Assembly (NCBI GenBank): GCA_050873305.1
Contig: JBNMIN010000001.1
Span: forward strand, 1-45,724
Direction of reading: 5' to 3'
DNA: 45,724 nucleotides
Source: Oscillospiraceae bacterium
GTDB lineage: Bacteria; Bacillota; Clostridia; Oscillospirales; Acutalibacteraceae
A program made the translations under genes and the position numbers. Shown piece by piece: positions 1 through 45,724 of the stretch (positions are counted from its first letter, which is position 1; each line of letters begins with the position of its first letter). A model generated the notes under the pieces. That model saw only the letters and a list, made by a program, of their open reading frames with translations. It ran no database searches and had not been told where the DNA came from.

Positions 1-4
1 CGGA

Positions 5-196
5 TTGCTCGCCGTGAAAGGCATCATTTCCGCCGCAGTGGTGTCGGTGGCCGTCTCGCCGCTTACCGCGTTTTATGGGCTGAGATATATCATGGGCGAT
101 TACGGCGTTTTCTATCCCGTGCTCATCGCTTTCACGCTCATAGCTACGCTGAATCTTATTTTGACCGCGAGAAAGCCTGCGGCGGCAAAAGCATAA
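5..196 (+). CDS. 3' end of a membrane protein, probably truncated at the window edge
   Basis: Hydrophobic ORF with two TM-like segments, ends TAA at 196 and is followed by a terminator. True start probably lies upstream of the window. Confidence 0.55.
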   Translation: MLAVKGIISAAVVSVAVSPLTAFYGLRYIMGDYGVFYPVLIAFTLIATLNLILTARKPAAAKA

Positions 197-217
197 AACA
201 ACAAATATCAATTCACG

Positions 218-248
218 GAGCAGACCGGTCAGCCGGCCTGCTCTTTTT
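218..248 (+). terminator. Rho-independent terminator
   Basis: GAGCAG-A-CCGG-tcag-CCGG-C-CTGCTC stem followed by TTTTT. Confidence 0.75.
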
Positions 249-287
249 ATATCCCGTGCCGAAAAGCCGAACTTTCTGCCGAAACTC

Positions 288-317
288 TTGATAAAACCGC
301 TATATACATGGTATAAT
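288..317 (+). promoter_or_regulatory. sigma-A promoter for the recJ-relA operon
   Basis: TTGATA (288-293), 18 bp spacer, TG-G-TATAAT (extended -10, 312-317). AAAGGA RBS before ATG 347. Confidence 0.7.
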
Positions 318-346
318 TAACTATTATCGAAAGGAATGGTAACCCT

Positions 347-2386
347 ATGCGTAAAAGATGGCTTGCAGCTTCATATGACAAGGATCTCGCGGCTCAGATA
401 GCCGAGGAACACAGCCTCAATCCTATCGCCGCGCTGCTTGCCGTTATACGCGGACTTCGCGACGACGAAGAAATTGAAGATTTCTTCGACCCGAACCCGT
501 TCTTTACTCTCGATCCGTTCGCCCTGCCGGATATGGACAAGGCGGTCGAGCGCATAAACCGCGCAATAGATAATTTCGAGTGCATAGCGATATTCGGCGA
601 TTTCGATGCCGACGGCGTCACCTCAACCGCTCTTCTCTATACATATCTTGAGTCAAAGGGTGCGAATGTCCTGTGGTATATCCCGGACAGGCTGACCGAG
701 GGCTACGGTCTGAGCGTCGGCGCGGTCGAAAAGCTCAAAGATATGGGCACTCAGCTGATAGTGACGGTCGATAACGGAGTCAGCGCCGCAGATGCGACCG
801 AGCGCGCATACGAGCTCGGTATGGAGGTCGTTATAACCGACCACCACAAAGTCCCCGATGTTCTGCCCCGCGCCGAGGCGATAGTCGATCTTCAGCGCGC
901 GGATTGCAGCAGTCCGTTTAAGGAGCTGTGCGGAGCGGGCGTCGCATTCAAGCTGGCTTGTGCCATGGAGCTCGAGGATGACACAGCCGTCATAGAAGAC
1001 TTCGCAGACCTTGCCGCAATAGGCACTATAAGCGATGTTGTCAATCTTACCGGCGAAAACCGCGCGATAGTCAAGGCGGGACTCCGCAGCATCAACAACC
1101 GCTCGCGCGCCGGAATAAACGAACTTCTCGATGTCGCGGGAGCGGGCAATAAATATGTCAACGCAACTTCAGTAGCGTTCACGATTTCGCCGCGCATCAA
1201 TGCGGCGGGCAGAATGGGCTCCGCCAACCGCGCGCTCGAGCTTCTGCTCAGCGACGACCCAGAGACCGCAAACGGGCTCGCACAGGAGATAAACGAGGCG
1301 AACAGAACGCGCCAGGCGATTGAAAGCGAGATTTTTGCCGAGGTCGAACAGAAATTGTTCGAGCATCCGGAGATACGCTATGCCCCCGTCATTGTCGTTG
1401 ACGGCGACGATTGGCACAACGGCGTTATCGGCATTGTCGCCGCGAGGATTCAGGAAAAATATTCAAAACCGTGCATAATAATTTCGCGCAATACAGAGGA
1501 CGGTACGGCGCGCGGCTCTGGACGCAGCATAGAGGGCTTCTCGCTCTACGACGCGATAAAAAATTCAAAGCATCTGCTGACCCATTTCGGCGGTCACACT
1601 CAGGCGGCGGGACTCTCGCTCATGGCGAAAGATATCGAACAGCTGCGCTCGGAGATAACGGAATATTCGCTTAATACCGAGATGCCGTTCCCGGTTCAGA
1701 ATATAGATTTGAAAATCAATCCCGCGCACATATCTTTAGATATTCTCGACGCCGTCTCGTCCCTCGAACCGTTTGGGGCGGGCAACCCCCAGCCGGTTTT
1801 CGGGCTTTACGGCATGAAGATAGAGAGCTTTTCTCCCGTCGGCAACGGCAAGCATATGCGAATAACCGTCTCAAAGGGCGATACGCGCATCTTCGCCATG
1901 TATTTCGGCATGACCGAGCGCTCGTTCTTTTACAGCGTCGGCGATACAGTTGACCTCGCCGTCAATCTCGACAGGAACGAGTATCAGGGGAGTGTGCGCA
2001 TCGGCGTATATATAAGGAATATGCGCCCGTCGGGCAGCGACGATATAAAAGTGCTTGAGGGACTTCGACTCTTTGACCGCGTCATGCACGGCGAGGAGCT
2101 GACTGCACAGCAGGCAAAGATCGCTCTCCCGGACAGAAGCCTCTGCGGCGCGGTGTATACCCAGATAAAACGGCGCGGCTCATGGAGCGCCGAGTATGAG
2201 ATGCTGTGCCTGCGCTCGGGCTTTGAGGCGGACAGAATATGCGCCGTCGCGAGCGCTGTCGAAGTTATGGTGCAGACGGGCGTTCTCAACCGCTCGCCCG
2301 CGGGCAGCATCGTTGTCAACGAACAGAGCCCCAAGGTGAACCTTGAGGACGCACAATTGATGAAACATATAAGAAGCTTTTTATAA
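347..2386 (+). CDS. recJ: Single-stranded-DNA-specific exonuclease RecJ
   Basis: DHH family motifs FGDFDADG, TVDNG, TDHH, PRINAAGR, RGSGRS, GGHxxAAG; LEPFGAGNPQP; recJ-relA-dtd synteny. Confidence 0.95.
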   Translation: MRKRWLAASYDKDLAAQIAEEHSLNPIAALLAVIRGLRDDEEIEDFFDPNPFFTLDPFALPDMDKAVERINRAIDNFECIAIFGDFDADGVTSTALLYTYLESKGANVLWYIPDRLTEGYGLSVGAVEKLKDMGTQLIVTVDNGVSAADATERAYELGMEVVITDHHKVPDVLPRAEAIVDLQRADCSSPFKELCGAGVAFKLACAMELEDDTAVIEDFADLAAIGTISDVVNLTGENRAIVKAGLRSINNRSRAGINELLDVAGAGNKYVNATSVAFTISPRINAAGRMGSANRALELLLSDDPETANGLAQEINEANRTRQAIESEIFAEVEQKLFEHPEIRYAPVIVVDGDDWHNGVIGIVAARIQEKYSKPCIIISRNTEDGTARGSGRSIEGFSLYDAIKNSKHLLTHFGGHTQAAGLSLMAKDIEQLRSEITEYSLNTEMPFPVQNIDLKINPAHISLDILDAVSSLEPFGAGNPQPVFGLYGMKIESFSPVGNGKHMRITVSKGDTRIFAMYFGMTERSFFYSVGDTVDLAVNLDRNEYQGSVRIGVYIRNMRPSGSDDIKVLEGLRLFDRVMHGEELTAQQAKIALPDRSLCGAVYTQIKRRGSWSAEYEMLCLRSGFEADRICAVASAVEVMVQTGVLNRSPAGSIVVNEQSPKVNLEDAQLMKHIRSFL

Positions 2387-2415
2387 ACAGCGGCAAGATA
2401 ATGAGGAGTGATCCG

Positions 2416-4677
2416 ATGAGATCGTGGGAAGAAAAAATAAACGGCGAGACCGAGGAGAAGAAGATGAACCGTCAGGCGGATTTCACCGACGGCAGCTCTT
2501 CCTTTGACGACGGCTTCGACAAGCTCTACGAAAAAATAAAGACCATGTACCGCGACGACGAGCTTGAAACGGTGAAGCGCGCCTATGATATGGCGAAGGA
2601 GCATCACAAGAATCAGCTCCGCCAGTCCGGCGAGCCGTATATAATCCACCCGATAGCCGTTGCCTCGATTCTCGCAGACCTCGGCATGGACAGCCAGTCG
2701 GTGGCGGCGGCTCTCCTGCACGATACTGTCGAGGATACCGATGTCACAAAGGCGGATATCGAGCGCGAGTTCGGCGACGAGATAGCCCAATTGGTCGACG
2801 GCGTGACAAAGCTTGCAAAAGTGCCGACCGAGACAAAGGCGGAGGCGCAGGCGGAAAATATTCGCAAGATGCTCCTCGCAATGTCGAATGATATCAGAGT
2901 TATTATTATCAAACTTGCCGACAGACTGCATAACATGAGAACCATCGGCTATGTCCGCGAAGAGAAGCGCCGCGAAACAGCCCTTGAAACTCTCGAGATA
3001 TATGCCCCCATCGCTCACCGCTTAGGTATCAGAACGATAAAAGAGGAGCTTGAGGACAGAGCCATTATCTGCCTCGACCCCGTCGCGTATAAAGAGATCG
3101 AGGACTATCTCAACTCCCAGAGCGCATCGCGCAAGGAGTTCCTTGACAGCATAATCGAAAAGATAAAGGAACGCGTCGATCCGCTTGTCTCCGGCTGCAA
3201 AGTTGAGGGCAGAATCAAGAGCGTCCACGGAATCTACCGCAAAATGTATATCGGCGGCAAGACCTTTGACGAGATTTATGATATCTACGCCGTCAGAATA
3301 ATAGTCGAGTCTGTTATCGACTGCTATAACTGCCTCGGCGTTATCCACGATATGTTCCGCCCGATCCCGAACCGCTTTAAAGATTATATCTCGACCCCGA
3401 AGCCGAATATGTATCAGTCTCTGCATACCACCGTTATCGGCAAAGAGGGAATACCCTTCGAGGTTCAGATAAGAACCTGGGAAATGCATCAGACGGCTGA
3501 ATACGGTATCGCCGCGCACTGGAAGTATAAGCTCGGCGGCGGCACCGCGAGCGGCAACTTCGACAAGCGCCTTGCGTGGATTCGCCAGATGCTCGAGAGT
3601 CAGAGCGATTCCGAGGATGTCGAGGATATCGTCAGAACGATAAAGAGCGACCTCGTCCCCGAAGAGGTGTTTGTGTTCACTCCCAAGGGCGATGTTATAA
3701 ACCTGCCGATAGGCGCGACGGTTATCGACTTCGCCTATGCCATTCATTCCGCCATCGGCAACCGCATGACCGGCGCAAAGGTCGACGGGCGCATCGTGCC
3801 GATTGATTATCAGGTAAAGACCGGCGAGATAGTTGATGTTTTAACCTCGTCTCAGCCCGGCAAGGGCCCGAGCCGCGATTGGCTCAAGATAGTCAAGACG
3901 AGCGAGGCGCGCAGCAAAATACGCAACTGGTTCAAGAAAGAGCGCCGCGACGAGAATATCGCCGAGGGCAAGGCGGAGGTCGAGCGCGAGTTCAGGCGCA
4001 GCTTTATCCGACTGCCGGATGATGAGATGAAGTCGTTCCTCCAGCGCATCGCGGAGCGTCAGCATTTCGACACGGTTGAGGATTTCTATGCCGCTATCGG
4101 CTACGGCGGCGTGTCGCTTATCCGCATGATGCCGCATATAAAAGATGAGTATAACAAGATAGTCAAGGCGTCCGCTCCGCCGGAGATTGTGCTCACCCAG
4201 CCGAAAAAGCGCGTCAAGAGCAGCGAGGGCGTTATAGTCGAGGGCATCGACAACTGCCTTGTCAAGTTCTCGCGCTGCTGCAATCCGCTCCCGGGCGACA
4301 GTATAATCGGTTTTATCACCCGCGGCCACGGTGTGTCGATCCATACGCGCGACTGCAGCAATGTCCCGAAGGATCTCGAGCATTGCGGCGATAAAGACAG
4401 ATGGATAAACGCATATTGGGACAGCGCCATAAAAGAGGATTTCCGCGCAACGCTCATGATATCCTGCCTCAACAGGGTCGGCATGCTCGCGGATATCTCC
4501 GTCCAGCTCGCCAATATGCACGTTATGATAAATGATATAAACACAAGGAATTTCAAGGACGGCAGAAGCACGTTTTCCATGACTATAACTGTCTCGGGAA
4601 TCGAGCATCTCAAGAGCGTCGCCGCCAAGATCGAGCGAATCGACGGCGTGCTCAGCGTCGAGAGAGCCGCAACCTGA
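2416..4677 (+). CDS. relA: Bifunctional (p)ppGpp synthetase/hydrolase (long RSH, Rel)
   Basis: HD hydrolase motif LLHDTVEDT, KLADRLHNMRT, synthetase YQSLHT/EVQIRT, TGS (VFTPKG...DFAYAIHS), CC (CCNPLPGD) and ACT domains. Start ambiguous (2401/2416/2464); 2416 follows GAGGAG. Confidence 0.95.
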   Translation: MRSWEEKINGETEEKKMNRQADFTDGSSSFDDGFDKLYEKIKTMYRDDELETVKRAYDMAKEHHKNQLRQSGEPYIIHPIAVASILADLGMDSQSVAAALLHDTVEDTDVTKADIEREFGDEIAQLVDGVTKLAKVPTETKAEAQAENIRKMLLAMSNDIRVIIIKLADRLHNMRTIGYVREEKRRETALETLEIYAPIAHRLGIRTIKEELEDRAIICLDPVAYKEIEDYLNSQSASRKEFLDSIIEKIKERVDPLVSGCKVEGRIKSVHGIYRKMYIGGKTFDEIYDIYAVRIIVESVIDCYNCLGVIHDMFRPIPNRFKDYISTPKPNMYQSLHTTVIGKEGIPFEVQIRTWEMHQTAEYGIAAHWKYKLGGGTASGNFDKRLAWIRQMLESQSDSEDVEDIVRTIKSDLVPEEVFVFTPKGDVINLPIGATVIDFAYAIHSAIGNRMTGAKVDGRIVPIDYQVKTGEIVDVLTSSQPGKGPSRDWLKIVKTSEARSKIRNWFKKERRDENIAEGKAEVEREFRRSFIRLPDDEMKSFLQRIAERQHFDTVEDFYAAIGYGGVSLIRMMPHIKDEYNKIVKASAPPEIVLTQPKKRVKSSEGVIVEGIDNCLVKFSRCCNPLPGDSIIGFITRGHGVSIHTRDCSNVPKDLEHCGDKDRWINAYWDSAIKEDFRATLMISCLNRVGMLADISVQLANMHVMINDINTRNFKDGRSTFSMTITVSGIEHLKSVAAKIERIDGVLSVERAAT

Positions 4678-4718
4678 TGCCAATATTTTAGATATTGCAA
4701 GTCCAAGGGGGAATCACC

Positions 4719-5180
4719 GTGAGAGCTGTTGTTCAGCGAGTCACATCGTCAAAAGTTTCCGTTGACGGAAAGACCGTCGGCGAGATAGGCAAGGGCTTCA
4801 ATGTCCTGCTCGGCGTTGTCGAGGGCGACACCGATGAGCAGGCGGCGTTGCTCGCCGGCAAAATAGCGCGCCTGCGCGTGTTCGAGGACGAAAACGGAAA
4901 AATGAATCTCAGCGTCAACGATGTCGGTGGCGAGATTCTTGCCATCTCGCAGTTCACCCTCTGTGCCGACTGCAAAAAGGGCAACAGACCGTCTTTTACG
5001 CTCTCTGCCGCGCCCGATGAAGCGAACAGATTATATGAGCTGTTCTGCTCCGAGCTCTCCGCGAACGGAGTCAGGAATGTCGAAAAAGGCATCTTCGGCG
5101 CGGATATGGCGGTCGATATAGCGAACGACGGACCCGTTACTATCATGCTCGATACCGATATATGGAGGAAAGACAAATGA
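4719..5180 (+). CDS. dtd: D-aminoacyl-tRNA deacylase
   Basis: RAVVQRV start, SQFTL, KGNRPSF, NDGPVT motifs. GTG start after AAGGGGG. Confidence 0.95.
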   Translation: MRAVVQRVTSSKVSVDGKTVGEIGKGFNVLLGVVEGDTDEQAALLAGKIARLRVFEDENGKMNLSVNDVGGEILAISQFTLCADCKKGNRPSFTLSAAPDEANRLYELFCSELSANGVRNVEKGIFGADMAVDIANDGPVTIMLDTDIWRKDK

Positions 5181-5830
5181 TGAAGATACACACTCTGCCC
5201 ATGGGACCCGTTCAGGCGAACTGCTATGTCGTTATTGACGAACACAGCGGCGAGGCGGCGGTTATCGATCCCGGCGATTACACGGACGAGCTGAAAGCAG
5301 TCCTGCGCGATGAAGTGAAAAATCTCAAGTATATTCTTCTCACCCACGGTCACTATGACCACATTCTCGGCGTCGCGCATATAAAAGACGACTACCCGGA
5401 CGCGAAAATAGCCATTCACCCCTATGACAGCGCCTGCCTCAAGTGTGAGGATATCAGTCTCGCGACCCATGTCGATCACGGCATTCAGAAATATGTCGAT
5501 TACGACCTGCTCGCGGAAGAGGGATTTGAAGCGAAGATAGGGGATATCACTCTCCATACTATCCACACTCCCGGGCACACCCTCGGCGGCGTGTGCTATC
5601 TCGAAGAGACCGAGCGCGTGATGTTCTCGGGCGATACTCTTTTCTGCCGCACCGTCGGCAGAACCGACCTCCCCGGCGGGGACTGGCAGGCTATGGTCGA
5701 AAGCCTCAAGCGCCTTGCCGCCCTCGACGGCGAATATACCGTCTACACCGGGCATAACCGCTCCACAACGCTCTCAGAGGAGCGGGTCAGAAACAGATAT
5801 TTAAGAAAAATACCCAGAGGAGAGCTTTAA
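5177..5830 (+). CDS. MBL-fold metallo-hydrolase (glyoxalase II-like)
   Basis: THGHYDH, HTPGHT, SGDTLF, GRTDLPGG motifs. ATGA overlap with dtd. Confidence 0.9.
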   Translation: MMKIHTLPMGPVQANCYVVIDEHSGEAAVIDPGDYTDELKAVLRDEVKNLKYILLTHGHYDHILGVAHIKDDYPDAKIAIHPYDSACLKCEDISLATHVDHGIQKYVDYDLLAEEGFEAKIGDITLHTIHTPGHTLGGVCYLEETERVMFSGDTLFCRTVGRTDLPGGDWQAMVESLKRLAALDGEYTVYTGHNRSTTLSEERVRNRYLRKIPRGEL

Positions 5831-5840
5831 GGAAACGCCT

Positions 5841-7337
5841 ATGATTCTATATATCTGCGGTCACGATTTTCACTATGAGATGGAGAATCTTTGCCGCGTG
5901 TTCTTCCCTAACGAAAAGATAACGGTCTCGGACACTCTGCCCGAAAGCGGAGCGCCCGAGGTCGAAACATATCTCGACGGCGCGAGCGGCGGATATTCCG
6001 TGCGCGTGTGCATCAATGTCGGGGATAAAACCGAGACTCGCTCGGCAGAAGTCCCAAAGACCGACGAGCCCGAAAAAGACGAGTGCGAGCGCACTATGGC
6101 TCGCGAGCTTTTCTCCGCTCTGAGCGCCGTTACCGGATATGTCCCGCCCTGGGGCATACTCACCGGCGTGCGCCCGTCCAAGCTTATGCTGAAGCTCATT
6201 GAGTCTCTCGGCGAAAAGGGCGCGTATGACTATTTTACGAAAAAGCTACTTGTCAGCGAGCCGAAAGCGCGCCTTGCGCAGAGCGTCGCGGGTACGGAGC
6301 AGGAGATAGCCGCCCTCGGTGACGAGCGCTCGTTCAGCCTCTATATCGCGATACCGTTCTGCCCGTCGAGGTGCAGCTATTGCTCGTTCGTCTCCCATTC
6401 GATAACCAACGCCAATGCCGCAAAGCTTCTGCCCGTCTATGTTGACGATCTGTGCAGGGAGCTCGAGATAACGGGAAAAATCGTCCGCGATATCGGACTG
6501 CGGCTTGAGAGCATATATATCGGCGGCGGAACGCCGGGTATTCTCAGCGCGGAGCAGATGGAAAAGGTCTGCTCGGCAGTCGAAAACAGCTTCGATTTGT
6601 CCGCTATCCGCGAATATACCGTCGAGCTCGGCAGACCCGATACCGTGACGCAGGAGAAGCTCGATGTCCTGCGCGCCCACTCGGTTGACAGAATAAGCAT
6701 AAACACCCAGACTCTCAACGATTCCGTGCTCGAATCAGTCGGCAGAAAGCATACAGCGGCGGATTTCTTTTCTTCTTATGCCCTCGCCGAGAAGAGCGGG
6801 TTTGAAAATATAAATGTCGATCTTATCGCGGGACTCCCCGGCGATACGCTTGAGAGCTTCAAAAAATCAGTTGACGGCGTCGTCTCGCTCGCTCCCGCAA
6901 ATATAACCGTCCATGCCCTTGCACTGAAATCCGCATCCACTCTCAGAGAAAACGGCCATGCGGTCAGCGAAGGGGAGACGGCAGGGAAAATGATTGACTA
7001 TTCCCACTCCGTTCTCTTCGATAACGGCTATATTCCTTATTATATGTATCGCCAGAGCCGCTGCGTCGGCAACCTCGAAAATGTCGGCTGGTGCAAGCCC
7101 GGTACGGAGTGCAGATACAATGTCTTCATGATGGAAGAGACTCATACTGTCCTCGCCGCCGGAGCGGGTGCCGTAACAAAGCTCAAAAAGCCCGGCAGCA
7201 ACTATATCGAGCGTATTTTTAACTACAAATATCCATATGAATATAATGCCCGGTTTGACACTCTGATGGAGCGCAAGAAACGCATATCGGAGTTCTATTC
7301 GGAAATATTCGGTTCGCAGTCGTCTGCGGATAAATAA
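5841..7337 (+). CDS. hemZ: Radical SAM protein HemZ (coproporphyrinogen dehydrogenase-like)
   Basis: WGILTGVRP, CxxxCxxC (CPSRCSYC), GGGTP, PYYMYRQ. Typical position after dtd-MBL in Clostridia. Confidence 0.9.
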   Translation: MILYICGHDFHYEMENLCRVFFPNEKITVSDTLPESGAPEVETYLDGASGGYSVRVCINVGDKTETRSAEVPKTDEPEKDECERTMARELFSALSAVTGYVPPWGILTGVRPSKLMLKLIESLGEKGAYDYFTKKLLVSEPKARLAQSVAGTEQEIAALGDERSFSLYIAIPFCPSRCSYCSFVSHSITNANAAKLLPVYVDDLCRELEITGKIVRDIGLRLESIYIGGGTPGILSAEQMEKVCSAVENSFDLSAIREYTVELGRPDTVTQEKLDVLRAHSVDRISINTQTLNDSVLESVGRKHTAADFFSSYALAEKSGFENINVDLIAGLPGDTLESFKKSVDGVVSLAPANITVHALALKSASTLRENGHAVSEGETAGKMIDYSHSVLFDNGYIPYYMYRQSRCVGNLENVGWCKPGTECRYNVFMMEETHTVLAAGAGAVTKLKKPGSNYIERIFNYKYPYEYNARFDTLMERKKRISEFYSEIFGSQSSADK

Positions 7338-7346
7338 GGTGATAAG

Positions 7347-8258
7347 TTGAAATCTCTCGTAAAAATAAACTCAATGGCGGCAAACGACCCCGCTTTTCTC
7401 GTTTCAAAAGCCGAGGAGCGGTATTCGGGCAGGCTCGATGAAATAGCCGAGCGCATATTCTCCGACCGCGAAAAGCGGATAGTCATGCTCGCGGGTCCCA
7501 GCGCGTCGGGCAAAACGACCACCGCCGGGCTCATCGCCTCGCGGCTCGAATCGCGCGGCGCAAAGGCTTTCACTGTCTCGCTCGACGATTTTTATCACGA
7601 TCAGCGCGATGCCATTCTCGACGAAAACGGTAAGCCCGACTATGAGACCGTAAACGCACTCGATATCGCGCTCATTGACTCGTGCCTTGAGGATATCATC
7701 AAAAACGGTACAACGAGGCTGCCGCATTTCGATTTCGTCAGCGGCAGGCGCAGCGGCTTTTCCGACCCGATAACGCTCGGCAAGGACGATGTGCTGATAG
7801 TCGAGGGCATCCACGCCCTGAACCCGGTTATAACCGACTCTCTGCCGAGCGAAAATCTGATGAAGCTCTATGTCAGCGTCTCATCCCGCATCGCCGATGA
7901 GGACGGGGATGTGCTCATGTCGAAGCGCGATTTGCGCTTTGTCCGCCGCCTCGTGCGAGATTATTACCACCGCGCGAGCAGCGTCGAGCGGACATATGAT
8001 CTCTGGGGGAGCGTTCAGCGCGGCGAGGATAAGTATATCTTCCCTTACAGTCACTTGGCGGCGGAGAAGATAGACTCGCTCCATGCCTATGAGCCGTGCG
8101 TGTTCCGCGCCCTTGCCGTGCCGATGCTGAGCTGTGTCGGGAGCGGCAGCGAGTGGTATGACGAGGCGCAGATGATGATAGAACGCCTTGAAAGATTCGA
8201 GCCTCTGCCGGTCGATGTTATCCCCGAAAACTCGCTGCTTCGTGAGTTTATGGATTAA
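7347..8258 (+). CDS. Uridine/nucleoside kinase family protein
   Basis: P-loop AGPSASGKTT, SLDDFY, VEGIHALNP, RRLVRDYYHR, C-terminal SLLREF. TTG start (ATG 7374 alternative). Confidence 0.85.
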   Translation: MKSLVKINSMAANDPAFLVSKAEERYSGRLDEIAERIFSDREKRIVMLAGPSASGKTTTAGLIASRLESRGAKAFTVSLDDFYHDQRDAILDENGKPDYETVNALDIALIDSCLEDIIKNGTTRLPHFDFVSGRRSGFSDPITLGKDDVLIVEGIHALNPVITDSLPSENLMKLYVSVSSRIADEDGDVLMSKRDLRFVRRLVRDYYHRASSVERTYDLWGSVQRGEDKYIFPYSHLAAEKIDSLHAYEPCVFRALAVPMLSCVGSGSEWYDEAQMMIERLERFEPLPVDVIPENSLLREFMD

Positions 8259-8285
8259 ACAATTGTTAAATTTTTCATCATATTG

Positions 8286-8314
8286 TTGATAATATCGCCC
8301 TCAAACGATATAAT
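8286..8314 (+). promoter_or_regulatory. sigma-A promoter
   Basis: TTGATA-17 bp-TATAAT. AAGGAGG RBS before TTG 8360. Confidence 0.7.
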
Positions 8315-8359
8315 TAGGAACGGTTTTAAGAAAGAAACGAACAGCAAGGAGGTTTACCC

Positions 8360-10168
8360 TTGGCAGAAAGAAAGAAACAGTCGCTCTTGAACGGCGCAAT
8401 AATCCTTGTCATCTCGACCCTCGTGGTCAAGGTGATAGGTCTCTGCTTCAAGATGCCGCTGGGCAGTATGCTCGGACTCGTGGGATACGGATATTTCACC
8501 TCGGTCTATGCTATCTATACTCCCATCTATTCAATTTCCATGGCGGGTCTGCCGATAGCGGTGTCGCGCATGGTCGCGGAGGATGTCGCGCTCAACCATT
8601 ACCGTGAGGCGCGCATGACGCTCAAAACGGCGCGCAAGATATTCCTTCTCGTCGGAACCGCGGGCACGCTGCTCATGGTGCTTATCTCGATTCCTTACGC
8701 CATGTTCATCTCGGATATAAGAAACCTGCCCGCGATGATAGCCGTCGCCCCGTCGATATTCTTCTGCTGCTATGTCTCGGCTTACAGAGGATATTACGAG
8801 GGTCTGCGTAACATGATCCCGACCGCCATATCCCAGGTTATCGAGGCTCTCGGCAAGCTTGTTATCGGACTTGTTTTTGCAAAGCTCATCATGTCCTACG
8901 GCGAGAGCGCCTATAACAGCGCCGTTGCCGCAGGTTCGGCTACCGCTACCGTGTTCGGCAAAGAGGTCTCGTCCCTCAACGAGGCTTTCAGCGTAACATA
9001 TCCGTGGGCTGCCGCCGGCGCAATACTCGGTGTTACCCTCGGCTCGCTCCTGAGCCTTATCTATCTCGGTATCCGCCACAGAGCAAAGGGCGACGGTATA
9101 ACCCGCCTCGAGCTCGTCAATTCCCCGAAGCCGCCCGCAAATCATGCCATAGCCAAGAACATGATAACCATAGCGGTGCCGATCCTTTTGAGCTCGCTCG
9201 TTCTCAACGCCACGAACCTTATCGATGCCGTGACCATTCAGAACCGTCTGCTCCACGCTATCGAGAGCGGTCAGGATACAATATATAATCTATATAAGCA
9301 GTGCATCGATGCCGATGTCGCAAGCGGTACCTTAAATCTTTCGGACAGCAAAGGCTTCATGAGCTATCTCTACGGCGCATATAACACCGCCGTGGACTTC
9401 AAGAACCTCGTCCCGATGATAACCGTCTCCCTCGGCGTCAGCGCGCTTCCCGCCCTCGCGGAGGCGTGGACGATGAAAGATAAGGCGGCTGTCAAGAGCG
9501 CCGTCAATACTGTTATAAGAGTCTCCATGCTCATAGCTCTGCCCGCCGGTATCGGCATGGGCGTGCTCGCCGAGCCTATACTTACTCTTATCTACGGCCG
9601 CGGCAGAATGGCTGCCGATATTCCGATGATAGCGCCCATGGTCGCCGTCTTCGGCTTCACGACTGCGTTCATGTCCATTTCTACCCCGCTGACGAACCTT
9701 CTTCAGGCGGTCGGCAGAACGGATATCCCCGTAAAAACAATGCTCGTCTCCGCAGTCGTCAAGATAATCTGCAACTTCGCCCTCGTCGGTATACCGGGCA
9801 TCAACTTCAACGGCGCGGTTATCGGAACAGTACTGTTCTATGTTATAAACGTCATTCTCAATATCGTCGCCGTTATAAAAGTCACTAAAGTCCGCATTGA
9901 TATAATGTCCGATTTAATAAAACCGCTTATCTCCGCCGCCATGTGCGGTCTCGCGGCGTGGGCGGCTTACGGTCTGCTCGGCAAATATGTGCTCAAGAGC
10001 GTCAGCCATGGCGCGGATATCGCGCTGCTCGCCGCTATCATAATCGCCGTTATGGTGTATGCGATAGCTATCATAGTTTTCAAGGGCATCGTGCGCGAGG
10101 ATATAGAATCTTTGCCCGCAGGCGAAAAAATTGCAAAAGTACTTGAAAAATATGAACTTTTGGGTTAG
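8360..10168 (+). CDS. MOP-family flippase (YabM/SpoVB/MurJ-like polysaccharide biosynthesis protein)
   Basis: Many TM segments; GLPIAVSRMVAE, YRGYYEG, PTAISQVIE, GAILG motifs; upstream of mazG-hup-yabO as in the yabM locus. Confidence 0.85.
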   Translation: MAERKKQSLLNGAIILVISTLVVKVIGLCFKMPLGSMLGLVGYGYFTSVYAIYTPIYSISMAGLPIAVSRMVAEDVALNHYREARMTLKTARKIFLLVGTAGTLLMVLISIPYAMFISDIRNLPAMIAVAPSIFFCCYVSAYRGYYEGLRNMIPTAISQVIEALGKLVIGLVFAKLIMSYGESAYNSAVAAGSATATVFGKEVSSLNEAFSVTYPWAAAGAILGVTLGSLLSLIYLGIRHRAKGDGITRLELVNSPKPPANHAIAKNMITIAVPILLSSLVLNATNLIDAVTIQNRLLHAIESGQDTIYNLYKQCIDADVASGTLNLSDSKGFMSYLYGAYNTAVDFKNLVPMITVSLGVSALPALAEAWTMKDKAAVKSAVNTVIRVSMLIALPAGIGMGVLAEPILTLIYGRGRMAADIPMIAPMVAVFGFTTAFMSISTPLTNLLQAVGRTDIPVKTMLVSAVVKIICNFALVGIPGINFNGAVIGTVLFYVINVILNIVAVIKVTKVRIDIMSDLIKPLISAAMCGLAAWAAYGLLGKYVLKSVSHGADIALLAAIIIAVMVYAIAIIVFKGIVREDIESLPAGEKIAKVLEKYELLG

Positions 10169-10171
10169 AAT
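10143..10171 (+). promoter_or_regulatory. Internal sigma-A promoter for mazG-hup, overlapping the flippase 3' end
   Basis: TTGAAA (10143-10148)-17 bp-TAGAAT (10166-10171). Confidence 0.5.
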
Positions 10172-10204
10172 ATTTCCTGCCGATAAAATCAGACAGGGGA
10201 TCAT

Positions 10205-11008
10205 ATGGTAGACTTTAAGCAGAAAGAAAAATACGATATAAACGATCTCCTTGAGATCATGCGTCTGCTCCGCGCTCCGGGCGGCTGCCCGTGGGATGCC
10301 CAGCAGACTCATATGAGCATCCGCAAGAACCTTATCGAAGAGACTTACGAAGTCATCGAGGCTATCGACAAGGACGATAAGGAGCTGATGACCGAAGAGC
10401 TCGGTGATCTGCTCATGCAGGTCGTGTTCCACTCTCAGATGGAGCAGGAGGCGGGCAACTTCGATTTCGGCGATGTCACCGACGGCGTGTGCAAAAAGCT
10501 CATTGAGCGCCACCCGCATGTTTTCGGCGAGGTTGAGGTCTCCGGTGTCGGCGATGTGCTCAACAACTGGGACGCCATAAAGCGCCGCTCGAAGGGGCAG
10601 AAAAAAGGGAGCGAGCCTATGCTCAGCATCCCGCGTGAGCTTCCCGCGCTTATGAGAGCGACAAAGATTCAGCAGAAAGCGGCGGCGGTCGGCTTTGACT
10701 GGGACGATGTCTCCGGTGCTCAGCAGAAAGTGCTCGAGGAGGCAAAGGAGCTTTCCGAGGCTATCGAATCTGGCGACAAGGAGCATATTTCCGAGGAACT
10801 CGGCGATTTGCTTTTCTCTGCCGTCAATGTCTCGCGCTTCGTTAAGTGCGATGCCGAGGAGGCGCTGACTGCGGCTTCCGATAAGTTTATAGCCCGTTTC
10901 ATCCGCGTCGAACAGCTTGCGCGCGAGCGCGGCATCGATATGGAGTCCGCTCCGCTTGAAAAGCTCGACGAACTCTGGGATGAAGCCAAGGCGGAGAGCA
11001 GAAAATAA
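10205..11008 (+). CDS. mazG: Nucleoside triphosphate pyrophosphohydrolase MazG
   Basis: GGCPWD, EETYE, EELGDLL (twice), KLIERHPHVFG, GFDW. Lacks the N-terminal methyltransferase domain of B. subtilis YabN. Confidence 0.93.
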   Translation: MVDFKQKEKYDINDLLEIMRLLRAPGGCPWDAQQTHMSIRKNLIEETYEVIEAIDKDDKELMTEELGDLLMQVVFHSQMEQEAGNFDFGDVTDGVCKKLIERHPHVFGEVEVSGVGDVLNNWDAIKRRSKGQKKGSEPMLSIPRELPALMRATKIQQKAAAVGFDWDDVSGAQQKVLEEAKELSEAIESGDKEHISEELGDLLFSAVNVSRFVKCDAEEALTAASDKFIARFIRVEQLARERGIDMESAPLEKLDELWDEAKAESRK

Positions 11009-11073
11009 TAATGATGACTGTGTCCAACGGACATTGCATAAAAAGAAAAGAAAAACAAAAGGAGAAACACGTA

Positions 11074-11349
11074 ATGAATAAGACAGAGTTTATCGCTGCC
11101 GTTGCAGCAAAAGAGGGACTTGAGAAGAAGACCGCCGAGAAGGCTGTCAACGCTGTTATCGCTTGCATCGGCGATGCTCTCGCATCGGGCGACAAGATCC
11201 AGATCGCAGGCTTCGGTACTTTCGAGGTCAGAGAGCGCGCAGCTAAGACTGCCCGTAACCCCAGAACCGGCGAGACCATCGATGTCCCCGCATGCAAGGT
11301 TCCCGCTTTCAAGGCCGGCAAGGGTCTTAAAGATAAGGTTGCTGAATAA
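11074..11349 (+). CDS. hup: DNA-binding protein HU
   Basis: MNKTEFI..., GFGTFEVRERAA, RNPRTGETI, PAFKAGKGLKD. AAGGAG RBS. Confidence 0.96.
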   Translation: MNKTEFIAAVAAKEGLEKKTAEKAVNAVIACIGDALASGDKIQIAGFGTFEVRERAAKTARNPRTGETIDVPACKVPAFKAGKGLKDKVAE

Positions 11350-11350
11350 T

Positions 11351-11541
11351 TTGGCTTGCCGCATTTAGCGCAGACCAAAGAGCAAAAAAAGTTGCAGGTC
11401 ATAATTCGTGGCTGAGAACGCGGATTATGACCTTTGTTTTAGCTTTTTTGCTTTTTTAAGCGCTTTTTTGCCCACTCGCGGTACCTTTGTACAGCTTCGG
11501 GGCAAAGAAACCGCTTTCTGCATCTAAATGCGACAACCCAA
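11351..11541. repeat. 191-bp structured element with imperfect terminal inverted repeats and two internal hairpins (MITE-like repeat or structured RNA; contains the likely hup terminator)
   Basis: TTGGCTTGCCGCATTTAGCGCAGA (11351-11374) pairs imperfectly with TCTGCATCTAAATGCGACAACCCAA (11517-11541). Internal stems AGGTCATAATTCGTG/CGCGGATTATGACCT and TTTGCCC/GGGCAAA. Confidence 0.55.
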
Positions 11542-11589
11542 GGTTTGTTCTAATGTTCTGAAAGGATGCGGCTTGTGCCGCGGAATGTT

Positions 11590-11829
11590 ATGAGACTTGA
11601 TAAGTATCTGAAAGTGTCGCGCCTGATAAAGCGCCGCACCGTCGCAAACGAGGTCTGCGACGCAAAGCATGTCACGGTAAACGGCAAAATAGCCCGCGCG
11701 TCTTATGATGTGAAGGTCGGCGATGTCATTGAGATATCCATGGGTCAGAATGTGACCCGCGCGCGTGTTCTCAATGTTGCCGAGACTGTCCGCAAAGAGG
11801 ACGCCGCCGCGATGTACGAAATTCTGTAA
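11590..11829 (+). CDS. yabO: RNA-binding S4 domain protein (YabO/RqcP)
   Basis: MRLDKYLKVSRLIKRRTVANE...VKVGD...AMYE; conserved position after hup. Confidence 0.92.
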   Translation: MRLDKYLKVSRLIKRRTVANEVCDAKHVTVNGKIARASYDVKVGDVIEISMGQNVTRARVLNVAETVRKEDAAAMYEIL

Positions 11830-11835
11830 ATCGGT

Positions 11836-11885
11836 CATAATCATGAGCCTCCCGCCGTATTATTAACGGACGGGAGGTTTTATTT
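11836..11885 (+). promoter_or_regulatory. Terminator-like hairpin overlapping a putative SigE promoter and the yabP RBS
   Basis: Stem AGCCTCCCG-CCGT/ACGG-A-CGGGAGGTT followed by T-rich tract. ATA (11837)-16 bp-CGTATTAT resembles the SigE consensus ATa-N16-18-cATAcanT. Confidence 0.5.
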
Positions 11886-12167
11886 ATGACGGAAGAAAAC
11901 AAAGTTCAGGCATTGCCCCACAATCTTATAATGGAAAACAGAAATCGCCTGACCGTCTCCGGCGTGTCCGATGTGGACAGCTTTGACGAGCAGACGGTCG
12001 TGATATTCACGCAGATGGGGGAGCTGACCGTGCGCGGCAGCGACCTGCATATAATCAATCTCAATGTCGACAGCGGCGAGCTGAGCCTTGAGGGTACGGT
12101 CAATTCGCTGACCTATTCAGATGAACAGCCCGGAAAAGGCGGATTTTTCAGCCGCGTGTTCCGCTGA
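11886..12167 (+). CDS. yabP: Sporulation protein YabP
   Basis: HNLIMENR...SGVSDVDSFDE...G.L.L..LNVDSGEL.LEG.V.SL.Y...GFFSRVF. Confidence 0.92.
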   Translation: MTEENKVQALPHNLIMENRNRLTVSGVSDVDSFDEQTVVIFTQMGELTVRGSDLHIINLNVDSGELSLEGTVNSLTYSDEQPGKGGFFSRVFR

Positions 12168-12751
12168 TGGAGTATATCCAGGGGCTGGACGGCCAGATAT
12201 CCGTCTTTCTGCATTCGCTCGGCATCGGCTTTCTGCTCGGAGTGTTCTATGATGCCGTGTGCGCCGTCCGCGCCGTTTTGCCGGGCGGGCGAAAGGTCAT
12301 ATTCGTGACCGATATTCTCTATGTAATAATCTGCGCCTTTGCTTCGTTTTGTTTTATACTCGTGCTCAATGACGGGCGCACCCTGCTCTATATCCTCGCG
12401 GCGCAGCTACTCGGCTTTGCAGCCGAACGCCTGAGCCTCGGCGCGGCGGCAAAACATCTTGGATTGCTCATTTCGTCAAAGCTCAGAAATCTCTTTTGGC
12501 GGATAAAAGACGCCGTCAGCAAGCCGCTTTGCAGCTTAAAAGAAAAAATATCACAGAAATTAACGCCGCCCGGGGAAAAAGACGGAATAATGTCAAATAA
12601 AAATGAAAAAAATATGAATTACCTCTTGAAAAAGGGGCGCAATATGTTGTATACTTTGAATAGGCAAATATGCCCCAAAGCAAGGAAACAGAAGGTCAAA
12701 GGGAAACGTAAGAATGTCGGAAAAAAAGCGCAGACTCAAAAAAAGGCATAG
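12167..12751 (+). CDS. yabQ: Spore cortex biosynthesis protein YabQ
   Basis: Coupled to yabP (TGATG); GFLLGVFYD, TDILY, NDG motifs with three TM segments; basic C-terminal tail overlaps divIC. Confidence 0.75.
   Translation: MEYIQGLDGQISVFLHSLGIGFLLGVFYDAVCAVRAVLPGGRKVIFVTDILYVIICAFASFCFILVLNDGRTLLYILAAQLLGFAAERLSLGAAAKHLGLLISSKLRNLFWRIKDAVSKPLCSLKEKISQKLTPPGEKDGIMSNKNEKNMNYLLKKGRNMLYTLNRQICPKARKQKVKGKRKNVGKKAQTQKKA
12626..12655 (+). promoter_or_regulatory. Internal sigma-A promoter for divIC-yabR inside yabQ
   Basis: TTGAAA (12626-12631)-18 bp-TATACT (12650-12655) in an AT-rich patch of yabQ. Confidence 0.55.
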
Positions 12752-13022
12752 TACCATACTGATGATCGTGTTCGCGGTCGCAGTGTGTTATTTCCTTATA
12801 TCCTTTATAGTCATGCAGTCCGATATCAAATCTCAGGAGAAGTACATTGCTCAGCTCAACACTCAGCTTGCCGATAAGAAAGCCGAGAATGAGGAGCTTG
12901 AAAAGCTTGTCAAGAGTTCGGATCTCGATGATTATGTCGAGCAGATAGCAAGGCGTGAACTCGGCTATGTTTTCCCGGATGAAAGGGTATATTACAACGA
13001 ACAGCAGTCGGCCGACAAGTAA
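12714..13022 (+). CDS. divIC: Septum formation initiator (DivIC/FtsB family)
   Basis: Basic N-terminus, single TM, coiled coil, YVEQIARRELGYVFPDERVY motif; yabQ-divIC-yabR synteny. Confidence 0.85.
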   Translation: MSEKKRRLKKRHSTILMIVFAVAVCYFLISFIVMQSDIKSQEKYIAQLNTQLADKKAENEELEKLVKSSDLDDYVEQIARRELGYVFPDERVYYNEQQSADK

Positions 13023-13044
13023 AAAAGGGGAGCAGCGTACTATT

Positions 13045-13560
13045 ATGCAGATCGAGCAGGGAAGTGTTGTTAAGGGTAAGGTGACCGGTCTTACCGATTT
13101 TGGTGCATTTGTTGAACTTGAGGGCGGAAAAACGGGCATGATCCATATTTCCGAGGTCTCAACATCTTATGTCAAGGATATCAGAGAGCATTTGCAGCTA
13201 AACCAGGAAGTTACGGCAAAGGTCATTTCAATCAGTCCCGAAGGCAAGATAGCCCTTTCGATAAAGAAGCTCAATGCTGACAATAACGGCGGCGACCGTC
13301 CTCAGCGCAGACCCCGTTCCTCGGGCGACAGACAGGGTCAGCAGAACAGACCGCATCAGCAGTCCTCCGGCCAGCGCAGACCGCCTCAGCAGGGCAGACA
13401 GGTCGAAGCCGTCAATCAGGAGACTTCCGGCAACCAGTCCTTTGAGGATATGATGGCAAAGTTCAAGCAGATCAGCGATGAAAAAATGACCGATCTGAAA
13501 AGATCTTCCGATTCCAAGCGCAGCGGAGGTTATTCGAGGCGCGGCGGCGGCAGACAGTAA
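13045..13560 (+). CDS. yabR: S1 RNA-binding domain protein (YabR family)
   Basis: GKVTGLTDFGAFVEL, GMIHISEVS, SFEDMMAKFKQISDEK, RRGG tail; Q/R/P-rich linker. Confidence 0.88.
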   Translation: MQIEQGSVVKGKVTGLTDFGAFVELEGGKTGMIHISEVSTSYVKDIREHLQLNQEVTAKVISISPEGKIALSIKKLNADNNGGDRPQRRPRSSGDRQGQQNRPHQQSSGQRRPPQQGRQVEAVNQETSGNQSFEDMMAKFKQISDEKMTDLKRSSDSKRSGGYSRRGGGRQ

Positions 13561-13574
13561 AAAAATGCATTATC

Positions 13575-13599
13575 AGGCGGGCGTTCAGCCCGCTTTTTT
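13575..13599 (+). terminator. Rho-independent terminator
   Basis: GCGGGC-gttca-GCCCGC followed by TTTTTT. Confidence 0.8.
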
Positions 13600-13623
13600 G
13601 ATTTAAGAAAAAGGAGCGATCTT

Positions 13624-14763
13624 GTGATTATCAAAAACGCCGTTATACATACGGTAACGAACGGTACTATCGAAAACGGATATATCGAGTTTGACGAAAA
13701 AATAATCTCCCTGGGCGATATGAAAGACTGCCCGCAGGGCGAGGCTTATGACGCCAAGGGCGCGGCGCTCTATCCCGGCTTTATCGATGCCCATACCCAT
13801 ATCGGCATCACCGAGGACTCGCTGACCTTTGAGGGCGAGGACTGCAACGAGATGACCGATCCCGTCACCCCAAATCTCAGGGCGCTCGATGCCGTCAACG
13901 CGCTCGACAGATGCTTTGAAGAGGCGAGAGAAGCGGGCGTTACCTGCGTGCTGACCTGCCCGGGCAGCGCGAACCCGGTAGCCGGTCAGATAGCGGCGAT
14001 AAAGACCCACGGCGTGTGCATCGACGATATGGTTGTCAAGGCTCCCGCCGCGATGAAGTTCGCCCTCGGCGAGAATCCCAAGACTGTCTATAATGAGAAA
14101 AAGATGGCGCCCAGCACAAGAATGGCGACCGCCGCGATAATCCGAGAACAGCTGACAAAGACTCGCGAATATATCAAAAAAGACAAGGCGAGCCGCGAGT
14201 TCGACGCGAAGCTCGAAGCCCTCGCTCCGCTGTTTGAGGAGCATATGCAGATGCATATCCACGCCCACCGCGCCGATGATATCTTCACCGCCGTGCGTAT
14301 CGCCGAGGAGTTCGGACTCGATTATTGCGTCGTCCATTGCACTCAGGGTCATCTTATTGCCGACAGACTCGCGAAAGCCGGAGTCAAGGCGTTCAGCGGA
14401 CCTCTCATCAGCGACCGCTGCAAGCCCGAGCTCAAAGATTCCACCCCCGCAACCCCGGGCGTGCTCAGCAAAGCTGGCGTAAAGACCGCGATAGTCACCG
14501 ACCATCCGGTTATTCCTATCCAGTATCTGCCGCTGTGCGCGGGACTTGCCGTGCGCGAGGGCATGACTCATGATGATGCGCTGAGAGCTATAACCATAAA
14601 TCCCGCCGAGATGTGCGGAATCGCCGACCGCGTCGGCTCGCTCGAGGTCGGCAAGGATGCCGATATGAGCCTGTTCGATTCCGACCCGCTGACCCTCTTC
14701 GCAAAGCCTCTGCTCGTTGTCGGCGACGGCGAGATTCTCATGGAGGGAAAACCCAATGCGTGA
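13624..14763 (+). CDS. Metal-dependent amidohydrolase
   Basis: PGFIDAHTH, MKFALGENPK, HAHRADDI, TDHP, GSLEVGKDAD. GTG start after AAGGAG. Confidence 0.88.
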   Translation: MIIKNAVIHTVTNGTIENGYIEFDEKIISLGDMKDCPQGEAYDAKGAALYPGFIDAHTHIGITEDSLTFEGEDCNEMTDPVTPNLRALDAVNALDRCFEEAREAGVTCVLTCPGSANPVAGQIAAIKTHGVCIDDMVVKAPAAMKFALGENPKTVYNEKKMAPSTRMATAAIIREQLTKTREYIKKDKASREFDAKLEALAPLFEEHMQMHIHAHRADDIFTAVRIAEEFGLDYCVVHCTQGHLIADRLAKAGVKAFSGPLISDRCKPELKDSTPATPGVLSKAGVKTAIVTDHPVIPIQYLPLCAGLAVREGMTHDDALRAITINPAEMCGIADRVGSLEVGKDADMSLFDSDPLTLFAKPLLVVGDGEILMEGKPNA

Positions 14764-15598
14764 GATAGATGTCAGCCTCATAACCGAAGCGGTCAGCCGC
14801 GCGTGCATCAGCGCCAACAAAGTTCTGCCCGATGACCTCGCAGAGCTTATCAAAAAGAGCGCAGATACAGAAACCGACGATGTGCCCAAAGATATAATGT
14901 GCCGCCTGTGCGATAATCTCTGCGCCGCAAAGGAGCTGGATATCTCCATCTGCCAGGACACCGGCATGGCTGTTATCTTTGCAAAGGTCGGCCAGGATGT
15001 CCACTTTGTCGGCGGCAGCTTTAAAGATGCCGTCAACGCCGGAGTCGCAAAAGGCTACACCGAGGGCTATCTCAGAAAGTCGGTCGTTGCCGATCCGCTC
15101 AGGCGCGTCAATACCGGCGACAACACCCCGGCGGTTCTGCATATCGAGCTTGTCGAGGGCGATAAAGTTGAGCTGACTGTCGCTCCCAAGGGCTTCGGCA
15201 GCGAGAATATGAGCGCGCTTAAAATGTTCACTCCCTCCGCCTCGCGCGAAGATATTATAAACTATGTTGTCGATGTCGTCCGCCGCGCGGGGAGCAACCC
15301 CTGTCCGCCGATGGTCATAGGCGTCGGTATCGGCGGCGATTTCGAGCAGTGTGCGCTGCTCGCAAAAAAGGCTCTCTGCCGCCCGGTCAGCGAGCCGAAC
15401 TCCGATGAGTATTACGCCGCGATGGAATCGGAGATACTCGAAAAGGCGAATGCTCTCAACATAGGTCCTCAGGGCTTCGGCGGCAAGACGACCGCGCTGA
15501 GCGCCGCGGTCGAATTCGCTCCGACCCATATCGCGGGACTGCCCGTCGCGGTCAATATCGGCTGCCATGTCACCCGCCATGTGACCGTTGTTGTCTGA
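14756..15598 (+). CDS. Fe-S fumarate hydratase / L-tartrate dehydratase alpha subunit
   Basis: ICQDTG, GYLRKSVV, NTGDNTP, PKGFGSEN, NPCPP, GPQGFGG, HIAGLPVAVNIGCH motifs. Confidence 0.92.
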   Translation: MREIDVSLITEAVSRACISANKVLPDDLAELIKKSADTETDDVPKDIMCRLCDNLCAAKELDISICQDTGMAVIFAKVGQDVHFVGGSFKDAVNAGVAKGYTEGYLRKSVVADPLRRVNTGDNTPAVLHIELVEGDKVELTVAPKGFGSENMSALKMFTPSASREDIINYVVDVVRRAGSNPCPPMVIGVGIGGDFEQCALLAKKALCRPVSEPNSDEYYAAMESEILEKANALNIGPQGFGGKTTALSAAVEFAPTHIAGLPVAVNIGCHVTRHVTVVV

Positions 15599-15654
15599 TA
15601 TCTTGCCTTATTATAGAAAATTTGTAAATTTTTTAGAAATGCAGCTCTTTACTC

Positions 15655-15683
15655 TTTATTTTTTTAGTCATATGTGCTACAAT
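15655..15683 (+). promoter_or_regulatory. Putative extended -10 promoter for hpf
   Basis: TG-C-TACAAT (15675-15683) with weak -35 TTTATT 17 bp upstream. Confidence 0.45.
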
Positions 15684-15728
15684 ACAATCAGAGACAGAAG
15701 TCTCCAATAATTCTAAGGGGCTGACATT

Positions 15729-16256
15729 ATGAAAATAGTTATTACTGGACGCAAGTGTTCGCCGAGAGAATCATTCAAGGAGAGAGCGGAGAAAAAGCTT
15801 GCCAAGGTAGAGCGTTTCTTCGGCGACGAGGCGGAGGCAAAGATCACCGCCACTGTCGAGAAGTCAGGTCAGACAGTTGAGATAACCGTTATCAACAACG
15901 GTATGATATTCCGTGCGCAGGAGCGGGCGGAAAATATGAACGATGCGCTCGATAAATGCGTCGATTCGCTCGTTCGCCAGATTCGCAAGAACAAAACAAA
16001 GCTTGAAAAGCGTATGCGCTCTGCCGCGTTTGATGAACTCAATGACGGCGCGGACGTTGCGGACGAGAAAGAATATGACCTCGTCAGAACAAAGCGCGTC
16101 GCAGTCAAGCCGCAGACGGTCGATGAGGCTATTCTTCAGATGAATATGCTCGGCCATGAGTTCTATATGTTTATAAACGAGGCGACGGGTCTTGTCAGCG
16201 TAGTATATTGCCGTACCGACGGCGGCTACGGTCTGCTTGAGCCCAGCGCCGAATGA
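15729..16256 (+). CDS. hpf: Ribosome hibernation promoting factor (long HPF)
   Basis: N-terminal RaiA domain (RQIRKNKTKL) plus C-terminal dimerisation domain (VDEAILQMNMLGHEFYMF...YGLLEP). Confidence 0.93.
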   Translation: MKIVITGRKCSPRESFKERAEKKLAKVERFFGDEAEAKITATVEKSGQTVEITVINNGMIFRAQERAENMNDALDKCVDSLVRQIRKNKTKLEKRMRSAAFDELNDGADVADEKEYDLVRTKRVAVKPQTVDEAILQMNMLGHEFYMFINEATGLVSVVYCRTDGGYGLLEPSAE

Positions 16257-16275
16257 TTTGAATTTGTTTTTCTGA

Positions 16276-16305
16276 ACAAGGGGCGCGCCCTGGTGCGCCC
16301 CTTGT
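16276..16305 (+). terminator. GC-rich hairpin after hpf (terminator or stabiliser; weak U-tract)
   Basis: ACAAGGGGCGCGCC/GGTGCGCCCCTTGT stem. Confidence 0.55.
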
Positions 16306-16341
16306 ACTATGTGAAAATGAAAGTAGCTTTGAAAGGTAGTT

Positions 16342-17460
16342 TTGATGGATATAAATTTCGCAGTACCCTGTCTGCTGGGTCTTGAGGCGCCGATAGCCGA
16401 AGAACTCAGAAATATGGAGGCGTCGGATGTCCGCGCCGAAAACGGCCGCGTGCTTTTCAGCGGCGACGAAAATATTCTTGCCCGCGCAAATATCTGCTCG
16501 CGCTTTTCCGAGCGCGTGCTTGTGCTTCTCGGCTCGTTCGAGGCGCATAGCTTCGAGGAGCTTTTTCAGGGCACACGCGCCCTCCCGTGGGAGCAGTGGA
16601 TCGGCGCAGACGATGCGTTCCCAGTCAAGGGTTATTCCATCGATTCCGACCTTTTCAGTGTGCGCGACTGCCAGGCGATAATCAAAAAAGCGGTCGTAGA
16701 ACGCCTTAAACAGAAATATTCTATCGATTGGTTTGAAGAGAGCGGACCTGTCTATCAGATTCAGTTCTCTATAATGAAAAACAAAGTTTCGCTCATGCTC
16801 GACACCTCCGGCGCGGGACTCCATAAGAGGGGATACCGCCAGAACGCGAACGACGCCCCGATAAAAGAGACTCTTGCCGCGTCGCTTTGCTGGTTTTCGC
16901 GTTTGCGCCCGTATCATTCGCTCTATGACCCCATGTGCGGATCGGGCACGATACTTATCGAGGGTGCGATGATGGCGCGCAATATTGCCCCCGGAGTCAA
17001 TCGAAATTTTGCCGCCGAGCGCTGGAGCAATATCCCTCGCGATGTGTGGTATACCGAGCGCGAGCGTGCGCGCGACCTTGAGCGCGAGGCTCATGACTTC
17101 TTTGCTTACGGCTCCGATATCAGCCGTGAAGCTGCGGCTCTTACCGCCGCAAACGCCGAAGCTGCCGGCGTTGACGACCTCGTCAGCGTGCGCTGCTGCG
17201 AATTGAAAAAATTCGTTCCGCAGACCGAGCGCGGAACTCTTATATGCAACCCGCCTTACGGCGAGCGTATGCTCGATATCGAGCAGGCAAACGCGCTCTA
17301 TCGCGACATGGGTCGCGTGTTTGAGCGCCGCCACGGCTGGTCATATAGCATCATAACTCCGTGCGATACTTTTGAGCAGGAGTTCGGGCGCAAGGCTGAT
17401 AAACGCAGGAAATTATATAACGGCATGATAAAATGCCAGTTATTTATGTATTTTAAATAA
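16342..17460 (+). CDS. THUMP-domain RNA methyltransferase (RlmL/YpsC family)
   Basis: DTSGAGLHKRGYR, APIKETLAA, DPMCGSGT, NPPYGER, RRKLYNG motifs. Confidence 0.9.
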   Translation: MMDINFAVPCLLGLEAPIAEELRNMEASDVRAENGRVLFSGDENILARANICSRFSERVLVLLGSFEAHSFEELFQGTRALPWEQWIGADDAFPVKGYSIDSDLFSVRDCQAIIKKAVVERLKQKYSIDWFEESGPVYQIQFSIMKNKVSLMLDTSGAGLHKRGYRQNANDAPIKETLAASLCWFSRLRPYHSLYDPMCGSGTILIEGAMMARNIAPGVNRNFAAERWSNIPRDVWYTERERARDLEREAHDFFAYGSDISREAAALTAANAEAAGVDDLVSVRCCELKKFVPQTERGTLICNPPYGERMLDIEQANALYRDMGRVFERRHGWSYSIITPCDTFEQEFGRKADKRRKLYNGMIKCQLFMYFK

Positions 17461-17491
17461 GGCGAAAGAGGTAAAACAGGAGGTATTATTT

Positions 17492-18436
17492 GTGAAACAT
17501 ATTTTCCTCATCAATCCGGCAGCAGGAAAGAAGGGCAATGCCGAGAGCATTATCCGCCCCCAGATCGAGGACTATTGCGGCAAAGCGGGTCTCGACTATG
17601 AGATCTATGTCACAAAATGTCAGGGCGACGCCCAGAACTACTGCAGGGAACACGCAAAATCCGGCGAATCGCTCCGCTTCTATGCCTGCGGCGGCGACGG
17701 AACTCTCTATGAGGTAGTCAACGGCGCTTACGGCTATCCCAACTGCGAGGTCGCAGTTATCCCCATGGGTTCGGGCAATGACTTTGTCCGTCTGTTCGGC
17801 ACAAAGGAGCAGTTCTGCAATGTCGAGGCTCAGGTCACGGGTATCCCCGTTGAGCTTGATGTTATCAAGTGCGGCGATAAGATAGCCATCAACCAGTGTT
17901 CCATGGGCATGGACGCCGAGGTTTGCGCGAAGCAGTCCTATTTCAAGAAGATGCCGCTTATGACGGGTGAGACCGCGTATGTCGCGGCGGCTCTCCAGGC
18001 ACTCTGCAAGAAAATAGGTCATGAGTTCACCGTGACCATTGACGACGGCGAGCCGATAAAGCAGGATGTCCTGCTCTGCGTCGCGGCGAATTCCCGCTGG
18101 TACGGCGGCGGATTCCAGGCGGCTCCGCTCGCATGGCCGGACGACGGCAAGCTTGACTTTGTTATCATCCGCCACGACAGAGGTCGTTTGCGCCTGTTCC
18201 CGCTTCTTCAGAAGTATAAGAAGGGCAAGCATCTCGGTCTGCCGATGACCCAGTATATCAACGGCACAAAGCTGACTATCCACAGCGATGTTCCCGCGGC
18301 TGTCAATATCGACGGCGAGTGCGAGTATGTCAACGATGTCGTGTTCGAGCTTGTTCCCAAGGGAATCAAGTTCGTCGTGCCTCAGTTCTCCGAGTTCCAT
18401 AAGGGCAGAACCGAGCGCGAAGCGGCAAGAAAATAA
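17492..18436 (+). CDS. Diacylglycerol/lipid kinase family protein (YegS/DagK-like)
   Basis: NPAAG, GGDGT, GSGNDF, YGGG, DDGKLD, NIDGE motifs. GGAGG RBS, GTG start. Confidence 0.9.
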   Translation: MKHIFLINPAAGKKGNAESIIRPQIEDYCGKAGLDYEIYVTKCQGDAQNYCREHAKSGESLRFYACGGDGTLYEVVNGAYGYPNCEVAVIPMGSGNDFVRLFGTKEQFCNVEAQVTGIPVELDVIKCGDKIAINQCSMGMDAEVCAKQSYFKKMPLMTGETAYVAAALQALCKKIGHEFTVTIDDGEPIKQDVLLCVAANSRWYGGGFQAAPLAWPDDGKLDFVIIRHDRGRLRLFPLLQKYKKGKHLGLPMTQYINGTKLTIHSDVPAAVNIDGECEYVNDVVFELVPKGIKFVVPQFSEFHKGRTEREAARK

Positions 18437-18442
18437 AATAAA

Positions 18443-18476
18443 AAAGCACTGCCTGACGAAAGCCGGGCAGTGCTTT
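18443..18476. terminator. Bidirectional terminator between convergent genes
   Basis: AAAGCACTGCCTG/CGGGCAGTGCTTT stem flanked by A- and T-tracts. Confidence 0.8.
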
Positions 18477-18488
18477 GAAATATGAGAT

Positions 18489-19175
18489 TTATTCAGTAAC
18501 TTTGTCCGTGCGCAGCCTGTATCTGCGATCCCTGAGCAGCTTTTCGAGGCAGTGCGGGCAGGCGGGACGCTCGGGGAAGAAGAGTCCGCCGGGGTGAACA
18601 TTCAGCTTGCCGTGATAATCCGAACCTGATGTTACGCGCAGGTGGCTGTATCTCTTCGCCCAAGCTTCGGCAATCTCGTTGTTCGATTCGTGACCGGGGT
18701 GGGCGTTGTATATCTCAACTCCGTCGAGCAGCTCGTCGTCGGTGACTGTCATGCCGACTCTGAACGGGTGCGCCTGAAAAACAATGAGATTGTTCTCGTC
18801 CGCTATCGGTCTGAAGTCCTCAAGGCACTCTATCCTGTCGAGGTCGGGATGCGAATAGACAAAGTTCTCGTTGAAGCCGTAGACAAGATAGTCGTTGTCG
18901 TTTTCGAGGAATCTCAGCTCCATGCCGAGAAGAACCGTGAAATCTTCGGTCTCGAGTGCCTTTGCGGCTCTGTAACCCTCGAAGAAATGATCCGCTTTCT
19001 TCTCCCAAGGCTCGTCGGCTATCTTTTCCATCGTGCCCGTATGCATGTGGTCGGTTATGACTATTCCGTCGTAGCCGAGATTTTTGAAAGTATTTACGAC
19101 CTGCTCCGCAGGAACTTCGCCGCACCTGCTCGTCTGCGAGGTGTGCGCGTGCATTTCAAAAAGATATTCTTTCAT
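18489..19175 (-). CDS. PHP-domain phosphoesterase
   Basis: HAHT, ITDH, LGMELRF, QAHPFR, GVEIYN, GSDYH metal-binding motifs; start at MKEYLF. Confidence 0.85.
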   Translation of the reverse strand: MKEYLFEMHAHTSQTSRCGEVPAEQVVNTFKNLGYDGIVITDHMHTGTMEKIADEPWEKKADHFFEGYRAAKALETEDFTVLLGMELRFLENDNDYLVYGFNENFVYSHPDLDRIECLEDFRPIADENNLIVFQAHPFRVGMTVTDDELLDGVEIYNAHPGHESNNEIAEAWAKRYSHLRVTSGSDYHGKLNVHPGGLFFPERPACPHCLEKLLRDRRYRLRTDKVTE

Positions 19176-19260
19176 CCGTCTCACTCTTTCTCGTTTTGTC
19201 GTGAGTATTATACTCCGATATAAATGCTTTCGCAATTATTTTTTGAATTTTGGAGAATTT

Positions 19261-19896
19261 ATGAAAAACTATTCGCTTATTATCTGGGATTTTAACGGTA
19301 CTCTGCTCGACGATGTCGGCGCGGCGCTCGGCTCCGTCAACGATATGCTTGCCCGCCGCTCAAAGGAGCCGATAACGCTCGATGAGTACCGTGAATATAT
19401 AGATGTGCCCATTCGCCATTTCTATGAGCAGGTGCTCGACCTCGAAAACGAGGACTACGATTTGATTCTCAACGAGTTCCAGCAGGGCTATGAAGCCCAT
19501 GTCAAAAACTGCGGACTAACCCGTTTCGTCTCTGCGGCTCTTGAAGAGGCAAAGCGCCTCGGCATCCCGCAGGTCGTGCTCTCGTCGAGCGAACAGAGCC
19601 AGCTCGAACGACTTTTGAAGCACTATGAAATCGACGGATATTTTGACTCCGTTCTCGGCGCGGACAACCTCCTTGCCGGCAGCAAGGTCGAGCGCGCGGA
19701 AAAATTTATCGAGGAGCACGGCGTCGATGCGTCAAAAGCCGTCGTTGTCGGCGATCTTCTGCACGACTGTGATGTCGCAAAGGCGATCGGCTCGCAGTGC
19801 CTGCTTATAACGAGCGGACACCATGACCGAGCCCGTCTCGAGAGCGCCGGCGTGCGCGTTGAAGATACGCTGAAAAGCTTTGTGGAGGAAAACTGA
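19261..19896 (+). CDS. HAD-family hydrolase (phosphoglycolate phosphatase-like)
   Basis: WDFNGTL motif I, VLSSS motif II, K and GDLLHD motifs III/IV. GGAG RBS. Confidence 0.88.
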   Translation: MKNYSLIIWDFNGTLLDDVGAALGSVNDMLARRSKEPITLDEYREYIDVPIRHFYEQVLDLENEDYDLILNEFQQGYEAHVKNCGLTRFVSAALEEAKRLGIPQVVLSSSEQSQLERLLKHYEIDGYFDSVLGADNLLAGSKVERAEKFIEEHGVDASKAVVVGDLLHDCDVAKAIGSQCLLITSGHHDRARLESAGVRVEDTLKSFVEEN

Positions 19897-19909
19897 TTTT
19901 TTCCGCCAC

Positions 19910-19938
19910 TTGAAGAAAATCCTTATATGTGCTATTAT
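19910..19938 (+). promoter_or_regulatory. sigma-A promoter for the ABC-F gene
   Basis: TTGAAG-17 bp-TATTAT with TG extension; 11-bp hairpin (19945-19970) just downstream. Confidence 0.55.
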
Positions 19939-20000
19939 ATTATACTGCGGGCGAATGCGTTTGTCCGCAGATATTTATTGCAAAAAAACGGGAGAACAAG

Positions 20001-21611
20001 ATGATAACAGTATCCGATCTCAGCTTCAATTTCGGCACCCAGACCCTGTTCAAGGGCGTCGATCTCAAATTTACGCCCGGCAACTGCTACGGTATAATCG
20101 GCGCAAACGGCGCGGGCAAATCAACATTTCTGAAAATACTTTGCGGTGAGCTCGAGCCCTCGCACGGCTCGGTCATAATCCCGCCGACCGTCAGAATGTC
20201 CGTGCTCCGTCAGGATCACTATGCTTTTGACGAATACACCGTGCTCGACACCGTTATTATGGGCAACCGCCGCCTCTATGATATAATGAAAGAAAAGGAC
20301 GCGCTCTATGAAAAGCCGGACTTCAGCGAAGAGGACGGAATGCGCGCCGCAGTGCTCGAAGAGGAGTTCGCCGAGCTCGACGGCTGGGAGGCTGAGTCAG
20401 ATGCGTCAAAGCTCATTCAGGGTCTCGGCCTTGAAGAGAGCCTGCTTTATGAGCAGATGGCGTCGCTCTCCGGTTCGCAGAAGGTCAAAGTTCTGCTCGC
20501 ACAGGCGCTTTTCGGCAACCCCGATATAATCCTGCTCGACGAGCCTACGAACGACCTTGATATAGCCGCCGTCAAATGGCTCGAAGATTTCCTGAGCGAA
20601 TATTTCGGAACGGTCATAGTCGTTTCGCATGACCGCCACTTCCTCAATAATGTCTGCACGCGAATAGTCGATATCGATTATTCCGAGATAAAGATGTATG
20701 TCGGCAACTACGAGTTCTGGTATGAGTCGAGCCAGCTCATTCAGAAGCTCATAAAGCAGCAGAACAAGAAAAATGAAGAAAAGGCGAAGGAACTTCAGGC
20801 TTTCATCGCAAGATTCTCCGCGAATAAATCGAAGTCCCGCCAGGCGACTTCGAGAAAGAAGCTGCTCGATAAGCTTACTATCGAAGAGCTCCCCGCGTCG
20901 AGCCGCCGCTATCCGTTCGTCGGCTTCGATATGGACAGAGAGGTCGGCAAGGATATTCTCACAGTCGAGGGATTGACCAAGGAAGTTGACGGAGTGAAGC
21001 TTCTCAATAATGTCAGCTTTACCGTGCGCAAGAACGACAAAATAGCCTTTGTCGGAAAAAGCGAGCAGGCGATAACTATGCTCTTCAAAATTCTCATGGA
21101 AGAGGAGACCCCCGACAGCGGCAGCTTCAAGTGGGGACTGAGCACCTCACGCTCCTATTTCCCGGCGGACAACTCCGCGTTCTTCAACTCCGATCTCAAT
21201 CTTATCGACTGGATGCGCCAGTATTCAAAGGATCAGACGGAGACTTATATCCGCGGCTTCCTCGGCAGAATGCTGTTTTCGGGCGACGCAGTCCTGAAGC
21301 CCGTCAATGTCCTCTCCGGCGGAGAAAAGGTCAGATGCATGCTCTCGCGCATGATGCTCTTCGGCTCGAATGTTCTCATTCTCGATCAGCCGACGAACCA
21401 CCTCGACCTCGAGTCCATAACCGCCGTCAACAACGGACTTTCGGATTTCAAGGGCAACGTGCTGTTCTGCTCGCACGACTACGAGATAGTCAACACCGTC
21501 GCCAACAGAATAATCGAGATCTGCGACGACGGCGTTATCGACCATTCGGGCAACTACGACGATTTTGTCGAGTTCAAGGAGAGCCGCGGCATGGAAGTCA
21601 CCACGCTCTGA
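20001..21611 (+). CDS. ABC-F ATPase (YbiT/YkpA subfamily, ribosome-associated)
   Basis: Two NBDs, no TM segments; GANGAGKST, LLDEPTNDLD, SHDRHFLN, linker RFSANKSKSRQATSRKK; second NBD degenerate (LDQPTNHLD). Confidence 0.9.
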   Translation: MITVSDLSFNFGTQTLFKGVDLKFTPGNCYGIIGANGAGKSTFLKILCGELEPSHGSVIIPPTVRMSVLRQDHYAFDEYTVLDTVIMGNRRLYDIMKEKDALYEKPDFSEEDGMRAAVLEEEFAELDGWEAESDASKLIQGLGLEESLLYEQMASLSGSQKVKVLLAQALFGNPDIILLDEPTNDLDIAAVKWLEDFLSEYFGTVIVVSHDRHFLNNVCTRIVDIDYSEIKMYVGNYEFWYESSQLIQKLIKQQNKKNEEKAKELQAFIARFSANKSKSRQATSRKKLLDKLTIEELPASSRRYPFVGFDMDREVGKDILTVEGLTKEVDGVKLLNNVSFTVRKNDKIAFVGKSEQAITMLFKILMEEETPDSGSFKWGLSTSRSYFPADNSAFFNSDLNLIDWMRQYSKDQTETYIRGFLGRMLFSGDAVLKPVNVLSGGEKVRCMLSRMMLFGSNVLILDQPTNHLDLESITAVNNGLSDFKGNVLFCSHDYEIVNTVANRIIEICDDGVIDHSGNYDDFVEFKESRGMEVTTL

Positions 21612-21617
21612 CTCGGA

Positions 21618-21646
21618 TTGATATTTTTTGTGGTTTGTGTTATAAT
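21618..21646 (+). promoter_or_regulatory. sigma-A promoter
   Basis: TTGATA-17 bp-TATAAT with TG extension. Confidence 0.75.
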
Positions 21647-21702
21647 CAAAGCAGGGAAAATAGCGGAAAATAAAAATGATTTTTCGGGAAGGACAGTGAA
21701 TT

Positions 21703-23532
21703 ATGAATAATCAGAAAACTGTCAAAAGTGCAAACAGCGAAAAGAGCGCAGTGCTCTATATCGTGACCTGTGCGTTGGTCGTCATTCAGCCGCTGCTCGA
21801 TATACTTTCGTCTATTGTTATCAATCTCGGCAAGGCGAATTATATCAGCGTCTCGGGTGCCGTCAGGGCGGTTATCATCGCCGCCGTGACCGTGTTCACC
21901 CTCGGCTTCTACAAGGGCAAATACAGCACCCTGTTCAAAGTCTATAACGGTATCGCCGCCGCATATATCGCGCTGATGTGCCTTATGAGCGCGACCCGCG
22001 GCGACCATGTCGCGTTCCTCTATATGCTCGGACTCATGGCGGATACTTTCTTCTTTGCGTTCATGTTCCTGCTCATATTCGAGACCGCGCAGACCGTCGG
22101 ACGCAGAGTCCACCCCGCCGTTATAGCGGCGACAGCGCTCATCTACGCGCTGACACTTGTTATAAATTATCTTTCAAAGAAGGGCACGTTCCATTATTCG
22201 ACCTCGTTCGCCGTGGCGCTCGCTCTTCTTATCCCGACCGCTCTCGTTTTCTTTGTCTCCCATCTCGGCAGAAAGAAAGCGGAAAGCACAAAGCCCGCCG
22301 ATGCGGCGCTCTCGTGGATAGTCCCGGCGGCAGGTATTATCTTGCTTCTCGTCGGCGCAGTGCTTTCGAATTCAAAGCCCGTGCTCTTCGTCTCCGTCAT
22401 ATTCTCGGCGATTCTATTTATGTGGACGTTTTCATCCTGGCGAGACGGCAGAAAAGAGAACCGTCCGCCTATGATGCGCGCGTTCTTTTCGAGCGCACTT
22501 TTCTGCGTGCTTATTCTCGCGCTTCTGCCGATATCTCCCGTGAAGAGCAGCTTCGACGGCACGTTCAGCTTTAAGGGTATGTTCTATACATATAACGGTC
22601 AGCAGTCGCCGACCGTCAACCCGAACGGTGACGACCCTATATTCGGCGATGAGGACGAGGACGACGACAGCGATTATGTCCCGAACCTTGACTCCGGCTA
22701 TGTGCCCGGCAGCGACAAAAAAGACAACGACACAACAAAAGGCGATAAGACCACCGAAAAAAGCTCGGCTTCTACGGCAGGCGAATCCACAAAAGAACCC
22801 GCAGGCGACAGCACCGATGACACCTCCGAAGAAACAACGGAGATAAGCACCGAGACCACAAGATGGTGGCAGACGAAGCCCACGATACCGGACAGATCCG
22901 ATATCGAGAGCTTCCTTACCGATATCAGCAACCGTGTCACCCGCCCGGAGGAGAGCACAATGCCGCCCGTTGAGACCGATCCGGAACCCACCGCTCCGCC
23001 CAATACGGAGGAACCCGGCACGGTAGCTCAGGAGAACAACGCCCCCGCCGCCGCGATAGGCTTCGGCTCGCTTAGAAGCCCCGCGCTTCCGAATGCCGGT
23101 GCTATAAATATCGACAGAACGGTCTATTATTCAAAGATGTTCGGCGAGGGCGATATCCAGACAAAGCTCTTCGGCTTGAAATTCGCCGCGCTGTTCGATC
23201 AGACGGACTCGATAAAGACCGCGACAAAAGTCCATTCCGATCCCATAACCGTCGCGCTCAATTACGGCATACTCGGCTTTATTGTCTACATTCTGCCCGC
23301 GGCGTTCATTTTCCTGAAGCTGCTCACGTTTATCCTCGGAAATCTTTCAAAAGTTTTCCGTTCGGCAGGCTGCGCAGTCTATATGTTCACTTCCGTCGTT
23401 ATTCTGATTCTCTCCGCGCTCGACGGCGATATTCTGACATTTTCTGCAGTCGGCGGCGCCGCGTCGGTCATTTTGGCGAATGCTCTCTCCGTCAGCGAGG
23501 ATGCGCGCGACCGCTCGGCGGAAAATAAATAA
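21703..23532 (+). CDS. Polytopic membrane protein, O-antigen ligase/polymerase-like, with a large acidic Ser/Thr/Pro-rich loop
   Basis: About 9 N-terminal and 3 C-terminal hydrophobic segments. KLFG...HSDPITVALNYGILGFIVY resembles the Wzy_C/O-antigen ligase H-x-D...YGIxG motif. Confidence 0.6.
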   Translation: MNNQKTVKSANSEKSAVLYIVTCALVVIQPLLDILSSIVINLGKANYISVSGAVRAVIIAAVTVFTLGFYKGKYSTLFKVYNGIAAAYIALMCLMSATRGDHVAFLYMLGLMADTFFFAFMFLLIFETAQTVGRRVHPAVIAATALIYALTLVINYLSKKGTFHYSTSFAVALALLIPTALVFFVSHLGRKKAESTKPADAALSWIVPAAGIILLLVGAVLSNSKPVLFVSVIFSAILFMWTFSSWRDGRKENRPPMMRAFFSSALFCVLILALLPISPVKSSFDGTFSFKGMFYTYNGQQSPTVNPNGDDPIFGDEDEDDDSDYVPNLDSGYVPGSDKKDNDTTKGDKTTEKSSASTAGESTKEPAGDSTDDTSEETTEISTETTRWWQTKPTIPDRSDIESFLTDISNRVTRPEESTMPPVETDPEPTAPPNTEEPGTVAQENNAPAAAIGFGSLRSPALPNAGAINIDRTVYYSKMFGEGDIQTKLFGLKFAALFDQTDSIKTATKVHSDPITVALNYGILGFIVYILPAAFIFLKLLTFILGNLSKVFRSAGCAVYMFTSVVILILSALDGDILTFSAVGGAASVILANALSVSEDARDRSAENK

Positions 23533-23559
23533 CACGCTGATATATCAAAAATAAACATG

Positions 23560-23585
23560 GCGTCCCGCTTGCGGGACGCTTTTTT
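23560..23585 (+). terminator. Rho-independent terminator
   Basis: GCGTCCCGC-tt-GCGGGACGC followed by TTTTTT. Confidence 0.85.
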
Positions 23586-23694
23586 GATTTCTGTTGCATT
23601 TCAGAATTTTTATCTCTGCTCTCTGACGGATTTCCGAAAAATTTTCATAAAAACTCCGCTTTTCCACAAAAAATATTGAATCTAAATGGTACTA

Positions 23695-23724
23695 TTTACA
23701 TTTATATTTAATAGTGTGTATAAT
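23695..23724 (+). promoter_or_regulatory. sigma-A promoter for the dat-...-alr operon
   Basis: TTTACA (23695-23700)-18 bp-TATAAT (23719-23724); overlapped by ACTATT...AATAGT inverted repeat (23691-23715). Confidence 0.6.
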
Positions 23725-23841
23725 GAATATGCTGAAAATCGCGGGAAAACAGGCTTCGATTTTGCGCCTTTGCCCGATGCGGATTTTTGAATAATTGTTG
23801 ATTATATCCTGCATTTTTGCAGGGAAAGGAATGGTATATAA

Positions 23842-24684
23842 ATGGAAAATCTGGGGTATTACAACGGCAAATTCGGTCCTCTTGAAGAAATGATGGTTCC
23901 CATGAACGACAGAGTGTGCTATTTCGGCGACGGCGTCTATGACGCGACTTACAGCCGCAACGGCGTCATCTTCGCTCTTGACGAGCACATCGACCGTTTC
24001 TTCAACAGTGCGGGACTGCTCCGCATTGAGCTTCCCTGCACAAAGGACGAGATGAAAGACATTCTCAACGATATGGTCAGCAAGGTCGATTCCGGCAACA
24101 ACTTTGTCTATTGGCAGGCGACCCGCGGCACCGGTATCCGCAACCATGCGTTCCCCAAAGAGGGCAAGGCGAACATCTGGGTCACTATAAAGCCCGCCGA
24201 GGTTCAGGATCTTTCCCGCCGCATAAAGCTCATAACCCTCGAAGATACGAGATTCCTTCACTGCAATATAAAAACTCTTAATCTTATCCCGAGCGTCATG
24301 GCGGCTCAGAAGACCGCCGAGGCCGGCTGCGACGAGAGCGTTTTCCATCGCGGCGACAGAGTCACAGAGTGCGCTCACAGCAATGTACATATCATAAAGG
24401 ACGGTGTGTTCAAGACCCATCCGACCGATCATTATATCCTGCCCGGCATCGCCCGCGCGCATCTTATCAGAGCGTGCAAGGCGAACAATATCCCGGTTGA
24501 CGAGACTCCGTTCACCGTCGCCGAGCTTATGGATGCCGATGAAGTTATCGTCTCTTCGTCCGGTTCGTTCTGCCTTGTCGCAAACGAGATAGACGGCAAG
24601 CCCGTCGGCGGCAAAGCACCCGAGCTTATCGACATCCTCCAGAAATACCTCGTCAAAGAGTTTATCGACGCTACAACTGTCTGA
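23842..24684 (+). CDS. dat: D-amino-acid aminotransferase (PLP fold type IV)
   Basis: DR..YFGDGVY, RNHAFP (DAAT RxH signature), CNIKTLNL (catalytic Lys), VTECAHSN, ILPGIAR. Confidence 0.85.
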   Translation: MENLGYYNGKFGPLEEMMVPMNDRVCYFGDGVYDATYSRNGVIFALDEHIDRFFNSAGLLRIELPCTKDEMKDILNDMVSKVDSGNNFVYWQATRGTGIRNHAFPKEGKANIWVTIKPAEVQDLSRRIKLITLEDTRFLHCNIKTLNLIPSVMAAQKTAEAGCDESVFHRGDRVTECAHSNVHIIKDGVFKTHPTDHYILPGIARAHLIRACKANNIPVDETPFTVAELMDADEVIVSSSGSFCLVANEIDGKPVGGKAPELIDILQKYLVKEFIDATTV

Positions 24685-24698
24685 GGGAGGGGAGCGGT

Positions 24699-25766
24699 AT
24701 GACGCAAAAAGAGCTCACTCTTCTCAATTTAGGCGACAGCCTCGATAACATCTCCAACATCGACCCCAGAGGATACGGCGTGTGTCATATCCTCTATCCC
24801 GCTTCGCGCGAATACACGGGCGGTCCCCTCTGCATGAACGCAGCGGGGAAGCTCTGCGACACTCTGAAGCAGGATAACCTCGTCTATATAATGACAGGCT
24901 TTGTCCTGCCTCCGTTCGGCAGTGCCGAGACGGACGGCGTTATCAGCTCCGTCCTGCTCGCGCGTTCGCTCGTTATCGCGTTCGGCGCAAAGCCTGTTAT
25001 CGTCTGCCAGGAGGAGAATGTCCCCGCCGTCAAAGCTATGGCGGCAGTTGTCGGACTTCATCTCTATGAGTCGATAGACGAGCTGAAAAAATATCCGATA
25101 TCCATGGCCGTCGTACCCTTTACAAAAGATAAGTCAAAGGCAGAGAGCTGCGCCGATGAGATAATCTCCCACGGCAAGCCCGCAGCAGTTATCAGCATCG
25201 AAGCGCCCGGCGAAAATAAAATCGGCAAGTATCATAACGCCACCGGACTTGATGTGACCGACCTTGAGGCGAAGATGGATATCCTCTTCGATAAGCTTCG
25301 CGCCATGGGCGTGCTCAATATCGCGATTGGCGACCTCGGCAACGAGATAGGCATGGGCACTATCGCGCCCCATCTGCATAAGCATATTCCCTATGCCAAC
25401 GAGGGCGAGTGCCGCTGCGGATGCGGCGGCGGAATAGCCGTTCGGAGCATCACCGATAATATAATCACCGCGACCGTCTCCGATTGGGGCTGCTACGCGA
25501 TGATAGCGGCGATAGCTTATCTCAAAAAAGATATTGATATCATGCACACCGCCGAACTCGAGGGCGAGGCGATAACCGCCGCCGCGCGCAACGGCATGAT
25601 CGATATGTACGGCTGGTGTATCCCGGCTATCGACGGCTTCGGCAAGAGCATGAACATGACGATAGTCAACCTCATGCGCGAGTGCGTCAGCTACGCGCTG
25701 AGACTTGAGGACACCTGCAAGACCTGGTTCGAAAAGGTCATTGACAAGGGCTTTTTCGGCGAATAA
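24699..25766 (+). CDS. DUF4392 / D-glutamate cyclase C-terminal-like domain protein
   Basis: MTGF, ETDG, IEAPG, IGDLGNEIGMG, VSDWGCYA, IDG motifs match the family pattern (ETDGP, IERxG, GDGGNExGMG, VSNWG) with substitutions. Confidence 0.8.
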   Translation: MTQKELTLLNLGDSLDNISNIDPRGYGVCHILYPASREYTGGPLCMNAAGKLCDTLKQDNLVYIMTGFVLPPFGSAETDGVISSVLLARSLVIAFGAKPVIVCQEENVPAVKAMAAVVGLHLYESIDELKKYPISMAVVPFTKDKSKAESCADEIISHGKPAAVISIEAPGENKIGKYHNATGLDVTDLEAKMDILFDKLRAMGVLNIAIGDLGNEIGMGTIAPHLHKHIPYANEGECRCGCGGGIAVRSITDNIITATVSDWGCYAMIAAIAYLKKDIDIMHTAELEGEAITAAARNGMIDMYGWCIPAIDGFGKSMNMTIVNLMRECVSYALRLEDTCKTWFEKVIDKGFFGE

Positions 25767-25786
25767 CCAAAAAGGGGTAAAAAGCT

Positions 25787-26518
25787 ATGAACGAAACGCT
25801 GTTTCTTCCGGCCGGAGATTCGGCGGTCAATGTTGATTTCGGCAGGACTATAGACCCCGAGATAAACAAAAAAATACGCGGCCTGTCTGACTCGCTGTCC
25901 CGTAAGCCGATACGCGGGGTGACGGAATGTATTCCTACGTTCCGCTCCCTGCTCGTCTGCTACGATCCCTTGCAGACGGGCTGTGAGGATTTGATAAAGA
26001 AGCTCAAAAAGCGGATAAAATCGCTCGACCAGGTGTCGGGCGGGGAGAAGAGAGTGTTCAATATCCCCGTCTGCTACGGCGGCGAGTTCGGCGAGGATAT
26101 AGCCTTTGTCGCGTCCCATGCCGGGCTCACCGAGCAGGAGGTCATAGACATACACACGGGCAGAGATTATCTTATCTTCATGCTCGGATTCCTGCCCGGA
26201 TTTGCTTATCTCGGCGATATGGACAAACGCCTGCACACTCCGCGCCTGCCAAATCCGCGAACGAGTATTCCAGCGGGCTCTGTCGGCATAGGCGGCGAGC
26301 AGACCGGAATATATCCGCTCGCGTCTCCGGGCGGATGGCAGCTTATCGGCAGAACGCCCGTTAAGCCCTATGACCCGAACCGCGCGGAGCCGATACTCTA
26401 TCGCGCAGGCGATTATATCCGCTTCTTCGCTGTCGATGAACAGGAGTATCGCCGCATCGAAGAACTCGTCAGCCGCAACGAATACGAGTGCAGAATAACG
26501 ACCGGGGAGGGAAAATGA
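25787..26518 (+). CDS. pxpB: 5-oxoprolinase subunit B (KipI-like)
   Basis: GDSAV, PTFRSLLV.YDP, IPVCYGGEFGED, GFLPGFAYLG, PAGSVGIGG.QTGIYP..SPGGWQLIGRT. Confidence 0.93.
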   Translation: MNETLFLPAGDSAVNVDFGRTIDPEINKKIRGLSDSLSRKPIRGVTECIPTFRSLLVCYDPLQTGCEDLIKKLKKRIKSLDQVSGGEKRVFNIPVCYGGEFGEDIAFVASHAGLTEQEVIDIHTGRDYLIFMLGFLPGFAYLGDMDKRLHTPRLPNPRTSIPAGSVGIGGEQTGIYPLASPGGWQLIGRTPVKPYDPNRAEPILYRAGDYIRFFAVDEQEYRRIEELVSRNEYECRITTGEGK

Positions 26519-26519
26519 T

Positions 26520-27506
26520 ATGAGTATGCATATAATCTCTCCCGGTATGCTCACCACCGTTCAGGATCTCGGGCGCCGCGGCTATATGGCATCGGGATTC
26601 CAGCAGGGCGGAGCAATGGATCAGTTTGCCGCCAGAGCCGCCAATATCCTGCTCGATAACAGCGAGTCGGACGGCGTGCTCGAAATGACCCTGCTCGGCG
26701 TCAAAGCTTATTTTGATGAGGACAATGTGATTGCGATAACCGGAGCCGAGTTTGCTCCCACCGTGACCGATTCCGAGACAGGCGAAGTCACCGAGCTTCC
26801 GATGAACCGCGCCGTGCGCATCAAAAAGGGCGATGTGCTCGATTGCGGGAGCGCCAGGAGCGGACTCCGCGGTTATCTCGCCGTGGCGGGCGGCTTTGAT
26901 ATCGCGCTCGTTATGGGCAGTATGTCAACTAATCTTAAATGCAAAGTCGGCGGCTTCGAGGGCAGAAAGCTGAAATCCGGCGATGTCCTGCCGCTTCGTT
27001 ATCCGCAGAGTGATCTTTACGGCATGACTTCTCGAGTTTTCGAGCCCGAGAAGCAAAAAGACGGCACAGTCACCGTCCATGTCATACCCGGGCCGCAGGA
27101 TGATTATTTCTCCGACAAGGGCAAAAATATCTTTTATTCCGAAACTTATTCCGTCACCGGCGACTCCGACAGAATGGGCATAAAGCTCGACGGTACTCCG
27201 GTCGAGAGCGTTGACGGCGTCGATATAATTTCGGACGGCATCGTCGCGGGCTCGGTTCAGATCCCGTCCTCCGGCAAGCCGATAATCATGATGGCGGACA
27301 GACAGACTACAGGCGGCTATGCAAAGATAGCCACGGTCATCACCGCTGATTTGCCCCTGCTCGCCCAGCTTCGTCCGGGTGGCAGCCTGCGCTTTGAAAA
27401 GGTCGATCTCCAATATGCCGTCAAGCGTATAAAACAAGAAAATAAGCTTCTCAAAAAACTACAGTATAAGATTCTCAGAGCGGATACCTCTATATCCGGC
27501 TCCTGA
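26520..27506 (+). CDS. pxpC: 5-oxoprolinase subunit C (KipA-like)
   Basis: PGMLTTVQDLGR.GY, GAMD, GLRGYLAVAGG, SDRMG, GSVQIP..G.PII..ADRQTTGGYAKI. Confidence 0.93.
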   Translation: MSMHIISPGMLTTVQDLGRRGYMASGFQQGGAMDQFAARAANILLDNSESDGVLEMTLLGVKAYFDEDNVIAITGAEFAPTVTDSETGEVTELPMNRAVRIKKGDVLDCGSARSGLRGYLAVAGGFDIALVMGSMSTNLKCKVGGFEGRKLKSGDVLPLRYPQSDLYGMTSRVFEPEKQKDGTVTVHVIPGPQDDYFSDKGKNIFYSETYSVTGDSDRMGIKLDGTPVESVDGVDIISDGIVAGSVQIPSSGKPIIMMADRQTTGGYAKIATVITADLPLLAQLRPGGSLRFEKVDLQYAVKRIKQENKLLKKLQYKILRADTSISGS

Positions 27507-27521
27507 TTGGAGGCAGATAAA

Positions 27522-28307
27522 ATGGACTATTCTTCGATGAGTCCGCACGATGTAAGACAGCTTATAAGAGAGGGCAAAATAACCTGCAACACCTCGGGCA
27601 TGTGTGCGGGCTATGCCCAGGCGAACCTCTGCGTTCTGCCAAAGGACCTCGCTTATGACTTCCTGCTTTTTGCCCAGCGCAACCCGCGCCCGTGCCCGAT
27701 ACTCGAAGTCAGCGATGTCGGCTCGCGCTTTTTGAAAAAAATAGCCTCCGGCGCGGATATCGCAAACGATATCCCGAAATACAGGGTCTATGAAAACGGC
27801 GTTATGACCGGCGAATATACGAGCGTCGAGCATCTTTGGCGCGATGATTTTGTGAGCTTTCTTATCGGATGCAGCTTCTCCTTCGAGTCGGAACTGATAG
27901 CCGCAAACGTGCCGATAAGGCATATTGAAGAGGGCAGGAATGTTCCGATGTATCTTACAAATATCGAGTGCGAGCCCGCCGGAATTTTCCACGGAAAAAT
28001 GGTCGTCAGCATGCGCCCGCTGCCCTATGACAAGATAGTCACTGCCGTCGCGGCGACCGCCGCCATGCCGAAAGTCCACGGCGCTCCGATTCATATCGGC
28101 GACCCGTCCGTTATCGGTATCAAAGATATTTCAAAGCCCGATTTCGGCGATGCGGTTACTATAAATCCCGGCGAAGTGCCTGTATTCTGGCCGTGCGGCG
28201 TCACTCCGCAGTCGGCTCTGATGAGCACGAAGCCGCCTATAGCGATAACTCATTCGCCCGGGCATATGCTCATAACCGATGTCAAAAATGTCGAGCTTAA
28301 ATATTGA
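27522..28307 (+). CDS. ycsI: DUF1445 / YcsI putative hydro-lyase (D-glutamate cyclase N-terminal domain family)
   Basis: [73 protein letters not shown]. Confidence 0.88.
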
Positions 28308-28321
28308 CAGGGGGCACAGAT

Positions 28322-29089
28322 ATGCATAAAATAGATCTTAACTGCGATCTCGGCGAGAGCTTCGGCAACTATAAGCTGGGGCTCGACGATGAGGTCATAA
28401 AATATATTTCGTCCGCCAATATAGCCTGCGGTTTCCATGCGTCCGATCCGCTCGTGATGCAGAAGACCGTCGCCCTCGCGCGCGATAACGGCGTTGCGGT
28501 CGGTGCACATCCGGGCTTTCCCGATCTTGTCGGCTTCGGCAGAAGAAATATGAACGTTTCGCCCGCCGAGGCAAAGGCGTTCGTCCAGTACCAGATAGGC
28601 GCGCTCTCCGCGTTCTGCAAGGCTGCCGGCTGCCGCCTTGCTCATGTCAAGCCACACGGCGCACTCTATAATATGGCAGGCAAGGACGAGACTCTTGCCG
28701 CTGCCATTTGCGAGGCCGTCTATGAAATCGACCCCGAGCTCATTCTCCTCTGCCTCTCGGGCAGCAAGATGATGAGCGAGGCGAAGAAAATCGGACTCAG
28801 AGCCGCGAGCGAGGTCTTTGCCGACAGAGCCTATGAGGATGACGGCTCTCTTGTCGCAAGAGGTAAGCCGGGCGCAGTCATAACCGATGAAGATGAGGCG
28901 GTCAGCCGCGTTATCGGTATGGTCAAAAACGGCACGGTCGAGTCGATAAACGGCAAAATAATCGAATTGAAGCCCGATTCGATATGCCTTCACGGCGACG
29001 GAGTCAAAGCGGTCGAATTCGCAAAGCGTATAAAAGCTGAACTCAACGCAAATGGTATTGAGACCGCCCCGCTTGCCCAAATAATCTGA
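28322..29089 (+). CDS. pxpA: 5-oxoprolinase subunit A (LamB/YcsF)
   Basis: [61 protein letters not shown]. Confidence 0.95.
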
Positions 29090-29106
29090 CAAAGGAAGCG
29101 ATAACG

Positions 29107-30273
29107 ATGCAGTATCATCGTATATATGCAAGGATAGATATAGACGCGATTCTCCACAATCTCGGCGAGTGCAAACGCCGCATACCCGAGGGGACGAAAG
29201 TCCTCGCGGTCATAAAAGCGGACGGCTACGGCCACGGCGCGGTCGAGCTTGCGCATCAGCTTGAGAGCGAGGTCGATTATTTCGGCGTCGCCGTCATAGA
29301 AGAGGCAGTCGAGCTTCGCCGCGCGGGCATAAAAAAGCCGATTCTCATTCTCGGCTATACTTCGCCCTCGCAGGACGATCTGCTGATAAACTATGATATA
29401 ACGCAGAATATCTATACTTATGATATGGCAAAGCGCCTGTCGGATAGGGCGGTCGCCCTCGGCAAGAAAGTGAAGTTCCATATCGGACTCGATACGGGTA
29501 TGTCGCGCGTCGGATTTCAGGACAATGACGAGAGCGTCGAGCAGATAAAGAAGATAGTCAAGCTCCCGAATCTCGTTCTCGAGGGCATTTTCAGCCACTA
29601 CGCCCGCGCCGATGAGCTTGTAAAAACAACGGCACTTCTCCAGTCGGAGCGCTTCGATTTGTTTATAGATAAGCTCGAAAAGGCTGGTATAAATATACCG
29701 ATAAAGCATCTGAGCAACTCGGCGGCAGTCGAAGAGCTCGAAAAGCACTATGATATGGTGCGCTTCGGAATCTCGCTCTACGGACTCTATCCCTCGGAAG
29801 AGGTCGATAAATCGAGCGTTGATCTCATTCCAGCAATGGAGCTTCGCACAAAGATAGTCAATCTCAAAACCGTCCCTGCCGGCTGCGGAGTCAGCTATGG
29901 GCACACTTTTGTTACTCACAGGGAGACGCGCATCGCGACTATCCCCGTGGGCTATGCCGACGGTTATCCGCGCGCCCTCTCTTCAAAGGGCAGGGTGATA
30001 GTCAACGGTCAGTTCGCGCCGATAATCGGCAGAGTGTGCATGGATCAGTTCATGATAGATGTGACCGATATCGAGGGCGAGCTGAATATCGAGGACGAGG
30101 TTATTCTCATGGGCAGCGACAACGGCTGCACGATAAGCGCAGAGGAGATAGGCGATATGTCGGCGAGCTTCAACTATGAGTTCGTCTGCGGCGTTGCCCG
30201 CCGTGTCCCGCGAATTTATTTCAAAGACGGCAAACCCTATAAAGAAGTATCTTATATTATGGACAGGGAATAA
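29107..30273 (+). CDS. alr: Alanine racemase
   Basis: AVIKADGYGHG (PLP Lys), DTGMSRVG, GIFSHY, SNSAA, VSYG (catalytic Tyr), GYADGY, GRVCMDQ. Confidence 0.93.
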   Translation: MQYHRIYARIDIDAILHNLGECKRRIPEGTKVLAVIKADGYGHGAVELAHQLESEVDYFGVAVIEEAVELRRAGIKKPILILGYTSPSQDDLLINYDITQNIYTYDMAKRLSDRAVALGKKVKFHIGLDTGMSRVGFQDNDESVEQIKKIVKLPNLVLEGIFSHYARADELVKTTALLQSERFDLFIDKLEKAGINIPIKHLSNSAAVEELEKHYDMVRFGISLYGLYPSEEVDKSSVDLIPAMELRTKIVNLKTVPAGCGVSYGHTFVTHRETRIATIPVGYADGYPRALSSKGRVIVNGQFAPIIGRVCMDQFMIDVTDIEGELNIEDEVILMGSDNGCTISAEEIGDMSASFNYEFVCGVARRVPRIYFKDGKPYKEVSYIMDRE

Positions 30274-30277
30274 ACTG

Positions 30278-30329
30278 TTGACAAACATTCCCCCAAGCGG
30301 TTATAATTAAAACGATAAAAATTTATCGT
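30278..30329 (+). promoter_or_regulatory. Consensus sigma-A promoter with downstream palindromic operator
   Basis: TTGACA (30278-30283)-18 bp-TATAAT (30302-30307); ACGATAAA-aa-TTTATCGT perfect inverted repeat at 30312-30329. Confidence 0.75.
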
Positions 30330-30346
30330 AAGCAAGGAGTGTAACA

Positions 30347-31249
30347 ATGTCAAAAGTAGAAAAAACGGCGAGCTTCAAGTCTTATGCCGCGATGTGGATC
30401 GCCATCATTGCCGCCTATGCGGTGTGGATGATAGCGTTTATGCGCAAGATAGTGCTCGTCAACTACGCAACGGTAGAGGAACGTACCGTCGACGGCATCA
30501 CCCATGCCAACATCAGCGGTATGATGGGTCACGAGTGGCTCTATCCCATCTGGGTCGCAGTCTCCTGCATATGCCTTGCAATGTTCATCGTCTACATAAG
30601 AGTCCTGCTCTATGGTAAGGAGCCCGGCAAGGCGCTGAAAATATTCTGCCTCTTCGGCGTTATCTTCGGCTGCGTCTATGTCACATGGTACGGCTTCTTC
30701 GGCGATCAGCCTTTCATCGAAAAGGTGAAGTTCATTACCGCGAGCATGATAGGTCTCGACTTCCCGTGGCATTTCAGAGGCTGGGGCGTTATCGCTTCGG
30801 CGACCGTGTTCAGCAACACGCTCTATGCCTATCGCAAGTTCGGCTATCACAGCCGCGTCGGCGTTATCCTCGGCTCGATTGGCAGCGCCGCAATTTATGT
30901 CACTATCAACTGCCCGTCGATGGGTGAGGAGATGCATCTTGATTCCGCGCGCTGCATGGCGCATTGGACGGGCGCGCTCCTGTTCGCGTTCTGCTGCGCC
31001 GCTCCCATGGTTCTCCTGCTTATAAATAAAGCGAGAGAGCTCAAGGGACGCTTCCTGGTTGGTCTTATAGTTTTCTGCGCGATACTTCTCACAATGCTCG
31101 TTCTCCTGCTGACTGTCGGCAAGAGCGCGATTATTGAGAATATCCCGATGCAGGCGGCATATGTCCTGCTCTTCTTGCTCAACTTCACCAACATCTTCCC
31201 CGTGAAGAAAGCCGAAAAAGCTCCGGCAAAAGAGGCGGCGACCGTCTGA
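30347..31249 (+). CDS. Uncharacterised multi-pass membrane protein
   Basis: About 8 hydrophobic segments, AAGGAG RBS, own promoter; no family recognised. Confidence 0.75.
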   Translation: MSKVEKTASFKSYAAMWIAIIAAYAVWMIAFMRKIVLVNYATVEERTVDGITHANISGMMGHEWLYPIWVAVSCICLAMFIVYIRVLLYGKEPGKALKIFCLFGVIFGCVYVTWYGFFGDQPFIEKVKFITASMIGLDFPWHFRGWGVIASATVFSNTLYAYRKFGYHSRVGVILGSIGSAAIYVTINCPSMGEEMHLDSARCMAHWTGALLFAFCCAAPMVLLLINKARELKGRFLVGLIVFCAILLTMLVLLLTVGKSAIIENIPMQAAYVLLFLLNFTNIFPVKKAEKAPAKEAATV

Positions 31250-31539
31250 TGAAAGAGAGCAAAAACAAGAAAACATTTGACGGCAAAAGCGGAGGCAGCG
31301 TCGGCATAGGCCTTGCGCTGGGCCTTGCAATCGGGCTTATGATGGGTGTGGCGACGGATAATATCCCCATGTGGATGTGTCTCGGCATCAGCATCGGACT
31401 CTGCTGCGGAACTGCATTCGGTGTCTCGGGAAAGGGCAAGCCGAATCCCGACAATCCCGATGACGAAGCCTCAAAGCCGATTGACCCCGACGATCCCGAC
31501 GACGAGGATCTCAACGAGGACACCGACAAATATAACTAA
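31249..31539 (+). CDS. Small membrane protein with glycine-zipper helices and acidic Pro/Asp tail
   Basis: Coupled by TGATG; two GxxxG-rich TM helices (GIGLALGLAIG, LGISIGLCCG); NPDNPDDE/DPDDPDDE tail. Confidence 0.7.
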   Translation: MKESKNKKTFDGKSGGSVGIGLALGLAIGLMMGVATDNIPMWMCLGISIGLCCGTAFGVSGKGKPNPDNPDDEASKPIDPDDPDDEDLNEDTDKYN

Positions 31540-31546
31540 ACAAAAT

Positions 31547-31584
31547 AAAAATACCGCTGAAGTTTTATCTTCAGCGGTATTTTT
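31547..31584. terminator. Bidirectional terminator
   Basis: AAAAATACCGCTGAAG/CTTCAGCGGTATTTTT perfect 16-bp inverted repeat between convergent genes. Confidence 0.88.
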
Positions 31585-31592
31585 GCGTCTTA

Positions 31593-33797
31593 TCAGTTCT
31601 TGTCTATCGTCTGCAGGAATCCGCCCGCGAGCGAGAGCATCTTCTCGTCAACGCCGAGCTTTCCGGCAAGCTTGATCATCGTCTTGACCTTCACCGGGTA
31701 GATGGGCTTGAGCAGGGGACTTGAAACAGCCTTTGCCGCAAAGTCTCCGGCGGCGTTCTTGATTATCTTGTTGACCTCGCCGTTGCTGAGCACTTCGCCC
31801 ATGCTGTCCTCGACCGAGAGCTTGTTCGGGTCGCCCTCGCCGTCCGCCGCAACGAACCAGTTGCGCACGAATGAGGAGTATTGTGCAGGCATCTTGTATT
31901 CGTCCGTGGCTTCTTCGATGCCGTTTACCGTTATCGTGTGCGACGGGCGAACCTTGCCGCCGCGTGCTTTGATAACATTTTCGCCGAGCTTCAGCTCAAC
32001 ATCGTCAAAGACGAACACTCTGTCCGCTTTCTTCGTGTAGGTATTGCCGTTTACTTCGAGCGTTATCTCCGGGCAGTTGGAGTAGACTTTTATCGTGCTC
32101 TTTCCGGCGGGTCTGTTGACATATCTTTCGCCGGTGATGTGAACGAACTTCTTGTCGCTCCAGTATGCCTTGTAGAGCCAGAACGCGTCTTTCTTCGTCT
32201 TGCGGTCGAATGTCACAAGACCCTTGTTGTTCCTGCCTCTGACGCCGCCCTCGTTTCTCGATGCGGAGCCGAAGTCGAACATGTTCCAGACATATGAGCC
32301 CCAGAGCCAGTCGCGCTCATTTATCGATTTGATATAGTGCTCGTGGTAGATAGCCTGATAGTCCTCGCTGTAGTCGCCCTGAACAGGGGAGTCGGAGTGG
32401 TATTTAGTGATGCCCTCCGCGCCGTATTCCGAAAGGCAGAGCTTGCCCTCGGGGTTCTCTCTGTGCCACTCGTCGAGCCAGTTATTTATCTCATCGCACG
32501 AGCCCATGTACCAGCCGTAGTAGTGGTTGTATCCGATGATATCGGTGATATGGTTGAGCGGTGAGTTCACCGGGCACATGGTCAGCTGGGCGCAGGTCGT
32601 GTATCTTGTCGGGTCAAGGTGTCTTGCGACCTTGTGCATATGCTTGAGGAATGTTATAAGCTTCTTGTTTGCGCTTCCGGCTATTGTGATTTCGTTCTCG
32701 ATGCCCCAGCAGAATATCGACGGGTGGTTGTAGTTCTGCTTGATGAGCTCAACGAGCTGCTGCTCCGCGTTTTCGTTGCGCTTGGGGCTGAAGCGGGAGA
32801 TAACCGGCACTTCCGCCCAGACGAGCAGTCCGCTCTCATCGCAGAGATCATAGAAATAGCTGTTCTGCTGATAGTGGGCGAGGCGCACCGAGTTCGCGCC
32901 GACATCGAGGATTATCTTGATGTCCTCCGCGTGCTGCTTCTCGGTTATGGCGTTGCCCATGTTCTCTCTGTCCTGGTGGCGGGAGACGCCCTGGAGCTTG
33001 ATGTGCTCGCCGTTTAAGAAGAAGCCCTTGTGGCTGTCGATATGATATTCTCTGAGTCCCGTTCTGATGTCGATGTTGTCCGTGACCTCTTGCGTTGTGC
33101 TGTCAAAAATTTCGCATCTGACGGTGTAGAGATACGGATTCTTTCTGCCGTTCCAGAGCACCGGGTCTTCAACGGGCAGCTTCGCGCTGATTATCGGGCG
33201 AAGATCCGCTATTGTCGAAGCCTTCTCGTTGCCGTCGGCGTCGATGAGCGTGAAGCGAGCCTTGTGCGAGCAGTCGGCGTTGTCGATAAGCGCCTTTATG
33301 CTCAGCTCCCAGCCGTCCTCGCCGACGCGGCGCGGGGTGATGTATATTCCGTCCGAGCCGTAATCGTTCATGGTGAATCTGCAGTCCGGAACTTCGATAA
33401 GATTGACATCGCGATAAACGCCGCCGTAGAATGTGAAGTCCGCCATCGTCGGGTAGACGGACTCGTCCGGCGAGTTGTCGGCGGTTATGTCAACGCGGCA
33501 GCCGTATCTGATATAGTCGGAGATATCGACTCTGAATGCGGAATATCCGCCCTCGTGGACTGCGACAAGCTCGTTATTGACTCTGACTTCCGCCTTTGAG
33601 TTGACTCCTCGGCATTCGAGGAAAGTTTTCTTGTCCGATTTCGGCAGCTCTTTGGAATATGTCGCCTTTGTGCGAAGATATCCGTTCGTGCCGTCCTGAC
33701 CGTCAAAGGCGTTCCAGGTGTGCGGCAGATTGACGGTCTCGGTCTTTCCGTCGAGCGTGAAGAGCCAGCCGTCGTTTATCCTTATAACATTTCTCAT
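31593..33797 (-). CDS. Glycoside hydrolase family 2, probable beta-glucuronidase (no signal peptide)
   Basis: LPHTWN, ADFTFYGGVYR, GVSRHQD, RLAHYQ, NHPSIFCWGIENE (acid/base), NHYYGWY, LSEYG (nucleophile), NNKG (NxKG motif). Confidence 0.85.
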   Translation of the reverse strand: MRNVIRINDGWLFTLDGKTETVNLPHTWNAFDGQDGTNGYLRTKATYSKELPKSDKKTFLECRGVNSKAEVRVNNELVAVHEGGYSAFRVDISDYIRYGCRVDITADNSPDESVYPTMADFTFYGGVYRDVNLIEVPDCRFTMNDYGSDGIYITPRRVGEDGWELSIKALIDNADCSHKARFTLIDADGNEKASTIADLRPIISAKLPVEDPVLWNGRKNPYLYTVRCEIFDSTTQEVTDNIDIRTGLREYHIDSHKGFFLNGEHIKLQGVSRHQDRENMGNAITEKQHAEDIKIILDVGANSVRLAHYQQNSYFYDLCDESGLLVWAEVPVISRFSPKRNENAEQQLVELIKQNYNHPSIFCWGIENEITIAGSANKKLITFLKHMHKVARHLDPTRYTTCAQLTMCPVNSPLNHITDIIGYNHYYGWYMGSCDEINNWLDEWHRENPEGKLCLSEYGAEGITKYHSDSPVQGDYSEDYQAIYHEHYIKSINERDWLWGSYVWNMFDFGSASRNEGGVRGRNNKGLVTFDRKTKKDAFWLYKAYWSDKKFVHITGERYVNRPAGKSTIKVYSNCPEITLEVNGNTYTKKADRVFVFDDVELKLGENVIKARGGKVRPSHTITVNGIEEATDEYKMPAQYSSFVRNWFVAADGEGDPNKLSVEDSMGEVLSNGEVNKIIKNAAGDFAAKAVSSPLLKPIYPVKVKTMIKLAGKLGVDEKMLSLAGGFLQTIDKN

Positions 33798-33834
33798 TTT
33801 ATGACCTCCCGTAAGATGATCTTATTATATACTG

Positions 33835-33863
33835 ATATTAACAGAATACACATCGAAAGTCAA
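33835..33863 (-). promoter_or_regulatory. sigma-A promoter for the GH2 gene
   Basis: Minus strand TTGACT-17 bp-TAATAT with TG extension; GGGAGG RBS before ATG 33797. Confidence 0.55.
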
Positions 33864-33934
33864 TTGATCGACCTTTCACAGGCTATATAATACACCCAAT
33901 ATTTTAAACTTGTGTGAACGAATCATCACTTTGC

Positions 33935-33963
33935 TTGAATATTTTTTGAAAATCTGTTATTCT
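33935..33963 (+). promoter_or_regulatory. sigma-A promoter for trxA
   Basis: TTGAAT-17 bp-TATTCT with TG extension. Confidence 0.55.
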
Positions 33964-34014
33964 AAATAATGCCGGAGGATATCCGGCGAAGTGAAGAGAA
34001 AGGAAGAATACGAA

Positions 34015-34326
34015 ATGTCAGTTATAACTGTTACAAAAGATAATTTTGATAAAGAAGTGCTTCAAAGCGATAAGCCAGTCCTGCTCGATTTTTGGGCGTC
34101 GTGGTGCGGCCCGTGCCGTATGGTCTCGCCGATAGTTGACGAGATAGCCGCCGAGAATCCCGACAAAAAAGTCGGCAAGGTCAATGTCGATGAGGAGCCG
34201 GAGCTCGCGTCAAAGTTCGATGTTATGAGTATACCCACTCTGCTCGTGTTTGAGGACGGCGAGCTGGTCAACCGCGCCGTCGGAGCGCGCCCGAAAGAGA
34301 TGATACTCGATTTGTTCGAGGAGTAA
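34015..34326 (+). CDS. trxA: Thioredoxin
   Basis: DFWASWCGPC active site, KVNVDE, MSIPTL. Confidence 0.95.
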   Translation: MSVITVTKDNFDKEVLQSDKPVLLDFWASWCGPCRMVSPIVDEIAAENPDKKVGKVNVDEEPELASKFDVMSIPTLLVFEDGELVNRAVGARPKEMILDLFEE

Positions 34327-34329
34327 TTT

Positions 34330-34360
34330 AAAGTACCGCAGGCTCTCTGCGGTATTTTTT
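34330..34360 (+). terminator. Rho-independent terminator
   Basis: TACCGCAG-gctct-CTGCGGTA followed by TTTTTT. Confidence 0.82.
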
Positions 34361-34410
34361 GTTTGCTGATATAACTTTGCGGATGTAACACTGATGAGAG
34401 GAGATGCAGT

Positions 34411-35208
34411 ATGAAAAGCTCGGTCAAACGCATTATCTGTATAGGCGTTGTTGCTGTTGTCGGCGTGTGCGCGGCGCTCTTGGCGCACTTTTTCCCCGGA
34501 AACAGCGCGGACGGCTCTGCGGATATAATCAGAGCCTCCGTCGACGAAAACGGCATGGCTTCCTTCGGCTGCAAGTCGGATAACGACTATGCGGGTCTTG
34601 TGCTCAACAGAAAGGATAAAACCTTCAATTTCATGCAGTCGTATCGGTTCTCCGCCGCTCTGAGCGGCACTTACGAAGAGGATGACGATTATCTGATACT
34701 TACCGCGAAAAGCTCCGACTCGCAGAGCAAATTTACATTCAAAAAACAAAAAGACGGTCTCGAATTTCTCGCCAAAAAGTCCGACCCCGTGCGGGAGTTC
34801 TGCTATTCGGCGGATTCCGAAAAGGCTGATAAGTGCTTAAAAAACAAAGCTCTTTTCACGCCCGAGTCCATCCGCACCGATGTTATAACTTATATCGGCA
34901 AGAACGAGCACGACGGTCAAAAAGACTATGTCGAACTCGTCCTGTCGCCCGCAGACGGCAGCTATTCCATGTACAGGAGCGGCATGAGTGACTGCTCGAC
35001 CGGCACTTACGAAGAAAAGGACAACCGACTTGTTCTCAGCGACGACAACGGCAGGGATAAATATTATTTTGAAATCAGCGGCAATGAAATTGCCCTCGAT
35101 TCTGAAAAGTCGGCGAAAAGGTCTTATATTTATTCCGACGCCGTGCTCGAAAAGCTCGCGGGAGGGCAGCATCCGTCCGATGTCCTTGAAAGCTATTTCA
35201 AAAGCTGA
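34411..35208 (+). CDS. Secreted/membrane-anchored hypothetical protein with two repeated beta-rich domains
   Basis: N-terminal basic + hydrophobic anchor; duplicated LVL...GTYEE.D..L.L motif; GAGGAG RBS. Confidence 0.75.
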   Translation: MKSSVKRIICIGVVAVVGVCAALLAHFFPGNSADGSADIIRASVDENGMASFGCKSDNDYAGLVLNRKDKTFNFMQSYRFSAALSGTYEEDDDYLILTAKSSDSQSKFTFKKQKDGLEFLAKKSDPVREFCYSADSEKADKCLKNKALFTPESIRTDVITYIGKNEHDGQKDYVELVLSPADGSYSMYRSGMSDCSTGTYEEKDNRLVLSDDNGRDKYYFEISGNEIALDSEKSAKRSYIYSDAVLEKLAGGQHPSDVLESYFKS

Positions 35209-35238
35209 CAGCATTATAATAAAAAACATACGCAAAAA

Positions 35239-35271
35239 AGCATCCGCAGAAATTTTCGTTCTGCGGATGCT
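35239..35271. terminator. Terminator between convergent genes (mainly minus strand)
   Basis: AGCATCCGCAGAA/TTCTGCGGATGCT inverted repeat preceded by an A-tract. Confidence 0.8.
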
Positions 35272-35291
35272 CGATTTATTTTTTATGCCTT

Positions 35292-35657
35292 TTACGCCTC
35301 GGGGCAGATGTTCGTCGCAACGATATCAACGCCGGTGCCGAGTATGTTCGCGCAGACAACATCGCCGATCTTGACCGGAGCCTTGATCTCAAGCTTTGCT
35401 ATCTCCTTGACGCAGTCCTTGACCTTGTCCTTCGGAACAGCCTTTGCGGACTTTACGGGAACAACGGGGTGAACGCCGCCGCTGACCTTGACAGTCGTTG
35501 TCAGGCTTCTCTCGGGGTGGGTGCACTCGGTTCTCGCATAGGCGTCGCCGCGCTTGCAGGTGTTGCCGGTAACGCTGAGGATCTCTCCGTCGTCGTTGAG
35601 CTCAACGGAGATCTGGCAGCCCATGGGGCAGGCGACACAAATAATATCTTTTACCAT
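35292..35657 (-). CDS. DUF1667 CxxCxxxC metal-binding protein
   Basis: ICVACPMGC, GNTCKRG..YA, P.R.LTTTV, APVKIGD, ILGTGVDIVAT. Confidence 0.88.
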   Translation of the reverse strand: MVKDIICVACPMGCQISVELNDDGEILSVTGNTCKRGDAYARTECTHPERSLTTTVKVSGGVHPVVPVKSAKAVPKDKVKDCVKEIAKLEIKAPVKIGDVVCANILGTGVDIVATNICPEA

Positions 35658-35659
35658 GA

Positions 35660-36916
35660 TTATTCCTCCACCTGAATTTCGATTATGCCGTTCTCATCAA
35701 AGTTCTTGAGCATGTCGCTCTTGATGATGACGTTCTCCATCTCGCCGGGAGCGAGTCTCGGGCGCTTCTTGCTGATGAGCGTCTCGCCGTTGTAGGTGAC
35801 AACGACCTTGGCATTCTTGTGAACGTCGCCGACTCTGAAGAAGAGCTTGACATCCTCGTCCTCGCCGAGGGCTATCTTCTGCGGTACGATGTAGCGCACG
35901 CCGTTGATGCCTCTGGTCTTGACGTATTTCTTTTCTTTGTTTCCGCCGTTCTTTATGTATCTCGCTGCGCCCTCGCCGGCCGTCTGGCTCTCAAGGGTAA
36001 CGAAGTCAACAAGATCGTGAACGTGCAGCACGTTGCCGCAGGCGAAAACGCCGGGGTGGGTAGTCTCTCTGTATTCGTCGACTATCGGGCCGCCGGTGAC
36101 GCGGTCAAATTCGATGCCCATGTTCTTGCTCAGCTCGTTCTCGGGGATAAGACCGACGGAAAGCATGAGCGTGTCGCAGGGGACATATTCCTCCGTGCCG
36201 GGGATCGGGCGGCGGTTCTCGTCGACCTTTGCAATGGTGACGCCCTCAAGGCGCTCCTTGCCGTGGATGTCGATAACCGTGGTGCTGAGTTTGAGCGGGA
36301 TGTCGAAGTCGTTGAGGCACTGAACGATGTTTCTCGTCAGTCCGCTCGAATAGGGCATCAGCTCGCAGACCATCTTGACGTGCGCACCCTCAAGGGTCAT
36401 GCGGCGCGCCATGATAAGACCGATATCGCCCGAGCCGAGGATAACGACTTCCTTGCCGGGCATATAGCCGTCAATGTTGACATATTTCTGCGCAGTACCT
36501 GCGGAGAGAACGCCGGCGCAGCGGGTGCCCGCGATGTTGAGTGCGCCTCTCGGACGCTCGCGGCAGCCCATTGCAAGAATGACTGCGGTAGCGTCGATTT
36601 CAATAAGACCGTCCTCTTTGTTGACTGCGGTGACGACGTTGTCGTCGGAAATGGAGAGCACCATCGTGTCGGTCTTTACGACAATGTCGGTGTCCTCAAC
36701 AAGCTCGATGAAACGCGCGGCGTATTCGGGGCCCGAAAGCTCCTCGCCGAAGTAGTGCAGACCGAAACCGGTGTGTATGCACTGCTCAAGGATACCGCCG
36801 AGAGTCTCTGCGCGCTCGAGTATGATTATCTTTTCAACGCCGCTTTCACGCGCCTTGAGCGCAGCGGCCATGCCTGCGGGGCCTCCGCCGATAACGGCAA
36901 GATCATATTTAAGCAT
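35660..36916 (-). CDS. FAD/NAD(P)-dependent oxidoreductase (partner subunit of GlpA-like dehydrogenase)
   Basis: GGGPAG, LGGILEQCIHTGFG, AMGCRERPRG, GSGDIGLIMARR, CGNVLHVHDLVD. Confidence 0.88.
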   Translation of the reverse strand: MLKYDLAVIGGGPAGMAAALKARESGVEKIIILERAETLGGILEQCIHTGFGLHYFGEELSGPEYAARFIELVEDTDIVVKTDTMVLSISDDNVVTAVNKEDGLIEIDATAVILAMGCRERPRGALNIAGTRCAGVLSAGTAQKYVNIDGYMPGKEVVILGSGDIGLIMARRMTLEGAHVKMVCELMPYSSGLTRNIVQCLNDFDIPLKLSTTVIDIHGKERLEGVTIAKVDENRRPIPGTEEYVPCDTLMLSVGLIPENELSKNMGIEFDRVTGGPIVDEYRETTHPGVFACGNVLHVHDLVDFVTLESQTAGEGAARYIKNGGNKEKKYVKTRGINGVRYIVPQKIALGEDEDVKLFFRVGDVHKNAKVVVTYNGETLISKKRPRLAPGEMENVIIKSDMLKNFDENGIIEIQVEE

Positions 36917-36952
36917 TAGTATTCATCCTTTCATGCTGCGAAAGTTCGCAGA

Positions 36953-38389
36953 TCACTTAGTCCTGCCGAAGAGGATCTTTGACTCTCCGCCGCATTTTGT
37001 GATCTCATCAAGCTCCTGACCAAGCTCTCTTGCGAGTATCTCGACTACCTTTGAGCCGCAGAAGCCGCCCTGGCAGCGACCCATTCCGGCTCTCGTGCGG
37101 CGCTTTACGCCGTCAACGTCTATAGCGCCTGCGGGCGCGTGGATAGCGTCGAGGATCTCGCCCTCGGTTATAGTCTCGCAGCGGCAGATAACTCTGCCGT
37201 ATGCGCTGTTCTTTTCAACAAGTGCCTTGCGCTCTTCCGCGCTCATGTGGCGGAAACGCACGGGAGCGGGTCTGCCGGGAATGAAGTCCGCCTTCTCGCT
37301 GACTTCGCCCTTGTCCTGCAGAATCATGTCGCAGACATAAAGACCGATAGCGGGAGCGGAGGAGAGACCGGGCGACTCGATGCCGGCAACGTTTATGAAC
37401 TTCGCGTCCTTCTCGCTGGGGGCGATGATGAAATCGTCGCCGGTGCTGTGGGCGCGGATGCCTGCAAACGAAGTGATGACGTCGCGGGTCGAGAGCGACG
37501 GGACGGATCTCAGAGCGGTCTTGAAAACGCCGTTCGTGCCGTCTGCGGTGGTCGAGCAGTCGTCCTTTTCGTCTATATCGACTGCACTCGGACCGACGAG
37601 CAGATTTCCGTCAACGGTCGGGGTGACAAGAACGCCCTTGCCCATCTTTGAGGGACACTGGAATATCGTGTGCTTTACCTTGTCGCCGACTGCTCTGTCC
37701 ATGAGCATATATTCGCCCTTACGGGGAATAATGGTTATTGAATCGTCGCCGATGAGAGAAGCAACCTTGTCGCAGAAAACGCCGGCGGCGTTGACGACAT
37801 ATTCGGCTTCGATCTCGCCTGCGTCGGACTTGAGGACAAAGTTGCCCTGCGCGTTCTTTTCAATAGCCGTAACATCAAAATTGCGGAAGAACTCGACGCC
37901 GTTCATGACTGCGTTCTCAACTGTCGCTATCGTCAGCTCGTAGGGGCAGACGATTCCGGCGGTCGGAGCATAGAGCGCGGCGACTGCCTCGTCGCTGAGG
38001 TTCGGCTCTTCGCGGTGAAGAGTTTCCTTGTCGAGAATCTCGAGTCCGGGAACTCCGTTCTCTTCGCCTCTTGCCTTGAGCTCTTCAAGAGTCTCAACTT
38101 CCTCGTTCGAGAAAGCGACAACATATGAGCCGATGGGCTTGAACGGGACATGAAGTGTCTCGCACAGACCGGGCATTGCGGCAGTGCCTTCAACGTTGAG
38201 TCTCGCTTTGAGGGTGCCGGGCATTGCGTCGAAGCCTGCGTGGACAATGGCGCTGTTGGCCTTTGTTGTGCCCATCGCCATGTCGCTGCATTTTTCAACC
38301 AATGCGACCTTGATGTTATATCGGCTCAGCTCTCTCGCGACCATTGCGCCGCTGACGCCTGCACCGATAATTGCTACATCGTATGACAT
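36953..38389 (-). CDS. FAD-dependent oxidoreductase, GlpA/LhgO-like with C-terminal BFD-like [2Fe-2S] domain
   Basis: GAGVSG, TTKANSAIVHAGFD, PRKGEY, GIESPGLSSAPAI, ICRCE...RTRAGMGRCQGGFC; start MSYDV after GGAGG. Confidence 0.88.
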   Translation of the reverse strand: MSYDVAIIGAGVSGAMVARELSRYNIKVALVEKCSDMAMGTTKANSAIVHAGFDAMPGTLKARLNVEGTAAMPGLCETLHVPFKPIGSYVVAFSNEEVETLEELKARGEENGVPGLEILDKETLHREEPNLSDEAVAALYAPTAGIVCPYELTIATVENAVMNGVEFFRNFDVTAIEKNAQGNFVLKSDAGEIEAEYVVNAAGVFCDKVASLIGDDSITIIPRKGEYMLMDRAVGDKVKHTIFQCPSKMGKGVLVTPTVDGNLLVGPSAVDIDEKDDCSTTADGTNGVFKTALRSVPSLSTRDVITSFAGIRAHSTGDDFIIAPSEKDAKFINVAGIESPGLSSAPAIGLYVCDMILQDKGEVSEKADFIPGRPAPVRFRHMSAEERKALVEKNSAYGRVICRCETITEGEILDAIHAPAGAIDVDGVKRRTRAGMGRCQGGFCGSKVVEILARELGQELDEITKCGGESKILFGRTK

Positions 38390-38438
38390 ATTTTTACCTC
38401 CAGACGGAAATAGTATGGCTGGTTTTACAGACATAGTT

Positions 38439-38467
38439 ATTATACCACTCTTTTTGCCGGCAGACAA
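38439..38467 (-). promoter_or_regulatory. sigma-A promoter for the GlpA-like operon
   Basis: Minus strand TTGTCT-17 bp-TATAAT with TG extension. Confidence 0.65.
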
Positions 38468-38639
38468 GTATATAAAGCGCCATAATCTATATTTTTGTCG
38501 TTATATTTGCTCTTAATTTATGACAATTTAATTATTGTGAAAATTTTGCGCCCGCTTTAATAATTGCGCTCACTCAGGCAACAATAAACACCGACTTTAC
38601 CTTATTTGCGGATTTCAGATCCGCACGGGAGGAAGAAAA

Positions 38640-40139
38640 ATGGAAGAATATCTTGTGCAGATGAAGGGAATATCGAAGTTCTTTCCCGGAGTCGTCGCAC
38701 TCGACAAAGTCGATTTCGAGCTTCGGGCGGGTGAAGTGCATGCGCTGCTCGGCGAAAACGGAGCGGGAAAATCCACGCTGATGAAAATAATCGGCGGAAT
38801 ATATCAAAAAGACGAGGGCGAGGTGAAGATACGCGGCAAAACGCAGGAGTATTCAACCGTCGCCCAGGCGTCGGAGCTCGGCATCGCCGTTATCCATCAG
38901 GAGCTCAACATGTGCCGCCACCTGACCGTGGCGGAGAATATCTTTCTCGGCAGGGAGCTCAAAAAGGGCGGCATGGTCGATTTCAAAGAGCAGAACGCCC
39001 GCGCGTCAAAGCTTCTCAAAGAACTGAGCCTCAATATCGAGCCCGATACCGAAGTCGGCAAGCTCTCCGTGTCAAAGCAGCAGATGGTCGAGATTGCCAA
39101 GGCTCTTTCGACAAACGCCGATATTATAATCATGGACGAGCCGAGCTCGGCGCTGACCGAGCGCGAGACGCAGGAGCTTTTCAGAATAATAAACGAGCTC
39201 AAAAATATGGGCAAGGGCATAATTTATATCTCCCACCGCCTTGAAGAGCTCGAAAATATCGTCGACAGAGTCACTGTCATGCGCGACGGAAAATATATAA
39301 AGACCGCCGATTTCAAAGATCTTTCAATTGGCGAGATAATCGCCCTCATGGTCGGGCGCGAGATAACCGAAAAATATCCGCATGAGCAGACTGAGCGCGG
39401 CAAAAAAATCATGGAGGTCAAGGGGATATCCACCTCCGAGGTTCAGAATATCTCGTTCGATCTCTATTCCGGCGAAATACTCGGCTTCGCGGGTCTTGTC
39501 GGCGCGGGGCGCACGGAACTCGTCAGGGCGCTGTTCGGCGCGGATAAAATAACGGCGGGCGAAGTTGTCGTCTACGACAAGAGCGTGAAGCTCAAAAGCC
39601 CGCGCGATGCTGTAAAAGCCGGTATAGTCTGCGCGCCGGAGGACAGAAAAAAGGACGGTCTTTTGGTTGAGCTCGATGTCAGCGAGAATATCGCAATAGC
39701 GAATCTCGATACGCTCTCGAACCCAGTCGGGGTGCTCAGCGCAAAGCGCGAGCGGGATATGGCGAATCGCGCCGTAAAAGAGCTGAAAATAAAAACACCG
39801 TCAATAAAAAGCGAGGTCAAAAACCTCTCGGGCGGCAACCAGCAGAAGATAGTCGTCGGCAAATGGCTCATGCGCGACGCCAAAGTAATAATCTTCGACG
39901 AGCCGACGCGCGGCATCGATGTCGCCGCCAAGGTCGAGATATATAATTTGATGAACAAGCTCAAAAAGAGCGGCATCGGCGTTATGTTCGTCTCGTCCGA
40001 GCTGCCCGAGGTGCTCGGCATGAGTGACAGGATAATCGTCATGTGTTCCGGGCGCATCACGGGCGAACTCAGCCGCGATGAAGCCACGCAGGAAAAAATA
40101 ATGGAGCTTGCAACAAAGTTCCGCACGGAGGTGAGCTGA
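38640..40139 (+). CDS. Sugar ABC transporter ATP-binding protein (RbsA/MglA type)
   Basis: GENGAGKSTL, IHQEL, MDEPSSAL, YISHRL, GLVGAGRTE, LSGGNQQK, DEPTRGIDV. Confidence 0.93.
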   Translation: MEEYLVQMKGISKFFPGVVALDKVDFELRAGEVHALLGENGAGKSTLMKIIGGIYQKDEGEVKIRGKTQEYSTVAQASELGIAVIHQELNMCRHLTVAENIFLGRELKKGGMVDFKEQNARASKLLKELSLNIEPDTEVGKLSVSKQQMVEIAKALSTNADIIIMDEPSSALTERETQELFRIINELKNMGKGIIYISHRLEELENIVDRVTVMRDGKYIKTADFKDLSIGEIIALMVGREITEKYPHEQTERGKKIMEVKGISTSEVQNISFDLYSGEILGFAGLVGAGRTELVRALFGADKITAGEVVVYDKSVKLKSPRDAVKAGIVCAPEDRKKDGLLVELDVSENIAIANLDTLSNPVGVLSAKRERDMANRAVKELKIKTPSIKSEVKNLSGGNQQKIVVGKWLMRDAKVIIFDEPTRGIDVAAKVEIYNLMNKLKKSGIGVMFVSSELPEVLGMSDRIIVMCSGRITGELSRDEATQEKIMELATKFRTEVS

Positions 40140-41156
40140 ATGTTCAAAAAAATACTTTCCGCAAGGGGAATGGGGCAGGTGCTCTCGGTCTTTGCGGCGC
40201 TGATAGTCATGATAATCGTCTTTGCGCTGATAAATCCACTGTTCTTCTCCGCAACCAATATAACGAACCTTCTGCGCCAGGTGGCGCCGATATTGATAAT
40301 CGGCGTCGGTCAGTCGTTCGTCCTTATAACTGCCGGAATCGACCTTTCGATAGGCTCGGTCGCGGGAATGTCGTGCATGATAAGCGCGACCCTGATGACA
40401 AAATTCAATATGAACCCGATTTTAACCGTGCTCATAACTATTATTTGCTGCCTTGCAATCGGTCTTGTAAACGGACTGCTTATCTCCGTCGCAAAGCTCC
40501 CGGCCTTCATAGCTACCCTCGGTACTATGATAATCGCCCGCGGTGTCGCGCAGATTGTCAACGGCAACATGAACACCAACGGCATATATTCCGACGCCTT
40601 CAAGAATTTCTTCTATTACGGCCGCTTCCTCGGGATATATACCCCGATCTGGATAGCAATAGTGCTCTTCGCTTTCTTCGCGTTTATTCTTTCAAAGACG
40701 GCGCTCGGCAGGCATGTCTATGCCCTCGGCTCGAACTATGAGGCGGCGCGCCTGTCCGGAGTCAATGTCGCCGCGGCGCAGACGAAAGTTTATGTCATTT
40801 CTTCTTTTCTCGCCGGCGTTGTCGGCCTGATACTCACCGCGCAGAGCGGCATGGGCAGCATGGACGCGGGCTCTAACTATGAGCTCAACGCCGTCGCCGC
40901 GTCCGTTATCGGCGGAGTCAGCACCATGGGCGGACAGGGTATGCTCCTTGGCACCGTCATAGGTGCGTTTATCTGGGGCGTGCTCAATAACGGTCTCCAG
41001 TTCGCAGGCGCGCCTCTCGCGCTTCGCAATATAGTCATCGGCATAGTCGTTATAATCTCCGTGCTTATAGACAGAATCGTCCACGGGGGCAAGCGGCTCA
41101 ACACAAATGCCGCCAAATGGCTCAAGCTCGGCGGCGGCAGAGAAAAAAGAGAATAA
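40140..41156 (+). CDS. Sugar ABC transporter permease (RbsC type)
   Basis: GIDLSIGS, PAFIATLG, GRHVYALGSN.EAARLSG, YELNAVAASVIGG.S..GG.G. Confidence 0.92.
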   Translation: MFKKILSARGMGQVLSVFAALIVMIIVFALINPLFFSATNITNLLRQVAPILIIGVGQSFVLITAGIDLSIGSVAGMSCMISATLMTKFNMNPILTVLITIICCLAIGLVNGLLISVAKLPAFIATLGTMIIARGVAQIVNGNMNTNGIYSDAFKNFFYYGRFLGIYTPIWIAIVLFAFFAFILSKTALGRHVYALGSNYEAARLSGVNVAAAQTKVYVISSFLAGVVGLILTAQSGMGSMDAGSNYELNAVAASVIGGVSTMGGQGMLLGTVIGAFIWGVLNNGLQFAGAPLALRNIVIGIVVIISVLIDRIVHGGKRLNTNAAKWLKLGGGREKRE

Positions 41157-41168
41157 ACGGAGGACAGT

Positions 41169-42125
41169 ATGAAAAAGATACTCGCAGTTATTATGTCGGC
41201 GCTGCTGATTCTGACCGCCTTTGCGGCGTGCAGCAGAAGCGGCGAGGGCAACAACACAGCGCAGGGCATGACCGAGAGCGCCGCCAACGCAAAGTACAAA
41301 GTATATCTCATCACTATCGACAAAATGGATCAGCACTGGGTTTCGGTCGACAAGGGCGCGTCTGATATGGCAAAACAGCTCGGCATCACTTATAAGTGGG
41401 ATGCCCCCGATGTCAAAGACAACGCCAAGCAGATCGAGGCGGTCAACAACGCCATCGCCGACGGCGCGAGCCTGATAATGCTCGCCGCAAACGACCCCTC
41501 GGCAATTTCGCAGACCGTCAAAAATGCAAAAGACAAGGGAGTCAAGATAATCTATGTCGATTCTCCCGCAAACGAGCCTGCGGTCACAACTCTCTCGACC
41601 GATAACTACAACGCAGGTATGATAGCGGGCGAGACTATGCTCGAAGAGCTCAAAAACGCGGGCATAACGAGCGGCAAGATAGGCATAATCGGTGTCAACA
41701 CCGCGACAAATTCAAGCATGAACCGCGAAAAGGGCTTCCGCGAGGCGATAACCAAGGACGGCAAGTTTACTCTGCTCACTACCGAATATAAAGACGGCAA
41801 CTTCGCATCCTCGCAGGAGGCGGCAACCGGCTTTATAACCGGCAACTCCGACCTCGTCGGACTTTACGGCACCAACGAGGGCTCGACCGTCGGCGTGGGC
41901 AACGCTATCAAAGATTCAGGCAAGAAGATAATCGGCATCGGCTTCGATACTTCAAACACTATCGAGTCTCTGATAAACGACGGCAGCCTCAAGGCGGTCA
42001 TGGTGCAGAACCCCTATACCATGGGCTATCTCGGTATGGCGCAGGCGCTCGCGGCTCTCAAAGGCAATTCAACTGGTCCCGAGTCTATAGATACCGGCGT
42101 GTCCGTCGTCAGGGCTTCAAAATAA
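41169..42125 (+). CDS. Sugar ABC transporter substrate-binding lipoprotein (RbsB-like fold)
   Basis: Lipobox LTAFAAC; YVDS, STDNYNAG, REKGF, GFD, VQNPYTMGY motifs. Confidence 0.9.
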   Translation: MKKILAVIMSALLILTAFAACSRSGEGNNTAQGMTESAANAKYKVYLITIDKMDQHWVSVDKGASDMAKQLGITYKWDAPDVKDNAKQIEAVNNAIADGASLIMLAANDPSAISQTVKNAKDKGVKIIYVDSPANEPAVTTLSTDNYNAGMIAGETMLEELKNAGITSGKIGIIGVNTATNSSMNREKGFREAITKDGKFTLLTTEYKDGNFASSQEAATGFITGNSDLVGLYGTNEGSTVGVGNAIKDSGKKIIGIGFDTSNTIESLINDGSLKAVMVQNPYTMGYLGMAQALAALKGNSTGPESIDTGVSVVRASK

Positions 42126-42129
42126 AACA

Positions 42130-42176
42130 ATAACAAATTCAGCCGCCCCCGCATAAACTGTTGCGGGGGTGTTTTT
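42130..42176 (+). promoter_or_regulatory. Terminator-like hairpin overlapping a putative SigE -10 and the yunB RBS
   Basis: GCCCCCGCA-taaactgt-TGCGGGGGT stem followed by GTTTTT; CATAAACT (42152-42159) resembles the SigE -10. Confidence 0.5.
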
Positions 42177-42830
42177 ATGCGCCGGATGCGCCGATTCAAT
42201 ATTCGCACTCTGCCGCGCGGGGCGTTCAGGGCTCTGTGCGCTTTTACGCTTGCTGTCTGCCTTGTGCTCGTTGTCGATGCACGGCTTCGCCCGGCGGTTC
42301 GCAATATCGCCATGACCCGTGCAAAGAGCCTAGCCGTGCGCACGGTCGGCGAGAGCATAGAAAAATTTATATCCGAAAATCCGGAGGAGTGCTCGGCGCT
42401 TGTCAGCGTTAGCTCGAACGACGGAAAGATAGGCTCAATGTCGCTCAACGCAGCCTCCGTCAATTTATTCAAATCCCGCCTTGTCCGCGCAGTCGATGAA
42501 GCACTCGAAGAAAATGCAAAATTTGTTGTGAAAATACCGCTTGGCGCCGTAACCGGCTCCGAGGTCTTCGCGGGCATGGGACCCGAGATACCCGTAACCG
42601 TTCGCATGACGGGCGGCGCGGAGGCGCAGATAACGGACGAATTTATTTCTGCGGGCATAAACCAGACTCGCCACAGAGTTATGCTGAAAGTCGAGTGTTC
42701 TGTCTATGTCTTTCTTGGCGGGAACGATGGCGCGGCGAATTTTTCGGATGAATATTGCATCGCCGAGAATATCGTCGTCGGCACTGTCCCGCAGACCGCT
42801 GTGACAATAGATATTCCGCAGCGGCAGTGA
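42177..42830 (+). CDS. yunB: Sporulation protein YunB
   Basis: N-terminal TM; IPLGAVTGS...GMGPEIPV, FISAGINQTRHR, IAENIVVGTVPQ. Confidence 0.88.
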   Translation: MRRMRRFNIRTLPRGAFRALCAFTLAVCLVLVVDARLRPAVRNIAMTRAKSLAVRTVGESIEKFISENPEECSALVSVSSNDGKIGSMSLNAASVNLFKSRLVRAVDEALEENAKFVVKIPLGAVTGSEVFAGMGPEIPVTVRMTGGAEAQITDEFISAGINQTRHRVMLKVECSVYVFLGGNDGAANFSDEYCIAENIVVGTVPQTAVTIDIPQRQ

Positions 42831-42839
42831 AATAAATTG

Positions 42840-42869
42840 TTGTTAGATGTATTCAAGTTGTGGTATAAT
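42840..42869 (+). promoter_or_regulatory. sigma-A promoter for ligA
   Basis: TTGTTA-18 bp-TATAAT with TG extension; AAGGAGG RBS before TTG 42910. Confidence 0.65.
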
Positions 42870-42894
42870 AACCGCAGAGAAAAAGGAAGCTTAA

Positions 42895-44901
<2,007 letters not shown>

Positions 44902-44905
44902 ATTT

Positions 44906-44934
44906 AAGCATCCGTACTTTTTGTGCGGATGCTT
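44906..44934. terminator. Terminator between convergent ligA and the AraC gene
   Basis: AAGCATCCGTAC/GTGCGGATGCTT stem followed by T-rich sequence. Confidence 0.75.
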
Positions 44935-45724
44935 TATTTTTGATATTCGCGCCTGTATGCGGCGGGGGAGAATCCGGAGTAGCTCTTGAAAACCCGATTG
45001 AAGTGACTCAGGCTGTAATAGCCGAGCTGCATTGATATTTCAAGCGTCGTCATCTTGGTTCCGCTTAGCAGCAGGCAGGCGTATTCGCATTTCGTGTCCT
45101 TGAGATATGCCGAAACCGTCTTGCCCGTATATTTTCTGAACGCTTCGATAACAACGGGCGGCGAGAAGTTGCTCATTTCATATACGTCCGCCGCGCTGCA
45201 TGTCATATATTCCGGCGAGCGTATCTTTTCGAGCATGTTTTCAAACCACTCGGGGCAGTCGATTTTCTGTGTGAGCTTCGAGCTGTTTATTATCGAGATA
45301 AAATCCGATGCGGTCGAGCATATTACGCTCGCCGCCTTTTCATATCCGTCGCCGATGAGCCTGTTTATGAGACTTGCCCGCGAAGAAAAGTATGCCTGCT
45401 CCTCGGTTGAGAGCGAAGCCGTCAGCGGCTTCTGCGACTCGAACTCTTTGGAATCTATCCCGAGAGCCGAGCAGATTTCTTCAAATTTTTTCGGCGAGAT
45501 GCAGATGTTCATATGTATGCTCGAAAAATTCTCAATGCGGCGCAATTGATGAATGTCGCCGGGGCATATCATGCATAAAGTGCCTTTGCTTATCTCGGAA
45601 ATTTTGCCGTTTATCTCGTGGCAGACGCGCCCGTCCGTCACAAGAAAAATCTCATAGTAGTTGTGCCCGTGCTCCGTCGTGCCCTCCGAGCCCCAGAGGT
45701 GAAACGACACGGAATATTTGCTTA
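44934..45724 (-). CDS. AraC-family transcriptional regulator with N-terminal cupin domain (5' end beyond window)
   Basis: HGHNYYEIF...H cupin motif; C-terminal FRKYTG...LL......EI...LGY.SLSHFNRVFK..G.SP..YR. Frame stays open to the window edge upstream of GTG 45710. Confidence 0.88.
   Translation of the reverse strand, partial: SKYSVSFHLWGSEGTTEHGHNYYEIFLVTDGRVCHEINGKISEISKGTLCMICPGDIHQLRRIENFSSIHMNICISPKKFEEICSALGIDSKEFESQKPLTASLSTEEQAYFSSRASLINRLIGDGYEKAASVICSTASDFISIINSSKLTQKIDCPEWFENMLEKIRSPEYMTCSAADVYEMSNFSPPVVIEAFRKYTGKTVSAYLKDTKCEYACLLLSGTKMTTLEISMQLGYYSLSHFNRVFKSYSGFSPAAYRREYQK

Follow-up and report, generated by a model that had tools for sequence, protein, structure and literature searches.

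A seven-gene operon proposed to invert D-glutamate to L-glutamate in bacteria without glutamate racemase

Why do genes that make D-glutamate lie in one operon with genes that handle 5-oxoproline? The window analysed here, a whole stretch of 45,724 nt from contig JBNMIN010000001.1 (genome G000 of our family sample), carries seven ORFs on the + strand between positions 23842 and 30273, in the order dat, DUF4392, pxpB, pxpC, ycsI (DUF1445), pxpA and alr. Our reading, which we place slightly below even odds (probability about 0.45), is that this operon encodes a one-way, ATP-driven route from D-glutamate to L-glutamate in bacteria that have no glutamate racemase. In the literature we found no published account of a route from D-Glu to L-Glu through the lactam.

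Layout of the operon and its predicted signals

The features of the locus are given below, with the seven ORF coordinates reckoned from ATG starts taken from the sequence.

23559..23590, + strand: intrinsic-terminator-like hairpin (9 pairs, 7 GC, T tail) that ends the upstream O-antigen-ligase-like gene; 5' boundary
23695..23724, + strand: predicted sigma-70-like operon promoter, TTTACA-18-TATAAT (11/12)
23842..24684, + strand: dat, canonical-type D-amino-acid transaminase (PF01063, motifs)
24699..25766, + strand: DUF4392 / GLUCM-like_C protein, a predicted D-glutamate cyclase from a divergent clade, carrying a di-metal site (PF14336)
25787..26518, + strand: pxpB, 5-oxoprolinase subunit B (PF02682/TIGR00370)
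26520..27506, + strand: pxpC, 5-oxoprolinase subunit C (PF02626/TIGR00724)
27522..28307, + strand: ycsI / DUF1445 (UPF0317), candidate 5-oxoproline racemase (PF07286/NF003969)
28304..28332, + strand: internal promoter-like site (11/12) overlapping the ycsI stop and the pxpA start; could drive alr alone
28322..29089, + strand: pxpA, 5-oxoprolinase subunit A (PF03746/NF003814)
29107..30273, + strand: alr, alanine racemase (TIGR00492)
30278..30307, + strand: perfect-consensus promoter-like site (12/12) of the next gene; 3' boundary

The ORF positions bear out the preliminary description of seven genes on one strand with gaps of 1–20 bp, the successive gaps being 14, 20, 1, 15, 14 and 17 bp. Every profile named in the list scored above its cut-off. 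At the 5' end, the strong terminator-like hairpin stem (23559–23580) is preserved in close relatives. Of 23 relatives, 18 have a promoter-like site (at least 10/12) and 17 a –35 element TTTACW ahead of dat, both counted without a shuffle control. The single upstream promoter described earlier stands in part: the 11/12 site at 23695–23724 is present, but a second site of equal score lies inside the operon at 28304–28332. This internal site reaches at least 10/12 in 8 of 19 relatives, all of them close, and is not kept in distant operons; its letters are constrained in part by the stop codon and the coding sequence. Across the whole window, 16 promoter-like sites were counted compared with 10.2 ± 3.3 in shuffles, a modest excess. 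The signal scan of the window found no strong terminator 3' of alr.

Assignment of the encoded enzymes

Dat scores 239.9 bits against TIGR01121, below the cut-off of 277.45, yet this is its best-scoring family. The motifs of canonical D-amino-acid transaminases (DAATs) comprise F26, Y31, [VA]33, xYxQ, RxH and the catalytic lysine (PMC10003956), and the residues F28, Y33, A35, Y90-W-Q92, R100-N-H102 and K144 of Dat are the same in all 23 locus copies, with Y33, R100 and H102 forming the carboxylate trap and K144 the catalytic lysine. The canonical [KRPT] at position 35 is not matched, the operon protein having Tyr37 (Val in 1 of 23 copies). Alr scores 377.4 against TIGR00492 (cut-off 168), whereas the VanT models stay below their cut-offs; it carries the lysine motif KADGYGHG (K37), and no second alr was found in the genome. 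Canonical DAAT motifs together with Alr recall the Alr–transaminase route to D-Glu (PMC8788868, PMC10003956). Here, both genes share one operon, are joined to lactam-handling genes, and also occur in genomes that likely need no free D-Glu.

All three PxpABC subunits are encoded, each above its family cut-off: PxpB (TIGR00370, 228.9 versus 145.55), PxpC (TIGR00724, 306.6 versus 230.2) and PxpA (NF003814, 384.5 versus 226), with 43%, 36% and 50% identity to their E. coli counterparts, respectively. PxpC falls below the cut-off of the equivalog model NF045499 (250 versus 500). PxpABC is known to act on the L-lactam (PMC13274462). PxpA, PxpB and PxpC are shared with the pxpA-ycsG(pxpT)-...-pxpB-pxpC operons of B. 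subtilis, C. glutamicum and C. difficile, and YcsI was also present in the B. subtilis and C. glutamicum control rows. This operon is distinct from such transporter-type operons in that it has neither a transporter nor an adjacent regulator and adds DUF4392, dat and alr; in trees, its Pxp subunits group apart from theirs. ORFs and profiles revealed no transporter between 23842 and 30273, while an NRAMP-type transporter is found in 5 of 5 scanned transporter-type pxp-ycsI operons that lack DUF4392, and the substrate is therefore likely formed within the cell.

The DUF4392 protein superimposes on Thermococcus TON_0340 (PDB 4FC5) with a Z score of 33.9 and an rmsd of 1.8 Å over 258 residues. Its di-metal ligands E77, D79, E168, D212, E216 and D312 correspond to all six acidic ligands of TON_0340, namely E59, D61, E115, D157, E161 and D246 (PMC5132392). 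By comparison with TON_0340 (PDB 4FC5/5GL4), the operon protein is ~85 residues longer and contains a CxCGC insert (238–242) and GDLGNE and SDWG motifs. TON_0340, the sole bacterial or archaeal member studied, showed weak Mn-dependent phosphatase activity and was considered a probable phosphatase of undefined substrate (PMC5132392). The operon clade is only ~22–33% identical to DGLUCY-type domains. At positions that hardly vary among 21 other homologues, mouse included, arginine is replaced by Y26, A169 and T182, glycine by L213 and asparagine by D262; Y26, L213 and D262 occur in 19 of 19 operon-clade sequences. In light of these pocket changes, the substrate may therefore differ. Elsewhere, DUF4392 is fused to DUF1445, PxpB, PxpC, MurD-like and NlpC/P60 domains.

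The mammalian D-glutamate cyclase, EC 4.2.1.48, is DGLUCY (C14orf159; PMC5339696). Both of its families, PF07286 and PF14336, are encoded in the operon above their profile cut-offs, as the preliminary description had anticipated, and the DUF4392 half of mouse DGLUCY keeps the metal site, with five alignable ligands in common. In contrast to the single mammalian chain, the operon domains are two separate, non-adjacent genes 1.8 kb apart, linked to Dat, Alr and Pxp. The bacterial DUF4392 departs at the R26/R169/R182/G213/N262-equivalent positions, whereas the bacterial DUF1445 retains residues gone from the mouse half, where 17 of 58 conserved positions are lost, C225 among them. To our knowledge, the mouse enzyme is the only characterised D-glutamate cyclase. 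Because its DUF1445 half is degenerate and its DUF4392 metal site retained, the cyclase is likely DUF4392 by itself and not a two-subunit enzyme; DUF4392 and YcsI look like two separate enzymes. The split D-glutamate cyclase proposed earlier is thus probably wrong in detail, as the two families also occur apart, each without the other in 6 of 19 genomes.

YcsI is left as the candidate for the epimerisation step that the preliminary description had postulated. C117, C225, H186 and H244 are invariant, and both cysteines, each at a strand end preceding a helix, occur in all 32 locus copies and in all 34 non-rodent fusions, made up of 16 from bacteria and 18 from eukaryotes other than mammals. In hydantoin racemase/hydantoinase cascades a cyclic amide is racemised and one enantiomer opened, and two-cysteine racemases are known; this logic and the two invariant cysteines are shared, but the fold of YcsI differs. 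It is a tandem ferredoxin-like fold whose top matches are UPF0317 proteins, followed by the NrpR-like MJ0159 (Z 10) as the nearest non-family structure, and no known racemase fold (Asp/Glu/hydantoin or DAP-epimerase type) was among the top matches. YcsI may be a 5-oxoproline racemase, the weakest step of the pathway, and its two cysteines and two histidines would fit a metal site equally well.

Conservation and the supply of wall D-glutamate

The full gene order recurs in 12 of 20 GTDB loci (8 of the 20 being near-copies, at least 91% identical) and in the family genomes G082, G009 and G081, so that the clustering with dat and alr noted earlier is retained in other genomes; G016 has six genes and then a contig end. 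Partner protein identities drop to 42–65% among conserved operons, and this conservation exceeds chance. DUF4392 lies directly 3' of dat in nearly all intact operons. The set is retained in dispersed form in G050, where DUF4392 belongs to a distant clade, and in G056, where dat and DUF4392 are still paired; in G013 and G051, DUF4392 lies beside alr, and Dat, Pxp and canonical MurD are missing. PxpA accompanies YcsI in 19 of 19 genomes and DUF4392 does so in 13. As the operon pxpA, ycsI and pxpC cluster as one group in trees, the co-occurrence counts are not independent.

The family sample comprises 121 genomes (24 MurI-less, 97 MurI-positive), and its absences are drawn from draft genomes. This Dat occurs in 12 of them; two MurI-positive solo dat genes sit on contigs under 2 kb. 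DUF4392, YcsI and PxpA occur together in 6 of 6 MurI-less but 1 of 6 MurI-positive Dat genomes, and YcsI or PxpA in 0 of 18 genomes lacking both MurI and Dat. MurI is missing from 9 of 10 DUF4392 carriers versus 15 of 111 other genomes. Counting against a D-to-L pump, MurI was found in 3 of 10 operon lineages (G082, G124 and G143). At class level, it occurs in 7 of 9 carriers of DUF4392, most of them with solo genes.

Profile searches found no MurI in G000 (97% complete) or in the near-identical G121, and, with the full set in all six MurI-less Dat genomes, this supports the MurI-independent setting suggested earlier. G000 carries a MurL-like gene immediately 5' of MurD2, which has both determinants for L-Glu, E at D182 and R at K348; its MurL gene is split across two contig ends and is whole in G121. 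The best MurL scores against NF041275, a Xanthomonadales model with a 700-bit cut-off, were 118–282 bits (E 1e-34 to 1e-84), below that cut-off. MurL is present in 21 of 24 MurI-less versus 0 of 97 MurI-positive genomes. The E197 and R358 equivalents are E and R in 9 of 9 MurL-adjacent MurDs examined and D and K in the MurDs of G000 C71, G121, G016 and G123; G000 and G121 thus also hold a canonical MurD (D182, K348). The adjacent murL-murD2, these residues and the lack of MurI in G000 are shared with the MurD2/MurL pathway of Xanthomonas and Micromonospora (PMC8788868), which differs in that Clostridia are absent from its listing and in that the pair here accompanies Dat and a second, canonical MurD. 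Although MurI is absent, G000 still has in dat a gene for free D-Glu formation.

Two groups of genomes bear on the direction of flux. G009, G050 and G056 carry Dat, DUF4392, YcsI and Pxp with MurD2 as the sole MurD found; their wall route should therefore need no free D-Glu, which favours D-to-L disposal over supply. MurI and MurL are both missing from G016, G081, G123 and G125. A permanent D-Glu drain would compete there with wall synthesis, and Alr and Dat probably serve as a source of wall D-Glu as well, close to the overflow alternative raised earlier.

The proposed route and competing readings

In the proposed route, Alr, assigned by profile and motif, would interconvert L-Ala and D-Ala, and Dat would pass the amino group of D-Ala or another D-amino acid to 2-oxoglutarate to yield D-Glu, both as known for their families. 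At its two-metal site, the DUF4392 protein on its own would close D-Glu to 5-oxo-D-proline; the two cysteines of YcsI would then bring about racemisation of this lactam, and PxpABC, by its family activity, would open 5-oxo-L-proline to L-Glu at the expense of ATP. The net reaction would be D-amino acid + 2-oxoglutarate + ATP to 2-oxo acid + L-Glu. In G000, wall D-Glu would likely be made by MurD2 and the MurL epimerase without free D-Glu, and the second MurD could still use the Dat pool; in relatives without MurI and MurL, Alr and Dat would likely feed the wall, with the remaining five genes as overflow. A point against the pump is that Dat and Alr together could remove D-Glu at no cost in ATP. 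More tentatively still, YcsI, named 'D-glutamate cyclase' in Pfam, may be a cofactor-free two-cysteine 5-oxoproline racemase with a fold unfamiliar among racemases, alive in bacteria, fish, amphibians and birds and dead in rodents, which with DUF4392 and PxpABC would form an ATP-driven D-to-L pump replacing the catabolic role of glutamate racemase in MurD2/MurL gut Clostridia.

The MurL/MurD2 setting, the decay of DUF1445 in mouse and the YcsI–PxpA pairing are new beyond the preliminary description. If true, the route would give a first bacterial pathway role to DUF4392 and DUF1445, which are widespread and have solved structures but lack a function, a reason for ycsI within pxp operons, and a corrected view of where in animal DGLUCY the cyclase resides; gut anaerobes would gain a way of clearing D-amino acids that needs neither an oxidase nor glutamate racemase. 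On the same reading, vertebrates other than mammals should be able to turn 5-oxo-D-proline into its L enantiomer, and rodents should not.

An unlikely alternative is that Alr and Dat replace MurI in making wall D-Ala and D-Glu while PxpABC, YcsI and DUF4392 clear spontaneous lactams, with no net D-to-L flux. The sole alanine racemase of the genome, the canonical MurD of G000 and G121, the presence of both the operon and a non-MurD2 MurD in the four genomes without MurI and MurL, and the missing alr in two of three MurI-positive operons agree with it; the three MurD2-only carriers that retain Dat and the set do not, nor does DUF4392 kept beside alr in G013 and G051. Moreover, a reversible cyclase beside a D-Glu pool would, by equilibrium, make lactam and not remove it. 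We judge equally doubtful a scheme without a racemase, in which the enantiomers are salvaged separately: PxpABC would open the L-lactam, and DUF4392 (with or without YcsI) or a D-tolerant Pxp would convert 5-oxo-D-proline to D-Glu, which Dat and Alr would turn into 2-oxoglutarate and L-Ala. This scheme draws on reactions known per family only; assays of the mouse enzyme included the hydrolytic direction, and both the YcsI fold, unlike known racemases, and the separate clade of the operon Pxp subunits are in keeping with it. However, the operon has no transporter to import lactam, and the scheme does not account for YcsI being kept alongside PxpA where DUF4392 is missing, as in 6 of 19 genomes and B. 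subtilis.

Improbable in our view is another substrate for the DUF4392 clade, such as D-isoglutamine, D-glutamine, a gamma-D-glutamyl wall peptide or a phosphorylated metabolite, the protein feeding 5-oxo-D-proline or nothing to Pxp and YcsI. The loss of up to three conserved arginines, Asp262 gained near the metal site, the weak phosphatase activity of TON_0340 (PMC5132392) and the NlpC/P60 and MurD-like fusions speak for it. By comparison, the near-constant position of DUF4392 right after dat, its pairing in G056 and the mouse-like DUF4392 that replaces the lost operon copy elsewhere in G050 speak against it, and TON_0340 also lacks the two arginines in the sequence alignment. Least probable is the reverse inversion, in which the wall would receive D-Glu obtained by racemising L-Glu or dietary L-pyroglutamate in lactam form and then opening the ring: the enrichment of DUF4392 in MurI-less genomes would suit it, but it would be pointless in MurD2-only carriers, D-Glu is already supplied by Dat, and the L-lactam is the form on which PxpABC is known to act (PMC13274462).

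Layout, boundaries and conservation of the operon

The seven ORFs lie on the + strand in the order dat, DUF4392, pxpB, pxpC, ycsI, pxpA and alr, with intergenic gaps of 14, 20, 1, 15, 14 and 17 bp, bearing out the one-strand arrangement with gaps of 1-20 bp in the preliminary description. Pfam and NCBIfam assign them to a fold-IV aminotransferase, PF14336, PxpB, PxpC, PF07286, PxpA and Alr, so the DUF4392 and DUF1445 identities proposed earlier are confirmed by profile. The best family for Dat is D-amino-acid transaminase, at 239.9 bits, under that family's cut-off. Each operon gene is present once in the assembly, the sole extra being a distant IlvE-like gene on contig C97. The single promoter that had been claimed is only partly upheld: an 11/12 promoter-like site lies upstream of the operon, but a second one, also 11/12, is internal. 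The gene after alr is served by a 12/12 promoter-like site.

Boundary and internal features in the window
23559-23580: terminator-like hairpin, 5' boundary of the block (sequence scan)
28304-28332: internal promoter-like site, 11/12, kept in only 8/19 relatives

Contigs of X1, the only RNA run, span all six junctions and also the alr/next-gene junction, with similar depth in the flanks, so that DNA is a possible source; the RNA-contig break at 23565-23830 comes from a single study only. A small hairpin, CCTGCA-loop-TGCAGG (23808-23823), adjoins the dat ribosome-binding site and is present in 6 close relatives and absent from distant ones, and the -35 box TTTACW is common to 17/23 operon promoters. 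In the family genome G009, an Lrp/AsnC regulator gene is found immediately 5' of the operon (L014:7849-8322). Upstream CodY-like boxes were discounted: the best one has 3 mismatches, the genome as a whole holds 185 sites that match as well or better, and the boxes are not kept in distant operons. Directly 5' of the operon, 21703-23532 encodes an O-antigen-ligase-like membrane protein that contains a long insert, acidic and rich in Thr and Pro, and is kept in close relatives; 30347-31249, behind a perfect consensus promoter, encodes a membrane protein of 300 aa that matches no Pfam family, with an insertion at about 30328-30333 in two other runs. The nearest matching records (99-100% identity) are labelled Ruminococcaceae or Acutalibacteraceae, and gut metagenomes are among the sequencing runs containing this stretch.

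The co-occurrence of dat and alr with the DUF genes is conserved among relatives. The full gene order is found in 12 of 20 GTDB loci, 8 of the 20 being near-copies; one has six genes without alr, four are cut by a contig end, and three (Intestinibacter) contain DUF4392 alone. Of 121 evenly sampled family genomes, 10 have PF14336 over its cut-off.

Arrangement of operon genes by genome
G000 (carrying the window), G009, G081, G082: full operon
G016: six operon genes, then contig end
G056: dat-DUF4392 together; pxpA-ycsI and pxpC at other sites
G013, G051: DUF4392-alr only
G050: operon minus its own DUF4392; distant DUF4392 copy elsewhere in the genome
G094: distant solo DUF4392 copy

The 250 class genomes contribute one further operon, that of G143, which lacks alr. 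A second operon type, found in six genomes (five transporters scanned), combines pxp with an NRAMP-type transporter and ycsI and lacks DUF4392, dat and alr. Trees of PxpA, YcsI and PxpC, built without 9 loci that are near-copies or truncated, place the window operon type on one side of a branch (support 96/93, 90/92 and, in a quick tree, 95, respectively), and this type may have one origin.

Dat, MurI and the wall supply of D-glutamate

No PF01177 or TIGR00067 match was found in G000 (97% complete), in agreement with the MurI-independent setting proposed earlier. MurI is over the cut-off in 95 of the 121 family genomes, in pieces in 2 and missing from 24; a MurL-like gene is present in 21/24 of the MurI-less genomes versus 0/97 of the MurI-positive ones. 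The murL-murD2 pair occurs in Clostridia: 21/121 family genomes have it, none of them together with MurI, as do another 8 genomes of the class. The available text of PMC8788868 lists the pathway from Proteobacteria and Actinobacteria only. The MurL-like gene of G000 is split across two overlapping contig ends and intact in the near-identical genome G121.

The murL-murD2 locus
G000, C19:3-839, - strand: one contig end
G000, C36:1-2119, + strand: the overlapping contig end
G121, L062: the same pair

In 9/9 cases examined, the MurL-adjacent MurD has Glu at E. coli position 182 and Arg at 348, the equivalents of the two residues reported in PMC8788868 to set MurD2 L-Glu specificity. G000 and G121 carry another MurD besides, in which these positions are Asp and Lys. 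This canonical-type MurD lies outside the dcw cluster (G000 C71:9065-10405, L042; also L057) and, together with MurD2, makes two parallel glutamate-adding ligases in one genome. By comparison, MurD2 is the only MurD found in G009, G050 and G056. Neither MurI nor MurL is present in G016, G081, G123 and G125; the MurDs of L060 (G081), L083 (G125) and L084 (G082) have Asn or Thr at E. coli D182 and Lys at 348. In G052 (93% complete), no MurI, MurL or Dat was found, and its source of D-Glu may be unassembled. The MurL match of G152 lies within a 1019-aa frame, a possible fusion.

This Dat is present in 12 family genomes. DUF4392, YcsI and PxpA accompany it in 6/6 of those without MurI and in 1/6 of those with MurI, and YcsI or PxpA occurs in 0/18 family genomes lacking both MurI and Dat; the MurI, Dat, DUF4392, YcsI and PxpA counts are not independent, and Fisher tests serve as description only, given the kinship among the genomes. 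On the simplest reading, the five middle genes serve Dat as MurI does in other genomes, namely by removing D-Glu. Absence of murI is not a strict rule, since MurI is present in 3/10 operon lineages; a general DUF4392 rule also fails class-wide, where genomes with solo DUF4392 genes carry MurI in 7/9 and MurL in 0/9 cases. That the operon mainly replaces MurI in supplying D-Glu is weakened by MurL/MurD2 in the same genome. The distribution of MurI, MurL and MurD2 places the operon with every wall route, including one likely needing no free D-Glu. With E. coli AlaA as query, the best matches in G000 have only 25-26% identity.

Candidate cyclase and racemase

The DUF4392 model (pLDDT 95) has a fold like TON_0340 (Z 33.9), and in the alignment all six TON_0340 metal ligands, as described in PMC5132392, are kept. 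Mouse DGLUCY (P0241) makes 5-oxo-D-proline and no L-Glu, as reported in PMC5339696 and its supplement. In its DUF1445 half, it lacks 17 of the 58 positions conserved across the window clade, 16 bacterial fusions and 18 non-mammal eukaryotes, including Q33, N35, D83, Y87, G116, N140, H186, C225, G226 and H244; the losses are shared by all 7 sequences of the mouse cluster and one related cluster. Its DUF4392 half keeps five metal ligands, the sixth not being alignable. Mouse DGLUCY is reportedly a metal enzyme, a finding attributed to Katane in 2018. Because the mouse DUF1445 half is degenerate and the DUF4392 metal ligands are kept, we infer that DUF4392 is the cyclase, and the Pfam name D-Glu_cyclase may sit on the wrong domain. 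The mouse DUF1445 half (residues 2-260) looks catalytically dead, whereas that of fish, amphibians, reptiles and birds looks intact.

Co-occurrence agrees with DUF4392 as the cyclase: YcsI genomes contain PxpA in 19/19 (one in two pieces; 14 at the same locus) and DUF4392 in 13/19, and 6/19 DUF4392 genomes lack YcsI. The control rows for B. subtilis, which was said to carry ycsI and does, and C. glutamicum have PF07286 and no PF14336. Both DUF genes are present, but the split D-glutamate cyclase put forward earlier is probably not right: DUF4392 alone would be the cyclase, and each family occurs without the other in 6/19 genomes. At the equivalents of R26, R169, R182, G213 and N262, the operon clade is unlike 21 other homologues, so its substrate is not assured. 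A clade-specific CxCGC insert (25410-25424; DUF4392 residues 238-242), which neither the Intestinibacter solo copies nor the short clade has, is a possible extra metal site.

In YcsI, C117, C225, H186 and H244 are invariant in 32/32 locus copies, and each cysteine in the model (pLDDT 90) lies just past a strand and ahead of a helix. Fold searches matched UPF0317 structures only, plus NrpR-like MJ0159 at Z 10, with no known racemase among the matches listed. YcsI is most simply a candidate lactam racemase, since it is never found without the enzyme that opens the L-lactam and lies between that enzyme and the D-lactam source; it may instead be a Cys/His metal hydrolase.

The analysis shows gene identities, motifs and genome context. 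The chemistry of Alr and Dat is known for the families from PMC10003956, and that of PxpABC likewise from PMC13274462. In the proposed mechanism, DUF4392 would convert D-Glu to 5-oxo-D-proline, YcsI would racemise the lactam and the net D-to-L glutamate flow would be ATP-driven; we put this whole scheme at somewhat below even odds (about 0.45). Cyclisation of D-Glu is downhill. The lack of a transporter in the operon points to an internal substrate. Our literature search, with most subscription journals outside its coverage, returned no paper on the operon, a bacterial D-glutamate cyclase pathway or an oxoproline racemase; in the text available, split GLUCM homologues from 6 gut genomes appear in a table of PMC12547972 without discussion, and PMC6131576 and PMC8260693 name D-glutamate cyclase only. 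The operon is real and conserved, brings known enzyme families together in a way that has apparently not been described, and includes one probably new activity.

Other contexts of DUF4392

Elsewhere, DUF4392 is fused to DUF1445, MurD-like domains, PxpB, PxpC and NlpC/P60, which ties it to Pxp and wall D-Glu. The DUF4392-racemase fusion mentioned for Thermovirga was not seen among the best 120 of 238 long homologues, and an ESM Atlas search with DUF4392 returned its own family only. Solo DUF4392 genes often lie downstream of a ~107-aa DUF3870 gene (L037, L040, L073, L074, L076 and L078; two Pfam-confirmed). A different context is found in G212 (L082:4314-10696), where the DUF4392 gene is flanked by an AtuA-like gene on one side and a TRAP/TAXI transporter on the other.
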